Virus record (IMG/VR): IMGVR_UViG_3300012936_000003
Location: 1 to 64,000 of that record
DNA length: 64,000 nucleotides
Strand: one strand, 5' to 3'
Source of the DNA: a virus
In this document: piece by piece, positions 1 through 64,000 of the stretch
Layout: every line of letters starts with the position of its first letter
Position numbering within the stretch: position 1 is the stretch's first letter
Position numbers and translations under genes: made by a program
The notes under the pieces: generated by a model
Databases searched by the model: none
Told to the model about the DNA's origin: nothing
The model's input: only the letters and a program-made list of their open reading frames with translations

Positions 1-192
1 AAACTCCACTTTCTCTAGCTCAGAAGAAATTCTTTCTAATCTTTGACTTATCTTGTGAAGCTGTTCTAAATATTCTTCTTCTTTTTCGTCGGTCCAGTGA
101 GAACGTGGATCCTCTATAGCTTCGCTTCCGTACTTTTCAGCGATGGCTTTCTCCAACGCCGCAATCGTATCAAAATCTTTTTTCTTAGACAT
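1..192 (-). CDS. Hypothetical phage protein, 3' end truncated by the window edge
   Basis: ATG at 192-190 overlaps the TAA of the upstream gene. It reads MSKKKDFDTIAALEKAIAEKYGSEAIEDPRSHWTDEKEEEYLEQLHK... with no stop before position 1. Confidence 0.75.
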   Translation of the reverse strand, partial: MSKKKDFDTIAALEKAIAEKYGSEAIEDPRSHWTDEKEEEYLEQLHKISQRLERISSELEKVEF

Positions 193-704
193 TATCTAAC
201 CCCCGGTTCCAATGCATAAACGAGACCAACGGTGAGAGCACAACCTGCTGCAAACGACAAAACCGCCCAAAGCGGTGTCAAATCTTTTTTTCTATTCTGT
301 TCAAGCTCAAGCATAAGGTTGTTGCTCCTTTCTAGTTCGGACTCTAAGAATTTTATTTGACCAGCCTGTACGTCAATTTTATATTGATATTGCAACTCGT
401 TTAATCTTAACCTCTCTCCTAAATAGAGTTCATATCTTTTCTGCATGAACTCATACTCCGTGGTGATCCTAGCGAAAGAATCTGGGGCTAGAATATAGAG
501 ATCCATTGAGGCTGTCAGTTTCTGTCCTTTCTTCAGTATAGAGTAAGAGAACTTTGGCATCTCAAGATTAAGATCTGAGCCAATGGGCGCACTCTCGTCT
601 ACTGGTCTATTTGCTGGTTCTTGGGCATGTGAAGCGACTGGTGCTAAGACTAAACCGCAACAGATCGCAGGAATTAAAATATTATTTTTTAAAAAAGAAA
701 ACAT
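192..704 (-). CDS. Secreted coiled-coil protein with C-terminal TM helix (possible spanin-like lysis accessory)
   Basis: N-terminal signal peptide (…LVLAPVASHA|QEP), central coiled coil, C-terminal hydrophobic helix WAVLSFAAGCALTVGLVYAL. Confidence 0.6.
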   Translation of the reverse strand: MFSFLKNNILIPAICCGLVLAPVASHAQEPANRPVDESAPIGSDLNLEMPKFSYSILKKGQKLTASMDLYILAPDSFARITTEYEFMQKRYELYLGERLRLNELQYQYKIDVQAGQIKFLESELERSNNLMLELEQNRKKDLTPLWAVLSFAAGCALTVGLVYALEPGVR

Positions 705-1117
705 TACTCCACCTTTCCGAATCTGCTCGGGTCAACCATGTCAAGAAATGGAAACACCTCTTGAATATCTTTTGCAATCTCTTGCTTTTCTTCTTCAGAA
801 GCAGCCGTAGAAAAAGCCTCAAGCCTCTCTGTCAATTTCTTTTCCTGTTTCTTAGAAAGTTGTTCGCCCTTTTCAGCAGCAACTTTTTTCGCTTCTTCAA
901 CATCTGCGATAAACTTCTCTGTCAACTCACGTGCCTTTTCGTCACGCTCCCGTCTCGCTTCATTAGACTCTTTCTTATTCTCCAAAACAATCTGAGTTGA
1001 GTCGTCTTCACGATTGAGAACAAGGGTCAGAATGAGAGTGAAGATGCCGCCGATAGCGGCACCCACGATAAGAAGGTTCTCTTTAGCCCAATTGTAGGCA
1101 TCTTTTAAAAACAACAT
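704..1117 (-). CDS. N-terminal membrane-anchored coiled-coil protein (i-spanin/Rz-like topology), 137 aa
   Basis: Start moved to MLFLKD (ATG 1117), after a purine-rich RBS and just past the upstream stop. One TM (LLIVGAAIGGIFTLILTLVL) followed by a charged helical tail. Confidence 0.6.
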   Translation of the reverse strand: MLFLKDAYNWAKENLLIVGAAIGGIFTLILTLVLNREDDSTQIVLENKKESNEARRERDEKARELTEKFIADVEEAKKVAAEKGEQLSKKQEKKLTERLEAFSTAASEEEKQEIAKDIQEVFPFLDMVDPSRFGKVE

Positions 1118-1118
1118 C

Positions 1119-1379
1119 TTACTCTCCCCCTTCAACCATCTTCTTTGCCTCTCGTCGCATCTTGATAACTTGGCTCTCCAAGGTGTCGCCCTTCTTCCAC
1201 TGGGTTGCAATATCCACCAAAGCCTGTGTTCCAATATATGCGAGCGTGATTGCAGTCCAGTTGTCGCTTGTTACGCTACCGACCCAACACAAACCAGTTG
1301 CGGTAATCCACGCCAAGAATTTTCTTGAAATGAAACGCTCCATATGTTTGTCTAGAAATGCTTTTGCTCGTGCCATCAT
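1119..1379 (-). CDS. Small membrane protein, holin-like
   Basis: 86 aa with SRKFLAW followed by two hydrophobic segments and a basic C-tail. GGAGG RBS at 1390-1386; Met-Met start. Confidence 0.55.
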   Translation of the reverse strand: MMARAKAFLDKHMERFISRKFLAWITATGLCWVGSVTSDNWTAITLAYIGTQALVDIATQWKKGDTLESQVIKMRREAKKMVEGGE

Positions 1380-1395
1380 AAAGACCCTCCTAACA

Positions 1396-1405
1396 TATAA
1401 ATAGG
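1396..1405 (-). promoter_or_regulatory. Putative late promoter CCTATTTATA
   Basis: Intergenic, directly upstream of the holin-like gene RBS. The same motif recurs before other operon starts. Confidence 0.55.
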
Positions 1406-1408
1406 GGG

Positions 1409-4400
1409 TTAGTGCCTAACCGATGCAAAGTTTTTTCTCTTTTCAATAGAAATTTGAGAATCTACCGCATCCTTCAAGCTCTCAAGGTGGGAGATAAGCA
1501 AGACCGTTTTAAAATTAGATTTAACCAAATCCAAGATCCTAATAAAGCCTTCCATGTTTTCTTCGTCTAATGCGGTGCCCGGTTCGTCCAGAATGAACAG
1601 ATCGCCCTTTGGCAAACTAGATACGTTTAGTAGGGCGAGGCGAATCGCCATAGCAGCAATAGTCTTCTCTGCACCTGAACCCATCTCCAATGGGCGAGCA
1701 TCATACTTGGGATGCTTGATGAAAATATCAAGTTTCTTTTCCTCGTTCTCAAGATACACTTCAAAATCTACAATATTAGCCAACACACTAGCGATTTCTT
1801 CGTTCAAGACCGGTAGCTTGTTTTTAATAATGTCCAAGCTAATGCCATTCGTGTGCATACAACTCATGAACAAGTCATACGCAGAGAAATCATCTCGTGC
1901 TTCCCGCAACTCAACCTGTTGTGACTCAAGATCTTCTTTCTTTTGCCCCAAAGAGCCGTTGTCTCGGTAGAGTTCCATGAGAGCAGAGTCACATTGGTCA
2001 ATTTCATCCTCAAATTTAGAAATATTTTTCAAAATCGTGCTGTTTTCAGAAACCAGACCCTCTAGATTCTCAATAACTTCTCTATTCTCCTCATACTCGG
2101 TTATTAGGCGCAAATTTTGCTCCAATTCGCTCTTGTGTTTGAGAATTTGATTCTTATTCTTAGCAATGTTCAGTTCCATCTTGCCGACCACGCTCTGAGC
2201 TTCTGTTTTCTTTTGTAACACCTGCGTGTGTTTACTAATGAAGCCAGAAACCCTCTCTGGTTCAAGGTTTTGAAGCGCCTGAGATGAATTTGTTCTATTA
2301 CGACGCATCTCGTTTAACTTGGTGCGTGTCAAACCCACCGTCTCAAGGGCGGCGAACGCATCTTTTATGAAACGACATTGAGGATATTGTTCGCCACAAG
2401 GCACCTGATCCAATAACTGGATTTTTCGTTCTTCAACCTTCAGGTAAGTCTCCACCTTGTTAATTTCCGAAATCAAATCTGACAGATCGTCGTTCATGTC
2501 TGTAATTAACTTTTGTTTTGACTCGTATTCTTCAATGTTTGACTCCGACAAAACAGCATCAATCTTGTTAATGAGTTCAACATTCGCCTTCTTGGTCTGC
2601 CCGTACCTCTTGTTTTCAGAATCAAGAGAAGAAATCTTAGATTCCAGACTCTCAATTTTGCTGCGGACCTTATCATCATCAATGATGGTCGCTGGACATG
2701 CTCCAATTTGTTCTTGCAATTCTAGAGAACGCTGCCTTGAGTCTGCAACCTGTTGTCTCAACACTGCACAACGATCTTTTTGTTCTACAATCTCCTGATT
2801 GTGCTCCTCAAGCAGTTGGGTCACTTGATCAATTTCTTCTGTAAAGTTAATATTTTCTAGTCGCTTGATTGCACCTCTTATATCTGAGGCATCGTCCTTC
2901 GCTAATTTAAACTTATCATCAAAAATCTCCAAGTCAAGAAATTTTGCTAAAATCTCTTTTCTCTTAGTAGACCCCTCGGAAATAAACGCAAGCGAACCTA
3001 GCTGGGTTGCCATTGAGGTTAAGAAGAAATCATCTATTGTCCCAAAATACTTACGAATGTTCTTGTCTGTTCCGTTCCTATCTAAACCATTTAAAGATTC
3101 CATCTCTCCCGTCACGCTGTTTACAGCCCAGAAGTTAAGGTCCGTCTTAGCTTCCAAAGACTCCACACCCTTCAACTTCTTAACGTATTTTTCGCAACGT
3201 CTCTCAACGTGAAGTATGTTGTCTCCGACTTCAATCTCCACCTTTCCACGACCCCAAGTACAATCTTGATTAATGGTGTTCAGGTTCTTGCGATTACCCT
3301 TTGACGTTGTATTGTAGAGGGTGAAAAGCAAACTATCAATGATTGAAGATTTACCAGAAAAGTTCTTGCCAAAGATTCCGATGATACCATTTAAATCTTC
3401 AAAATCAATTTTGTTTCCCTCTCCATAGTTGAACAGGTTATCCCACTCAAGTTTTCGGATACGCCAGTTGATGTTCCTCATTACCACTTCGGAGTCTTCA
3501 ACAATCTTATTGTACTTTTTGTTCAGTTCGTACACCCTGTTCAGTACATCGCTAGATGTATTGTAGTCTTCCAGATACTCCTTTATAAATTTCTCCTGTA
3601 CGGCAATGTCTCGGAGATCTTCTTGCACGAAGCTACCATTAATATCTACAGATCCCCGAACGTCGTTTGCTTTGTTTAGGAATGTAATTGATGAAGGATT
3701 AAATCTTTTCTTCGCTGCGTCAATCGCCCTCTTTAGTTTGGAAAGGGGAATACTGTAGTTTGACACGAGTCGCAGTCGTGCACCGTCTGGGATGGTTGCC
3801 TTGTTGGGGATCCTACCCGTCTTTGTCAATTGCAGAGTGACAAAAGGCTTTGGATTCTTCAAGACGTAATGCTCAACAGAGAAATCATCTTTGCCCTGAA
3901 TGTCCCAAAGCAAGAATCCCTTGTCGTCAGTTTCCCCATGGTTCTGTTGAATAGTGGAACCGGGATACCGAACACGACCTTCTCCATCAAGAATCTGATT
4001 GGTCTTGTGAATATCTCCCAACATTGCGTAATCAAAATCACTAAACACAGAAATGTCATGGTCGCCATGATCCATAACCCAGCCGGTGTCGGTCACAACA
4101 CCTGACACGGCTCCGTGGTAAAGAGCAATATTAATCTTGTCTGTATTTGTGGGCGCAACCCAGTTTTCTTCATCAAAAACACTGAGTACGTTTAGAACGA
4201 TGCCATCACCAATTTCAGTCTCGCCTGCATCCTTTAGCAAGTGAAGGTTGTCTTTCTGAAGCGCATCAATGATGGGGGTAATCGCATCTTGCCGACCAGA
4301 ATTCTTTAAGTTTCCGTCGTGGTTTCCGAGAATAATATATGTAGGTGCAATGTCGGCAAGATTCTTAAAGAAGCTCGCAGCCATCTCAACAAACTCTGGT

Positions 4401-4561
4401 GAGATTTGCGTCTTGGTGTGTGCAATATCTCCGCAGTGAACGATGTAATCTACATCTTTATCTCTCAAGATTTGATAAAGGCTTTCAAACGCTGCCCTGT
4501 ATTCTTCATGATACTTTAAATTTCGGATATGGGTATCCGCAATGTGTGCTACCTTAGCCAT
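1409..4561 (-). CDS. Fused Mre11/SbcD nuclease - Rad50/SbcC ATPase (T4 gp47-gp46-like)
   Basis: Metallophosphoesterase motifs (HIADTH, HCGD, LGNHD, GDIH), Walker A GKNFSGKSS, long coiled coil with central CGEQYPQC, signature GSGAEK, Walker B FILDEP, H-loop LISH. Confidence 0.92.
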   Translation of the reverse strand: MAKVAHIADTHIRNLKYHEEYRAAFESLYQILRDKDVDYIVHCGDIAHTKTQISPEFVEMAASFFKNLADIAPTYIILGNHDGNLKNSGRQDAITPIIDALQKDNLHLLKDAGETEIGDGIVLNVLSVFDEENWVAPTNTDKINIALYHGAVSGVVTDTGWVMDHGDHDISVFSDFDYAMLGDIHKTNQILDGEGRVRYPGSTIQQNHGETDDKGFLLWDIQGKDDFSVEHYVLKNPKPFVTLQLTKTGRIPNKATIPDGARLRLVSNYSIPLSKLKRAIDAAKKRFNPSSITFLNKANDVRGSVDINGSFVQEDLRDIAVQEKFIKEYLEDYNTSSDVLNRVYELNKKYNKIVEDSEVVMRNINWRIRKLEWDNLFNYGEGNKIDFEDLNGIIGIFGKNFSGKSSIIDSLLFTLYNTTSKGNRKNLNTINQDCTWGRGKVEIEVGDNILHVERRCEKYVKKLKGVESLEAKTDLNFWAVNSVTGEMESLNGLDRNGTDKNIRKYFGTIDDFFLTSMATQLGSLAFISEGSTKRKEILAKFLDLEIFDDKFKLAKDDASDIRGAIKRLENINFTEEIDQVTQLLEEHNQEIVEQKDRCAVLRQQVADSRQRSLELQEQIGACPATIIDDDKVRSKIESLESKISSLDSENKRYGQTKKANVELINKIDAVLSESNIEEYESKQKLITDMNDDLSDLISEINKVETYLKVEERKIQLLDQVPCGEQYPQCRFIKDAFAALETVGLTRTKLNEMRRNRTNSSQALQNLEPERVSGFISKHTQVLQKKTEAQSVVGKMELNIAKNKNQILKHKSELEQNLRLITEYEENREVIENLEGLVSENSTILKNISKFEDEIDQCDSALMELYRDNGSLGQKKEDLESQQVELREARDDFSAYDLFMSCMHTNGISLDIIKNKLPVLNEEIASVLANIVDFEVYLENEEKKLDIFIKHPKYDARPLEMGSGAEKTIAAMAIRLALLNVSSLPKGDLFILDEPGTALDEENMEGFIRILDLVKSNFKTVLLISHLESLKDAVDSQISIEKRKNFASVRH

Positions 4562-4574
4562 GCAATCTCCTATT

Positions 4575-5522
4575 CTAAAAGAACATTTCTATTTTTTTTC
4601 TCTGCCAGTAACCTTGGTCAACTGGCACAGCCTTATCCTTTCTATCAGAAAATTCGCTTTTGCTCATTTCGCCAACATCAGAATAAGGGTTTATATTCAC
4701 TTTGTATAATTCTACATCATAATCTAAAAATTGTTTAATTATTTCTAACGCCTTCTTTTCAGCGTCCGCATCAAGCGCAAGAAAAACTGGTGTGTCGTTC
4801 TCAACCACTCGTCGCACAAGTGCCGATCCTTCTCTTAGGGAAGTCCCCAAGATTGGAACCGAGTTGCCAGCAACGATGGCATCAAATACGCCCTCAACTA
4901 TTATAAGGTCCGAGTCCCAATCTATATACAGATCGTTAAATACCAAATCCCTGCTGACAGGAGGAGCAAGATATTTGCGCCAATCACCGGTATAAGATCT
5001 TGCGATAAAATAGTCAACACCGCCATGCATATCAAACGAGGGAATTACAATCCTACCCTCATATTCTCCCGTTGGACAATAGCCAATCTTCCATCGTAAA
5101 ATATCCTCCTTGGAAACGCCACGCTTGTGTAGAAAATTTAACGCAGGGATCGCAGACCTCGGAAGTGTTGAGGATGTGAGCGTTTTGAAATCCTCTGGGA
5201 GTGTGACTTTTGCCTTCTCCTGTCCTGAAGCACCGAACAGCTTCTCCACCAACAAAGAGTCAAACGAAGAAAGTTCTACCTTTCCGCACAGCTTGTCCCA
5301 AGACTTTAGCTGTTGAAAGTTTCCATAACTTCTGACTACACGACGAACACTGCTGCCACGGTAATCGCAAATCCAGCACTTAAACTTGTCCTTCTCAACG
5401 TTGATTGATAGTTTGTTCTTGTGGTGATTGCACTTTGGACAGTGATACAGTCTCTCGGAACCAGACTTGAAAGAGTCTCCAAGTATGTCTTTTAAGATTT
5501 TTGTTTTTTCTCTAGATGACAC
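4575..5522 (-). CDS. DNA primase (zinc finger + TOPRIM)
   Basis: CPKC..H and KCWIC zinc-binding domain; RIVIPSFD, IARS, KYL, IVEGVFDA and LALDADA TOPRIM motifs. Confidence 0.9.
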   Translation of the reverse strand: MSSREKTKILKDILGDSFKSGSERLYHCPKCNHHKNKLSINVEKDKFKCWICDYRGSSVRRVVRSYGNFQQLKSWDKLCGKVELSSFDSLLVEKLFGASGQEKAKVTLPEDFKTLTSSTLPRSAIPALNFLHKRGVSKEDILRWKIGYCPTGEYEGRIVIPSFDMHGGVDYFIARSYTGDWRKYLAPPVSRDLVFNDLYIDWDSDLIIVEGVFDAIVAGNSVPILGTSLREGSALVRRVVENDTPVFLALDADAEKKALEIIKQFLDYDVELYKVNINPYSDVGEMSKSEFSDRKDKAVPVDQGYWQRKKIEMFF

Positions 5523-6031
5523 CTAACACCCGCTTTTGCTATAATAATGCTGTCAGCACGATCATACGTTCCGGGAACGGGATTACCATGCTTAGTAACA
5601 TCATAACTGAAATCTGGTTCATTGTCAAGTAAAAAATTTAAAATATGTTGTTTAATATTTGTGGTCTTCGGTCTCTTTCCAACACCGCATAAAGATCTTG
5701 CCTCGTTTGCAGAGACAAATTCAGGGTTTACGCCTAGCGTGTCTTTAACTAACCATCCTACTATACCATTAAAACGAGCCAATGTCAAGATAGTTTTTGC
5801 AGAAGATTTTCCACGACTAATCCAGAGTGGTGACTCAATATAAACTTCTTCTATAGTATACTGTTCTCCCAACCCTGTCAAGAGTTTTTTTACTTCTTCT
5901 GCTTTCGCAAAAAGGTCAGGAAATTTTTTTTTGTTCTGAAGCCTCCAAGCCTCACAGTAAAGAACTTCTTCTTTTAGGTTGAGGACCGAAGCGCCTGTTA
6001 TTGATGTTGAAACATCTAACCCTAGTATCAT
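5492..6031 (-). CDS. RuvC-like Holliday junction resolvase
   Basis: N-terminal ILGLDVSTSITG, VYIE and C-terminal DRADSIIIA acidic catalytic pattern. Confidence 0.85.
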   Translation of the reverse strand: MILGLDVSTSITGASVLNLKEEVLYCEAWRLQNKKKFPDLFAKAEEVKKLLTGLGEQYTIEEVYIESPLWISRGKSSAKTILTLARFNGIVGWLVKDTLGVNPEFVSANEARSLCGVGKRPKTTNIKQHILNFLLDNEPDFSYDVTKHGNPVPGTYDRADSIIIAKAGVRCHLEKKQKS

Positions 6032-7290
6032 TAAAAATCCAATTTAAGTTTAAATGTAAATTCTCTGTCCTCTGTTTTCAGAATTGGCTTTGCCAGTTTG
6101 GCAATTGCAATAAGATTTTTCTTGTCGTCATAAATACCAATTTTAGAAATCCATGTCTGTTTCTTGAACTCCGGAGGAGGATCGTTGTAGGGAGAATACA
6201 CCGTATTCTTAATTTCAATATTGTCTCTCTCGGTGTAATTAATCTCTCCACTATAACTCATTCTAACACCTTCTTGTCCTTTTGTTAAATAAGTTGGGTT
6301 GTTTGAATGATTTAATTCGCCCTTCTTTGCATGGGCAAGCATCGTGATCGTAGGAATATAGTTTGTGCCACGCATCTTCAAACCGTAGCTTGAGTTGATA
6401 ACGGAAGTATTAGTTTCTTCAGGAACCCATTCAGGATCCTCGCAAACACCTGTCTCTGGATCACAATATCCAAGGGTTCCCCAATAAATCCACTTTGGAT
6501 TGTCCACCTGTGGATGATCTTCATCGTCAAGAACCTCGGGGCAGTATATGTACCTCTCCTCAATGTCATCGTCAAGCGACCAGTCACCAGTGAGGATAAT
6601 GAATCCTTCGTTGTATAGCGCCACACCTGCAACACGACCTAATCCATTCTCGCCTACCGTCTGGACAAGTTCCCCATTGCGGTTAACATCTTCTAGCCTT
6701 GCAACGAGAGAGCCATGAACGTAATAGTCCATCTGAATCGTTCCTCTCTCCACACAGGAACCATAGAAAATAGAAGGGATGCTGATGAGAGTCAGATCGT
6801 CTTTCATAAAATCTTTTTCCCCACCCTCAAAGGCAAAACAGGGACTCATCGTTTTATAGTAGTTTAGCGTATTCTTCAGGGCAGTTAATCTAGGTCTGTT
6901 TTTACCGCACACATCATAGAAGTCTCCATCTTCTGAAACGTACCGCTCCACAGAGATGGTGGTTGCCAAAGGATAGCTGCCACTCATAACGTCGCCATAC
7001 GCAAAGCTCTGGAATGCTGTCGTTGAAACCGTGCTAAATGACATTGCTGTTCCGTCTTTGGTAATAAACGGATAAATTAAATCTTCTTCTTTTCGGTCAA
7101 CATTGATTTCGTAAAGACTTAAAAACCCAGATGGAACATGTTTGACGTTTCCACCGTCGCCATGAACTTGCGGCTCGGGGATCTCACCGTTGTAATAGAT
7201 CTTTCTATTGTGAATTAAAAACTCAACATCTGGGTGAGTTTCTATTACGTTGTGAAAAATATCATTGCTCGTGAATTTGTAAAACGGCAT
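6031..7290 (-). CDS. Virion baseplate/fibre-attachment protein (paralog of 7305-8507)
   Basis: C-terminal NHSNNPTY…ISKIGIYD…LIAIAKLAKPILK…FKLKLDF resembles the C-half of phage tail-collar domains; lies in the tail block. Confidence 0.6.
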   Translation of the reverse strand: MPFYKFTSNDIFHNVIETHPDVEFLIHNRKIYYNGEIPEPQVHGDGGNVKHVPSGFLSLYEINVDRKEEDLIYPFITKDGTAMSFSTVSTTAFQSFAYGDVMSGSYPLATTISVERYVSEDGDFYDVCGKNRPRLTALKNTLNYYKTMSPCFAFEGGEKDFMKDDLTLISIPSIFYGSCVERGTIQMDYYVHGSLVARLEDVNRNGELVQTVGENGLGRVAGVALYNEGFIILTGDWSLDDDIEERYIYCPEVLDDEDHPQVDNPKWIYWGTLGYCDPETGVCEDPEWVPEETNTSVINSSYGLKMRGTNYIPTITMLAHAKKGELNHSNNPTYLTKGQEGVRMSYSGEINYTERDNIEIKNTVYSPYNDPPPEFKKQTWISKIGIYDDKKNLIAIAKLAKPILKTEDREFTFKLKLDF

Positions 7291-7304
7291 AACTGAAACT
7301 CCTC

Positions 7305-8507
7305 TTAGTAGTCCAGTCTCACCCTCAATACCATCTCGTTCGTTGGGTCTTTTCTCAAGACCTCTGAAAGTTTCGCAACAGCCAACAGTTCATTGTCAGC
7401 AGAATACAAGCCGACAGTAGAGATATACGAAACCGGTGCATCTTCAGTGTTTTCCTTAACACGAACCTTGCTGTCCTGTAGGTATGTAGGGTTTGAACTG
7501 TAGTTAAAGTCATTGTGGTTAATTCTACAGAAATAGATCGTAGAATTCAACTCGGTAGTGTTGTTGAACGCCAACCTTTCAATTCTTCTTCTAAGAGAGT
7601 CACATGCAGTTGGAATATCTTCTTGCTGAAGCAACTCGGTCACCCCAAGCGGAGCGCCCGCCTCATTAATATGCATGACAGGAGCTTCTGCTGCTGCACC
7701 AACACCATCATCAACTACAAACAGTTTGCCCTCTGGGCTGTCATCCGCATCGTACTTTTTGAAAATGTCTGCCGACAAAACAATAACACCTGCTTGGTAG
7801 TAGATCAGTCCGCATCTTTGATTAATATCTGAAGATTCATAATTAAAGGCTGGTTCATCTTCAGTCGGAGTACCGTCCTCCTCAAAGGTGATATGCTGTC
7901 TACACTTTAAGATTCCGTAATCACCTGCCGGTGAATTTACCCGGTAATCATTGGCAGCGCCTTCGTCGGAAATCATTAAAATTCTTCGCAACCCTTCACG
8001 CTGTGCCTCTTGCTCATACGCCTGACTTACGTCAAGATGAATGTGGCAAGAACCCTTTTTAATTTCGTCCTTGTTTAATAGTCTTGCAGCACTGATGATA
8101 AACACGTCATTTAGTTTTGCTCCGCCCTCTAGGATGTTGCCATCCTCATCAAACCTAGAGATGTTTCCTGATGTGTCGTGCCCGACAAGCACCTGCGCCA
8201 TCTGTTGATAAATTCTAAACTTCTTGGGTAGAGAAACGTCATCCTCTCCAACCTTGTCAGATACAGTCGTCAAACCCATGGTAAGATCAAAAATGTGGTT
8301 TGCTGAAGAACTTAGGTATGGATAATCATACACGCTCTGGAACATCCTGTGTGGATAATTCTTGATGTTGGTGTCTTCTTCGCTACCAACGGCAGGTTCT
8401 GCGTAGGTGCCGAAAAGAATTCCACCATGAACGGGAATTGCCTCATGGAGCAACGTCCGAGTCGTCGCAATGTCATCGTTCAAAAAAGTTTTAAATACTG
8501 TCGCCAT
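7305..8507 (-). CDS. Virion baseplate/fibre-attachment protein (paralog of 6031-7290)
   Basis: C-terminal NYSSNPTY…ISTVGLYS…LLAVAKLSEVLRK…LRVRLDY; shares a GxxxYxxGxIxL motif with its neighbour. Confidence 0.6.
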   Translation of the reverse strand: MATVFKTFLNDDIATTRTLLHEAIPVHGGILFGTYAEPAVGSEEDTNIKNYPHRMFQSVYDYPYLSSSANHIFDLTMGLTTVSDKVGEDDVSLPKKFRIYQQMAQVLVGHDTSGNISRFDEDGNILEGGAKLNDVFIISAARLLNKDEIKKGSCHIHLDVSQAYEQEAQREGLRRILMISDEGAANDYRVNSPAGDYGILKCRQHITFEEDGTPTEDEPAFNYESSDINQRCGLIYYQAGVIVLSADIFKKYDADDSPEGKLFVVDDGVGAAAEAPVMHINEAGAPLGVTELLQQEDIPTACDSLRRRIERLAFNNTTELNSTIYFCRINHNDFNYSSNPTYLQDSKVRVKENTEDAPVSYISTVGLYSADNELLAVAKLSEVLRKDPTNEMVLRVRLDY

Positions 8508-8521
8508 TTCTTATTGTCTCC

Positions 8522-9475
8522 TTAACTCTTGAGCTTAACGAATCTTACAGGAACGTCAACACTGTATCCGGTTGTGGCACCACTTACTCTAACGATAGAA
8601 TCAATAAACTGATATTCGTTTCCATCAACATCGGTAGACTCGTTTCCAAGTTTGTCAAATAAATAACTGCTGGTGTTCAACTCAAGAGAAGAACGAATCT
8701 TAAACATGATCATTGTCCCTCTCGGACCACGAATCACTTGTGAATTTGCTTCCGGGTTTCTCTCTTGGTTCTCTTGTACGAACGCTGCGTCTTGACCAGC
8801 AGAAAGATAATAGCTGGCAACGTTATCATCGTCAATGTAGGACACAGACGCTTGCTCTGTCCCTGTTTGATCTAGAATTGTTCCGAATCTATTGTCAATC
8901 TCAATAATATATTGTGTCTCGTTTAGGTCATGGTCAATGACGAACCTTGAAGAAATGTCTTCCGTGTCAAGCCCTTGATCAATTCTACAATAAGAACCTG
9001 CGGCACCGGTAGATTCACCAAACATGATACCATCACGTGGGTTTCCACCGCCGTCGTATCCAAAGACCTGCTCTGTGTCGTTGTCTACAGCACAAACGAA
9101 CGCTCTGCTTCCAGCAAATAAGTCAGAGTTCATTTTTGCTGACTGGGTAACAGACTCATTAATTTTCATAACTGGCAAAAAGAGAAGATTTGTTCTAGGG
9201 ATGGAGATCAGCTTAGACTTCATTGAAGAAGTATTATTAGTGAACGCCTCCAATACAGGGGTCATCAAAATATCCAAATCGTAATACGCACTTCCACTTG
9301 GGTGTGCTCCTTCTGGGTGGTTGCTGTTCCTGTAAAGACTATAGTCCACCTCGTCATCACCAAGGGCAAACTTCGCAATTCTGAACGAACCATCCCCCTT
9401 GGCTAACCTTGCTCTGCCGGTGTCTGTTAATACGGCATCAAGTATAATATCCCCTGAGTTATCTAAAAACGCCAT
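8522..9475 (-). CDS. Virion structural protein with tail-collar-like N-terminus
   Basis: MAFLDNSGDIILDAVLTDTGRARLAKG…IAKFALGDDEVDY; AGGAG RBS; preceded by two copies of the late-promoter motif. Confidence 0.6.
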   Translation of the reverse strand: MAFLDNSGDIILDAVLTDTGRARLAKGDGSFRIAKFALGDDEVDYSLYRNSNHPEGAHPSGSAYYDLDILMTPVLEAFTNNTSSMKSKLISIPRTNLLFLPVMKINESVTQSAKMNSDLFAGSRAFVCAVDNDTEQVFGYDGGGNPRDGIMFGESTGAAGSYCRIDQGLDTEDISSRFVIDHDLNETQYIIEIDNRFGTILDQTGTEQASVSYIDDDNVASYYLSAGQDAAFVQENQERNPEANSQVIRGPRGTMIMFKIRSSLELNTSSYLFDKLGNESTDVDGNEYQFIDSIVRVSGATTGYSVDVPVRFVKLKS

Positions 9476-9497
9476 GTGCTTTTTTCTCCTTGCTAAA

Positions 9498-9525
9498 AAT
9501 AATTAGTTTCTTCTGCATAAATAGT
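9498..9525 (-). promoter_or_regulatory. Tandem putative late promoter motifs (ACTATTTATG, ACTAATTATT)
   Basis: Two motif copies at 9516-9525 and 9498-9507 in the intergenic gap before the 9475 start. Confidence 0.5.
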
Positions 9526-9547
9526 CCAAAACCCGTAAATTAAAATG

Positions 9548-12151
9548 CTATTCTGGTTGAATTTTCAAATGTCGGTGCTCAAACACTATGTTAATGTCAA
9601 TTTTCTTGCCCGTACTCCGTGAGGTCAACCTTACTTTAAACTTCTTCCCCCACAAAGTTTCGTCCTCTACGCCCAAATAGAACGTGTCCTCGTTCCAAAG
9701 ATTTGCCACACTCCCCACGTTTGTCAAACCACTTTTTTCCTCGTTAAGTATACCCTGTGCATAGGTGGGAACAATCTGCATCATTCTCTTGAGTTGCTTA
9801 GTGGCATCTTTTGGTGTTCTGGCTGCGAAATCAACCACCTTGATAACTGGATATACAGAACCGTGATCATCCACTAGCTCTACCTCATAAATAGGTGATG
9901 GATATGAAATATGCCCATGATTATCTACGCTTCTGAATGTATACCAGTATTTCTTGTTCGGCTCAATGTCATCAACGTAAGACGCTGAGGTTGCAGATGC
10001 TTGAGTCTCGGGGTTTATATCAGAGTAGACAGACTTAACTTTCTTGCCGTCAAAGTCCTGATAACTGTATGGGTGTGCACTACACCTAAAGACTTGAAAT
10101 TCTGTCGCATGGTCGTCTGACTCATAGCGAATCGGATCAGTTGGTAAGCGATCTTGAGCTTGTCGGATGGTTTCGTTAACACGGTTTTCAGACTTAGAAA
10201 TAATCTGCGGCATCAAATCATAGCGCCCGACATTTCCAGAAAAATTTAATTTAATCTTATCAGAGACTCCACGGAAAGGAATAATCTCTACGTCGGGCAT
10301 AACCGGTGGACTGTCAAGCAATCTATTCTGATACGAGAAATAAGGAACCTCAATAATCTTCAAGGACGGTTCGGTGATTACCGTGCAGCCCGCTTCAGTT
10401 CCCTCTTGCCAAGCACTCTTGTATGCATACTTGCTCCCAAAAACCAATTCATAGGCATAAATCGTATAAGTATAATTTCTTCCATACTTCACCTGCGTGT
10501 CTACGAAGCGGTGAACATCTATTTCATTTGAGTTTGGTAGCCAAAAGTTTTGAAGAACTTCTGTGCCAATCTTTTTTTCAATTCTATACATTACGGTCTC
10601 GGTTGCTGCCAACTTGCCGTTCATGATTTCTTTATAGCTTCTAGTTCTTAGGCGCACAAGATCTCTGACCTTTGAAGAAAACACAACAGACATAAGGCTC
10701 TTGTAAAGGTCATATTTGGGATCGTTACTAACCTCTAGTTCCGGGTCTTGCTTTCCTAGAAAAACTGAACCGGGCTGATCAAATATCGTTCCCTGAATCT
10801 CGCCCGATTTAAATTGTTCATACCATGGTCCGACATCAAAAAATCTTCTGCTGGATTCTGTCAATTCTGACTGTGTAATAACCTCGTTTGCTCCGAGTGG
10901 TTTGCTGGCAACTTGAACTGCGGTGACTGTCTCCTCTACAAACGATCTCGTCGGTAAATTATTTGATAGAGATGATATACCGCTCATCAAAGAAGCACCC
11001 ATACCAGAGTCTTTCAGCGCAGAAGCGAACTCCGTAGTTATATCTGTAGAAAACTCAATATCAACGAACATTGGAAAAAGCTCTTTTCTAGAGTTAAAGT
11101 CTTTAAGGAGGTCTACGTTGTTGTGGGAAACAAACATGTTGTGAAACTTTGAGCCCAATGAAGACATTTGAGAATCTGAAAGAGCACCCGTAACCTGCCT
11201 CCCGTACATATCAAAGTATTGGACATTCATGTTCTTCTTGTCCGACAGATCCCACTTTGTTCTTTCAGAAGGGGGTCTCAACATTTCATTCTTTGCTTCT
11301 AGTCTCAAATTTCCAAATAAGGTGATGTGTTTTTCAAACCATTCATTCTTTTCTTCTTCGGGCTCTTTCGTCATCTCTGTGAGCATAACATACATACTGG
11401 GCAATACAGCTTCTGGCATTGTGTTGTTTGGGTCTGCCGTTGCTGACTCGTACTCTGGCACGTAAAAGTTGTAAGTTGGCTTAACGCTCGCATACATCGT
11501 ATTCGTAGATGACGTGAAACTTTCAATATCTCTTAGTGAATACGGAGATGACAAGCTGAAGGTATAGTCTTCAAAATATAAATCTTTTTTCAGTGCAGCA
11601 GGAACGTTTGTACCATTCAGAGTTCCACCAAACAACAGTGTCTGAAATGCTCCAATTGGATCTGTGTTTTCGTAAGCCGGTGAGCTTCCATGTGGAGTGA
11701 TCCTAATCGTCTCCTCAAAAAGAGGAGCCAACTCAGTGCTTGGTGACATACCAATCTTGTCCATAGCGGAAAGCGGCACTTCGCTCGCCTCCACGCCCAT
11801 AGGCTCAAACTCAATATCAAACGGCGCTTCTTCTGAAGTATTTTTGTTCACATATTTAATGTGCTCTCCGGTTCTCGCCCAATAACAGCCCGCACCAAAT
11901 CTCAAAGTGTCTGCAACGGTTGTCGCTGGGAGCATACCGTTGTCAAAGACATATTTGTTTAAATCGGTGCCGTTTGTCTGAATGTCCACAACCGAAGAAT
12001 TAAACATCTTTCTAGTTTTTCCGGCGGCGTTAAGAACCATCTCCGTAGATTTTTCTGTCTTCTTGCCAGACACTCTGTGGTGTCTAATCGGTGTCTTTGC
12101 AGAATTTTTTAATTTCTCATTAGCCTGAGATGGGGTTATTCTTTTTGACAT
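9548..12151 (-). CDS. Virion structural protein, 867 aa, with FN3/Ig-like beta segments at the C-terminus
   Basis: Start moved to MSKRIT (ATG 12151), right after the upstream stop. FVDTQVKYGRNYTYTIYAY and YVDDIEPNKKYWYTFRSVD are FN3-like strands. Confidence 0.6.
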   Translation of the reverse strand: MSKRITPSQANEKLKNSAKTPIRHHRVSGKKTEKSTEMVLNAAGKTRKMFNSSVVDIQTNGTDLNKYVFDNGMLPATTVADTLRFGAGCYWARTGEHIKYVNKNTSEEAPFDIEFEPMGVEASEVPLSAMDKIGMSPSTELAPLFEETIRITPHGSSPAYENTDPIGAFQTLLFGGTLNGTNVPAALKKDLYFEDYTFSLSSPYSLRDIESFTSSTNTMYASVKPTYNFYVPEYESATADPNNTMPEAVLPSMYVMLTEMTKEPEEEKNEWFEKHITLFGNLRLEAKNEMLRPPSERTKWDLSDKKNMNVQYFDMYGRQVTGALSDSQMSSLGSKFHNMFVSHNNVDLLKDFNSRKELFPMFVDIEFSTDITTEFASALKDSGMGASLMSGISSLSNNLPTRSFVEETVTAVQVASKPLGANEVITQSELTESSRRFFDVGPWYEQFKSGEIQGTIFDQPGSVFLGKQDPELEVSNDPKYDLYKSLMSVVFSSKVRDLVRLRTRSYKEIMNGKLAATETVMYRIEKKIGTEVLQNFWLPNSNEIDVHRFVDTQVKYGRNYTYTIYAYELVFGSKYAYKSAWQEGTEAGCTVITEPSLKIIEVPYFSYQNRLLDSPPVMPDVEIIPFRGVSDKIKLNFSGNVGRYDLMPQIISKSENRVNETIRQAQDRLPTDPIRYESDDHATEFQVFRCSAHPYSYQDFDGKKVKSVYSDINPETQASATSASYVDDIEPNKKYWYTFRSVDNHGHISYPSPIYEVELVDDHGSVYPVIKVVDFAARTPKDATKQLKRMMQIVPTYAQGILNEEKSGLTNVGSVANLWNEDTFYLGVEDETLWGKKFKVRLTSRSTGKKIDINIVFEHRHLKIQPE

Positions 12152-12152
12152 T

Positions 12153-15100
12153 TTATAATCCTGCCTCGGTCGCCACTTGTTCGCCACAAGGATGTGATGC
12201 GCTAGTTGGAGAATCTGTTCCAACAACATTGGTGGTGGTAGCGCCAGAATAAGCGCCATCGTCGGCAGACGAAGTAATCTTAGAAACAATCAGTCCCGAA
12301 ATAATACTGTCGCTGTCAAAAATATCCACAATCTCAACCTGACCTTGCTGTCTTTGACCCCGTGCTGTAATTTTGCTCGGCTTCAAGATAAAGTGTTCAT
12401 CATAAATAGGAATATTTAGTGATTTTGGTCTAAAAATTCCAAATAGCTTACACTCGTAAGGGACCATCCGACAAATTAATTCCTGACCTTCTGTGGAGTC
12501 CCAGTAGTCTTTCGTCAAAACCTGCCACACACCTTTTTTAATTGTCTTATCATACTTGACAAGAACTTCCACTTTGTTAATCATGTTATACATGAAATTA
12601 TACTGTGATGATGTTCTGGGATCTTTCACAACATCATAATCGTACTGATGCCAATTTTCCTGAACGACCGCTGGGTTTTGTGATGCAACCATTAAACTCT
12701 TTACTTGGTTGGGGCAGTTCTGGATTACCTGAGAAACACTCGTTGGTGCCGTACCGTGTTGGCGTGCGACTTCTGACAAATAGCTTTCATCTTTTTGTAG
12801 ATGATTTGTGATATTCTCTTTTTGTTGAATATTAAACTGCTTTATCGTACCGATCTCCATTGTAGAAGTAGCCGCTGAGTTCTTTGCTCCGGTTGATACC
12901 GTACTAATGGTAGTAGACCCAAACGGGTGGCTGGTAGATCCGTCAAACCACCTGTTAGCCGCTCGGAGGTCTGTTTGGAGCCCTGCAAAAAAAGAGTTTG
13001 CATTAATGTTTTCGTGCGCCTTGGCATAAAAGTTTTCGTCAACATCGGAAACTACCGGATCTATTCTGTTGTCGTTAGGGACACCCTCAACGTTGCAAAA
13101 ACTAATATCTATAGCTCGCAATCTGCGAACTGACGAAACGCCCTCTGTCAGTGGTTTAGCAATCTGTGTCAACGATGGCAAAATAGTCATGTTCAACTTT
13201 GCTGCCTGCATCATCATGTTTGCTTGATAAAGCTGAGCTTCTGGTGGTAGTGAAGATTGTGCCTGAATCTGTGGAGCAACAGTTGGTGCGCCAAAATTTC
13301 TTGACGATACAATGCTTGCTTCAATCGCAGTGTACTGATCTGCTGTTACCATCTCTGATGTACCACCCGTGCCCATGTATACGGTGGATGCACCCAAGTA
13401 GGCAACACCCGGAGATAAATACCCATAACCAGTCTTCATCATGTTATCGTCATTAGTAATTCCAGAAATGTCTACAGAAACATCTTCACTTGTGAAGTAT
13501 TTTAAAAACTCGTCAATCGTTCTCTGCCCATACTCGTTGCCCGTCATGACACGCATCGTGTTGAACCGCTGAGAACCGTAGTTGTGGTTTGACAGATAAT
13601 CAAGCCCATAATTTTTGAAAAAATTAGAGTCAAAATTACTGTCCGTAAACCAGTGTTCAATCTTAGTTGTTCTTGTCGGAAACTTTGAGGTAGACGAACT
13701 ACCACCATCAGGTAATTTCTGGAGTCTTGATTCTCCTTCGCCGAGTGGTACGTCTGAACCTGCTATGAGTGATGTTCTGGAGATTAATTTGTCCATCATC
13801 TTAATCACTGCCATCACACCCTTCGGACTTCCAGAGAACGGATCTGCATACTTAATCACAGACATTAAAGTTTCTAAAGCCTTTTCTTGATTGTCTTTGG
13901 CAAACCCAGTAAACAAATTTAATATCGTAAAGTAGCCGATAATAGGCGAAACCCACGGAGCAGAACCAAGATTATTCTCATATCTTTCATACTGCTCCAA
14001 GATAAACTTGTTAGTAAACCGACCGGTGGTTGGAGAAAAATTTGCAGGCGTGCTTCTATTAAGCGCCGCCCTTTCCCACCTTGAGTCGTCAATGTGTGGG
14101 TCTTGCAACTCCACAATATATTTAGACATACCGATCTTCTCAGCCTCTAAATAATAATCATGCATCTTCTTTCTGTGATGCCGCAACATACGAATTAGTG
14201 AAAACAAGTATTTTTGCGAAGAATCTTCTACGGTCATCTCAACGCCATACTGATAGATTCCATCAGTTGCGCTGGCTATATCTTTATCTACCGCTGCAAA
14301 GAAACGAACAGGTGTATCTGACATATCAACGGAGTAAAACGCTTCTCTCAACTCTCCAACGACATTCTTCTTCTCCCTAAACACACCAAACGAAGCCTCA
14401 CCTGACGATGCAACCGTGTGTGCTGCTGCGTTCTTATCAAACAATACCTCGCCTTGCTCCATGTTGCCCAACGAATTCATTGTTTTAACATTTTTAATTC
14501 TACGTCGCTTGACCCTCATGCTACGAATCTTGCATGAAGCAGCTAACTCAGCCTGCTGTTGTTTGTTAGCCGTTTCAAACAAACTCTCAAACACAGAGTT
14601 CTCTCTGAGCATCTTTAAGTAATCTACAGCAAAGGTCATTCTTGCATTTCCTTTGCGATCCTTCGCCAGATACAGTTCTGAAAAATAAACATTCCTTGGC
14701 GGTCGTGTATTCTTTCTGCGACGAAGCATGGATAGTTCGTTCGCTGTACCAGAAAAAAGTCGGTTCTGCATTGTAGACAAATCTACAGATAATCTGTCCA
14801 GTTTGTCAATGTTCCTAAAGTCTTGAACCTTATTGTTTGTAACTTTGTTCAGAGACAGTGGTAAAGAGTATTGATCGGAATATTCACCGGTAGCCCATGT
14901 TCCATTGCCCGTATCATGTACTGGTCCTGTCCATGTCACGCCGTCCGACTTTGTAAACAAAAACGCCTCGTTTACAACCTTGCCTCTGTCAACAATCACC
15001 TCGGAAACAATCTTCCCATTCTGTGCTTTAAGGGTTGTCTCGTCTACCGTCAATCCATAATCTTCAATAAGTAAATCCATGTCCAAATGGGTCATGGCAA

Positions 15101-15695
15101 AGACCGACAGGTGGCTAGGTTCTGAACCTCTAATGTCAAACACTGCTCGGAAGTTAACGTCATGAACAACATTGCCGTCGTCGTCTACAAAAGAAGTGTG
15201 TTGTGTAGAATCTAACTGATCGGATATTGCATCAGAATAAATATTAAAAGTTTTTACCGAGCATCTTTTTTGCAACGCTTCAGAAATATCTTCACCGGGG
15301 TACGTGGCTTTCAAGACCTTAGCTGCTGCGCTGGGTTCTCCCTGATCGTATGCACGGTTTAGAATACTAATGCCATCATTGGAGCTTGATAATGCTGCCG
15401 TAATTTCTTTGTGTGTTGTTGCAACAATCGTCAGCTTGACGTATCTCGCAAACTTACTACCGAACCATTTACTAATCGGAGTGTCAGAAATTAATTCTTT
15501 TATTGACGTATCCACAGTCAACCTCAAGGTTCCGGGATCAATTACACGGTTGCGTTCGCCCGACTCCCACTCGTGCTCTATATGCGGGTCGGACAATTCG
15601 GGTGGTTTCCCGCCTGTCTCCAAAGTAATAACATCCACCATAACGTTGGGGATTATTGCTCCTAATAAGCCTCTTTGATCTTTAGGTGCTGGCAT
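12153..15695 (-). CDS. Large putative virion protein, 1180 aa
   Basis: Long ORF translationally coupled (TAATG overlap) inside the tail block; no catalytic motif recognised. Confidence 0.6.
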   Translation of the reverse strand: MPAPKDQRGLLGAIIPNVMVDVITLETGGKPPELSDPHIEHEWESGERNRVIDPGTLRLTVDTSIKELISDTPISKWFGSKFARYVKLTIVATTHKEITAALSSSNDGISILNRAYDQGEPSAAAKVLKATYPGEDISEALQKRCSVKTFNIYSDAISDQLDSTQHTSFVDDDGNVVHDVNFRAVFDIRGSEPSHLSVFAMTHLDMDLLIEDYGLTVDETTLKAQNGKIVSEVIVDRGKVVNEAFLFTKSDGVTWTGPVHDTGNGTWATGEYSDQYSLPLSLNKVTNNKVQDFRNIDKLDRLSVDLSTMQNRLFSGTANELSMLRRRKNTRPPRNVYFSELYLAKDRKGNARMTFAVDYLKMLRENSVFESLFETANKQQQAELAASCKIRSMRVKRRRIKNVKTMNSLGNMEQGEVLFDKNAAAHTVASSGEASFGVFREKKNVVGELREAFYSVDMSDTPVRFFAAVDKDIASATDGIYQYGVEMTVEDSSQKYLFSLIRMLRHHRKKMHDYYLEAEKIGMSKYIVELQDPHIDDSRWERAALNRSTPANFSPTTGRFTNKFILEQYERYENNLGSAPWVSPIIGYFTILNLFTGFAKDNQEKALETLMSVIKYADPFSGSPKGVMAVIKMMDKLISRTSLIAGSDVPLGEGESRLQKLPDGGSSSTSKFPTRTTKIEHWFTDSNFDSNFFKNYGLDYLSNHNYGSQRFNTMRVMTGNEYGQRTIDEFLKYFTSEDVSVDISGITNDDNMMKTGYGYLSPGVAYLGASTVYMGTGGTSEMVTADQYTAIEASIVSSRNFGAPTVAPQIQAQSSLPPEAQLYQANMMMQAAKLNMTILPSLTQIAKPLTEGVSSVRRLRAIDISFCNVEGVPNDNRIDPVVSDVDENFYAKAHENINANSFFAGLQTDLRAANRWFDGSTSHPFGSTTISTVSTGAKNSAATSTMEIGTIKQFNIQQKENITNHLQKDESYLSEVARQHGTAPTSVSQVIQNCPNQVKSLMVASQNPAVVQENWHQYDYDVVKDPRTSSQYNFMYNMINKVEVLVKYDKTIKKGVWQVLTKDYWDSTEGQELICRMVPYECKLFGIFRPKSLNIPIYDEHFILKPSKITARGQRQQGQVEIVDIFDSDSIISGLIVSKITSSADDGAYSGATTTNVVGTDSPTSASHPCGEQVATEAGL

Positions 15696-16849
15696 TAGTC
15701 TTTACACTCCCCATCGTCTTCTTCATAACTAACAATTGTCCCGCCATAGTTGCCGCCCGACGTAAGCCCTCTTGAGCCATAAATAATTTGTTCTGATGAC
15801 GGTCCTTCTTCTGGTCTTCTTCTCCTACTTCCACGGGAGCTTCCACGGGAGCTTCCACGGGAGCTTGTAACGTAAACATTTTCCGCTGGCTCTGTCTCAA
15901 CGATTTCAAGAACTCTTTCATCAATCTCATCATCAACCCAAATGTTAAACCAGTATTCAACATAACTAGCATCAATTTCAGGATTCTCGTCTGCTGGACC
16001 TCCCTCCGGGGTGTCTAAAAGAAACCCGTCCTTCATAAATTTCTTTTGCTCAATAAATGAAAGGGGATATAATTTTTCTCTAGTCTCCACACTGTCTTTC
16101 ATGGAAGGTGGCACGATGTTGTTTTGAAAGTCAACATCCTCAACGAGAAAAACTTCTATGTCAAAGTTTTCATTTAAAAAGTCAGAGTTCATCTCTCTAA
16201 CATCTATGAGTGCGTAATCCTCCTGAACAGATAAATAAGATCCGTCTTCGTATTGTTCTAGTGTAACTGACAAGTCACCTTCCGAACCCGGTCCATAAAT
16301 GTCACCCTGTTGTGGCAACCCTGTGAAACTGTTATCAGGTGGAAGATCAAACCACACACGTGTCTTGTAAGTAATAGGCTTCAGTTTTAGCTGTGGAATT
16401 TGCATAGTCGGTTGTGCCCCTGACAAATGGTCAACTCTCTCAGCAGCCTCTCCTTTTAGAAAATTTATTTTCCAAGAAGGAGCCTTGCTTATTCCAAGCG
16501 ATGAGTTGCCCAAAGGCGATGATAGCGAATAGTGTTTATCTGCCGTTGGTTGAATTATTCTGTCTTGCAGATCTACTTTACCAGAAACCAAGGCTGCTGT
16601 CAACCTTTTTACTTCTTTTTCTCGGCTGCTAAAAACATATTGTGTTTTAAGACGAACGGATTCTTCTTCAATTCTGTTTTGAGTTTCAATACCCATCTCG
16701 GAAATATCTCCGTATTCAGCGTCATAAAGAATATCATCGTCAAAAAATGCGTACATTTCAGGAGAGAACTTTCCTCTTGACAAAAGATGTTTTCCATATT
16801 GTGTTAACTGAATCTCAATAACTTCTTCTTTATTGTCAAAAAAACTCAT
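15695..16849 (-). CDS. Virion structural protein; N-terminus paralogous to 8522-9475
   Basis: MSFFDNKEEVIEIQLTQYGKHLLSRGKFSPEMYAFFDDDILYD aligns by eye with the 8522-9475 N-terminus. Confidence 0.6.
   Translation of the reverse strand: MSFFDNKEEVIEIQLTQYGKHLLSRGKFSPEMYAFFDDDILYDAEYGDISEMGIETQNRIEEESVRLKTQYVFSSREKEVKRLTAALVSGKVDLQDRIIQPTADKHYSLSSPLGNSSLGISKAPSWKINFLKGEAAERVDHLSGAQPTMQIPQLKLKPITYKTRVWFDLPPDNSFTGLPQQGDIYGPGSEGDLSVTLEQYEDGSYLSVQEDYALIDVREMNSDFLNENFDIEVFLVEDVDFQNNIVPPSMKDSVETREKLYPLSFIEQKKFMKDGFLLDTPEGGPADENPEIDASYVEYWFNIWVDDEIDERVLEIVETEPAENVYVTSSRGSSRGSSRGSRRRRPEEGPSSEQIIYGSRGLTSGGNYGGTIVSYEEDDGECKD
15828..15866. repeat. 12-bp tandem repeat CTTCCACGGGAG x3 (encodes SSRG x3)
   Basis: Three perfect copies plus CTT, in frame, near the end of the 15695-16849 gene. 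Confidence 0.95.
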
Positions 16850-19800
16850 TATTCATCTCCCTCCCAATTTGTTAAACCAACTGCCTGTATATTTCTTGTT
16901 ACCGCAGCCTGCGAGTGAGCGTCAGAAATAATCTTTTGTTTCTCAACTTCGCTTAGAATCGGATCTAGTCTCAAATTATCAGCAGACAACTTTGGAGTAA
17001 CACTGATTCCACCCTTAACCCTGCACAGTTCTACTAGACTACAGAAGTCATACGGCCAGTTGTAACTATAATCTGGCTTGAGATCTGTTCCAAATGTGAA
17101 ATCAAACTTAAACCTGTCATCATCCACAGAGTCCGCAGTCATCTCCCAGTAGTTCGTCTTCGCTTTCTTCTTCGCTCTAAACACGATCCATCGGACGTTT
17201 TCTGGAACTTTCTTGCCTTCAAAGAAGTTAACCTCGTTAAGTTCATGTTGGATAATCTCTGTGTCTTGTTCTGCAACCTTTGCTCTCTGTGGCATTAAAC
17301 CTTGCCAAATGTTAGACAGATCATCAGAATTCAACTCGTCACTAAATTCAAAAACATACGTTACAAATGGAGATATTTGGCGATATTTTAAGAAATCGTA
17401 TTGAGGAGGCATGTTGTATTTTTGCAGCTTCTTAATCATTTCTGAAACCGATGTTTCTGGAATGTCTGCTGCTACATTGTATGTCTTACCCTGCACAATT
17501 GCAGGCTCACCGGCTGCGACGTTAGCAAACGTCTCTGCGAAAAGCTGTTCGCTAATCTTGAAAAAGTTTCTTCCACCAACCTGAGTCGTAGACGCAACAT
17601 CGTCTGCGATGATTGGGTTATCCACGAAAGGAATCATGATTACTGCTTCAGAGATTTCCTTGCTCGCTGCCACTTCACCAATTCTAGATTTAGTTGCAGT
17701 GAAACCACACACGTCAATCAATGAACCGACCGTTTGAATACAATCAATAATCTTTCTAGTGCTAGAAATTCTGTAAAAATCTCTGTTTTCCTGAAGTTCT
17801 GGTTCAAACCGATCTCTCGTCCAATCAAGCGCAGAGGTCTCTGTCAGATAACGAATACCCAATCTTCCATTAGGGTTCTTAATTGAATCCTGATTAACAC
17901 TCAGGCTAACCTTTGGTGTCTCATTGACCTTCTTCGCACCGGTCGGAGCACGAGAATAGTCATATTCAATCTGTACAATAGCCTGTAAAACTGTTTGTAG
18001 TTTATTATATTCAGGATATTTTTTAAGTTGTTCTTCACCCGCCTTCTTCGCACTACCTCTCACTTTTCCGTTTTGGTAGTCGTTCGGGTGTACCCACACA
18101 ACAGATGCTTTCCATGGGAAAGACTTAGGGAATCTCTTATAGAGATAGTTGATGTGGTATTCAATCGCATTGGCAACGTCAGACGCAAGCGGTACAGTTG
18201 CGCCGCTTTCATTCCAAACGGAAAACATATCCGTCTGCCACTTCTCTGCCTCAAGATACGCCTCAATATCATATTGACCAGACATTTTTGAAGGCTGGTT
18301 TCCTCCCAGCTTCTCACTTGGAGAAGTCAAAGATGTTCTAATTTTCGCCGCTGAAGAAAAAGGAGTTCTCCGTTCTTCCAGTTCTGAATCCAAGAATCCG
18401 AGATCAAGGTAGGCGCTAACATCCTTGTCAATAGCTTCTTGACCCCATGGAGAAATTTGTTCAGCATTGGTCGGCTGACCAATCGTGACTGCCTCAATTC
18501 CACCGAAAGGATCCTCTAGTGTAATTACATTTTCGTGCATAAGCCTCACGTCGTTTTGAATACCCAAGGCAACTGCAAAAATTTCTTCATTTGTAATCTT
18601 ACAAGTCAAGGGTTGATTCGGCTTCTCGTGTCGCTTGAAAGATTCTTCCAAGGAGATAAAGATACCTTCTTGATTTGATGGAATGGTTCCATAGCCACCC
18701 CAAATACCTGTTCCACACGGTTGGTCTGAGTCTGCAATATAATTAAGGTTGCTCTCAGACTTGAAGTTGAATGTTGGACACTCAAATCTTGGAGAGATTA
18801 CCCACACACCCGTACCTCCTGCCACATCGTCCTCCACTCGTTGGGGAGCCAGTCGGGCAACACCGTCTGGGCTGTAATCATAGGCTGTGTTGATTGCTGC
18901 GAAAGAAGTCTTTTTCTCGTTTGCCTTACCGTCAAACTTAATACAAGCCTCCATCGGCATTCTTGCCTCATAAGCTGGTACTTTCTTCCAAGCATAGTCT
19001 TGAATAGTTCTTAGTAGTTCACCTCCGGAGACCTGTTCAGAAGAAGATCTGGACGAGAATAAGCTATCCATTTCCTCGTTAATATAATCAATCTCAAGGT
19101 TATTGAGAATTTCTTCCAAGGTTGGCTGTCCATCTCTTTGTGCCACAAACTTCAATCTAGCCTTAGCTCGTCCGTAAAAATACGGAGGAACGTATGCTGC
19201 CTGTGCTGGGTCTGCTGATGGCATGAAAGACACCTCTTTGTCGTTCATTTCAGCATCTGTAAGATACTGCATCGGTGGACCAAAATATCTACCGTGAGTG
19301 GTAAATTCGTTACCAGAAGAATCAGCACGACCAATTCTCAATCGTTCACCGTCATGCGGGCTGTAGACCATATCAAAATTATTAGTTTTATACAGATGAA
19401 CATCCATGTAATAAGTCCATCCCGCCTTGACTGTTTTAAATTTATTTTCAGGAGACGATGCGAACGTTGTGAACTTACCACCTCTCAAGAAGAAGTTCGG
19501 AACCTCTGCCAAGAAGTTGTTCATAGCCATCTCGTATAGCGGGTTCTGGTTACCTGTCCACTCAAAATATGGATATTCCGGCTGAACATCGGCTTCTTCT
19601 ACATTGTTGTAATACGACGGAGCAAGAAAAAATATTTTTGATTGTTCTGCACTGTTTGTCTGTGGGATGTAAGAACCCAAAGACACTAGAGCCTCAAATG
19701 GAATTCTAAAACTAGGAGTCTTCGTCAACATCCTCGTACTGGTTGAAATATAACTTCTGGTCTTCACCTCTCTAGTGTACGTCAAGTTATTGATTACTCT

Positions 19801-22800
19801 TACTAGCGTGTTTTTAGTCTCATTCATCTTGCTTATTTGTTGAAGCATCACTTCTGTCGTGGCGCTAGTAATTAAGGAGTCCGGAAGAACTCTACCTAAA
19901 AGAGAATCACCCGTCAGTGGAGTCCTTGCAGCCGTGTTTGGAACAAACTCAGGACAGGAATAGGCTTCTCTGAATCTTTGTAGAAGTTGAGGCGAGCCAA
20001 GCTCATAGCCTCCATCTTCCGCAAATCTTTCATACTCTTGTTGTGTACATTCGTTCTGTACTTGATCCGAGAGTGCTGTAAGTTCATCGCCAAAAATTCC
20101 GATGTTTCTGTTGTAAGATTCTCTGGTGAAAGCTGTTCTTTCTTCTTCTGTTCGTACTCGCCCAATAGATTCAGCCATACTCAAGTCTCTTGCCACAGCG
20201 CCCTGAATTACATTAAAGGCTGGTGTTCTAATAAAATCTTTCAACACGAGATAATCATCGGTGTTAATCTCGGGGATCACCAAAGGAGGTTGCTCAAGTT
20301 TATAATAGGTTTCCAAGTCTGACTGCTGATTACCTGCGAAAGCAGCCCAGTCCACCGCCATGCCAGATTTAATTGCGTTGAATAGAATGCCCGGTGCAAA
20401 GAAAGGTTGCAAAGCTGCCTGCTCTGTACGGGCTCGTGAAAATCTCTGGTTGTCGTTTTCGCCCGTCACGTGATCTTTGACAACACTATCATAAAATAGT
20501 GACCCCAACTGAACCGCTCTTTGCGAAGGATAAAATCCATTGTATGGTAAAAGTTTTTTAATGGCGCTAACTTCTAGGCGCATCATTAAATCTGTACCCT
20601 CTTGTTTTAATGCCTTGTGGTCTTCTCTAATTTTCTCTATGTGGCTAATCTTATCTGTATGTGAATAACACTTAAAGAAGTCTTCTTTCCAAACATATTC
20701 CTCGCATCTGGGCGATTCATGGAAAGGTACTCCGATTCTCCACCAACCAATTAATTCAGCACAAGCTGAATTTGCGTCTTGCTCAATCTGCTGGTTTCCA
20801 ATCGTATCGGCGGCGGTGCTAATAAGTTCCGTAATATCCGTACTATCTTCTTCCGGTGAGGATCCATCTACAACATCTGCTATCTCAGTAATGTCTTCCA
20901 ACTGTGATAATTCTTCTTCCGCTTCAATGACAACTTGGGCGGGCGTTTGGAGCGACGAGAATGCTGATTGAAAGCCCTCAACTTCGTTGGGAGAAATTCT
21001 TGGAATACCCAAGGGGTTTCCATTGTTCCCTAATCCTGTTGTAATAATTCCACTGGTTACTTGTTCTTGTAACTGAACAGCAGCTTGTGCCTGAGAAGCG
21101 AGATCAGATCCAAGACCTGTAAGGTCAAAAGGTTGTAAGTCTGCTGCCTCTACAATATTGAACTGTAATTTAAAGCCTCTAAATTCCTCGCTCTGCACAC
21201 CTTCGTCTACTTTTTCTTTAATCTTACATGCATTCACAAAATCTCGCCACTCTGCAAAAACCTCATTGGGGTTTTCACACTGGTTTTCATAAATTATTTC
21301 CGCTAAAGTGCATCTAACGTCGCTCGCAAAAGCACTAACAAACGTACTTCCGGCTGGGGCGTTATCCTCACCAGAAGTCGGCTCAGCAGGATTTTTCTTT
21401 CCATAATATTCCTCAAAGTCCACATCAAAAAACCACTGATTTTCAACAGAGTTGTGAGGCGTGTTTCGCACCTGTGATTCATCCCACGCAGCGTTAACAA
21501 TGCCGGGGTTTCCTCGGTAAAGAACTAAATCAGTAGCCTTTCCATTGAAAGTCCCGAGTTTCATAGTTGAGAAGGCAGCAGGGAAAAAAGCATCATAAAA
21601 CAATGAACCATCATGAGTTCTTACGTTCTCTGCGGGATTTATAATCTTTGCAGCCTGAAGACACTCTTTATCTTGCGTTGATAAAACACGAACACCGTTA
21701 ACGAAAAGCAGAACCTTGTGTCTGTCTGTTGAAGAACCCTCGGTGACATAACCACCCACATAACAAACTGAAATGTTTGACCAACCATCATTCATTATCT
21801 TGGCATAGTCATCAAACTCACCAAAATAAAGTTTGTTTCCAACATTATCTTCCCAGACAATCAATGTCTTTTCGTGATCTAGGTAGAGCCTACTCTCCAC
21901 AATCCTTCTAGCAGGCAAGGTTTGAAACTTTTTATTTACATCCATGAGCTTTTGAATCAACGATTTCTTAGAATTCATAAGAGGCGTGATTCTATTCATT
22001 TCCTGCGTGAGAGTATCAATGCTTCTATCTAGGCTTCTACGAGTGGCGCTGTTCATAGCTGTAATTAATCTTCTTTGAGCACGTCTAGAAGAAAGAGCTT
22101 CCCATTGACGATCATATTGTCTTAAAGACTCAAGCTCCACACGAAGATCATAGACGGTGCCATCAACCTCCAACAGTTGAGATTCAGGCTCGCCCGATGC
22201 AATGGTTCCTGACGTAAACTCGTAAATAACCGACTTTCCGGTAGAGCCCCTGAAGTTAAACCAACATGACGTAAAAACAACACTGTCCCACAAACTTAAA
22301 ATTTTGTTTGCATTACCTGAAGTTTCTACCGCAGGATTCCAATAAGGGAGAGCCTTTTGTGCTGGCGATAACGGCAAGCCCTTTGCAAAGGCGAAACCTT
22401 CTTTGGAGACGCTACGCAAGTTTTGATTTTCAATAAATTTTGCAAAGTCAAGTTGGAAGGTCATGCCTTTGACAAATGTTCCTACCGGATATTCTTCTCC
22501 GCACTTCCAATTGCCCTTGATAATATTGGTATCTAAAGAAGCCGGTGGTTCAATGTTTACATAACTATCTAAAATCCTGTGAGCCTCGCCGTAGTCGTTA
22601 TCTTCTTTGTCAAGAAGTTCCAGACCAGAAACCTTACCCGGTGCGAAGTCGTCATAACCGTTGGCAAAGTTTGGCTGAATTAGTGTGCCGGTATCCAAGT
22701 CAAGAGTTTCCTTCATGCTCGTTGTACCATCCCAAGAGAAATAATAACCTGCACCTCTGGTGGATTCATACCTTTGACCACTAAACTCTAGTTCCGGGTG

Positions 22801-25800
22801 TACACCGGGTAGCTCTAAAATTCTTTTGTTTTCTGCCAAGAAGTTTCCGGCGTTGTCATTAATATAAAACTCTAGGTGAGACGAAACATTGTACTCTGGT
22901 GTTAAAGTGTAGTTTTGCCCGATAAGACGAATGTCTTTTGAATATTCATCATAGTCGTCGTGCCAAGGAGTATTGTTTGAAATCTCCGCAGCTTTCCATT
23001 TCCAAGCATACTCACGACCTTCGCCATCAGGAGCGTGCGGGTTGTGGATAAATTGAAGTCTAGGTCGTGGAGCCATCCAAACCTCTAGACCTTTCTCCAT
23101 GTCATCTTTTTCTTGTGGCTGTTGACCCTGAGAAGTGTAGCCTGAATACTGTGGAAGACCTGCCCAAGCAAGATCGCCTCGTAGGGCAATATTACCACCG
23201 TCAGAAAAGTCTCCGGAAAGAAGTCTTTCTTGCGGAGCGTATTCTAGAGCCCAGACAGAACTTCTTCTGACCGGCTCTCCAAAAGCGTTTCTGCCTGCAA
23301 ATCTTTCCTCGTTATAACTGTAGCGTGTTCTCTCACGCAACCCATCAGCAGCCCAAAAAGTTCTAATCATGGATGAGCGGCGATCATAGCCATTTTGTCC
23401 AGACTCCTCCTTGTAAAATCTTCTTCTTCTGGTTTTGTCTAGAGTTGCATTTCTATGCTTCGGAAAAATATATTCCGAGTAAATCATCTCAAACATTTCC
23501 GGCGTGTTTCTTTCATCAGATGCGTATTTCTCTACTAAAACATCATAAATTTGTTTAGCCGTCTTTTTTAATCCCATTCTCTTGTCAAGATATGGGTTTG
23601 AGAACACCTCAACATTGTTACTGTAAGAGTGTACAACCACGCCCGAACTTGGAGAACCCGGAAACTGCATCTTGTGCCTCATCGGAAGGTTCCACGAAAC
23701 CGCTGGTTCTACATAACTTTGGGCAGTCTGCGCTCTAGTCTCTCTAAACGTTACAAATTTATTAACGCCCTGAACTCTTATTTCTTTAGGCAGATCAACC
23801 ATTGAGAAAATATTATTTTTTCTCTGATTCACAACAATCTTGTTTTCAAAGTTTCTAATCTGCTTCCAAGAGGGGTGCTGATATGGACCATCTCTGTGAA
23901 GGAGCATATCGTTCAAAGAAAGACCGTCTTCGTTGCTCGGATCAAGAATAGCAAACGTGTCTTCGCTGTTAATATCCAGCCCACGAATAGCAGACATACT
24001 GGAAATCTCGGAACAGCCTCTGTCAAACGATTCGTCCACAACGTCTTCGTAAGTTTTCGGGTGATGCCCACTCTCATCATCATAAGAAATAAAGGTGTTT
24101 AAGAATGGAAACCCTTCTTCAATGATCACTTGCCCCTGTTTCTTCTTAACCACGCTCTTTCCATACGCAGAAACCTCACCCACAAACTCGGTCGGACTGG
24201 TGGCGGTCTCTGGGTGGTATGCCACAGCATTCGGATACTGTGTTGCGTACCCCCATGGACATACAGTGTAGCGCACTGCTTCGCCTTCAACTTCTTCAAA
24301 AATTTCTCTACGTGTGGAAGAATTAATCCAAGAATACTGATAACCACTTCTTGGCAACTGGTGTGTGACCCAGAAATTATCATGCGTTTCTTTACAGCGA
24401 TAGTCCGTTAAAATTCTTCTTGCGTATTCTTCTTCATCACATTCACAGCACGGATCAACTTCTTCTGGAATTTCATTCTCAAATGCATCAATGTGACTAA
24501 ACGCTTCGGGTCTATATGCCGTATTCCTATGGTTCTTGTGATAGTTCGCCTCGCAAAAGACTTCCAAGTCTCCCGGAGATTCGCAGTCATCTACAGGTCT
24601 TCCCCTGTAGTAGCTTCTATAGCCCCAACGCTTTGTGTGGTAGGTTAACCAGTTAGCCAGATGTGTTCGCACATCAAGGTTTCTAAAGTTCAAGGAGTTA
24701 TAAACTGCAAATTCCTCAGCCTCAACATCCATCATACCTCGTGAAAGAGTGTCTGGACCGCCGGGTGAGGAAAATCTTTCTACAAAGATGTGTTCATTTC
24801 TACCTCTGTCCGGTAGTGTGAAATCATACATTCCGACGACATAATCAGACTCCGTAGAGTATGTTGACATTTCATCCAGTCCTTCTTGCTCAACTAACCA
24901 CCTGTTGTTCAAACTTCTCCCGGAGGTTTGAACTACCTCGTAATCAAATTGATAGTTTCCATAAGAAGACTTAATATTTCTAATGTTTACAGGTCTCTTT
25001 GCCTTTTCGTCTCTATAATATGTCGCCTTGGGTTGTTCATCTGACAGTGGATAGAAGGTTCCTGACTCAAAGTTCCACGCTTCTGGTCTTTCTCCTTCAT
25101 CAAGATCTCTAGGGTGAAGGAACGGGAAGACGTGCCTGCTTTGAAGACCTCCGACGTTGACACTAGGGAAGATACCCTGAAGTGGAACATCTTTGTCTTC
25201 ACCGTAAGTGTCAGAGTGGTTGCTGTTCCAGTAAGTCTCTCCTGTCAAAATATTTTCGTTTAGTTCGTAAAGTGAGTAGCTGCTGCCGTTGCTGCCGCCT
25301 GCCTCAATATTTAAACGTTTATTAAATAAAGGGTTCCCTCTCAATTCTTCATCAAGACAAACGGAATTTGCGGCTTGAGTTGTTTCTCTAACTTCCACAA
25401 CCCCACGGTCTGCCAATTCTGCCCTGACGTAATCAATTTTCTTGTTCTTTTTATTATTTACACCACCATGAATAGACTTCTGGACTTCCATGCCAAACCG
25501 GTACGGTGTTGACAAACTTCTCAACGCAAACGTCTGTCCATCGTAAGATCTTGTAATCCCGCCCACCTCGTGAGCGAGCTTCTTCTCAATGTAGTCTCCG
25601 CTATTCTTAGTCGTCGCCACATGCAAGATTTGTGCCCGTGCATCATCTACGTCTTCGTCGCCAGTTTGGAGCACTCCGTCTCGTTCAGCACGTTCTTTCC
25701 ACCACAAGCACTTTTGTGCTTCGTCTTCTTCCATGGAAGCATGACCAAACTTCCAATTGTAAAGCATCTCATTAATACCCAGAACTGCCGTCTCGGGTGG

Positions 25801-28800
25801 CTTCTGCTTCATCTCCAATGTCGGGAACTTCGTCCAATACTTGTTTCTCTCTAGAACGTGGCTTTCAATCATCGTCCTCATATCATCAGAAAAATTAGCG
25901 GAGGCTGGAATCAACTGTTTGATCATCTCGCTGATGGAGTTGTCAATCCATTTATAAAATTGAATATATTTTTCTACTCTTGGCGCTTCTTCAAATCTCT
26001 GGAAGAATAGTTGTCGTAGTTTATTTAAGTTCTTGTATTCCATCCTGTATCTGTTTACAGGCTCGCCGATCAAATTGTTGAAAGTTTTAATTCCAGCAAA
26101 AGCGTGAACAATCTCTTGAGAAATTGCCTGATACATGCTCTTTTCTACTGCCCAAAAATAATTCACGGGGCGAATGTTTTTTACAAAACGGTCGTCGTCT
26201 TGAGTCAGAAGCTGAATCGTGTCAGTTGAACCAATGATCTCCGGAAGATTCTGTTTTGCAGCGAAAAGAAAATTTTTGTCCACTACGTGGCGATCTTCAG
26301 GGTAGTAATAATCTCCCTTACCCGTGTGCTGTCTCTTTACAGTGTTTCCAATCCACCCGTACCTTCCGGTTGGGGCAGCTTCTTCGTTTGAGCCGATAGA
26401 AACATCGTCAACGTAGAAAAACGAGTCAGACAAAATATCCATAATACCGTCTACGCCGTCGGACACGCTTGACAAAGTTACCGTCGCAAAGTCCCAGTAA
26501 AGACACAGTGTGTCAATTTGCGGAACTCTAGGTCCGACACTCTGTTGCTCAAAATAAGCAGACTTGTAAGGATCTCTAACACCATAATTGTCAGGATCCT
26601 GTGCATGATACTTGATAGTCTCATTGTCCAAGTAATCTTGCCAGTATCTAACTTCACCGATTTTAACATCCGACTGGTTTACCGTGCCCTCAGAGTTATC
26701 GTTGGTGTCTCTATACTCTGCACCCAAGAACAATCGCTTGTTAGCGTTAAGTGCACTCTTTGCTGCTGCTGCGTCAAGTTCTGCTTCAAATAAAAATTCT
26801 TCTTGTGTCTGATCTAGAATGGTTGAAATACCGTAGAACTCTAAAAAGTATTTTACGTTCTCATCAGACTTGTATACAAGATCTGGTCTCTTGTCTGTTC
26901 TGACCCTAACCGCAAAGTTCCATCTGGTGTTGTCATAAACATCATGGAAGAATTCAGTCTCAAACACACCTTCGTGGTATTCATTGTCTGCGTTTGGGGC
27001 GAATCCAAAGCCACGAACATCAAGTCTGAACTTAGCCTTCGGGCTTCTGTCTTTTTCTTTAATTGACACAACCCTGAAACCAAAATCAGGAGCATCAACC
27101 CATGTTAAATCTTCTTGTGCGTCTTTCGCCTGATGCATACCGAAGATAGAACTAGGTCTCTCGTCCGTGAAACCGAAATCCATTTGATAATAGTTCGGGT
27201 GATCAATCGGCAACTTCTTAGGGAAGATGACAGTTGTCTGCATCGTGAACGGAATAAAATCTAAACCTCCGTCGTCAGTACCTGCAATGTAAGATACACT
27301 GTGTGGATTGTCAGGCTCAAGCGTCTGATACACGGTTGAGTCATGCCTGTCAACATCGTTGAAATCAAGAAAGTTTTTCTTGACAGACACAGATCTATAT
27401 GAATCTTTTAACCTATGTGTTACGCCGTCGCCATACAAATTAATCTTAATAAGCTCGTCTCCAACACCGAAGCACCGCAGAAGGTTTCTGAAAGACTTTT
27501 CAGTGCCCTTTGCCTTGTAAATGCCGACAATGTTGTTATACACGTTTTGATAAATAAGGTTCTTAACGTTGTGAAGTTTTTCTTCAAAGACACGTTCTTC
27601 GTTCCTGTTGGAAAGCGCCTCAAGAATTGTCGTGTCTACAAAAATTTCTGGTGCTACAAAACCCACCGACTCAAGCAAGTGTTTGGCAAACGGCAATGGC
27701 TTCTCGCCGTCTTGAACATAATGTGTATTTGTAATTGACGGTAGCGCCTCAATCTGCAAGTGTAGCGTGTCAAAGTAGCTTGAAATAATCTGGCTTAAAC
27801 CTAGTAGTCCCTGTGTTCCTTCTTCGTCAGCAGTCGTAATCCACTCTGGCATGGTGTTATATACTGCCGAGTTGTTTGTCATGTCGTGAGAATTACCCTC
27901 AAGCCTTTTTTCTTCCATTAATTCCTGAACGCTTGGGTGGGTTCTATAAACAATAGGATCCTTGTACTCTGTGTTGTTTACTCCCGGCTTCTCATCAATA
28001 GCCGAGCCGGAATCTCGGACGAGCAAAGAATAGTTTACAATAGAACCGTTTGACACACGACCGGAGTAATCCAAAACCTGAACATCAAAAGGACTAATTT
28101 TTTCTGAATTGTAAGTTCCCTCGTTAAATTTATAGTATACACCGAGGTCTGTGTTTGGCTCATCGGAGTTAGCGCCGCCGTGGACCTGAGTGAACCAGTT
28201 TCTACCAATTTGTTCTGAAGTCCTCACAGACTTCCAGAAGCGAAACTCATCATAACTCGCACGTGCTGAGGCGAAGCCGTAAAAATTTTCTTCGGACGCA
28301 GGGTCAGTCTTGTATTGTAGGGCACCAAGGGTCGCTGTCAGGTGATTTGTTTCTCCGACAAACGAACCTACGACTGTGCCGTCAGAAACCTCGTCAACCA
28401 TCTCCCCGTTAATATACAACCTAAAGACGATGGCGTCATCAGCATTAAACGCAGAAACAGAAAAATGATTCCACGAATTTAAATTTAGACTGCTCGGTAA
28501 CACCTCTCTGCTTCCGATGGCAACATCTGTGGCACCAGCAGAGCCAGAAACGTAAGTAACGTTTACGAGATTCTTGTCGGAATCTTTGTCCTCTGGCATT
28601 TGTACCAAAAATCTACAATACTGTTCAGCATCAATGTCTCTGTTGTTCCAAAGATCAAACAAACAGATACTACCATCTATATCAGCACGTTCTTCATCTA
28701 GTTTAAACCAGAACTCAACAGTGTTCCCGAGAGTGCCATCGCAGAACAGGTTTGATTCCCTCTGCATCTCTGGATTCCAGATGTTGCTCTTTCCAAGACC

Positions 28801-29289
28801 CTCTGGATATTCTTTTCTTAGTTCACCAGTTTCATTAATTGGTGTTGGGTTAGGTCCACCTTTGACATAAATAAACTGTGAATTTTGTAAATATCTGTAA
28901 CCATCAAGTACACCCATCTGCGGATGTGCTTCGGCATCATTGAACTTTACATAACCCGTAGTTCTTGGGTATTCGTTTTCAAAAATATAGTTATCAATGT
29001 AAGTGGCGTTATTGTGCCACGCTGTCTTCTCAGCCAAAGAACCGTCATATGGGTACGTGTTCAGGACAGAGTTGATAGCGTCTATATAATACTTCTCTGC
29101 CGAGCCGTACCGAGCGAAAGTTTTAGGGTCGTCAAAGTCTACACTGATACGAGGAACAAACCTAGTCTGGTCAATGTTCCTCTCATCTACGTGCTTGGAT
29201 GATTCTCCGTCTCGCTTTACAGTTTCTTCGTATTTCTCAACAGTTAGAATCTGATTTGACCGTTTTCCAAAAAGGTCTTTAATACTCAT
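16849..29289 (-). CDS. Giant baseplate wedge/tail protein (gp7/P2 gpI-like segment plus several LamG/concanavalin-like domains), 4146 aa
   Basis: LamG patterns (TVEFWF…WNHFSVS…LYINGEMV…YDEFRFWK; WNFAVRV…IGEVRYWQ; FTSCWFN…WSNISVCY…LFVNGVRV), wedge motif IYKAKGTEKSFRNLLRCFG; located downstream of the gp25 and gp6/J genes. Confidence 0.7.
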   Translation of the reverse strand: MSIKDLFGKRSNQILTVEKYEETVKRDGESSKHVDERNIDQTRFVPRISVDFDDPKTFARYGSAEKYYIDAINSVLNTYPYDGSLAEKTAWHNNATYIDNYIFENEYPRTTGYVKFNDAEAHPQMGVLDGYRYLQNSQFIYVKGGPNPTPINETGELRKEYPEGLGKSNIWNPEMQRESNLFCDGTLGNTVEFWFKLDEERADIDGSICLFDLWNNRDIDAEQYCRFLVQMPEDKDSDKNLVNVTYVSGSAGATDVAIGSREVLPSSLNLNSWNHFSVSAFNADDAIVFRLYINGEMVDEVSDGTVVGSFVGETNHLTATLGALQYKTDPASEENFYGFASARASYDEFRFWKSVRTSEQIGRNWFTQVHGGANSDEPNTDLGVYYKFNEGTYNSEKISPFDVQVLDYSGRVSNGSIVNYSLLVRDSGSAIDEKPGVNNTEYKDPIVYRTHPSVQELMEEKRLEGNSHDMTNNSAVYNTMPEWITTADEEGTQGLLGLSQIISSYFDTLHLQIEALPSITNTHYVQDGEKPLPFAKHLLESVGFVAPEIFVDTTILEALSNRNEERVFEEKLHNVKNLIYQNVYNNIVGIYKAKGTEKSFRNLLRCFGVGDELIKINLYGDGVTHRLKDSYRSVSVKKNFLDFNDVDRHDSTVYQTLEPDNPHSVSYIAGTDDGGLDFIPFTMQTTVIFPKKLPIDHPNYYQMDFGFTDERPSSIFGMHQAKDAQEDLTWVDAPDFGFRVVSIKEKDRSPKAKFRLDVRGFGFAPNADNEYHEGVFETEFFHDVYDNTRWNFAVRVRTDKRPDLVYKSDENVKYFLEFYGISTILDQTQEEFLFEAELDAAAAKSALNANKRLFLGAEYRDTNDNSEGTVNQSDVKIGEVRYWQDYLDNETIKYHAQDPDNYGVRDPYKSAYFEQQSVGPRVPQIDTLCLYWDFATVTLSSVSDGVDGIMDILSDSFFYVDDVSIGSNEEAAPTGRYGWIGNTVKRQHTGKGDYYYPEDRHVVDKNFLFAAKQNLPEIIGSTDTIQLLTQDDDRFVKNIRPVNYFWAVEKSMYQAISQEIVHAFAGIKTFNNLIGEPVNRYRMEYKNLNKLRQLFFQRFEEAPRVEKYIQFYKWIDNSISEMIKQLIPASANFSDDMRTMIESHVLERNKYWTKFPTLEMKQKPPETAVLGINEMLYNWKFGHASMEEDEAQKCLWWKERAERDGVLQTGDEDVDDARAQILHVATTKNSGDYIEKKLAHEVGGITRSYDGQTFALRSLSTPYRFGMEVQKSIHGGVNNKKNKKIDYVRAELADRGVVEVRETTQAANSVCLDEELRGNPLFNKRLNIEAGGSNGSSYSLYELNENILTGETYWNSNHSDTYGEDKDVPLQGIFPSVNVGGLQSRHVFPFLHPRDLDEGERPEAWNFESGTFYPLSDEQPKATYYRDEKAKRPVNIRNIKSSYGNYQFDYEVVQTSGRSLNNRWLVEQEGLDEMSTYSTESDYVVGMYDFTLPDRGRNEHIFVERFSSPGGPDTLSRGMMDVEAEEFAVYNSLNFRNLDVRTHLANWLTYHTKRWGYRSYYRGRPVDDCESPGDLEVFCEANYHKNHRNTAYRPEAFSHIDAFENEIPEEVDPCCECDEEEYARRILTDYRCKETHDNFWVTHQLPRSGYQYSWINSSTRREIFEEVEGEAVRYTVCPWGYATQYPNAVAYHPETATSPTEFVGEVSAYGKSVVKKKQGQVIIEEGFPFLNTFISYDDESGHHPKTYEDVVDESFDRGCSEISSMSAIRGLDINSEDTFAILDPSNEDGLSLNDMLLHRDGPYQHPSWKQIRNFENKIVVNQRKNNIFSMVDLPKEIRVQGVNKFVTFRETRAQTAQSYVEPAVSWNLPMRHKMQFPGSPSSGVVVHSYSNNVEVFSNPYLDKRMGLKKTAKQIYDVLVEKYASDERNTPEMFEMIYSEYIFPKHRNATLDKTRRRRFYKEESGQNGYDRRSSMIRTFWAADGLRERTRYSYNEERFAGRNAFGEPVRRSSVWALEYAPQERLLSGDFSDGGNIALRGDLAWAGLPQYSGYTSQGQQPQEKDDMEKGLEVWMAPRPRLQFIHNPHAPDGEGREYAWKWKAAEISNNTPWHDDYDEYSKDIRLIGQNYTLTPEYNVSSHLEFYINDNAGNFLAENKRILELPGVHPELEFSGQRYESTRGAGYYFSWDGTTSMKETLDLDTGTLIQPNFANGYDDFAPGKVSGLELLDKEDNDYGEAHRILDSYVNIEPPASLDTNIIKGNWKCGEEYPVGTFVKGMTFQLDFAKFIENQNLRSVSKEGFAFAKGLPLSPAQKALPYWNPAVETSGNANKILSLWDSVVFTSCWFNFRGSTGKSVIYEFTSGTIASGEPESQLLEVDGTVYDLRVELESLRQYDRQWEALSSRRAQRRLITAMNSATRRSLDRSIDTLTQEMNRITPLMNSKKSLIQKLMDVNKKFQTLPARRIVESRLYLDHEKTLIVWEDNVGNKLYFGEFDDYAKIMNDGWSNISVCYVGGYVTEGSSTDRHKVLLFVNGVRVLSTQDKECLQAAKIINPAENVRTHDGSLFYDAFFPAAFSTMKLGTFNGKATDLVLYRGNPGIVNAAWDESQVRNTPHNSVENQWFFDVDFEEYYGKKNPAEPTSGEDNAPAGSTFVSAFASDVRCTLAEIIYENQCENPNEVFAEWRDFVNACKIKEKVDEGVQSEEFRGFKLQFNIVEAADLQPFDLTGLGSDLASQAQAAVQLQEQVTSGIITTGLGNNGNPLGIPRISPNEVEGFQSAFSSLQTPAQVVIEAEEELSQLEDITEIADVVDGSSPEEDSTDITELISTAADTIGNQQIEQDANSACAELIGWWRIGVPFHESPRCEEYVWKEDFFKCYSHTDKISHIEKIREDHKALKQEGTDLMMRLEVSAIKKLLPYNGFYPSQRAVQLGSLFYDSVVKDHVTGENDNQRFSRARTEQAALQPFFAPGILFNAIKSGMAVDWAAFAGNQQSDLETYYKLEQPPLVIPEINTDDYLVLKDFIRTPAFNVIQGAVARDLSMAESIGRVRTEEERTAFTRESYNRNIGIFGDELTALSDQVQNECTQQEYERFAEDGGYELGSPQLLQRFREAYSCPEFVPNTAARTPLTGDSLLGRVLPDSLITSATTEVMLQQISKMNETKNTLVRVINNLTYTREVKTRSYISTSTRMLTKTPSFRIPFEALVSLGSYIPQTNSAEQSKIFFLAPSYYNNVEEADVQPEYPYFEWTGNQNPLYEMAMNNFLAEVPNFFLRGGKFTTFASSPENKFKTVKAGWTYYMDVHLYKTNNFDMVYSPHDGERLRIGRADSSGNEFTTHGRYFGPPMQYLTDAEMNDKEVSFMPSADPAQAAYVPPYFYGRAKARLKFVAQRDGQPTLEEILNNLEIDYINEEMDSLFSSRSSSEQVSGGELLRTIQDYAWKKVPAYEARMPMEACIKFDGKANEKKTSFAAINTAYDYSPDGVARLAPQRVEDDVAGGTGVWVISPRFECPTFNFKSESNLNYIADSDQPCGTGIWGGYGTIPSNQEGIFISLEESFKRHEKPNQPLTCKITNEEIFAVALGIQNDVRLMHENVITLEDPFGGIEAVTIGQPTNAEQISPWGQEAIDKDVSAYLDLGFLDSELEERRTPFSSAAKIRTSLTSPSEKLGGNQPSKMSGQYDIEAYLEAEKWQTDMFSVWNESGATVPLASDVANAIEYHINYLYKRFPKSFPWKASVVWVHPNDYQNGKVRGSAKKAGEEQLKKYPEYNKLQTVLQAIVQIEYDYSRAPTGAKKVNETPKVSLSVNQDSIKNPNGRLGIRYLTETSALDWTRDRFEPELQENRDFYRISSTRKIIDCIQTVGSLIDVCGFTATKSRIGEVAASKEISEAVIMIPFVDNPIIADDVASTTQVGGRNFFKISEQLFAETFANVAAGEPAIVQGKTYNVAADIPETSVSEMIKKLQKYNMPPQYDFLKYRQISPFVTYVFEFSDELNSDDLSNIWQGLMPQRAKVAEQDTEIIQHELNEVNFFEGKKVPENVRWIVFRAKKKAKTNYWEMTADSVDDDRFKFDFTFGTDLKPDYSYNWPYDFCSLVELCRVKGGISVTPKLSADNLRLDPILSEVEKQKIISDAHSQAAVTRNIQAVGLTNWEGDE

Positions 29290-29292
29290 TCT

Positions 29293-30753
29293 TTATTCCA
29301 CCCTAAACTTAAAAGTTTCAGGCTGTTGCTGTGGATTCCCTTCAATCTCATATTGGAGTTCAATTCTGTATGCAAAGTTTGGCTCCAAAATTTCCATTCC
29401 GAAGTCAAAATAGTTGCCGTTCTTGTCATATGACAGTGCTGTTTGCTCTCCATAGTCTATCACGATTTCCTCATCAACTACCCTAACGATTCTAAAGTAC
29501 GCTTTTTCAATTATGCTGCTTTCTATTTTCTTACTCGCCTTTGTATAAATAGTTGGATTCCAATCTTTTAATCGGCAATATAATTTAAACCTTGCTGTTT
29601 CATCGCTAGAATAGACGCTTTTCATATTCGTGATGTTCGTGACGTACACCGGCATCGTCTCAGATGCAACACTTCTGGTTAGTACGTTGATTTCTTCCGA
29701 ATGATACACAGTTTCTGCTGCGTCTTGCCAATCTGCATAAACAGTGTCTTTGTCGGTATCAATGACGAAAGATGCTTCATAAACGCCCGGTTCTGTATTG
29801 GTTACCGATAGATTCGTCAGAGAAATTTCTTCTTGCTTTTCTTCGTCAGAGTAGATTTTAAGCGTCATGGCGTTACCCTCACCGACCCCATTAATATTTT
29901 TTGGATTGCCCGAGACGACATTCTTTAAATAAATATTATTTGTGTTGTCAGTGTCGTCTCGTAAATTAGACTTTCTGTAAAAAAGACCACGATCATCTTT
30001 TACTGAGGAGTCCCAAGATGCTTCAATGACCGGTCTCTTAAAGAAATATTCTGTACCACGGGCAAAAAATCTTTTCGTGTAGAAAGATTCTCTTGTCTCG
30101 CAGTTTTCTTCTGAAGATTCAAGCATTAAAATAAAACCATAGTTATCAATGGTTTCAGCAATCCATGCCTCTACGACATTTGTCACATCAACCTCCAAGT
30201 CTTCTGTACCCTTTTCAAACGTCATTGATTTAGTGTAGCCCTCGGCAATGTAGTCTCCCCCCTCAGTGTCCCAAGAAGTAGACTCATCGCAGCTTTCCCA
30301 GTCTGCACCTTTGCCGCCGCCGCTGGCTCCTTTGTCAGAATACTCCTCCATGTCCAGTCCAATGCCCTCTGTCCAGTCTCGTGACAGTGGATAAATCTTG
30401 ATCGTAAAAGCCGATGGGAGCGTGAATCCGTGAACTGCGTTGTACAACTTCAATACAAAATCAACAGAACCAGCATCTGGAATATCTCCAGACGCACGGG
30501 CTGCGGCGATCTCCGAAACTGGGAAGCTGACCAAAATTCTTGCCTTCTCAACTGTGTTTACAATTTGTCCCTCATCGTCTCTTATGAAGTCACCCGATTC
30601 TGTCAAGGGTGGTACTCCCTGTGCATATAACGAGAAAATCTCGGAGGTGTCCGAAGCGCCCATGTTGGAGTCAGTGGCTCGGCTAAGCAAGTCTGCTCTC
30701 AGGGCATTGGTTATGGTTGTGTCCTTAGACGCTCTGTATTTCTTAATAGCCAT
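29293..30753 (-). CDS. DNRLRE/CBM96-like domain baseplate protein
   Basis: ASKDTTI…ARILVSF…LKLY…IYPLSRDWTEG…DVTNVVEAWI…NYGFIL…RPVIEASW pattern. Confidence 0.65.
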   Translation of the reverse strand: MAIKKYRASKDTTITNALRADLLSRATDSNMGASDTSEIFSLYAQGVPPLTESGDFIRDDEGQIVNTVEKARILVSFPVSEIAAARASGDIPDAGSVDFVLKLYNAVHGFTLPSAFTIKIYPLSRDWTEGIGLDMEEYSDKGASGGGKGADWESCDESTSWDTEGGDYIAEGYTKSMTFEKGTEDLEVDVTNVVEAWIAETIDNYGFILMLESSEENCETRESFYTKRFFARGTEYFFKRPVIEASWDSSVKDDRGLFYRKSNLRDDTDNTNNIYLKNVVSGNPKNINGVGEGNAMTLKIYSDEEKQEEISLTNLSVTNTEPGVYEASFVIDTDKDTVYADWQDAAETVYHSEEINVLTRSVASETMPVYVTNITNMKSVYSSDETARFKLYCRLKDWNPTIYTKASKKIESSIIEKAYFRIVRVVDEEIVIDYGEQTALSYDKNGNYFDFGMEILEPNFAYRIELQYEIEGNPQQQPETFKFRVE

Positions 30754-32561
30754 TATTTAATCACTCCGTTAATATCTTCTTTGAGGAACTTAATTTCCCA
30801 CAAGCAGTTTTTGGGAATGTCAATGTATCTTCCATCTGGTGAGATATTTGTCTTCACGTTGTAACGAATGTCCGAATAGTTGCCGCCCGCTCGCAGCGAG
30901 ATGTTAACATTAGAAACATCCACAACACCTTCAATATCTTTCAGAATTTTATACACATCGGTAATAAAGAATGGTTCGCCAATCTCGGGATGTTTAAAAA
31001 AGTGTCTTTTTAGTGCCCCAATCGCCTCTTGTAGAATTTCAAATTTTTCCATATCAGTTCTGCCGATTGCCTCAAAGTCAATCGCTAGGTTGATTACCTT
31101 GGCATCCATAATATCAATCGTATCATTGACCATTTTATTTTTCGTCAGCCAAGTTTTCAAGTTGTTCTTAATTGTATCATTTGTTCTTTCCAGATTGCCA
31201 CCCTGTGATTCGGAAACAACATACATGTTTAGGTTTCTTTTCAAAGAGTCTGCATCTCTATAGATCCTGCACCTCTTTAGGGCACCGAACTTCGGAGGCA
31301 TTGCGTATGCCATAGCCTCATAGTCCTTTGCGGTAACCGCACGGTTTTGAGTGGCGAACGTATCCAAGATACGCATTTTTAATTCCTGACTGGTCGGTAG
31401 AGAAACATCGCCGACAATAGGTTCTTCATTGATGCACTCCAAAGTTCTCATGACCGCCTGAACCTCGTTTTCGCTCAAAGTATTTCTGTTCTTAAACTCA
31501 AAAAACGGCGAAACCACCTTAGTCAAAGTACCGCTAAAAGCGTTCGTGTCGTTCACGCTGTTGATTCTATAGACAATGTTTAGTGTAGTATTTGACGGGG
31601 CGACACCAAACTCATCAGACTCTACCAGCTTATGGGGGTCAAAGGAGTCGTCTGAAATATACGGTGCGCCGTGGCGACGGAGGACAACATTAGCTGGATC
31701 TACCACTGAAGTGTTTACCCTGTTGTCTAAATCAATTTCTAGATCTGAGCCACCGCCGAACATGATTTTCATTTTATCTCTGAGTCTTTCCGTGACAAAT
31801 CTGCGAGACACCTGAAATGGTTTTAAGATCTCGGGAGCGTCAAATCTGTCTTCGTTTCGGTTCGTTACCGGCTTGTAGATAATGTCTTGCGACAAGTATT
31901 CCACCTCGTAATATTCATGACCTTCGCTGTCTGTGACTGATACAACCTCAGCAACGTCATTAACGTCTAGAGATACTTCCCTGAACTTACGATGCGCTCC
32001 AACCTCCGTGAACTGTTCTGTCAAACGACCAGAGACTACACGACCATGAGCCTTCACTGCGTATGCAACAGGCACACCTGAACCCTCATCCACTCTGGCT
32101 ACACGGACTTCGTTTGACGGATGATCAAAGTGAACATCTTGATCTAACATAAAATATGCGCCACTCGTAGACTGAAACTGAGATTTTCTTTTCAAGATCG
32201 GCATGTAAGCAATATCCGGAGCCAAGCCGGTTGAGTTTGCAGGACACAAGATATAGAACGTGGCTACACCATACGAAGATGGATTACCTCTGAACTTGTA
32301 ACCAAGTTGCTTACCTAGTTTTAAAATATTATCATATTCCGTGGCAGTGTCAAGGAAACTTTCGTTTGCTTGATAGTCCAAATAGAAAGATAGAATGTCG
32401 CCGACATAGGCAACAGTATCCAACATTAAAGAACCAAACGACGCTTCACTAAAATCTCGGAAGGTCTCTGGATAATATCTCTTTACATAATCAATCAAGG
32501 ATTCCTTAATTGTTTCAAACTCTCTGCTTGTATATTTTATTGGCACAATCTTTTTTGGCAT
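30753..32561 (-). CDS. Baseplate wedge protein (T4 gp6 / baseplate J-like)
   Basis: YTSREFETIKESLIDY…DFSEASFG…AYVGDILSFYLD…ESFLDTA…LGYK; TQNRAVTAKDYE. Confidence 0.88.
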   Translation of the reverse strand: MPKKIVPIKYTSREFETIKESLIDYVKRYYPETFRDFSEASFGSLMLDTVAYVGDILSFYLDYQANESFLDTATEYDNILKLGKQLGYKFRGNPSSYGVATFYILCPANSTGLAPDIAYMPILKRKSQFQSTSGAYFMLDQDVHFDHPSNEVRVARVDEGSGVPVAYAVKAHGRVVSGRLTEQFTEVGAHRKFREVSLDVNDVAEVVSVTDSEGHEYYEVEYLSQDIIYKPVTNRNEDRFDAPEILKPFQVSRRFVTERLRDKMKIMFGGGSDLEIDLDNRVNTSVVDPANVVLRRHGAPYISDDSFDPHKLVESDEFGVAPSNTTLNIVYRINSVNDTNAFSGTLTKVVSPFFEFKNRNTLSENEVQAVMRTLECINEEPIVGDVSLPTSQELKMRILDTFATQNRAVTAKDYEAMAYAMPPKFGALKRCRIYRDADSLKRNLNMYVVSESQGGNLERTNDTIKNNLKTWLTKNKMVNDTIDIMDAKVINLAIDFEAIGRTDMEKFEILQEAIGALKRHFFKHPEIGEPFFITDVYKILKDIEGVVDVSNVNISLRAGGNYSDIRYNVKTNISPDGRYIDIPKNCLWEIKFLKEDINGVIK

Positions 32562-32562
32562 T

Positions 32563-33000
32563 TTAAATTACTCTCCCTGTGTACCCTTCAGTAAATAGCC
32601 CTCTCTTGTTATCAAAAAACAATTCAAGTTTTGCACCGCTGTCAAGCGGCTTGATCATAAGGTTAACTGCCACATGAAGGTAATTTTCCGGTATACCCGG
32701 CGTTGTATCTGCTGTGAAGAAATCTACAGAAATAATATCAACTGATGGAAGATATTTTTTAGTTTGCTTCTTAATTCTTGCACTAATATCCCCGTGGGTC
32801 GCATTGACATTCTGTTCAAAAAGATAGTTTTTCAACCCCACACCAAAGTCTGGATCCATGATTCTTTCACCCGGACTTGTCAAGATAATCATCTTTAGAT
32901 TTTGCAGAACTAATTCCACAAATCCAGTATTCATCTGATACCCCTGCGTCTCACTATATACTAAAGGTAGTTTCGGTGACAAGCTCCTAACATTTTTCAT
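32563..33000 (-). CDS. Baseplate wedge/sheath initiator (gp25/GPW family)
   Basis: QNLKMIILTSPGERIMDPDFGVGLKNYLFEQ signature. Confidence 0.92.
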   Translation of the reverse strand: MKNVRSLSPKLPLVYSETQGYQMNTGFVELVLQNLKMIILTSPGERIMDPDFGVGLKNYLFEQNVNATHGDISARIKKQTKKYLPSVDIISVDFFTADTTPGIPENYLHVAVNLMIKPLDSGAKLELFFDNKRGLFTEGYTGRVI

Positions 33001-33045
33001 ATCGGTTTCCTCATTGTATAATTATCAGTTAGCACGCTTTATTGC

Positions 33046-36000
33046 CTATTTCTGTGTAGAGGAGAGTATTTTTTCTTTAAGAGCTTTTATTTTCTCTTGT
33101 TTCTCTTTTGCCCTCTGCTCACAAACTTCGGCTGCTTCGTCCTTGCTTGGAGAGTCTTCATCTCCACTATCCTTGAACGGATTACCGATTGGAATCTCAA
33201 AACCAAGTGCCAAATACACAAACCCTAACGGAGTTAGGGGTGGTCCGATGCCGATACCAAGCGGTGGGAATCCAAAAACAGTTGGAGGTAACAAACCGAT
33301 AGATATTGCTGGGATTGGCAAACAAATTCCCGCAAACTTTCCAATATCAATAATAAGTTTTGAGATCTTAATATTGGGATCAATCATTTCTACAATCGCC
33401 TTGAATATAAGGAGCGGAGTTTTGATTGCCAACTTCAAGATCAAGTCAATACCAAGCCCCTTGAATCCAAACCCACCACCAAAGCTAAACGAGAAGCAAG
33501 GTGTACTAATTCCATCAGAAATGTTATCTAAAATTCTGGCTAGGTCTGAGTTGCTTGGTCCTTCAGCCTTGTAGCTGTTATTAAGAAGCGCCATGAATGC
33601 ACGACGTAGCTCGTCCTTTGTTCCCGTAAAGATTGACTCTACATTTGGCGCTGCCGAGACAGACATAATTGTGTACACGGTCATCAGCCCCAAGAAACGA
33701 TCTAACGGGATAGAAAACTTAAACAAAGAACAATATTCTCCGCTTTCAATCATTTGTTCTTTTAGTGACGGAAGTTCACTTTCATATACCGACTCCCACG
33801 ATTTCCCCTCATCAGAAAAAATTGTTAGCAAGTTAGACTTCTTTGTTTGTTCCCAGAAAGATTGAGAAATGTTCGTCTCAACCAGCGGAGTGGGATGTAG
33901 CGTTCTCTCTTGTTCGCTCTGCAAAGTGCTGCTAGGATTTGCCGGATCACCTTCAGACCCTAATCCACGATCTACGGTGGTTGAACTAAATGTATACTTC
34001 TCAGTGACTTGATATGTCTTATACTTTTTACCAATAGATGCCAACTTCTCAAGCATGACTGGGGATTCTAGAGTTGCGACCTCGGTGGATTCAAAATATT
34101 GACCCATGTCAATTGCGCCGCTATTGCTAAATGAACTATAAACATCCTCAAGATTAGACTTGTTCGTCTTGCCTCTTTCAAAGTCTGACAGAGAAACAGG
34201 CGGCACCCACACGAGTCTTAGACCGGGAGAAATCATGGAAAAATAATTTTCCACCTTCCAGAACACTTCCGAATCTTCAGGATCATACAAACCCTCTACC
34301 GTCTCGCTGTTAAAAAGATTAAATTCTTGTGTCTGTAGACCCACTGTCTTCTGGTGTGTTCGCTTTTTAAGATTATCTATAATTTCTTTAAACAGATCTG
34401 CAAACTTGCTCTCCATCTCAGATACCGAAAAGTAAAAATCTCCGGTTTTCTGCCCAAAAGCAGTTTCAAAAGCAGCTTCAATAATTTCCTTAGCAGCCGT
34501 CAACTGTTTCTCTTTCAACTGTGCTGCGTCTAATCCTGTGTTGGTTGAGCCTGCTCCTTGTTCAATGATACTTCCGAACGACTCTACAAATTGTTCAGAA
34601 ATACTATAGTCACCCTTGAGGCTGATATAATAATATCTCTCCAAGAACAAGTTTCCGTTTGTTAGATCAAACGCTTTTCCATTTTCAAACTTTGTTTTTG
34701 TTTCGGCGATTCTACTAACCTTTGTTGCAACATTTGTTTCATTATCAACGCCAGCGCCGTCACGTTCAGGGTTATCTCCAATGTATTCATACACTGGATT
34801 ATCTATTTCTCCCTGACGGATATTTGAGAATCTAACTGAATCATCTATGGGAACATCAATAACCGGCACCCACTCTTTGATGAGCTTGTCATGAACGTTG
34901 AGAGTGTTTTCAAATTGAATAGCCTGAAGTGCTTCGTCTCTCTGAAACAAATCTCTCATCTCAACCGCCACAACGGCAAATTCATGAATAAATAACAACT
35001 TGAGAATCTTCAGTGCTTCTTCTTCAGGATCTGCATCTGTGACGTGTTCGTTGTCATCGTCCGTTTCAGATGATGGTGCTACAGGCTCCACTTCGTCTGG
35101 CGACGGTGGAGTGTCTGGTTCTTGTGGAACCAGAGTCATGATGTATTCCATGAATTTGTCGTAATACGAATCGTTATAAGAAATCATCTCCTCTTGCATC
35201 TTTTTGATCATGAACTCTAGGACATAATCATCAAGATTGTCCTCAACTGAGAACTCGGCGAAAGCAAAAATACCACGCATAAAATAATCAATCACGTAGG
35301 CTCGGATGGTCATCTGAACAACAGATTTTATCATTGCCTCTCTAAGTGGATCGGGTTGTTCCTCGCCTTCTTCAACTTCTTTCTCAATCAATGAGCACAT
35401 ACCGCCGCCGTTTTCAAAGGCATCCTTTGCAGCTTTTTTAAACTCTTGCACAGACAAGAGATGGGGGTCTACACCGCAGACCTTTTCATACTTGTCTGGT
35501 TCTCGGGAGAAAACAATTTTTTCCAACACAGGCACGCTGGCTTCTACATCTGCGGCACCATTGCTCTGGCTCATGGGGCTCGGCTCGTTGTCAAAGAGAA
35601 CGCTGCTAGAAATTTGCTTTGCAATCAATGACATTATATCATTCGTAACCTGCGGATGCACGAAGTTACTGTAGAATTTTCTCAACTTTTCAAGATATTC
35701 TTCTGCTGCCGGATCAAGCGACCCGCCGTCTTCAGTTAAAACATATTCCCACTTTCTTTTCGCCATCAAACCAAACACAGCCTGCTGTGGAGGTAGTTTA
35801 TATACATCAAATTTATTTACATATTTGTAGTTCCAACAGCCCGTGCTCTGCCACAATTCTTGAAGAACTTCCCACAAGTCTGGTCTGTGCATGTGTAAAA
35901 GAATGTACTCACATCGTGCGTCACCTTCTAGGAGAAGCGCCTCTCTATACGCATCGGACGGACTAATATTCTCATTATATTGTTCTGCTGGGAACTCTAC

Positions 36001-39000
36001 AACTTGATCCAAGTTTGACTCAATTGGGTCACAGTCAGCTTCAGGAGACTTATAAACGTAAACACGAACAATTTCTCCATCCACCTCAATCTGAGTCGTC
36101 ATTGTCCCTTCTTCAGTAATCGCATCATCAGTACCAAATTCTGCTCCCGTGGCTTCAAACACGCTGGCAGATTGACCCGGTGCAAGACCCTGAATATAAT
36201 CTCTCGCACACTCCTCCACCGGCACTTCTACCTCTCTCCTTAGTCCCAATTCGGACATTGGATCATCACCGGGGAAAATCTCTATAATATACTCGTCATC
36301 AACTCTCTGACCGTAATCCTTGTCAATAAACTGCCAAGGGTTTTTATATCTCACCTTCCAGTCCGGCATGAACTTCATCAAAGAATCCAGATCAAAGTCT
36401 GGTAAGTTTGGCACGCCGCTAAGCTGCTCTTTTAACTGTTCCAGTGCGATTCTTGTATCGGGATCGGGTGGCAGGACAAGCTCATAATAGATTCCCTCGT
36501 TGTCCATTTTTGTTATAAACGCTCCGGAGCCTTCCAGACCCTGCAACAAAGTCTTTGTGGTAATACAGGTTTGTCGCCTACCCACCTCAACTGGAATCTT
36601 CTTGTTTCCGGCATCTTCTGCTTTTCCAAATCCTGTGTCAAAGTCAAATGTAATTCCCTGCGCTTCCATTCTTCTAACTTCGGGGTGCCACACGTACTCA
36701 CCCGATTCTGTTGTGAACGAAGCATTCACCTCTTTCTTTACATTTGTGGACGAAATCATGACCGACTGATACGAGGACGCATCCCTGTTGAACGCCATAT
36801 AAATTGGTTCAAAAACTGTATCTAAAACAGTGTCAAGCATAAAATCAATAGAATCATGTTTTAACTGTATGAGACCGGGTTTTGGATTTCCGAACTCGTC
36901 TGTTCCGCAAAACAGGGGCGGCATCGCATCCTGAAATGGATTCGCAGCGCCGGTCTGAAGGTCTGCCAACTTGTTCATGAGATCTTGAAGTGCTTCACCT
37001 CTTTTCCTTTTTCTTTCTTTAGCCCTATCAAGCTGTTCTAGGATCTGATCTTCCGTAATGTCGTCGCCCTTAGCTCTTAATCTTTCAGCTTCTGGTGTAT
37101 CCAAATTATCAACAATTACGCATGATTGATCATAACTTCTCATTGTTCTTGGAGAACGGGCGAGAGTGTCACAGAATTCACTGGTGACCATACGACCAAC
37201 CATCATCATGAAATCTTTAATCTTTGTTTTCGTATTTAATTTCTTTGCAAAAGACGGATACTTCTTTCTAATGAGTGCACGAACAATTGACAATGTTCTC
37301 TGTGATGCCATTCCCTTCAACAGTCTGCAAAGTTCTGATGGAGGCAACAACATTGACACGTCTTGTAAAATATTAGCTAAGTCTGCAAGCCTGTCACGCT
37401 TTTGTTCTTCCGTGAGCGGTTCATTAAAATCTCCAGAAAGCAACCCCATTGCATCAAGAATGTCTCTCTTGTCTGCATCTGTTTTCTTATCCGCTTCGTC
37501 TTGATTAACTGCTGTCTGATTTGCCGCATCTTCAATTGCATCATTAATATTCGTGGCGTTATCTTCTGCCTCGTCCTTACACAGCGACAACAAAGACTCA
37601 ACTAAATCTTTAATCATCTGCACGAACGCCTCAGTGAGTGCTTGAACAATCGCATTAAAAATTTCCGCAGACAAGTCTGCCATAATGTCCATGGTTGGCA
37701 ACTCATCAGGAAAATCAATTGATGGGACTTTTGGAAGTGAAAGACATGGCAACTCTAGTGGTAAAGGAATGTCAATATCTAAATCAATCTTAAAGTCTGT
37801 GTTGAAACATGCAAGTATTGCGCCAACCAAGTCCATCAGCGTAATCTTATTCATAACGACCGCAAAGACATCATCAAGCTCTGTAACCTTTGCCAGCGCA
37901 CCATCAATATCAGCCAAGATAGGCTCACCCACAAAGTCAACAGTGAGAAGCGCCTCCTCCCTAATCTGAGAGCGAATACCTTCGCCAGACATTTTTAAAT
38001 CTTCTTTTAACTTCAGTGCAGACCCTTTCAAGGAGTTACCCATTGTCTTCAAACCAGAAGCAATACTATCAATACTCATGTCCATACAGACTTCACCCGA
38101 CGAGCCTGAACTGTCAGAAGGATTTAATTCTTTATCTAATTTATCTGCCGCTGTAAGCCCCGAAGAAGACGGATTATCTTCGTTACCCATTGAAGAAATG
38201 TCTGCTGGGGAGTCTTTACCGGGCTTTGATGGGCGAATTTCTACTGACTCGTAATCAGTAAACCTGCCAACGTATTCCATCCAATCCATACCCTGCTTGC
38301 CTGCATCTTCCATGTCGTAAAGATAAAACAAATATCTTACCGAGCGTTGTGAGTCTGCTGGTTCGCTATCAACGAAGGATGACCATCCAGACGTGAGCGC
38401 CTTGTAATGCCCCGTGGAGTTCTCTGCTGCATAAATTGGAACATAATCCCCATCTAAACCAAGTTCAATGGAGTGTGTTCCGGATGTTGCAACACCGTTC
38501 GCCGACAACAGCGTATCAAACGATTGAATAAATCTTTCAAATCTATCTGCCTCTTTCCGGAAGTCTAGATTTTTTACCTCGCCAGAAAAATTATCTACAA
38601 CAGTGGCATAAGACTTCATGTGACCTGAGACTCTTTTTACTCGGTCCTTATATGATTTGGACGGATCCAAAAATAAAACAATTTGTCGCACGGTGCCGTC
38701 ACGGATTTTATAATCTTCCATGTAGACGGACCCAGAAAACTCTGGTCTTCCAAGATCGTCAACGCTCTTGACCGGATCTTCAATTTCTGGTGTCTTGTCT
38801 TTTAGCTTGCCGATATACTTCATGGGAAGCGTCACGAGAACTCTCATCGTTTCGTTAGGCTGTAACGAGACATAATAGTCTTCTACACGAACTGCCGCTT
38901 CGGCAGCTACAACTGTTTGTGCATATTCGTCCGTGTCTTCTTTCCCAAGATCCGAAAGCAGCAATTTCACAGCAGGAACTCTTGCTTCCAACATCCTGCT

Positions 39001-39885
39001 TTCAAGCTCAGAGCCACCGGTAGATGTATGCTCTGTATCATACGAGATGCACCACTTCTTAGATTTCGTATCCTTAAACGGCTTGTTCGGCTCCTTGGCA
39101 GTCCAGTCAGGAGAAATGGTAAATACTTCACCCGAAGCGGGATCAGAACAGTCATATTCCAAATAAGTTTCGCTAGACGTATCCAACTTTTTTGCAAACT
39201 TGTTATATACAAATCCCCGCTCTGAGCCAACGGAAACTTCATCCCACTCGCACTTGTAGCCCACGCCGGGATCTCTTACCGTAAACCCTTCGCCACTATC
39301 CAGCATCCTGATGAGTGCACCTTTTTTATTTATATCTTTTGATGCGTTCTCAGAAACCTTAACAGAAGCGGGTGTTTGTCTTAGCGCCAGTCTTGAACCA
39401 TTAGCATCAACGTAATGTGTCTTGTTTGTAGTCGGCTTTGGCAAAACCGGAGTTTTCTTTCTTTCTTGTTCTGTGGTGTCTGTCTCTGTCTCCGGTTGTG
39501 AATTCTGTGGCTCAATCTTTTTCTCTGTAGGTTCAGCCGCTTGAGTGGTTTTCGGAGCAAAAGATGTTCCCGACTTCAACTTGTTCAGTGCTTCTTCCCG
39601 CTGAGTGCCTGTACGGCAAACTTGTGGGTAGCGAGCACAGTATGCATCTCTATCCGCACTCGTAACAGTCATCTCTATTCCAGCACGATAAACTCCGGGG
39701 TTAGGTGCGAGAGACTTCTCTCCCATCATGCCCTCAACGTCCATCTCAATTTCTGCTTTGACCATATCATGAATAAATTTTTGAACATTTTTATTCTTTT
39801 CGTAGTCGTACCCGAACTGCTCTGACCAATACTTTTTGTATTGTTTGTCTTCGTAATTAAGATCTGATTTTTTTAGCTTAGCCAT
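33046..39885 (-). CDS. 2279-aa tail-associated protein with SH3b-like domain and hydrophobic Pro-rich C-terminus
   Basis: YVDANGSRLALRQTP…IRMLDSGEGFTV…EWDEVSVGSERGFVYNKF (SH3b pattern), amphipathic helical core, C-terminal hydrophobic segments; lies between the spike and gp25. Confidence 0.55.
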   Translation of the reverse strand: MAKLKKSDLNYEDKQYKKYWSEQFGYDYEKNKNVQKFIHDMVKAEIEMDVEGMMGEKSLAPNPGVYRAGIEMTVTSADRDAYCARYPQVCRTGTQREEALNKLKSGTSFAPKTTQAAEPTEKKIEPQNSQPETETDTTEQERKKTPVLPKPTTNKTHYVDANGSRLALRQTPASVKVSENASKDINKKGALIRMLDSGEGFTVRDPGVGYKCEWDEVSVGSERGFVYNKFAKKLDTSSETYLEYDCSDPASGEVFTISPDWTAKEPNKPFKDTKSKKWCISYDTEHTSTGGSELESRMLEARVPAVKLLLSDLGKEDTDEYAQTVVAAEAAVRVEDYYVSLQPNETMRVLVTLPMKYIGKLKDKTPEIEDPVKSVDDLGRPEFSGSVYMEDYKIRDGTVRQIVLFLDPSKSYKDRVKRVSGHMKSYATVVDNFSGEVKNLDFRKEADRFERFIQSFDTLLSANGVATSGTHSIELGLDGDYVPIYAAENSTGHYKALTSGWSSFVDSEPADSQRSVRYLFYLYDMEDAGKQGMDWMEYVGRFTDYESVEIRPSKPGKDSPADISSMGNEDNPSSSGLTAADKLDKELNPSDSSGSSGEVCMDMSIDSIASGLKTMGNSLKGSALKLKEDLKMSGEGIRSQIREEALLTVDFVGEPILADIDGALAKVTELDDVFAVVMNKITLMDLVGAILACFNTDFKIDLDIDIPLPLELPCLSLPKVPSIDFPDELPTMDIMADLSAEIFNAIVQALTEAFVQMIKDLVESLLSLCKDEAEDNATNINDAIEDAANQTAVNQDEADKKTDADKRDILDAMGLLSGDFNEPLTEEQKRDRLADLANILQDVSMLLPPSELCRLLKGMASQRTLSIVRALIRKKYPSFAKKLNTKTKIKDFMMMVGRMVTSEFCDTLARSPRTMRSYDQSCVIVDNLDTPEAERLRAKGDDITEDQILEQLDRAKERKRKRGEALQDLMNKLADLQTGAANPFQDAMPPLFCGTDEFGNPKPGLIQLKHDSIDFMLDTVLDTVFEPIYMAFNRDASSYQSVMISSTNVKKEVNASFTTESGEYVWHPEVRRMEAQGITFDFDTGFGKAEDAGNKKIPVEVGRRQTCITTKTLLQGLEGSGAFITKMDNEGIYYELVLPPDPDTRIALEQLKEQLSGVPNLPDFDLDSLMKFMPDWKVRYKNPWQFIDKDYGQRVDDEYIIEIFPGDDPMSELGLRREVEVPVEECARDYIQGLAPGQSASVFEATGAEFGTDDAITEEGTMTTQIEVDGEIVRVYVYKSPEADCDPIESNLDQVVEFPAEQYNENISPSDAYREALLLEGDARCEYILLHMHRPDLWEVLQELWQSTGCWNYKYVNKFDVYKLPPQQAVFGLMAKRKWEYVLTEDGGSLDPAAEEYLEKLRKFYSNFVHPQVTNDIMSLIAKQISSSVLFDNEPSPMSQSNGAADVEASVPVLEKIVFSREPDKYEKVCGVDPHLLSVQEFKKAAKDAFENGGGMCSLIEKEVEEGEEQPDPLREAMIKSVVQMTIRAYVIDYFMRGIFAFAEFSVEDNLDDYVLEFMIKKMQEEMISYNDSYYDKFMEYIMTLVPQEPDTPPSPDEVEPVAPSSETDDDNEHVTDADPEEEALKILKLLFIHEFAVVAVEMRDLFQRDEALQAIQFENTLNVHDKLIKEWVPVIDVPIDDSVRFSNIRQGEIDNPVYEYIGDNPERDGAGVDNETNVATKVSRIAETKTKFENGKAFDLTNGNLFLERYYYISLKGDYSISEQFVESFGSIIEQGAGSTNTGLDAAQLKEKQLTAAKEIIEAAFETAFGQKTGDFYFSVSEMESKFADLFKEIIDNLKKRTHQKTVGLQTQEFNLFNSETVEGLYDPEDSEVFWKVENYFSMISPGLRLVWVPPVSLSDFERGKTNKSNLEDVYSSFSNSGAIDMGQYFESTEVATLESPVMLEKLASIGKKYKTYQVTEKYTFSSTTVDRGLGSEGDPANPSSTLQSEQERTLHPTPLVETNISQSFWEQTKKSNLLTIFSDEGKSWESVYESELPSLKEQMIESGEYCSLFKFSIPLDRFLGLMTVYTIMSVSAAPNVESIFTGTKDELRRAFMALLNNSYKAEGPSNSDLARILDNISDGISTPCFSFSFGGGFGFKGLGIDLILKLAIKTPLLIFKAIVEMIDPNIKISKLIIDIGKFAGICLPIPAISIGLLPPTVFGFPPLGIGIGPPLTPLGFVYLALGFEIPIGNPFKDSGDEDSPSKDEAAEVCEQRAKEKQEKIKALKEKILSSTQK

Positions 39886-39894
39886 CTTTATCCC

Positions 39895-40827
39895 TTAATT
39901 CACATTGTTATATCTAGACAAGATCCACTTCTCGGAGTGACCAGACGTGATATAATTTGCTTTAAATGTCTGTAGATTAACCTTGTTCATAACCAAAGAT
40001 AATTTGGTCTGGGTTAAGTGATTAATCATTGTTGAAATACCAATCGGAATTACAGGAATTGATGGAGATGTTGGTAAGCCAAACAGTGGAGACTGATGGA
40101 AATGACAAGTGAGCACAGAATTAAACTGCATCTGAATCATAAGCATGTTGTCCACAATCCCATTTAATTTGTCCACGTGTTTAACCAATTGCTGTAAAGC
40201 AGTCACAAGTTTTTTACCTTTAACGATTGGTTCCAAACCTTCGTCGTCATTACCTGCAATCAAATCAATTCCATACACAGACTTACTTTCACTTGTTTGT
40301 GAGTTCTCCCTGTCAGTTCTTGTCACCAGTTTAATACCTTCTCTACCAATAACTCTTACTGCATCTGCCTTGATGCCAATAGCAGACTTGGCTTTTGATC
40401 TGGGCATTGAACCCAAGACAAGATTAAAGTTTGAATCAATGTCAGTCTTTTGACTTAAATAAATTCTAGCAGAATCACGAGTAAAGTCTGGATCACACAT
40501 TGCACGTTCGCCGTTCTCTTGCCTCTCAATGGCACGACGACCCATTCTTCCGACCACCAAATCCATCATTCCAGCATGAGTGTGCCCTTTACCACCGTAG
40601 CCGCTTGCACGAGAACCGGGGCGGTCTCTGCCCAGCACGACCCATGAGTTGTTTGCACCCTTGATAACTTTTTCACAACCAGCATTAATAAATTGAGGCA
40701 CACCCTCTCTCATTGCTTCGCACAAAACACCGCTGGCATCTGTAGAAGAAGGATCTGCATCTTTAATTTTTCTTGCGACGGTTGAATCAACCGAGCTAAT
40801 ATCAATACCTTTTACTCTATCGCTCAT
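39895..40827 (-). CDS. Baseplate central spike-like protein (gp5 C-terminal/gpV-like)
   Basis: Beta-rich IKADAVRVIGREGIKLVT, EPIVKGKKL, then an HFH motif typical of metal-binding spike tips; follows the gp5-like gene. Confidence 0.6.
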   Translation of the reverse strand: MSDRVKGIDISSVDSTVARKIKDADPSSTDASGVLCEAMREGVPQFINAGCEKVIKGANNSWVVLGRDRPGSRASGYGGKGHTHAGMMDLVVGRMGRRAIERQENGERAMCDPDFTRDSARIYLSQKTDIDSNFNLVLGSMPRSKAKSAIGIKADAVRVIGREGIKLVTRTDRENSQTSESKSVYGIDLIAGNDDEGLEPIVKGKKLVTALQQLVKHVDKLNGIVDNMLMIQMQFNSVLTCHFHQSPLFGLPTSPSIPVIPIGISTMINHLTQTKLSLVMNKVNLQTFKANYITSGHSEKWILSRYNNVN

Positions 40828-40839
40828 CTCATTCCTTTA

Positions 40840-43800
40840 CTAGCATGGTGACCAGTTAACGTCCTTGCTCTTACCAGAGAACCCTAAGTTTCTAAAAACA
40901 CGTCTTTTGTGTTTTGCAACGGGGGAACATCTAAATTTACTATCGCTGTGAATCTTCAGCATCGTGGTTTCCCAAGTCTCGCCAGCAGGCAAGTTGCCTG
41001 CATATTGAAAGTGCCACCATTCGGATCCCATCGTGTTTGAACTACAATTTTTAAAATAACTCTTTCTTCCGCCAATTGGCTTATAATTGAATGCTCTAAA
41101 TAGTTGCGTAAGATTAATAAAGTTGCCAGTAACTTGTTTTATTATGGGCTCTCCCTTTGTTCCTCGTGGGCAAACTCGTGCATCCAGAGTTAATCTTTCA
41201 ACCTTGTGTCCTTCATACTCTGTACCGGGCTCTTTGTTAGAGCGTGCCCAAACAACCCACATTCTATTTCCGGGGTATCCCCCTTCTGGATCGTATGTTA
41301 CCACGAATTCACACTCGTTCAAATTCGCCGACGGATAAAGACTGCCAGCATGTGTGTAAATATCAAACGCCATGAATGTGTAGTGGAAAGATGTGGTGCT
41401 TCTGTTTTTATTATTTGGATCATAATTTGCGAGACCACGACCGGTGCCACCCGAAGGTAGAACGCCACCAAGTTCATTAAGAACCTTCTTAACTCCAATC
41501 ATGTCGTTCGCTGCATCTTCTCGCATGTATGCGTTGTTGCCGCCCTTACCTGCACAGAAGTCTGTTCGGATTGCGTCAAACTTAATCTTCACTTTTTTCG
41601 CCTTTGGTTCTGACAGTGGAACCCCTTCTCCTTGATATGTAGGGTTAGGAGTAGATGGACCACCGCTGAATGCGCCGCCACCGCCGTAGCCGCCGCCGCC
41701 AGAGCCGCCAGCGCCACCACCTCCAGCACCGCCTGCACCGCCGCCGGGTGAACACCCACCTCCATTTGTCGGAGTCGTACCTCCGCTGCCAACCTGTCCT
41801 GACGGTCCTTCCGGAGCCGGTTTTGGTGGTTCTGGTGGGGGAGGAGGAGGCTCTGGTGCTTTGTATTCTTCCCAGTAAGTCAGACCCCCTTTGAAATAAG
41901 CAATTAATTTTTGACAAGGATCAACATAATCCCCAAAAACCTGTGGAACCTGATAATCACGCTGGGGTATAAAATCGCCTGCCGCTGTTTTAACAATAGC
42001 TGGCTTGCCTTCGCCAGCCTTGCAGGGTAGAGCCTCCGCAGATAAATATGGTTTATCAGCATCGCTCATTCCGTTTTGATCTGTAACGATCAAATACGGG
42101 TGTACGGGTGGCATTGGACCACCCTTTTTTCTACTCCTCAGTATATTCTCTGGTGATTTTTCCAGCCACTCGTAAAATAAATCTCTTGGAGTCTTTTTCG
42201 CTTCTTCGCTTTTATTTTCTTCTTTGTTATCTTTAACTGTCGTAGCCCCCTCCGTTTTTGCTTTTGGATCTTCTTTTTCAGAATCAGCCTTTGGGTTAGG
42301 GTCTGTCCTAGTAACTTCTTGTTCTGCCACGCCGGTCTCAGGATTGATCAAACCAGAAATGGAGCCTTTGAGTTTTCCAATAAAACTCGTTTCTTCTTTC
42401 TTTTCGCCGCCTTCAGCGGCTGCTCCATCACTGGTAGTTGCTTCAATGTCTTGCCAACCTTCCGGCTTTAAATCTTTGAACAACGTCGGGCAAAGCTGTT
42501 TTGCCAGTGTGGGTGTCCAAGGAATAAGTGGTCTGCCGTTTGAATGGGGAATGTTGTGCTTATTACACAACTCAATGCACCCAGCCCACGCTTTCTGCAT
42601 TTCTTCAGGCTCATAAACAGCCACAAACATCTTAGAACGCACTTTTTGATGCCAATATGGAAACAGGTGCGATCCTACACCGCCGAAGCTACCGCCCGAC
42701 TCAACCGTCCGGAGAAGACCTCCCGGTCCAATAAACGTAGTCAAAATATGAGTCCCGCCGTGTGGTCTTGGGTTTCTCTGTTCCCGAGGAGTAACTGGTG
42801 AGTTGTGTGACAAAACTTTGTTAGCCTCTGTAATCTTTGCACGGGAACCAATAAAAATCTGATCACCGGGCATAACTGGTGGGTGGTCGGCAGCACCCCA
42901 CTCTGTGTTTGGGTCTGTGTTTGGGTCTTTAATACAAACTAAACTTCTAGCCTGACCACGACGATAGTTAGACACGGCGCAATGGTTGGGACCATTGAAA
43001 CCATATCCATTACCCATGTAGTCACGACCAAAACTTCCATTTGCACGACCTTTCATAGCTGGACCCCAACCCGTGATTCCATACACCACTGAGTGCCATG
43101 GCAAGTCAATTGTGCTACCCTCTGGGACGCAGCCTTTTTCTTGACCTTCCGACAAGTATCCCTTACCTGTCCAGCCACGGAATCTAGAAATCTCTAATCC
43201 ATTAAAATTTGTGTCCTTGCTCATCATAAGCTCTACCATGCACCTTGACAAGTTTGTGAAACCAGAACAATCAATTCCACCCTTTTCATAAAACCAATGT
43301 TTGCAACCCCATCCGTAAGGTCTACCACACTGATCTTCAGCCACTAGACGCTGGGCAAAGATAATTCTTTCATGGTAGGTCGGTAAGCTATTGACACATC
43401 CGATGCCAATATTTGCACTAACGGCAACACCCCTGCCGCCCTTCTCAACATAACGAATAAAAGCCGGTCTGTATAGGTGCGCTTTTCCGTTAGCTTTTGA
43501 GTTTGGTGGGTAAGATGGTGTCGTAGTTTGAAAGCAATTCTCGCACGTCTGAGGCGTAGAAGAACCAAAACTTGTAGCTGGTGGTAGTGGTCTAGACTTT
43601 TTAGGGTGTGAATTACAAACCTGCTTTTGTTTAGCTAGGGGCGCATAAGCCTGAACTGGAAACTTTTTATATACCTCAGCGGCATTGGCTGCTGCTAGTT
43701 TTTGAAACTCAGCCGTGTATTCAACCGCCTCACCGGGAGCGCCTGTTGGACCTCCACCTCCGCTGCCGGGACCGCCGCCGACTGGACCGTTAGCTGCATC

Positions 43801-44388
43801 GGCAGCGCATGTGGTGTCTGCTGGTTTCGGTGACGGCTCCGCAAAGACTTTTCCAATATAATAAGGATCTTCAAACGTCTCAATATTTCCGAAGCTAACC
43901 CAGACTAAATCGCCAGCTTCTGCATCCTCTACGTCTGAAGTTCTCGCAACAAAAGTTGGGTATAAATTTATTTTAGTGTATTCAGGATCTACTGCACCTT
44001 CTTGGTATGGAAGATATTTTTTCACTCTAGGCAGATCAACATGAAGTTCGGGAATGTAAACCTTGAATTGCTTCAACGGGTAAGGCATCTGCTCTTGGTT
44101 TTCACCCTCTTTCTGGTCTCCAAAGTAGCTCTGTAACCAAGAGTCTCTTGGTAGCTCATCTGGATCTTCTCCTGTAATTTCAGGTAGTTTTTGAATTACA
44201 ATTCCACGATATGGACCTGTGCCCGTCCTTGCATTAGGGGTCATTGCTTTCATTGCCGCCATCTTAATGGCACGCATTGAACCACCATTGGTCGGGTCTG
44301 GTGCTCCACTGGTTGGACTGGGGCGTACCGCTGGGTTTAGTACGCCGTATCCAATTTGTTTAACCTCTGCATCTGATAGTTTTCCCAT
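40840..44388 (-). CDS. gp5-like baseplate hub protein with NlpC/P60 and M15 (D-Ala-D-Ala-type) peptidoglycan peptidase domains
   Basis: OB-fold-like N-terminus (GPYRGIV…KVYIPEL…GDLVWVSF). PYGWG…GIDCSGF…PGDQIF…THI (NlpC/P60). SFHYTFMAFD…EWWHFQY (M15). Gly/Pro linkers between domains. Confidence 0.75.
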   Translation of the reverse strand: MGKLSDAEVKQIGYGVLNPAVRPSPTSGAPDPTNGGSMRAIKMAAMKAMTPNARTGTGPYRGIVIQKLPEITGEDPDELPRDSWLQSYFGDQKEGENQEQMPYPLKQFKVYIPELHVDLPRVKKYLPYQEGAVDPEYTKINLYPTFVARTSDVEDAEAGDLVWVSFGNIETFEDPYYIGKVFAEPSPKPADTTCAADAANGPVGGGPGSGGGGPTGAPGEAVEYTAEFQKLAAANAAEVYKKFPVQAYAPLAKQKQVCNSHPKKSRPLPPATSFGSSTPQTCENCFQTTTPSYPPNSKANGKAHLYRPAFIRYVEKGGRGVAVSANIGIGCVNSLPTYHERIIFAQRLVAEDQCGRPYGWGCKHWFYEKGGIDCSGFTNLSRCMVELMMSKDTNFNGLEISRFRGWTGKGYLSEGQEKGCVPEGSTIDLPWHSVVYGITGWGPAMKGRANGSFGRDYMGNGYGFNGPNHCAVSNYRRGQARSLVCIKDPNTDPNTEWGAADHPPVMPGDQIFIGSRAKITEANKVLSHNSPVTPREQRNPRPHGGTHILTTFIGPGGLLRTVESGGSFGGVGSHLFPYWHQKVRSKMFVAVYEPEEMQKAWAGCIELCNKHNIPHSNGRPLIPWTPTLAKQLCPTLFKDLKPEGWQDIEATTSDGAAAEGGEKKEETSFIGKLKGSISGLINPETGVAEQEVTRTDPNPKADSEKEDPKAKTEGATTVKDNKEENKSEEAKKTPRDLFYEWLEKSPENILRSRKKGGPMPPVHPYLIVTDQNGMSDADKPYLSAEALPCKAGEGKPAIVKTAAGDFIPQRDYQVPQVFGDYVDPCQKLIAYFKGGLTYWEEYKAPEPPPPPPEPPKPAPEGPSGQVGSGGTTPTNGGGCSPGGGAGGAGGGGAGGSGGGGYGGGGAFSGGPSTPNPTYQGEGVPLSEPKAKKVKIKFDAIRTDFCAGKGGNNAYMREDAANDMIGVKKVLNELGGVLPSGGTGRGLANYDPNNKNRSTTSFHYTFMAFDIYTHAGSLYPSANLNECEFVVTYDPEGGYPGNRMWVVWARSNKEPGTEYEGHKVERLTLDARVCPRGTKGEPIIKQVTGNFINLTQLFRAFNYKPIGGRKSYFKNCSSNTMGSEWWHFQYAGNLPAGETWETTMLKIHSDSKFRCSPVAKHKRRVFRNLGFSGKSKDVNWSPC

Positions 44389-44398
44389 TCATCTTTTG

Positions 44399-44704
44399 TC
44401 AGTCCTCGTCGCCGTTGGACTGATCGCCTCCATTGATAATGTCATAAATCTCATCTTTAAGCTCGGATGAAATCTCTGCTTTTGAGCCACTATCTCGTTT
44501 GACGATTGAGGTTATTTTTACCAACTGTTCATTTGAGCGTTGCAGTGTTTCTAGATATTTTGCAGCAACCAGACCTACCGACTGATGGTCGCCTTGTCCA
44601 GCCATGTTGGAGATAAGATCTGTTAAAAGTTTAGATGCTAAGGCTCTATCGTCACGAATGTTTCGTGTCGCTTCGTCAACATATTCTTTTAGTTTTTTAT
44701 CCAC
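44399..44704 (-). CDS. Hypothetical helical protein, 101 aa
   Basis: GTG start; fills the gap between the sigma factor and the hub gene. Confidence 0.7.
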   Translation of the reverse strand: MDKKLKEYVDEATRNIRDDRALASKLLTDLISNMAGQGDHQSVGLVAAKYLETLQRSNEQLVKITSIVKRDSGSKAEISSELKDEIYDIINGGDQSNGDED

Positions 44705-44716
44705 CTGACCTGCCCC

Positions 44717-45439
44717 CTAGATATTACCGTCGTTCCACTCTGACATGAAAACCCTATATTTGGCTCGTAGTTTGTTCAGATTATTAACAACTTGTTTTGT
44801 GTTCAACCCTGTTAATTCTCTAATGTATAAATAAATAGCTTTCTTATTGAAAATTTCAATATCGTCTGGGTTTTCCATCAATACACATATTGCCTTATAG
44901 ACCTTTTCTTCGTTGGTTTTCATAGGCATCTTACCCCACTCACGAATCTCTCCCCATAGAGAATTCCAAAACTCCTCCTGTTCTCTTGTCTTGAGATAAG
45001 GGTTGTTCGTAGACATGTGTTTTTCTTCAATAGATTTGGGAAGTTCGTCAAATGTGATCTCTCTACGGTTCCTATAGGAATTCTTTTTCACCTTGTGGAT
45101 AAACCAGTTTTTCGTGATAACCGAGAAATAAGAGAATGCCTTTGAGCCCTTGCTCGGATCAAACTTTTCTAGAACAGTAGTTAACCAAACTTTGCACTCA
45201 TCCTTCAAGTCATCAATATTGGGAAGTGTCGTAAACTTATACGTGTATACGATCTTATCTACCATCTCGTTGAATGCAGGCTGAATCCACTCCCTATAGA
45301 GATGTTCTCGTTCATCCTTATCTAATGATGCAGAGTATGCAACAATCGCATCCTCATGTTCCTGACGAAAGTAGTGACGACCTGAGCCCCTGCGTCTTCT
45401 TCTTACTTTCTTCTTTGGTTTTTCCTCAGTCTGACTCAT
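44717..45439 (-). CDS. Late-transcription sigma factor (T4 gp55-like), 240 aa
   Basis: Basic N-terminus then HYF; region-2 motif DDLKDEC…LEKFDPSKGSKAFSYFSVITKNWF. Start moved to MSQTEE, after GGAGG. Confidence 0.8.
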   Translation of the reverse strand: MSQTEEKPKKKVRRRRRGSGRHYFRQEHEDAIVAYSASLDKDEREHLYREWIQPAFNEMVDKIVYTYKFTTLPNIDDLKDECKVWLTTVLEKFDPSKGSKAFSYFSVITKNWFIHKVKKNSYRNRREITFDELPKSIEEKHMSTNNPYLKTREQEEFWNSLWGEIREWGKMPMKTNEEKVYKAICVLMENPDDIEIFNKKAIYLYIRELTGLNTKQVVNNLNKLRAKYRVFMSEWNDGNI

Positions 45440-45743
45440 ATTCTTCATCCTCCGTTTCTTCTTCAAATAAAATGGTAGAGTCAATGTCTGCAAGAGACTC
45501 AGCCAAAGATTTTGTATGGTCTAGCAGACCTCGCAAGGTCTCGTCTCCGTAAAAGGTATCTAAACCGTAAACAGTTTCAAGATGCTCTACGAAGTCACTA
45601 ACTTCTTCTGATAATTCTTTATTTTTTTCAATCATTACTGCCATCTTCATCAGAACTTTCCTAACGTACCACACCATCAGACCTGCGGTAGTCAGAGAAA
45701 AAATAGAAAATAAAATAATAATAATATCTACGGCAGTGCTCAT
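45426..45743 (-). CDS. Single-TM membrane protein with acidic tail
   Basis: IIIILFSIFSLTTAGLMVWYV TM; ATGA overlap with the upstream gene. Confidence 0.7.
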   Translation of the reverse strand: MSTAVDIIIILFSIFSLTTAGLMVWYVRKVLMKMAVMIEKNKELSEEVSDFVEHLETVYGLDTFYGDETLRGLLDHTKSLAESLADIDSTILFEEETEDEEYESD

Positions 45744-45988
45744 GATTCGTACTCCTTTGAGGAACTTTGCCTGTCCTCTTTCAGTGCCTCTCTCGCTTCC
45801 CTGATTGAACGTTTTACGACATCGCCAGCCTTTGATTCGTTAGGCTTTGCGTTGTAAGACACATATGGAAGAACTCTGACAAGCGTTTCTTCACCACACT
45901 CTGGGCACATTGTCAGAGTTTCTTCCATCGTGTGCCTTGTTTGAAACTCATGCTCACATGATTCACAAGCATAAGTATATCTAGGCAT
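45740..45988 (-). CDS. FmdB-family zinc ribbon protein
   Basis: MPRYTYACESCEHEF…CPECG. Confidence 0.88.
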   Translation of the reverse strand: MPRYTYACESCEHEFQTRHTMEETLTMCPECGEETLVRVLPYVSYNAKPNESKAGDVVKRSIREAREALKEDRQSSSKEYES

Positions 45989-46194
45989 TAAGACTCGTCC
46001 GTCTCAGTAAGAACCACCGATGGTGCTTGTGCTTTTACCGTTGGTGGGTTCGTCACTACGAGTTCTGAAGCATCTGGCTCCGAATCAAAAGCAAAGTTCA
46101 TATCCCGAAGAACAGGAACAATGTCGCTCTGCTCCATTAGTGACTTTTGTAGTGCCATCATAAGGGCACCAATAGCTTGATTAGACAATTTCAT
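45988..46194 (-). CDS. Hypothetical protein, 68 aa
   Basis: Coupled to both neighbours by TAATG overlaps; GGAGG RBS. Confidence 0.75.
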   Translation of the reverse strand: MKLSNQAIGALMMALQKSLMEQSDIVPVLRDMNFAFDSEPDASELVVTNPPTVKAQAPSVVLTETDES

Positions 46195-47402
46195 TACAAT
46201 ACCTCCATAATTGAATTAAATAATTTTTGTCCTTGTTCACCTTCTTGAAAAGATGATACAATATGTTTTTGTAACTTCTTGGCGTTCTTTTGAGATTGAA
46301 TATCTCCATTGCGAACAGAACGCATCTTGAATTTTAAATCTTCCAAATCAACATAACACCAGTTTGTACCCTTTTCAATTACCCCATTCCAGACTGCCTC
46401 ATCTTGCACTGGCAAAACCTTATGTTCCACCCCAACGATGTGAGACTTTTCTTTCTTAGAGTTCTTTGCAGGCTTAAACGAAGTGAAATCCGTATAACCA
46501 CTCCACTCGGGAGCAATAATTTGCACCCCTGATGCCGCTGCTTCAAAGATTGGTAGCCCGAAGCCTTCTCCATGAGATGTACTCACATATGCGGAGATTG
46601 CGTCATCAGAATATAGTGACCTCATTTGACCATCAGTCAAATTTCCATGAATTAGGTGAATTTTACACTTTCTATCTGGGAAGTTGTCTAACAAACTCTT
46701 GATTGCCGACTTAGTGTTTTCCCTATCCTTTAGAGAATTGTTCTTAATATTGAGCTTGACAACATAACCAACATCAGAATCATTATGAAACTCCTCAAGG
46801 AAAGCAATGAGTGCTGTTTCAATGTTCTTTCGTGGACTCACTTGCGCCACTGTCAAGAAATTAAAATCGGTCGTGACGTACTTCTCAAACTGTGGAATTT
46901 CTTCTGACTGAACGTTTCTATACGGAAACGACACAACATCAATGTTTGTGTTTGCAGAAATTTCTCTCTCCTCTCCAAACGGATCTTTAAGAAATGTCTT
47001 CGCCTGAAGGAAACCATTTTTTGAATGTTGGGATGGGACAATAATCTTGTCTACCAAGTGCGTTCCCCGGATCCAAGAGTCAGAAATTCTGTCTGTCTCA
47101 ATGCCAGCCGTGATGCCGATGTTTTTCTCACAGATTCGGACCCACTCATTTGGAACTGTAATCTGGATTGACGCATCTGCATTTAAAGAATTACCTGCAT
47201 CAATGGTTTTTAGGAGGAGAGAATCTACCCATTGTCTCTCCTCATCATCTTCAAACTTCCAGCTAGTCGCACCCCAAGGAGTGTTGATAAGATAAATGTC
47301 CACTTTGTCTTCATTCGCCCTTAGAGAGCGCAAAACGAATCGTGCATGTTCACCATACCCAGAACGGGAAAGAACCGGACCTCTTACAATAATTTTTTTC
47401 AT
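46194..47402 (-). CDS. GT-B (GT4-like) glycosyltransferase
   Basis: SRSGYG N-terminal loop, RKNI, SHGEGFGLPIFEAAASG (E-x7-E motif). Confidence 0.88.
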   Translation of the reverse strand: MKKIIVRGPVLSRSGYGEHARFVLRSLRANEDKVDIYLINTPWGATSWKFEDDEERQWVDSLLLKTIDAGNSLNADASIQITVPNEWVRICEKNIGITAGIETDRISDSWIRGTHLVDKIIVPSQHSKNGFLQAKTFLKDPFGEEREISANTNIDVVSFPYRNVQSEEIPQFEKYVTTDFNFLTVAQVSPRKNIETALIAFLEEFHNDSDVGYVVKLNIKNNSLKDRENTKSAIKSLLDNFPDRKCKIHLIHGNLTDGQMRSLYSDDAISAYVSTSHGEGFGLPIFEAAASGVQIIAPEWSGYTDFTSFKPAKNSKKEKSHIVGVEHKVLPVQDEAVWNGVIEKGTNWCYVDLEDLKFKMRSVRNGDIQSQKNAKKLQKHIVSSFQEGEQGQKLFNSIMEVL

Positions 47403-48670
47403 AACTGTTCAATACTCCAACTGTTGTAATTTTTTCTGTTATCCCAAGAACCATATTTGTCATGAACTTCTGTCATAATTTTATCCCAACTCTCGTGAAA
47501 CTTGTCAAATGCATAGTTTGTTAAAACGTGCTCACGTCCTGCCTTGCCCATTCGCCGCCGCTCGGCTGGAGGCATGTCGTACATTGCTTTTAAAGTCTTA
47601 ATGAACTGTTCTTTTGACACCCTATCTTCATAAATGTAAGGAACACCCTGTGAACTGTTCAGTGCTCTTGAAGCAGGTTCAATCCCGAGACCAAACCAAT
47701 CAGAGCCGTTCGTAACCTGCTCTTGCAGTCCACCGGTCATGTTAACAATGATTGGTGTCTCGCAAGCGAGAGATTCAAGTGTTGATAATCCAAAACCTTC
47801 TGCATCAGAAATATTAATTGTACAATCTGCCATGTTATAAATCATTGCAAGTTCGTTTGGAAGATATTTTGAAGACGAAATAAGAACTTCGCCGCCTGTT
47901 GCACCACGAGCCGTGATAAGGTGTGACAAATCGGCACCATACGGGTCTTGAGGGTCAGTGTGCATAATAAGAGAAACATTGTCTTTGCCAACTGTTTCTG
48001 CAAATTCAGAAAACCACCAAAGAACCGAAGCACTCATCTTGCGGCGGGCGTTTCTATTGTTCCAAAAGAAAACAAACCTATCTTCTCCACCAAGAGAGTT
48101 GATTTTAAAATCTTTAATTTTATCTTCATCAATCTTGTTAAAAACCTCTGTGTCAACCGTGTGTGGAAGATAATAATTATCTAACTCTGGTGTCACTTTA
48201 TTGACTACATCGTGAGTTAACTTTGAGATTGATACAATTGCATCATTTGAGAGATATGCCTCACGGTTAAAATGCGGGACTGGATAGTTGTCCCAAACAT
48301 GATAGTAAACAATTGGAACCAATGGACGAATCTCGTCTTCCATTTGCCAGAGCCACTGATACCACTTAGGGTCGGTCATGATCCACATAATATCTGGTCG
48401 TTCTGTACGAAGAACCGACCGAATAATTTCTGGTGTTCCAAAATATTCTTCTGGTTTTCCTGTTCCACCAACGGGGAAAATTTTCCAATCGTCTCCGTAC
48501 TTTTCTGTAACGACGGGGGTGTTATTATTGTTGGTAACTGCACCACCCAAGCTGACTACAGAATACTTTCCAGTATCCAACAGCCCCTCAATCGTATATC
48601 TTGACTGAATACCAACACCTGAAGGTGTAAATGGGTGGTCGCCAAGAGTTAAAATTTTTATCTTTTTCAT
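47399..48670 (-). CDS. GT-B (GT4-like) glycosyltransferase, 423 aa
   Basis: Start moved to MKKIKILTLGD; NRNARRK; SDAEGFGLSTLESLACETPII. Confidence 0.88.
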   Translation of the reverse strand: MKKIKILTLGDHPFTPSGVGIQSRYTIEGLLDTGKYSVVSLGGAVTNNNNTPVVTEKYGDDWKIFPVGGTGKPEEYFGTPEIIRSVLRTERPDIMWIMTDPKWYQWLWQMEDEIRPLVPIVYYHVWDNYPVPHFNREAYLSNDAIVSISKLTHDVVNKVTPELDNYYLPHTVDTEVFNKIDEDKIKDFKINSLGGEDRFVFFWNNRNARRKMSASVLWWFSEFAETVGKDNVSLIMHTDPQDPYGADLSHLITARGATGGEVLISSSKYLPNELAMIYNMADCTINISDAEGFGLSTLESLACETPIIVNMTGGLQEQVTNGSDWFGLGIEPASRALNSSQGVPYIYEDRVSKEQFIKTLKAMYDMPPAERRRMGKAGREHVLTNYAFDKFHESWDKIMTEVHDKYGSWDNRKNYNSWSIEQL

Positions 48671-48671
48671 T

Positions 48672-49463
48672 TTATTTCCTTGTACAATGCTTAGTGTTGT
48701 AGAATTCACACATACCATACTGACCACTGCAAGCCAAACGATTCTTAATATGATTCTTGTTCTGAATGTTGTAAATTGCCTTGTTCAAAAGATTCATTGC
48801 ATTATCCGTCTTCTTCTTTCCTGAAGAAACAACAAAAAACTCAACTAAATCTTTCTTTGCTGTTCTCTTTAATAGGGCAAAATGAGTTTCAATATCTGAT
48901 GGTTCTACATCGTGCTTCATCGCATAAAAATTCTTATACAGGGTTAGCTGGTATGTGGTCATCGGCTCCGTTCTCCGTCTCATGTCCCAACCCCAAGAAC
49001 ATGTTTTCCAGTCAATAATATGAACTTTTCCATCTGGCGTTTTTAGAACCAAGTCAATATAGCCCTTGAACTTATAGTCTTCATACCCCGGAATACCTTC
49101 CATGAGGCTTTCCTCGGTTTTTAAAATCTCATATCCATCTGGAAAGTATTTGTTGAGTGCTGGAATTACACGGACTGCAAGTTCTCTCCCTGCGGATCTC
49201 ATCGCTTCCACGGTCTTGCGGTCTAGACCTTCCACAATCTCACGGGGAAGTTTTTTCAGTTCACCAAGGAACGCTATCTCAAACTTCTCAACCTCATTAA
49301 CTGTCTCGTCAAGGAGTTTAGTTTCGCAAACCTCGTGAAGTGCTGTTCCGAAAGCAGTATATTCGTTGCCTTGAAAGATCTTCAGCTTGTCAATGTTGAC
49401 AAGTTTGTGATACCAAGGGCACGTATTCCAATTTTTTAATTCAGAAAAAGATATGTGTGGCAT
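48672..49463 (-). CDS. PD-(D/E)XK nuclease (RecB/Cas4-like exonuclease)
   Basis: HISFS…CP, FGTALHEVCE, FKGYIDLV, IIDWKT, QLTLY, C-terminal Cys cluster. Confidence 0.85.
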   Translation of the reverse strand: MPHISFSELKNWNTCPWYHKLVNIDKLKIFQGNEYTAFGTALHEVCETKLLDETVNEVEKFEIAFLGELKKLPREIVEGLDRKTVEAMRSAGRELAVRVIPALNKYFPDGYEILKTEESLMEGIPGYEDYKFKGYIDLVLKTPDGKVHIIDWKTCSWGWDMRRRTEPMTTYQLTLYKNFYAMKHDVEPSDIETHFALLKRTAKKDLVEFFVVSSGKKKTDNAMNLLNKAIYNIQNKNHIKNRLACSGQYGMCEFYNTKHCTRK

Positions 49464-49471
49464 AATGTTAC

Positions 49472-49783
49472 CTATTCAGCCTTCTTTTTGCGCTTCTGCC
49501 TTCTTCTCAGGATAGCTGTCGTGCTGTTCTCTGGTTCTGTGGATGGAATTTTAATTGTCCATTTGCCAGTAACCTCTCCTCTAGCGTTGGTGATTGGGTT
49601 GCCAGAAATAACGGAAATCATGTCTGCACCCCCCTCTTGTGCAATCACCTGTAGCTCTCTCTCTGTTATCCTAGTAGCTGAGACTTTTGGGTGACGACAA
49701 TAAAGAGTAACTGTAATATAAGCCTCACCGATCTCTCTGTCAACCAAAACTTCGCATTTCTTTATGTCTTTTTTAAATTTCAC
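49472..49783 (-). CDS. Hypothetical protein with basic C-tail
   Basis: GTG start after GGAGG; fits the operon packing. Confidence 0.65.
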   Translation of the reverse strand: MKFKKDIKKCEVLVDREIGEAYITVTLYCRHPKVSATRITERELQVIAQEGGADMISVISGNPITNARGEVTGKWTIKIPSTEPENSTTAILRRRQKRKKKAE

Positions 49784-49798
49784 TGTGTGTCCTCCGAA

Positions 49799-50470
49799 CT
49801 AATAAGACAGCACAGATTCAACCTTTGAATATAGTACGGGAGAAACACGCTTTACTTCTTCACGATCTCCATATAGATATTCCTCAAACCCCACAGCAAA
49901 ATACTCTCTAAGAGAAGTCATGGAATAAGCGGTTGGAAAAACATCTACACTTAACATATTCAAATTGTCGTAACCTACGCCCTTATAAAAAAAATAATCC
50001 AACTCTTTAGAATACTCGGTATCTAAGAACTGTACTATATTTACATTATAACCCGACATTGAAAGTATGTCAAGCATTTTTTTTCTTTTTTCTATAAATT
50101 CTCTTTCCAAATATCCATCAGAGTAGATTTCCATACCCATGTAGGATTCAACAGCGTGTGCAACTTCGTGAACAATGTCATCAACCAACTCCTCAACACT
50201 GTCTTGTTCATTGGTGACATAGATAGAAGAATCTTTATAAACAGCCTTAACTTCTCTGCTTATAAGTTCTGGGAATTCTCCTATGAAAATAGATTCAATT
50301 TCTCTTGATAGGTGGTGTGGTACAATTTTCTCAATGTCGGCGATTGCCTTAACCAAATCCACTTCTTGTGGCAATGAGTGAAGAACATATACGGGAACTG
50401 TTCCAAATATACTATACTCTTTTCTCTCCGAGAGAACTCTTTGCGCTCTTTCTGCTATAATTTCTCTCAT
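49799..50470 (-). CDS. Putative zinc metallopeptidase (HExxH, zincin-like)
   Basis: IVHEVAHAVE plus distal YSMTSLREYFAVGFEEY. Confidence 0.65.
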   Translation of the reverse strand: MREIIAERAQRVLSERKEYSIFGTVPVYVLHSLPQEVDLVKAIADIEKIVPHHLSREIESIFIGEFPELISREVKAVYKDSSIYVTNEQDSVEELVDDIVHEVAHAVESYMGMEIYSDGYLEREFIEKRKKMLDILSMSGYNVNIVQFLDTEYSKELDYFFYKGVGYDNLNMLSVDVFPTAYSMTSLREYFAVGFEEYLYGDREEVKRVSPVLYSKVESVLSY

Positions 50471-50472
50471 GA

Positions 50473-50709
50473 CTAATCATCCCTGTTGTGTCCGTAGGAA
50501 TCATCCAGACCCTGTTTGTAGCCACGAATCCAGTTTTCCTCTGCAACAACCATCAGGAACTCGGGGAACTCTGACGACATAACGTTAACAATCATCTCTA
50601 CAGTGACTTCATCATTCTCTGGTTTTGCTACGCTGCCAACGTAGTTTACTAGCAACTCCTTCAGACCAGCCTCAGACTTAACCGTCTTTAATAAGATTGG
50701 GTTATCCAT
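50473..50709 (-). CDS. Hypothetical protein, 78 aa
   Basis: AGGAG RBS; ends in AEENWIRGYKQGLDD. Confidence 0.75.
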   Translation of the reverse strand: MDNPILLKTVKSEAGLKELLVNYVGSVAKPENDEVTVEMIVNVMSSEFPEFLMVVAEENWIRGYKQGLDDSYGHNRDD

Positions 50710-50724
50710 ATTAACTCCTTTGTT

Positions 50725-52074
50725 TTATAATACTTTAGCCGCTAGGGATGCAACTTCAGAACGCTCACCCTTTAACAAGGTCACGTGTCCAGTGATAGGA
50801 AAAGATTTTAATTTCTCAACAGCATAAGTTAAACCATTTGAGGTTTCATCCAAATAAATGTTGTCAATCTGTTCAATATCACCAGTCAAAACTATCTTAG
50901 TTCCTTCCCCAACTCTTGTTATTATAGTCTTTAATTCGTGTTTTGTTAAATTTTGTGCTTCATCTACAATGATAAAAGCGTTCGCAATAGAACGTCCACG
51001 AATATATGTAAGAGCCTCAATTTCAATTATACCAGAATCCATATACATTTCAAGTGTAGCTTTGTCATCGCCCAAAAGAAACTGCAAATTGTCTTGAACG
51101 GGCATCAACCATGGTGCCATTTTTTCTTCCAAGGTTCCCGGCAAGAACCCAATATCTTTACCGAGGGGTTGGACCGGTCTCGTCACAATTAGTCTTTTAT
51201 ACGGAGTTTCTTGTTTATCATCTTTTCTCTTTCTTGACTGAGGTTCCAACACCTGCTGTAATCCCGCTGCCAAGGCACATAGAGTCTTACCAGAGCCAGC
51301 CTTACCAATTAAAGAGACAACCTGTACGCTTGTATCCAGCAACAGATCTAAACCAAAGTGTTGTTCTTTGTTTCTAGGTACGACACCCCAAATCCCTTTT
51401 GAATATTCCCCATTGATTCTTTTCAAGGGTCTGTTGTAATCCATAAAACGAGCGAGTGCAGTTTTTTTATTGTTTGTGTTTGACACCAACATTAAAAACT
51501 GATTTGTGTGTAGGTGATATTCATCCTCTGACAAATAAATCGGATCTCCACTGTAAAACCTATCCACCACTGGGTCATCTAATAGAATCTCTCTATATCC
51601 AGTGTAGATTTCCTGTGCGTTCCTAATAATCTTACCCACGATGTAATCTTCGGCAGGAATCCCAAGGGCATCACACTTGACACGCATGTTAATGTCACGA
51701 GATACGATTGAAACTTTTCTGTGTGGTGGTGTTGCAGCCTCAGTAAGCGCAGTTGCAATAATTTGATTATCAGGATCTTCTCTTGGAAATTCTTCCGGTA
51801 AAAGTTCGCTATCATAACCCTTTACGGTTAATATACCCTTCCCCTTTCCAATACGAACACCTTTTTCTAGAGAACCTTTCGCCCTCATTTCATCAAGAAT
51901 TTTAATTATTCTTCTTGCGTTCGTCCCTACAGAATCTTGTCTTTTTTTGTGTTTATCAATTTCTTCTAGTACCTTTAAAGGTACGACAACATCATTGTTT
52001 TTAAAGGCGTATACTGAATTAAAGTCTGTCAGATATACACTGGTGTCTAGTACATACGTTTTTTTACGTGCCAT
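50725..52074 (-). CDS. phoH: PIN domain-PhoH ATPase fusion (PhoH2/YlaK type)
   Basis: PIN motifs VLDTSV, VLEEIDKHK, DNQII, SRDINMRVK. PhoH motifs GKAGSGKT, IGFLPG, YIRGRS, IVDEAQN, GDIEQID. Confidence 0.92.
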   Translation of the reverse strand: MARKKTYVLDTSVYLTDFNSVYAFKNNDVVVPLKVLEEIDKHKKRQDSVGTNARRIIKILDEMRAKGSLEKGVRIGKGKGILTVKGYDSELLPEEFPREDPDNQIIATALTEAATPPHRKVSIVSRDINMRVKCDALGIPAEDYIVGKIIRNAQEIYTGYREILLDDPVVDRFYSGDPIYLSEDEYHLHTNQFLMLVSNTNNKKTALARFMDYNRPLKRINGEYSKGIWGVVPRNKEQHFGLDLLLDTSVQVVSLIGKAGSGKTLCALAAGLQQVLEPQSRKRKDDKQETPYKRLIVTRPVQPLGKDIGFLPGTLEEKMAPWLMPVQDNLQFLLGDDKATLEMYMDSGIIEIEALTYIRGRSIANAFIIVDEAQNLTKHELKTIITRVGEGTKIVLTGDIEQIDNIYLDETSNGLTYAVEKLKSFPITGHVTLLKGERSEVASLAAKVL

Positions 52075-52112
52075 TTATTACCTCTACTTTTTCTTTTGCG
52101 TAATGGCTATAC

Positions 52113-52122
52113 TATAAATAGT
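52113..52122 (-). promoter_or_regulatory. Putative late promoter ACTATTTATA
   Basis: Lies between a terminator and the phoH start. Confidence 0.55.
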
Positions 52123-52146
52123 CTACTCTGACTAATTCGTTTTGTT

Positions 52147-52176
52147 AAAAAAAAACCCCCTCACGAGGAGGGGGTT
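52147..52176 (-). terminator. Rho-independent terminator
   Basis: Minus strand AACCCCCTC-ctcgt-GAGGGGGTT followed by a T run, about 45 nt after the stop at 52220. Confidence 0.88.
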
Positions 52177-52219
52177 AAAACATTAACTAATGTTTTTATC
52201 ACACTGTATCAGTGATTAA

Positions 52220-54436
52220 TTACGAAACACTGAGGCTTTCACCGGGGTAGCCCTCGCCAGCGTTTGCATCTACTTCCACTCCAGTGTAAAGAGTGACTTG
52301 TAGTGCGATTTCCGCTGGGTCTGCTGGATCATCTTCCAAGTCCTGCATCAAGCTATGCCAACCCATGGCACTGTACTCATCAAGTCTGATGTAGTGATTG
52401 CCCTGATCGTCAGAGTGGACGAACGTTGCTGGGTTATCGCTACTGAAGAATGAAACGAATACACCACGTGGGTGACCCATTTCGTCACGAGGAATGTCAG
52501 TTACTCCAAGATAATCCACTCCAATCGTTGCTGGTACAGAGGCAGCGCCGTGCTGGACAAATAATCTTGAATACATCTGATCGTCGCCTTGTGCTATACC
52601 ATAAGTGTCATATGGTCTCATAAGGTCACGAGCAACGTCAATAGCGGTCTGATCACGGAAACTCAGGTCATTGCTTAACTGGTAGCCGATTTGCCAAGCT
52701 GGTGGATTCCACTCACCCATTGGAAATACGACTTCATGAGTGAAGTAGACATCTTCCGATAGTTCACTAATGCTCTCTACACCAGCGGCAAGTCCATTAC
52801 CGAATTCATTCGTCATGTCAGCGATAACGATGGCACCGTCATTCATAGCGCCAACAAGAACGCCAGCAAGTGAAGGATCGTCTAACTTGATCTTGACGCC
52901 GGTCGCAGTTATCTCAGTTTCTGCATAATCCACGGTGATTTCGTCACCCCCCAAGCCTGCGGTGGTGATTGCATCAGCTAACGTAGATGATACGGTCGGA
53001 ACCTCCGAAGTGAAATCAAGGAGCAAGCCGAGACCTGCTTCTGGATCATATTCCATGGATGCAGCAAGAGGTACTACTGCATCAGTCTGTGCAGTATATG
53101 TTGCGGTGGTATAACCACCACCTGTGCTATCACCCGGCATCTCAGTGCCACCCGAACTAGAACCATCAGAGTAAACCGTACCACCCAAATCAGAATCCTT
53201 CTCAGAATTTTCTGTTAGTGGTTCAGCGCTGAAGTCTGGACAATATAGCTCTGTGGTATCTCCAAGATCAAGCACTGGACCACACCAAATTGCTGTAAGT
53301 TTTACTTGCTTTGGTTCACTGTTAGGCTCACAAGCGATTGCTGACGTTGTTACCTCTAGCTTGCCTTCACTGTTAAAAGTGCTGTCTGCTAGAATATCAA
53401 GGTCATGGCGCAATACCGTCTGAGAATCTTGAACGATAGACACCTGAATCATCCACTTTCCAACATCCTGCATCCCAAAAGGAATAGCTTCGTCGGAAGT
53501 AAATGTCACGGTCGTTGCTGGGCAGTTATCACTAATCACCATATCAGCTACACCGTGAAGACCGAATGATGCAGTCATTGACTCAAGGTTTGCCGTAAAT
53601 GCCGACAACTGACCATCAATGTGTGCCCATGCATCAGAATCAGACTGATCAATGAACGCTTTCAATCTTGATTGCAAGCTCTGTAGATGAGCCTCAAGAG
53701 TAAGAATGTCCGAGTCTAAACGAGCTTCAAGTCTGTCTGCGTCTGCTTCGGTCATGGCGAAACTTTCAGAAGCAACGGTGTGAACCGCACGCTGAAGTGC
53801 TCCCATTTCCTGCATTAGACCAAGAACAGATGTTACAGAATTTTGAGCTTGCATACCATTTACAATATCGTTAATAGCTTTAATCTCAATATACTGTTCT
53901 TCTCCGTCGGCTCTAAGAACTCTCAAGAACCAACCTTTATCAGCATCTGAAATATCAATGCTGGAATCTGGTTGTTCAACATTAAGAACACTAGCGTCAG
54001 AGTCGTGACCCTCACCAGCGTGCATATCTTCAGTCAAATCAGCGTCTGACCCATCAGCATTAAGGTCGTCAATGTCTTTATCGTCAGGAACAGCCTCGGT
54101 GAATAGACCACCACTAAGAGTACCATAAACAAGACCCAACTCTTTTACGAGTCTCTTACCTGCAACACCCTTGACAAAAACGTCTGCATCTGATGAAGTA
54201 ATATCAACATCACCGCAAATTTCTGCGTCAAGTGCAACTCTCATGTGACCAAGCAATCTCTTGATTGGGCAATTTTTAAAACTAAGTTCCGCAGAACCAA
54301 ATTTTTCTTCAGTTCCCTGCTCGGCAGGAATATCTGAAACGGTATCATGAGTTACCGTCTTAGCGGCGTCACGTTGACCCTGTAAGCGTCCTTCTGTGAC
54401 TTCGCCTCTATCATTATTAAATGTAAATTCACTCAT
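52220..54436 (-). CDS. Fibre-like paralog C: shared core plus ~300-aa C-terminal extension (738 aa)
   Basis: True start MSEFTF, 8 nt after GGAGG. Core motifs EICGDVDI, WFLRVLRADGEEQYIEIKAINDIV, coiled coil, WMIQVSIV; then a Gly/Ser linker and a unique domain. Confidence 0.65.
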   Translation of the reverse strand: MSEFTFNNDRGEVTEGRLQGQRDAAKTVTHDTVSDIPAEQGTEEKFGSAELSFKNCPIKRLLGHMRVALDAEICGDVDITSSDADVFVKGVAGKRLVKELGLVYGTLSGGLFTEAVPDDKDIDDLNADGSDADLTEDMHAGEGHDSDASVLNVEQPDSSIDISDADKGWFLRVLRADGEEQYIEIKAINDIVNGMQAQNSVTSVLGLMQEMGALQRAVHTVASESFAMTEADADRLEARLDSDILTLEAHLQSLQSRLKAFIDQSDSDAWAHIDGQLSAFTANLESMTASFGLHGVADMVISDNCPATTVTFTSDEAIPFGMQDVGKWMIQVSIVQDSQTVLRHDLDILADSTFNSEGKLEVTTSAIACEPNSEPKQVKLTAIWCGPVLDLGDTTELYCPDFSAEPLTENSEKDSDLGGTVYSDGSSSGGTEMPGDSTGGGYTTATYTAQTDAVVPLAASMEYDPEAGLGLLLDFTSEVPTVSSTLADAITTAGLGGDEITVDYAETEITATGVKIKLDDPSLAGVLVGAMNDGAIVIADMTNEFGNGLAAGVESISELSEDVYFTHEVVFPMGEWNPPAWQIGYQLSNDLSFRDQTAIDVARDLMRPYDTYGIAQGDDQMYSRLFVQHGAASVPATIGVDYLGVTDIPRDEMGHPRGVFVSFFSSDNPATFVHSDDQGNHYIRLDEYSAMGWHSLMQDLEDDPADPAEIALQVTLYTGVEVDANAGEGYPGESLSVS

Positions 54437-54480
54437 TGTTTTTTCCTCCAATTAATAAATAAGCGTATTCGTAACTCATA

Positions 54481-55557
54481 TTATGAGTTGCCGTTGATGG
54501 CACTTGCTCTTGAGATTTTATTAGCCTCAGACTCAGCAGTCGCCAAAGTTCCCGGATGATCCGTACTGTTATAGTTTGGAACAAAGACAGCACTTTCAAA
54601 AGGTACACCTGAAAAATCTGGTGCAATTTGGTCACGAGCCTGTTCACATGCGTCGTCAAGATCAGAGTCTGGACCTGCGTAAACGCCGGTAATAACAATC
54701 CTATCTTGTGCCAATGCATGATCTGGACAAGTTTCTAAGTCAATATTGCACTTTAACTTATCACCATCGGTGTAAAGAACATGTGCAATGTCGGCAGAGC
54801 GAATGTGCTCATCTTCACCAGTTTTGTGTAAGTGGACTCTAACGTCCCAAAGAGAAACATTACCTCTCATTGAGTCAAGAGAACCATTTTCTTGAGGAAT
54901 ACTATAAACCTCAGCGTCCAAACCTTGAGCAGCCTCGGCGATTTGTGCTGAAAGACAGAATCTATCTCTAGAAACTCTGAGTTCGTAACATTCTTCTGTT
55001 TTATTAATTTTTTCCATTGCCTTAGCCATAAGAATAATATCTTTAGCTGAAGCATAATCTAGAATTTCAGTTTTGAGTTCTTCAAGGCTCGCCTGAAGCG
55101 TAACCAAGAAATTGTCAAATGAATTATCAAGTTTAGTGACCTCAACCTCACGACCAATCCTCATACTGTTAACCACAGTATCAATTGCCTGTGACAACTT
55201 GTCCAACTGAGCTTTAACCTCTGGTAGAGATTCAACTTTGTCGTCGCCGTCGTCTGGAAGCAAAAGGTCATCTACACCCTTTACTGCCTTGTAAACAACG
55301 TCTCCCCAGTTTCTTGTTAATCTCAAGAAAGCCTTTTCGCCGTGACCAGCATCCACGTTGTTTCCTTCTGCATCAAAATTTGGTTCGCCTTCTGCATCTA
55401 CAAAAAGATTACCGACGAATTCCGCATCTTTAACCATTGAGGTGATTGCAGAACCATCCCCAATGAACATATCATGTCCTCCCTTGATTGTCATGCCGCC
55501 GCAAATATCAACACCTTGCGCCGCCAAAGCATAGAGAGCTTTTTTTGTCATACTCAT
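54481..55557 (-). CDS. Fibre-like paralog B: core only (358 aa)
   Basis: True start MSMTKK, 8 nt after GGAGG. DICGGMTI, AFLRLTRNWGDVVYKAVKGVDDLL, coiled coil, WDVRVHL. Confidence 0.65.
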   Translation of the reverse strand: MSMTKKALYALAAQGVDICGGMTIKGGHDMFIGDGSAITSMVKDAEFVGNLFVDAEGEPNFDAEGNNVDAGHGEKAFLRLTRNWGDVVYKAVKGVDDLLLPDDGDDKVESLPEVKAQLDKLSQAIDTVVNSMRIGREVEVTKLDNSFDNFLVTLQASLEELKTEILDYASAKDIILMAKAMEKINKTEECYELRVSRDRFCLSAQIAEAAQGLDAEVYSIPQENGSLDSMRGNVSLWDVRVHLHKTGEDEHIRSADIAHVLYTDGDKLKCNIDLETCPDHALAQDRIVITGVYAGPDSDLDDACEQARDQIAPDFSGVPFESAVFVPNYNSTDHPGTLATAESEANKISRASAINGNS

Positions 55558-55614
55558 TTTATTTTCCTCCAAGTTTGTTTAAAATGATTAAATGTTGTTT
55601 ATTCACAACTTTCA

Positions 55615-57525
55615 TTAATTGCCCTGATCGCCTACACCAGCAGTACCGAGATCATCAATCTTTCTCAAATCATCTGCACCTCCGATGGACTGGTTAAGAG
55701 CAAGAGGTAAATCTGGGGTAGCCTCAGCTTCCGTCGTTTCACCCTTCGGATTATTGCTAACCTTGTTATCAATCGTTCCTGCGTAAATTGCGTTAACTCT
55801 TAGAGTAGGAACAACGCTGATCGCATCACCGTTAACATCATCCATCAATACGCAACCTTCGGAGAATACATCAACCTTGATACCCTTGAGTACCGCTTCG
55901 CCTTCTTCCGCTGGCATATCAACAAATCTTGCTTCAAACTGAGCTTCAATATCACCACGAGCAACGCCGTTAACGATAGCAGAAACATCAAATTTCCAAC
56001 AAGCAAGGTCTGAATCTTGCATTTTTGAACCAAGTTCAGCAGTGAAAGAAAGGACTTCTGGGATGTTACCGTCTTCAATCTGAGCTTCACCAGTGAATCT
56101 GATTGCAGACTCTAAATCTCTAACTTCATCAGCAAGGTCGTCAATTCGCTCCAATGCAAACTCAGCAATTCTTTCGTCTTCTCTCTTGATATATGCACCC
56201 AATTCAACCTCAACGTGGTTAATGTGTTGCATGAGAGCCAACATGTCCGCTGTCATTTTGTCTTCAAGATCATCAATAGCGTCAATGCTTGCAAGACCTA
56301 ATTCAGCAAACATGTAACGTGCTGCATCCTGAAGATCTTTAATGCTTCGCATTCCTGCAAGAACAGAATAGACACTTCCAAGTTCACCTACTTGCGAAAC
56401 AAGATCGTTAACAGGCTTAAACTCGCTATAGCGAACGCTACCGTCAGCCATGGTGTTTCTCAAGTACCATTTTTGATTTTGGAGAGGAATCTCTGTAACA
56501 ACTCCAAACTCACTCCATGATTTGCTAACACCTTCTGCCTGAAAAGGAGTTAGGTGTGAAGGAGTCAAATGCGGCGAACTCGCCGGGAGCAGATCTGTAC
56601 CGTCTAATTGTCTAGAACCGTTAAGACTATCTGCGGTTCTACCATCGCCAGACTGCTTATCGTTGATGCTCGTGCGAGCGAAATCAACGCTAGAGTCTCC
56701 AACGAAGCCCTCGCCGGGGGGGGTAACGGTCCCATTAAAGACACCATGCATCAATTCCAAACCAACGTCAGTTGAACGAATTGTTTTGATTCCTCTTTCA
56801 GATGGATCAATAGGTTGGAAAAACACATCGTTTTGCCAGTTATTAATTTCTTCTGGATCTTCTACAATGTTCCATGAACCATATCCAGCGTCATCACCGT
56901 TCTCGTCTACGAGTGGTCCGTACTTGATAAACACGCCGTGTACAAATTGAACTTCAGTGATTAGGTCACCGAAGGCGAAGGTGTCACCGTTTTTGTCAAA
57001 CACCAAGTCTCCGTGAATGTTAATGTCTTCACAAGACTGAATTCCCATGGTCTTTAAACCACCAAGGTAGTCTTTACCACTCTTAGAAGTTGTGGTTTCA
57101 GTATGCACATCAGCAACACCATTGGCAAAGTAACCAAAATCAACCGGTAGGTTGGAAGGGTAAAAAGACGTTGCGTTTTCCCAGAGCATTTTTGCCTGTC
57201 TAAGCACTGCAATAGCTGATTCATTGGTGTCCAACAAAGCATCCTGTAAGGTTGCATACTTAAAATCACCATTTTCATCAAGAAGCGCAACATCCTGACC
57301 GTCACTAAGAATATTTTCCTTAGATTGGTAAACCGGGAATCCCTGTACGGCGTAACGACCGTGCACAGGAATGTTCGCCGGATCCGAAGGCGCAAGTTGC
57401 GAAAGTGTGTCAATCATATCTTGAAGCTGACTAACAAGTTCTGTCGGTGTTAGGTAAACGTTATCAAAACTAGCCTTTTCGGCTGAATCAAGATCGTACC
57501 TATTACCAAATGTAAATTTACTCAT
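55615..57525 (-). CDS. Putative in-frame short isoform of paralog A (636 aa, MSKFTF…)
   Basis: Internal GGAGGAAAATATTATGAGTAAATTTACATTT closely matches the start region of paralog C (GGAGGAAAAAACAATGAGTGAATTTACATTT). Confidence 0.6.
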   Translation of the reverse strand: MSKFTFGNRYDLDSAEKASFDNVYLTPTELVSQLQDMIDTLSQLAPSDPANIPVHGRYAVQGFPVYQSKENILSDGQDVALLDENGDFKYATLQDALLDTNESAIAVLRQAKMLWENATSFYPSNLPVDFGYFANGVADVHTETTTSKSGKDYLGGLKTMGIQSCEDINIHGDLVFDKNGDTFAFGDLITEVQFVHGVFIKYGPLVDENGDDAGYGSWNIVEDPEEINNWQNDVFFQPIDPSERGIKTIRSTDVGLELMHGVFNGTVTPPGEGFVGDSSVDFARTSINDKQSGDGRTADSLNGSRQLDGTDLLPASSPHLTPSHLTPFQAEGVSKSWSEFGVVTEIPLQNQKWYLRNTMADGSVRYSEFKPVNDLVSQVGELGSVYSVLAGMRSIKDLQDAARYMFAELGLASIDAIDDLEDKMTADMLALMQHINHVEVELGAYIKREDERIAEFALERIDDLADEVRDLESAIRFTGEAQIEDGNIPEVLSFTAELGSKMQDSDLACWKFDVSAIVNGVARGDIEAQFEARFVDMPAEEGEAVLKGIKVDVFSEGCVLMDDVNGDAISVVPTLRVNAIYAGTIDNKVSNNPKGETTEAEATPDLPLALNQSIGGADDLRKIDDLGTAGVGDQGN

Positions 57526-58284
57526 AATATTTTCCTCCATGTTTTGAGCATCCCCATTATCGGGGCTACTATCGTCCTCATCGGACGTATCTTCGGTTGC
57601 TGATACAACCGTTACTATTCTATCTATTTCACTGGATACACCAGTAACATTGCTTGTCGCTGAAATTAAAACGACAAATTCTGTATTAATTGGATCGTTA
57701 CTGTTTACAACATCACCCGAAGTGGTTGTAGATAGTATCGCTCCATCTAAATCATATGCTGTGGCTCCAAGATCAGAATATTCCTGACCTTGAACAACAG
57801 TTGTGGTTGCGTCTCCGTTTAAAACCAGTTCTGGTCCTGTCGTAGAGAGACGATCCACAGTGCCATCTTCCGTGTTCCACAAATATACCAACGGTGATTC
57901 GCCAGCAGTTAAGTTGACATTACCGTCCGCACCATTGTTTAATAAATTCCAAAATGTAACCTTGATTAAAGGCTGTGAACTTACACCGGACCATCCAATT
58001 TCTGTTAGATAATTACCCACATCAAAGGGGGATCCCTGTGTATATTCAGGTGGAAGGTTTTCCCACCCACTCGTCCAAGTTCTTAAAGTTCTGGATGCGG
58101 ACCAAGTGGTTCCGTTCCAAAACTGTATATTTATTCTTAGTTGAGCGTGTTGGGCTGCATCTCCGTCATGAAAATTCCATGATTGAGCGCCACCCGAGGT
58201 GTCTGCCCATGTCCACCCTAATTCAGAACTATTTGGAACTACGTTAAATGCCACTTCAAGTGGTAAATTAATTCCAATAGTCAT
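55615..58284 (-). CDS. Fibre-like paralog A, long form: N-terminal beta domain + DUF5011/Ig-like domain + shared core (889 aa)
   Basis: GGAGG 7 nt before ATG 58284. PELVLNGDATTTVVQGQEYSDLGATAYDLDG…RIVTVV (DUF5011-like). Core motifs QSCEDINI, WYLRNTMADGSVRYSEFKPVNDLV, coiled coil, WKFDVSAI. Confidence 0.65.
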   Translation of the reverse strand: MTIGINLPLEVAFNVVPNSSELGWTWADTSGGAQSWNFHDGDAAQHAQLRINIQFWNGTTWSASRTLRTWTSGWENLPPEYTQGSPFDVGNYLTEIGWSGVSSQPLIKVTFWNLLNNGADGNVNLTAGESPLVYLWNTEDGTVDRLSTTGPELVLNGDATTTVVQGQEYSDLGATAYDLDGAILSTTTSGDVVNSNDPINTEFVVLISATSNVTGVSSEIDRIVTVVSATEDTSDEDDSSPDNGDAQNMEENIMSKFTFGNRYDLDSAEKASFDNVYLTPTELVSQLQDMIDTLSQLAPSDPANIPVHGRYAVQGFPVYQSKENILSDGQDVALLDENGDFKYATLQDALLDTNESAIAVLRQAKMLWENATSFYPSNLPVDFGYFANGVADVHTETTTSKSGKDYLGGLKTMGIQSCEDINIHGDLVFDKNGDTFAFGDLITEVQFVHGVFIKYGPLVDENGDDAGYGSWNIVEDPEEINNWQNDVFFQPIDPSERGIKTIRSTDVGLELMHGVFNGTVTPPGEGFVGDSSVDFARTSINDKQSGDGRTADSLNGSRQLDGTDLLPASSPHLTPSHLTPFQAEGVSKSWSEFGVVTEIPLQNQKWYLRNTMADGSVRYSEFKPVNDLVSQVGELGSVYSVLAGMRSIKDLQDAARYMFAELGLASIDAIDDLEDKMTADMLALMQHINHVEVELGAYIKREDERIAEFALERIDDLADEVRDLESAIRFTGEAQIEDGNIPEVLSFTAELGSKMQDSDLACWKFDVSAIVNGVARGDIEAQFEARFVDMPAEEGEAVLKGIKVDVFSEGCVLMDDVNGDAISVVPTLRVNAIYAGTIDNKVSNNPKGETTEAEATPDLPLALNQSIGGADDLRKIDDLGTAGVGDQGN

Positions 58285-58439
58285 GCAATATCCTCCCGCA
58301 AATTAATGCAAACGTATTGCAAGATACACCAGTACCCTGACAAACACGAACTTTAGAATGATGTTTGCTATTTAGTGCACGTTCTATAGGGAAGAAATGT
58401 GTGCGGTTTCTCTGCTATCCATCAACGCTTATAATTAGT
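58284..58439 (-). promoter_or_regulatory. Late promoter ACTAATTATA (58439-58430) and structured ~145-nt 5' leader with RBS-occluding hairpin
   Basis: TGCAATA (58321-58315) pairs with TATTGCA (58290-58284) and encloses GGAGG; two further inverted repeats lie upstream. Confidence 0.5.
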
Positions 58440-58484
58440 GTGTGGAAAAATGAAGCTCCCGATCCTAAAGCAGAAACTTTACGA

Positions 58485-59015
58485 TCAACCCATCACAGTG
58501 ACACGATATTGCCCAATCTCGTCGCAATGTGCCATATATAAAGTGATTTTTTCTTGTTCAATTTCTACCGATACGTCAACGATCTGATCGGAGTTGGAGG
58601 TATCCACAATCTGCACGAAAACATCTTTACTTTGGAAAGGATTTTCAACTTCGTAGATGTTGGTCCCGTGCTCATCTACGGTGTGCGATATGACGCCATC
58701 ACTGCCCATTTGAAGAACATATGAGACCTTTTGTAGAGTCTGTTCAATAATAGAAGCAACCTCTTGTTCAAGTTCTGTAAGGGCAGTCTGAAGACCATCG
58801 GTAATGGTTTCAAAAATATCTAACTGGTTAACCAAGCCCGCAATCGTTGAGTAGATATTACTCAGATTTGATTGGACGGCATTAACCTTTTGAGTAAGAA
58901 GCTGAATCTGGGAAGCGGTATCTCCAATTCCAATGGCAGAAATCTGCTTTCTTAATTTCTTCTCCAACAGTTGTCTCGTTACTGCTGAATGTACCAGTCC
59001 ATTGTTCCTACTCAT
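58485..59015 (-). CDS. Coiled-coil protein with C-terminal fibre-type beta module
   Basis: Heptad segment, then ENPFQSKDVFVQIVD…VDVSVEI…ITLY…YRVTVMG, resembling small HNL-type C-terminal modules of phage fibre proteins. Confidence 0.55.
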   Translation of the reverse strand: MSRNNGLVHSAVTRQLLEKKLRKQISAIGIGDTASQIQLLTQKVNAVQSNLSNIYSTIAGLVNQLDIFETITDGLQTALTELEQEVASIIEQTLQKVSYVLQMGSDGVISHTVDEHGTNIYEVENPFQSKDVFVQIVDTSNSDQIVDVSVEIEQEKITLYMAHCDEIGQYRVTVMG

Positions 59016-59025
59016 TTTTTACCAC

Positions 59026-59343
59026 CTACAGTAAATTGGCTCGGTTCACGTCTAAAACGCCGTCTCCCAAACTATTGCTAGAAATTCCTGTTAATTCTAC
59101 CACAGCGGTAGCGGTTCCAGCAAGAGTGAAACCAAGCACTGCAACTTCAAATCTTACAACCGAATTCGCCGGAATTGAAAAAGCGTTTCCGTCATCTCCG
59201 GCAAAGGCGATTGAACCCGGTCCAGCAGCGGTAGACACCGTGATGGCTCTAGACACTCTCTTTAATGAGTGTGATCCGGCTGCGTTAATCACCAGTGGTG
59301 TACCAGATTTTTGAAAGGTTGCTGAATTGTGTAATCCTGACAT
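59026..59343 (-). CDS. Small beta-rich putative virion protein, 105 aa
   Basis: AGGAG RBS, late-promoter motif upstream, Ala/Gly/Ser-rich beta pattern. Confidence 0.6.
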   Translation of the reverse strand: MSGLHNSATFQKSGTPLVINAAGSHSLKRVSRAITVSTAAGPGSIAFAGDDGNAFSIPANSVVRFEVAVLGFTLAGTATAVVELTGISSNSLGDGVLDVNRANLL

Positions 59344-59378
59344 TATTTTGATCTCCTTGTTGGCTCACATAGCCTTCT

Positions 59379-59388
59379 TATAATTAGT
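59379..59388 (-). promoter_or_regulatory. Putative late promoter ACTAATTATA
   Basis: 35 nt upstream of ATG 59343, in the divergent intergenic region. Confidence 0.55.
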
Positions 59389-59496
59389 TCGCTGAAAAAG
59401 TAAAAGAAAAATATTTATATTTTCTTCTTTTTTAGTTGCACGGAGATAGTTAATTTATAAGGGATTGAAATATTAATGCTTTAGGGTGGACTATGA

Positions 59497-60414
59497 ATGG
59501 AGAGATTCATAAAACTTACTAAATTGATTGGGATTTTTACTCTATCAATAACACTTGTCGGATGCGCTAGTACAAAAGTAATTGCTCCAACTGACTCGTT
59601 CGTAAGACTTTATTCCGACCATGAACTCAACGTTTGTGCCTCAAAGAAAATAAAAGAAGATAAAGGTTGGCAATCCTCCGGAATGCCGGAATGTATACAA
59701 TACAACGTAAGAAGTTCCGCAAGCGGCTCAATCATTGACCACTATAAAGATCCAAGCACAAAAGAAGACAAGAGTCTTGTTTTGAGCGTTGCTCATTTTT
59801 GTTCTCTATCTGAAGGACAGCTAATCAACATGATACCATCCGAAGGTCTACAACAGATGGTACAGCTTGGACTATATGAAATTAAATCACACAAAATTTC
59901 TCAACAGTCTTTAACCACGATTTACAGTAAAAACTATCGTGTAATTAAGAACATTGCATCTGACGCACAGGTAGATGTTTGTCTGCTTGAATCTGAGAGG
60001 TTGCCAGTCAAGAGGTTGCCGATTTTAAAATCAAACGCAGAGTATGGTGAAAGGATCCTCAACATGGCAGCGCCGTGGGGATACTTTAACCCGCCAAATA
60101 TTTTTATTGATGAAGGTTTATATCTGGGTGAGTGTGGCAATACAAACACGTGCCTCAATTACGGCTCTTTTGCTATTTCCGGAGTATATGCTGGTCAAGG
60201 TAGCTCGGGTTCTCCAATCCTTGTCAGGAGGGCAGGTAGGTGGTATATCGCAGGTATTATTCACACAGTAAAGATTGCTCCGTTTGGCGGCACATACTTA
60301 CCAATGGGCGCTTCGGTTGAGCAAATACAGAAAGTAATTCAATCAAATTTTATTCCATACAAAAACTCTAGGGACATAGTTATTTCAGATCCCAAGGAAC
60401 CTTCCATGAAGTGA
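59497..60414 (+). CDS. Trypsin-like serine protease lipoprotein
   Basis: Lipobox LVG|C; catalytic triad motifs LSVAHFC, VDVCLL, GQGSSGSPIL. Confidence 0.82.
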   Translation: MERFIKLTKLIGIFTLSITLVGCASTKVIAPTDSFVRLYSDHELNVCASKKIKEDKGWQSSGMPECIQYNVRSSASGSIIDHYKDPSTKEDKSLVLSVAHFCSLSEGQLINMIPSEGLQQMVQLGLYEIKSHKISQQSLTTIYSKNYRVIKNIASDAQVDVCLLESERLPVKRLPILKSNAEYGERILNMAAPWGYFNPPNIFIDEGLYLGECGNTNTCLNYGSFAISGVYAGQGSSGSPILVRRAGRWYIAGIIHTVKIAPFGGTYLPMGASVEQIQKVIQSNFIPYKNSRDIVISDPKEPSMK

Positions 60415-61436
60415 TTAAAAATATAGCCAACTCTGTACTTGCAACAACACTTTTCTTATCAGGTTGTGTTACAGATTATGCTGTGGTCGCCCCCAAAGAA
60501 TATATTGAAGTTGTGGTTGAAGTGGAAGTGCCCGTAGAGGATACCGGAGACCACGGGTGGGACGGCGATGTTTGGGTAGATCATTTCTACCAATCAGCAT
60601 CTATGGACGGTATTGATATTCTATGGGTTATTGATCGTTCCGGTTCAATGGACATACACAATACCAGATTATTATTTGGCATTGAATCAATGCTAAACGT
60701 GTTAAACAGTCTACCAATAACAACACAGTGGAGACTCGCCATGATGAGCGCAGATGCAACAAAGAGTGTTAACGAGACACAGTTCCCTTTGACATATGGC
60801 GCAGACATTGTAGATGCAACAGACATGTTCAATGCGATTCTTGTGGGTGGATATGAAGAAGGTTTTGATGCATCATACGAATATATCATAAACAATTCAT
60901 ATTCAAGCACTTGGATGAGAAATGATGCTGCATTATTAATTGTTTTTGTTTCTGATGAACCAGAGCAGAGTTCGGGATTTACAGGAGCGTCTGACTATAT
61001 TAGTTGGCTGACAACACTCGGAAGACCACAAGTATATGTATCAAGCATTGTAAATCTTAAACCAGACGACTCAACATGCAATGGCTTAATGAGTAATGTA
61101 GGTACAGAATATATTGATGCTACAAACATGCTTAGTGGGGTTGTCGTAGACATATGTTCTGAAGATTGGAGTCCCGGCATGACAGATGCAGCAAACCAGC
61201 TAGAACCAGTGCTAAAATTCAAACTCTCTCACGAGCCATACGAAGACTCTATTGAGGTCTTTGTGGATGGTCAAATTTATGACAAAACTTTGTGGTATTA
61301 TGAATCTTCTATCAACAGCGTGATATTTACTGCGACCGATAGTGCTGGTGAACTAATAGGACCACCAGCTAGTTCTCTAGTGGAGGTTGGATATGTATAT
61401 GAAAAAGATGATGAAGAAAGCGACACAGGCAATTAA
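60411..61436 (+). CDS. vWA-domain (MIDAS) lipoprotein
   Basis: Lipobox LSG|C; DILWVIDRSGSM (DxSxS), EEGF, LLIVFVSDEPEQS; C-terminal beta domain; GTGA overlap with the protease gene. Confidence 0.82.
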   Translation: MIKNIANSVLATTLFLSGCVTDYAVVAPKEYIEVVVEVEVPVEDTGDHGWDGDVWVDHFYQSASMDGIDILWVIDRSGSMDIHNTRLLFGIESMLNVLNSLPITTQWRLAMMSADATKSVNETQFPLTYGADIVDATDMFNAILVGGYEEGFDASYEYIINNSYSSTWMRNDAALLIVFVSDEPEQSSGFTGASDYISWLTTLGRPQVYVSSIVNLKPDDSTCNGLMSNVGTEYIDATNMLSGVVVDICSEDWSPGMTDAANQLEPVLKFKLSHEPYEDSIEVFVDGQIYDKTLWYYESSINSVIFTATDSAGELIGPPASSLVEVGYVYEKDDEESDTGN

Positions 61437-61533
61437 AAACGTTGGAGCTTTTTCAGCAGGAATGTTTGTAGGGACAGTTTACGGCTCAGTGGTTGCCGCA
61501 ATTACTTCATACGCCGTTCTATCTACTTTCTAA
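61393..61533 (+). CDS. Small single-TM peptide (46 aa; absent from the ORF track)
   Basis: GGAGG at 61382-61386, ATG 61393; MYMKKMMKKATQAIKNVGAFSAGMFVGTVYGSVVAAITSYAVLSTF*, with tandem GxxxG. Confidence 0.55.
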   Translation: MYMKKMMKKATQAIKNVGAFSAGMFVGTVYGSVVAAITSYAVLSTF

Positions 61534-62035
61534 ACCCTACAAGATAAGGTAGCCATTTCTCGTGTACCTTTTCCTTTTCAATAATATGAAACATCTGTGA
61601 GCTTGGCTGCATCGGCTGTTTTAATGGTTGCATACCTGCTTGAAATGGGAGCTTATCTCCCTTTATTTGGTTACACTTTTTACAGCACGTCACAATGTTC
61701 TCCCATGTCTTTGGACCGCCCTTGCTTCTGGGTGTCACGTGATCCAAGGTAAGTTTGTCTGTTGGGAATTGACCTCCACAATATTGACAAACGTTTCCAT
61801 CTCGCCAGAAAACATTCTTTCTATTACACTTCAGAGTTAATTTGTCCCTTTTGATATATCTGTTTAGGGAGACAACACTGGGTACTGGGAATTTTTCATA
61901 AGCAGAGTGTATAAACTCATCGTCATAAACTTCAACTATGTTTGCACGCCCCATATATATTAAACAGAAAGCCTCAAAAGAATTAATTATCTGAACAGGT
62001 CTGTATGATGAGTCTAATTTTAAAGTTCTTCTCAT
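61523..62035 (-). CDS. HNH endonuclease (McrA/HNH_5-like)
   Basis: NRKNVFWRDGNVCQYCG…LTLDHVTPRSKGG…WENIVTCCKKCNQIKG. Confidence 0.92.
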   Translation of the reverse strand: MRRTLKLDSSYRPVQIINSFEAFCLIYMGRANIVEVYDDEFIHSAYEKFPVPSVVSLNRYIKRDKLTLKCNRKNVFWRDGNVCQYCGGQFPTDKLTLDHVTPRSKGGPKTWENIVTCCKKCNQIKGDKLPFQAGMQPLKQPMQPSSQMFHIIEKEKVHEKWLPYLVGFRK

Positions 62036-62052
62036 CCAAACCTCCTGTTAAT

Positions 62053-62304
62053 TCAACGAACAATTTCAACATCAACTACGTCAGTGTCTGTCTCAATCCA
62101 AACTTTAGCTCCGCAACTTAAAGGCTTTTTGGAATTATACACTACCTTGGCGACAAGCTCGCCGTCCTTATTCTTGATGTGGACTTCTTTAGCGTATTTA
62201 TTTTCCTTATACGTCTTTACAGATATTACTGGATATGTTTCTGAGTTTAAAGTATTGTTTTTCCTAATGTTGTGTGCATTAACATGTATAACTTTTTTCA
62301 TCAT
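62053..62304 (-). CDS. Conserved-looking phage hypothetical protein, 83 aa
   Basis: KKVIHVN…PVISVKTYK…[13 protein letters not shown]. Confidence 0.75.
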
Positions 62305-62315
62305 ATTTTCCTAAG

Positions 62316-62392
<77 letters not shown>

Positions 62393-62397
62393 ATAAA

Positions 62398-62435
62398 TTG
62401 GCTGGGGTGAGGTAATTCCCATCACCCCTTGCCAA
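62398..62435. other. Intergenic stem-loop between clpP and tRNA-Pro
   Basis: TTGGC..GGGGTGA / TCACCCC..GCCAA inverted repeat. Confidence 0.55.
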
Positions 62436-62438
62436 ACT

Positions 62439-63053
62439 CTAGATAATCTCGTCAATCAGTCCATAACTTAAACACTTTTCTGCGTCCCACCACAGGTCAT
62501 GTTTAAGAATCTTATCTAGTTCTTTTTTTGGAATCTTTGTGTGTTCTTCATAAATTTCTTTAATGACCTTCATGAAATTGTCACAGTTTTCCATGTCATC
62601 TTTAATTTCTTCATACTTCCCCCAAAAACCGGAAGAAAGCTGATGAATAAGCATATAGGCGTGTTTATGCATCTGGCGATGACTGGCACATACACTCATA
62701 ATAGTACCAGCAGATGCAGCGCATCCATCAATAACTGATGTTACTGGTGTCTTTGATTTTAGAATATAATCAGAAGAAGATAATCCAGCAAAAACACTTC
62801 CACCGTATGAATTGATGTGTACAAAGATTCTTCCGGGATCTGTGCTTAGGGCGACAGCCCTGTTCTGAAGACTTACGTCTAGACTATGTAATGCCTTATT
62901 AAGTTCTAGGTTCTTAGCCCTGCTTACTTCTGAATAAAAATAGATTCTGTTATTGACAGTCTCTACCCTGTTGTTATCATCTGAAGAAGCATTTTCAGAT
63001 CCGCAAATTGCAGATTCTTTCTTTGAACTTAACCAGTGAATATCTTTTTTCAT
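62439..63053 (-). CDS. clpP: ClpP-like serine protease
   Basis: NRIYFY, HINSYGGSVFAG, GCAASAGT (catalytic Ser), MLIHQLS (His), DLWWDAEKCLSYGLIDEI. Confidence 0.92.
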   Translation of the reverse strand: MKKDIHWLSSKKESAICGSENASSDDNNRVETVNNRIYFYSEVSRAKNLELNKALHSLDVSLQNRAVALSTDPGRIFVHINSYGGSVFAGLSSSDYILKSKTPVTSVIDGCAASAGTIMSVCASHRQMHKHAYMLIHQLSSGFWGKYEEIKDDMENCDNFMKVIKEIYEEHTKIPKKELDKILKHDLWWDAEKCLSYGLIDEII

Positions 63054-63080
63054 CGTTTCTCCTTATTGTCGTTGAAAAAG

Positions 63081-63157
63081 TGGCACGCCCGAGAGGACTT
63101 GAACCTCTAACCCTCGGTTTAGAAGACCGATGCTCTATCCAGTTGAGCTACGGGCGC
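63081..63157 (-). tRNA. tRNA-Arg (anticodon UCU)
   Basis: GCGCCCGTAGCTCAACTGGATAGAGCATCGGTCT-TCT-AAACCGAGGGTTAGAGGTTCAAGTCCTCTCGGGCGTGCCA. Confidence 0.97.
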
Positions 63158-63170
63158 ATATCTTTCTATT

Positions 63171-63199
63171 AATATAACACGAGTTGCAGCAATTGTCAA
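63171..63199 (-). promoter_or_regulatory. Sigma70-type promoter for tRNA-Arg/clpP
   Basis: TTGACA (63199-63194), 17-bp spacer ending TGT, TATATT (63176-63171); 13 nt upstream of tRNA-Arg. Confidence 0.8.
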
Positions 63200-63201
63200 A
63201 T

Positions 63202-63244
63202 AAAAAAACTACCTTACAGACAAAAAATCTCATAAGGTAGTTTT
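63202..63244 (-). terminator. Putative terminator hairpin
   Basis: AAAACTACCTTA / TAAGGTAGTTTT 12-bp inverted repeat with a T run on the minus strand, after the 56-aa gene. Confidence 0.6.
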
Positions 63245-63271
63245 CAAAAGTTCGGACATCAAAGAATTTAA

Positions 63272-63442
63272 TTATTCTTCTTCTACAGCGTCTTTAGCTT
63301 TTCCTAGTAGCTTCGCAACTGATGCACGAAGTTTTCCCACAGGACTAATCATGTGCTCTAAAATAAGACCGGTGCTTAGACCAATGGTCAGAGTAATTGA
63401 ATGAGCGGCTACGAATTCTACAATTTGGTTTAAAGTTTCCAT
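63272..63442 (-). CDS. Small membrane protein, 56 aa
   Basis: Start METLNQ after AGAGG, immediately 3' of tmRNA; one hydrophobic segment. Confidence 0.65.
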   Translation of the reverse strand: METLNQIVEFVAAHSITLTIGLSTGLILEHMISPVGKLRASVAKLLGKAKDAVEEE

Positions 63443-63462
63443 AATAGTTTCCTCTTTTTTGT

Positions 63463-63831
63463 TGGTGGAGGTGGTGGGAGTTGAACCCACGTCCGCAATA
63501 GTTTTAATATCAAGTCATTCACAAGTTTATTTAGTTTACTATCACAAACTAACAAAGATAGACAGAAAATCCCGGTGCTTACTGCCCTGTTGCACTCCAC
63601 CTATAAATAGGGAACCATTTTGGTTTTGTTTGTTTCAGTGGAACCACCCACTTAATCAGCTTTGGTTACAAGGTTGCTGATCACCCCGTCGCATCAATAC
63701 TGTTTAAGCAGCAAGTGCGAAGTCAACGTTGTCGTTGGCATTTAAAGTTTTGCTACACTGTCAAGCTATGTGTTGCCGTTAGCTACTTGCACTCTCAACC
63801 TCTACTACCCCGTCAAATCCACGTCACCCCC
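63463..63831 (-). ncRNA. ssrA: tmRNA, one-piece, 369 nt, tag (A)ANDNVDFALAA*
   Basis: 5' GGGGGTGACGTGGATTTGAC; 3' GACGTGGGTTCAACTCCCACCACCTCCACCA; acceptor stem with G3:U; tag ORF 63739-63704 after TTTAAAT. Confidence 0.95.
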
Positions 63832-64000
63832 GTTAATGTATTGTTCAATATTGAACTTCTTATATAGTTGTCTGAATCTTTTTGGTGTGAGACCCAAGAA
63901 CCTACTTGCTTCTGATTTTGTCTTAGCAGAAGACACCGCAAATAATAGTAGTGATTCTTTGATCATGTCTTGAAGTGAATACCATATTGGAAAACCATAG
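63805..64000 (-). CDS. Fis-like helix-turn-helix protein (5' end outside the window); its stop lies inside tmRNA
   Basis: …MIKESLLLFAVSSAKTKSEASRFLGLTPKRFRQLYKKFNIEQYINGGDVDLTG*, matching the Fis/NtrC HTH pattern; TAG at 63807-63805. Confidence 0.7.
   Translation of the reverse strand, partial: YGFPIWYSLQDMIKESLLLFAVSSAKTKSEASRFLGLTPKRFRQLYKKFNIEQYINGGDVDLTG

Follow-up and report, generated by a model that had tools for sequence, protein, structure and literature searches.

A protein-coding gene that overlaps a tmRNA gene (ssrA) is reportedly on record for Carsonella, in which Mao et al. are said to have described an overlap of smpB and ssrA in 2009. In Candidatus Carsonella ruddii, smpB runs into ssrA, an arrangement that was judged not to be widespread (Hudson, Lau & Williams 2014, PMC4131195); 250 same-strand overlaps by an upstream coding sequence (CDS) were counted among 115,660 t(m)RNA genes (PMC4131195). 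The concept of an ssrA that strips an overlapping CDS of its stop codon is already published for this organism, and the phage regulator described here adds to it. In E. coli, the arfA mRNA is cut by RNase III to give a stop-less message, and ArfA is held in check by tmRNA tagging (PMC3989581; cited in PMC4131195). It is RNase P that generates the 5' end of pre-tmRNA, and tmRNA-SmpB takes stop-less messages as its substrates (PMC3985003). Phage tmRNAs are uncommon; one survey counted them in 2.3% of isolate genomes (PMC9004378).

The locus analysed here resembles that of Carsonella in that a same-strand upstream CDS extends into ssrA at its 5' end, the overlap is confined to part of the lineage, and the borrowed C-terminal residues look random. 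Carsonella, however, is cellular, an endosymbiont whose genome is extremely reduced, and its CDS is that of SmpB, whereas the present case is a marine phage and a helix-turn-helix (HTH)-type protein. For the phage clade, comparison also shows the loss of an ancestral promoter between the two genes. The likeness to ArfA, predicted for the phage, lies in RNA processing in or at the end of an ORF, which leaves a message without a stop and, as long as trans-translation works, leads to tagging and degradation of its product. For arfA, both the hairpin that is cleaved and the activity of the shortened product are conserved and have been shown by experiment to be regulatory, whereas in the phage the cutter would be RNase P at a tRNA-like end and most homologs are without the arrangement. 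As in the bacterial CDS/t(m)RNA overlaps, the stop of a protein gene falls a few bases into the tRNA-like gene that follows on the same strand; three relatives with a tRNA in this position (L155, L159 and L161) are described below.

The reading frame and the tmRNA gene

The window is the whole stretch of DNA that was analysed, 64,000 nucleotides corresponding to positions 1-64,000 of virus record IMGVR_UViG_3300012936_000003. The full record is 103.8 kb long, has 42.5% G+C and is estimated to be 57% complete; it carries myovirus-type features, namely a baseplate wedge protein, PhoH and very large structural ORFs. Among isolate phages, megablast of the region returned tRNA matches only and tblastn of the HTH protein returned zero matches, so that no cultured-phage carrier of the HTH family was found. 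Pfam gave no match to SmpB or to ClpX-type AAA_2 in the 57%-complete record. The features of the locus are listed below.

62439-63053, minus strand: ORF of 204 aa resembling ClpP-family serine proteases (Pfam CLP_protease, 94.8 bits)
63081-63157, minus strand: tRNA-Arg (tct), from ARAGORN and Rfam
63171-63199, minus strand: promoter-like site TTGACA-17-TATATT (11/12, TG) just upstream of tRNA-Arg, about +632 from the first base of the tmRNA (G1) and conserved in the window clade
63272-63442, minus strand: small ORF of 56 aa with a strong Shine-Dalgarno sequence, starting 20 nt past the CCA end of the tmRNA and kept in relatives
63463-63831, minus strand: one-piece tmRNA (ssrA), from ARAGORN and Rfam RF00023, with G1 at 63831 and the CCA end at 63463
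63704-63739, minus strand: tmRNA tag reading frame, ANDNVDFALAA and stop (ARAGORN coding part 93,128; tmRNA nt 93-128)
63805-63831, minus strand: shared stretch of 27 nt, the last 8 codons of the HTH ORF plus TAG and at the same time tmRNA nt 1-27
63805-64158 of the virus record (63805-64000 in the window), minus strand: HTH ORF of 117 aa, from ORF lists and homologs
64171-64443 of the virus record, past the window end, minus strand: Lys/Glu/Pro-rich low-complexity ORF of 90 aa with a strong Shine-Dalgarno sequence

The tmRNA gene is genuine and intact. It is 369 nt long and matches RF00023 over its full length (model positions 1-374) with 110.9 bits against a gathering score of 47. The acceptor stem, GGGGGUG/CACCUCC with a G3-U pair, is of the alanine type, and the molecule carries a T-arm and an encoded CCA end (3' end CACCUCC-ACCA). 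Covariation was observed within the clade of the window, where U6-A is replaced jointly by C6-G in L086 and L088 (GGGGGUG/CACCUCC to GGGGGCG/CGCCUCC). The tag ends in a hydrophobic ALAA-type degron, and related tags are present in 74 distinct tmRNAs of the family. A permuted tmRNA at 63704-64000 (minus strand) was also considered and rejected: the RF04321 match of 48.7 bits at the window end fell to 38.7, below threshold, with the full flank, and is an edge artefact because the match is cut off by the window end. The upstream acceptor piece of a permuted tmRNA is absent from the window.

The initial annotation reported that the HTH ORF has no stop before 63831 and that 8 of its codons plus TAG lie inside the tmRNA, and both statements are exact as read from the sequence. 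The overlap is GGG GGT GAC GTG GAT TTG ACG GGG TAG, so that the ORF ends ...EQYIN-GGDVDLTG-TAG; its last own codon is AAC (Asn) and its stop, at 63805-63807, is the UAG of tmRNA nt 25-27. No in-frame stop ahead of G1 was found in the window ORF or in any member of its clade. Codon variability is 0.23 bits in the overlap vs 0.7-1.3 elsewhere in the ORF and lowish (0.43, n=4) across the last four own codons; outside the overlap itself, the last 100 nt of the ORF hold no conserved synonymous block.

Homologs of the HTH ORF comprise 123 proteins in a large database and 291 viral and 201 metagenome stretches, and the family was seen in marine metagenomes and viral contigs only. An AlphaFold2 model (43-sequence alignment, pLDDT 83.7) is all-helical with a C-terminal helix-turn-helix; residues 111-117, which are borrowed from the tmRNA gene, are disordered in it. 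The protein had been called Fis-like, a description that suits its shape but does not amount to demonstrated family membership. Fis chains rank top in Foldseek (TM 0.54-0.59 on the target over 68-75 columns), but with an E-value of about 1.4 and a probability of 0.69. Residues 62-108 of the family profile align with residues 50-97 of Fis (PDB Fis) at a non-significant E of 0.57. No PHROGs, NCBIfam or Pfam family matches the protein; the best Pfam entry, HTH_28, stays under its cut-off (E 0.09), and HTH_8 gives no match. In the predicted fold, a long helix followed by a C-terminal helix-turn-helix resembles Fis and the NtrC-type HTH, whereas the N-terminal two thirds of the protein are without counterpart in Fis.

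Distribution and origins of the overlap

We scanned 80 viral and 80 metagenome loci around homologs with ARAGORN. About 60% of these loci had a same-strand tmRNA downstream, with G1 lying between -39 and +1069 nt from the ORF stop. The ORF has its own stop and a spacer of 37-1069 nt in 58 of the 69 distinct HTH-tmRNA junctions, so a stop-less message conserved in the gene family, as in an ArfA-type system, is not what we found. The overlaps fall into several groups. The window clade, with an overlap of 27 or 30 nt, consists of L003/L083 and L084-L090 (55-77% identity to the window protein) together with protein clusters P0001-P0009 (63-94% identity), that is, at least 8 distinct fetched loci and 9 protein clusters. 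A second group is formed by L004/L091 and L109 (27-nt overlap), and L081 stands by itself with 39 nt. In every overlap G1 is the first base of a codon (frame 1).

The initial annotation asked whether the overlap is conserved in related phage genomes. It is inherited throughout a clade at 55-94% identity, but most of the family has its own stop. A recent, neutral stop loss, which the annotation had named as the opposing case, agrees with this second observation, as most homologs in the wider family stop before ssrA; the overlap is not recent, however, because its clade spans 55-94% protein identity to the window. In a quick maximum-likelihood tree of 128 distinct proteins, the overlap state needs 3 changes, which speaks against a single origin of all overlaps; some columns of the tail remained in the tree and may have drawn the overlap rows slightly closer to one another. 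The window clade has a support of 84 and its inner nodes of 98 and 99, all from the same quick search, and the overlaps of this clade and of L004/L109 may be of single origin. Junctions within the window clade vary by codon-sized indels (YIN, YINN, YFND, YFIN and a 7-codon loss in P0009) and all keep the same frame; no out-of-frame variant was found among about 17 sequences.

The groups differ in how the overlap is built. In L004/L091 and L109 the ORF reaches ...EKELDK and then crosses an intact promoter, TTGACA-17-TATATT, and the leader before it enters the tmRNA. The ORFs of L033, L055 and L146 end at EKELDK(K) and a stop, and because other family members stop at this point, the second group represents stop-loss read-through. 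In the window clade the conserved body of the protein (...Y-I/F-N) directly abuts G1, with neither tail nor promoter nor leader in between. L081 represents a separate fusion event and likewise lacks the promoter; its nearest site lies at -429, ahead of the ORF.

Other tRNA-like elements were seen near the end of the HTH ORF. In L155 (1790-1840), L159 and L161, the ORF (...KKDKPL) ends 10 nt into a tRNA-Thr gene and its TAG is tRNA nt 8-10; the same stop-stripping would apply there, with a tRNA replacing the tmRNA. At loci with gaps of 190-275 nt, a T-arm-like hairpin followed by CCCUCCAC(G/A)G is conserved between the promoter and the one-piece tmRNA (for example L033:3021-3229, L006:3013-3207 and L146:2015-2212). 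The CCCUCCAC(G/A)G element is complementary to tmRNA nt 1-5 and shows no covariation with tmRNA nt 5-7. Together with the 5' half of the tmRNA, the hairpin and element pass RF04321 with 57.1, 51.9 and 48.7 bits vs 47. The element may be a relic or may serve as an alternative acceptor piece, and would then represent a stage between one-piece and two-piece tmRNA genes.

Promoters, neighbouring genes and the predicted transcript

Promoters were scored out of 12 against a sigma-70-type consensus, which may not be that of the host; phage promoters of the middle or late type, or transcription starting at G1, would escape it. Sites of at least 10/12 starting between -45 and +10 of the ORF stop occur at 26 of 58 junctions with a tmRNA and at 18 of 37 without one, where 0.03 were expected. 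In about half of the family the HTH ORF thus carries a near-consensus promoter at its 3' end, of the form TTGACA-17-TATAxT, with TTGACA often encoded by Leu-Asp-Lys/Asn; L146, L033, L055, L011, L149, L160 and L118 are among the loci with a promoter on the last codons. Judged from its position, this promoter would usually drive the downstream tmRNA, tRNAs or other genes. A near-stop promoter-like site was present in all 16 loci tested with gaps of 182-276 nt. Sites lying 14-34 nt before G1 were found in L038 and L061 (gap 37), in L103 and L108 (gaps 56-58), and in L052 and L077.

No such site is visible in the window clade. Within 160 nt before G1 nothing exceeds 9/12, the best sites scoring 8-9/12 at unconserved positions, and in 8 members the roughly 430-650 nt upstream of G1 hold no site of at least 10/12. 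Neither the consensus scan nor the profile of codon variability revealed a conserved promoter inside the HTH ORF, and no terminator-like site was found on the minus strand here. All 8 members have conserved sites of 10-11/12 with an extended -10 at -657 to -693, which in the window is the site at 64496-64524. The tmRNA of the clade is probably made from the regulator's own transcript, because the near-ORF-end promoter of relatives is gone and the nearest strong site lies about 660-690 nt upstream. The first gene after the site at 64496-64524 is the 90-aa ORF, which precedes the HTH gene; it has a counterpart in L002 (83 aa) and no family match.

Alternatively, the two genes may overlap at the coding level only, most tmRNA being transcribed from G1 itself or from a promoter within the ORF that escaped recognition, and few stop-less messages being made. 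We consider this unlikely. Weak sites of 8-9/12 do occur in the ORF, such as AAGACA-18-TATTAT at 63942-63971, but they are not positionally conserved in the clade and their number, 9, compares with 9.0 expected in shuffled sequence. A TATATT-like hexamer ends 4 nt before G1 in L003, L084 and L086, but it would start transcription within the tmRNA. The lowish variability of the last four own codons and the fact that phage-specific promoter types lie outside the consensus of the scan would also agree with a promoter of this kind; relatives, on the other hand, use near-consensus sites for the same gene.

Downstream of the tmRNA, the 56-aa ORF, whose product is predicted to have one hydrophobic helix, begins 20 nt after the CCA end; the tmRNA would therefore be cut out of an mRNA that continues on both sides, and processing of the tmRNA 3' end would generate the 5' end of the message for this ORF. 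No promoter-like site was found between the two. The 204-aa protease ORF sits between tRNA-Arg and tRNA-Pro. Just downstream of tRNA-Pro, at 61523-62035 (minus strand), lies an HNH endonuclease ORF (HNH_5, 1.9e-18; PHROG 16726). Homing-type nucleases are typical of phage tRNA clusters.

The protease ORF had been taken for a ClpP encoded about 400 bp away that might degrade the tagged regulator. The distance holds, the ORF starting about 410 bp past the 3' end of the tmRNA, but the product fails the cut-offs for ClpP (TIGR00493, 54.7 vs 308.6 bits; PRK00277, 72.2 vs 249) and matches ClpPs in the PDB with an E-value of 2e-14 only. Its best match is the head maturation protease PHROG 94 (5e-43), and the best model is NF045542, a ClpP-related head maturation protease (105 bits, cut-off 120). 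From these matches, the product of 62439-63053 is more likely to be a prohead protease than ClpP.

By-product of compaction or selected circuit

The reading that we prefer, with a probability of roughly 0.55, is that of a fusion by loss, in which a co-transcribed tmRNA leaves the regulator with a stop-less message as a tolerated by-product of compaction. The fusion would have come about by loss of the short acidic tail and stop of the ORF, of the sigma-70-type promoter at its 3' end and of the tmRNA leader. The fused ORF would then use the UAG at tmRNA nt 25-27, a stop that many tmRNAs of the family carry anyway, and the 8 borrowed residues would be a disordered free-rider tail. A stop evolved specially inside this tmRNA was considered and rejected, since a frame-1 stop at most 30 nt from G1 is present in 56% of the tmRNAs of non-overlapping relatives.

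We infer that co-transcription, cleavage by RNase P and tagging should follow one another as set out here. A polycistronic early transcript from 64496-64524 would run from the promoter through the 90-aa ORF, the HTH ORF and the tmRNA to the 56-aa ORF. Because the stop lies inside the tmRNA, trimming of the tmRNA should cut the HTH message before its stop: cleavage by RNase P at G1 would leave a message that ends ...AUU AAC. Ribosomes left on this fragment would reach its stop-less end, be rescued by tmRNA-SmpB and release a tagged, short-lived protein, ...EQYIN-AANDNVDFALAA. Ribosomes passing earlier, while the tmRNA is still unfinished or unfolded, would end at UAG and make the full 117-aa protein, ending ...EQYINGGDVDLTG. 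The by-product would cap the output of regulator per transcript and would not be a selected timer. Against pure neutrality, the frame has been kept through several junction indels and 3-4 independent overlaps, which hints at some selection on the ORF end.

A selected self-tagging circuit, in which maturation of the tmRNA deliberately makes the regulator message stop-less as a timer or feedback loop, had been proposed by the initial annotation. We find it improbable and think the overlap better explained as a tolerated side effect of compaction. The overlap does persist through about 45% protein divergence, but most of the family keeps its own stop, and the junction codons (Asn, Asp, His) are more than one base change from a stop, so that this persistence may reflect mutational inertia. 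The frame was retained across several junction indels, and the overlaps that recur in other lineages are all in frame 1; a stop-less message, however, can do without a fixed frame and without an in-frame stop, and conservation of the frame therefore points to a normally terminated product. Loss of the promoter would make the coupling obligatory in the window clade, but L004 and L109 read through an intact promoter, from which a tmRNA would be made that truncates no regulator message; most of the tmRNA in that group would therefore not derive from the message of the regulator. ArfA provides a precedent for regulation by a programmed stop-less message (PMC3989581, PMC4131195). The nearby protease, however, is not ClpP, the layout is exceptional in its family, and an in-frame stop pre-exists in the 56% of non-overlapping tmRNAs noted above; the proposal of a timer or feedback loop is not borne out.

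A variant to which we give only slight credence is an ArfA-like gauge of trans-translation capacity with homeostatic control of the phage tmRNA supply. If this were true, the stop-less message would encode a regulator that is short of its 8-residue disordered tail only. With plentiful tmRNA-SmpB, the product would be tagged and destroyed; with rescue saturated, it would escape through untagged rescue routes and act on early promoters, possibly including the promoter from which its own operon and the tmRNA are transcribed. That the HTH ORF is not a real gene, or truly ends elsewhere, and the overlap is an annotation artefact is extremely improbable: there is no clear Shine-Dalgarno sequence ahead of the ATG at 64158 and no Pfam or PHROG family match, but the ORF has hundreds of homologs with conserved residues, a confident predicted fold and coding-type variation, and no clade member has an in-frame stop ahead of G1.

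Read as a by-product of compaction, the locus presents a phage tmRNA that shows no separate promoter, would lie within an early mRNA and by its maturation should destroy the reading frame of a regulator. It would be a second, independent natural example of the arrangement in Carsonella. Because the operon is compact and natural relatives have a separate stop, transfer to a laboratory host and a direct test are possible. The comparison also shows a route to such overlaps, through loss of the ORF tail, promoter and leader. In the wider family, a conserved regulator gene would usually bear, on its last codons, the promoter for downstream tmRNA and tRNA genes.
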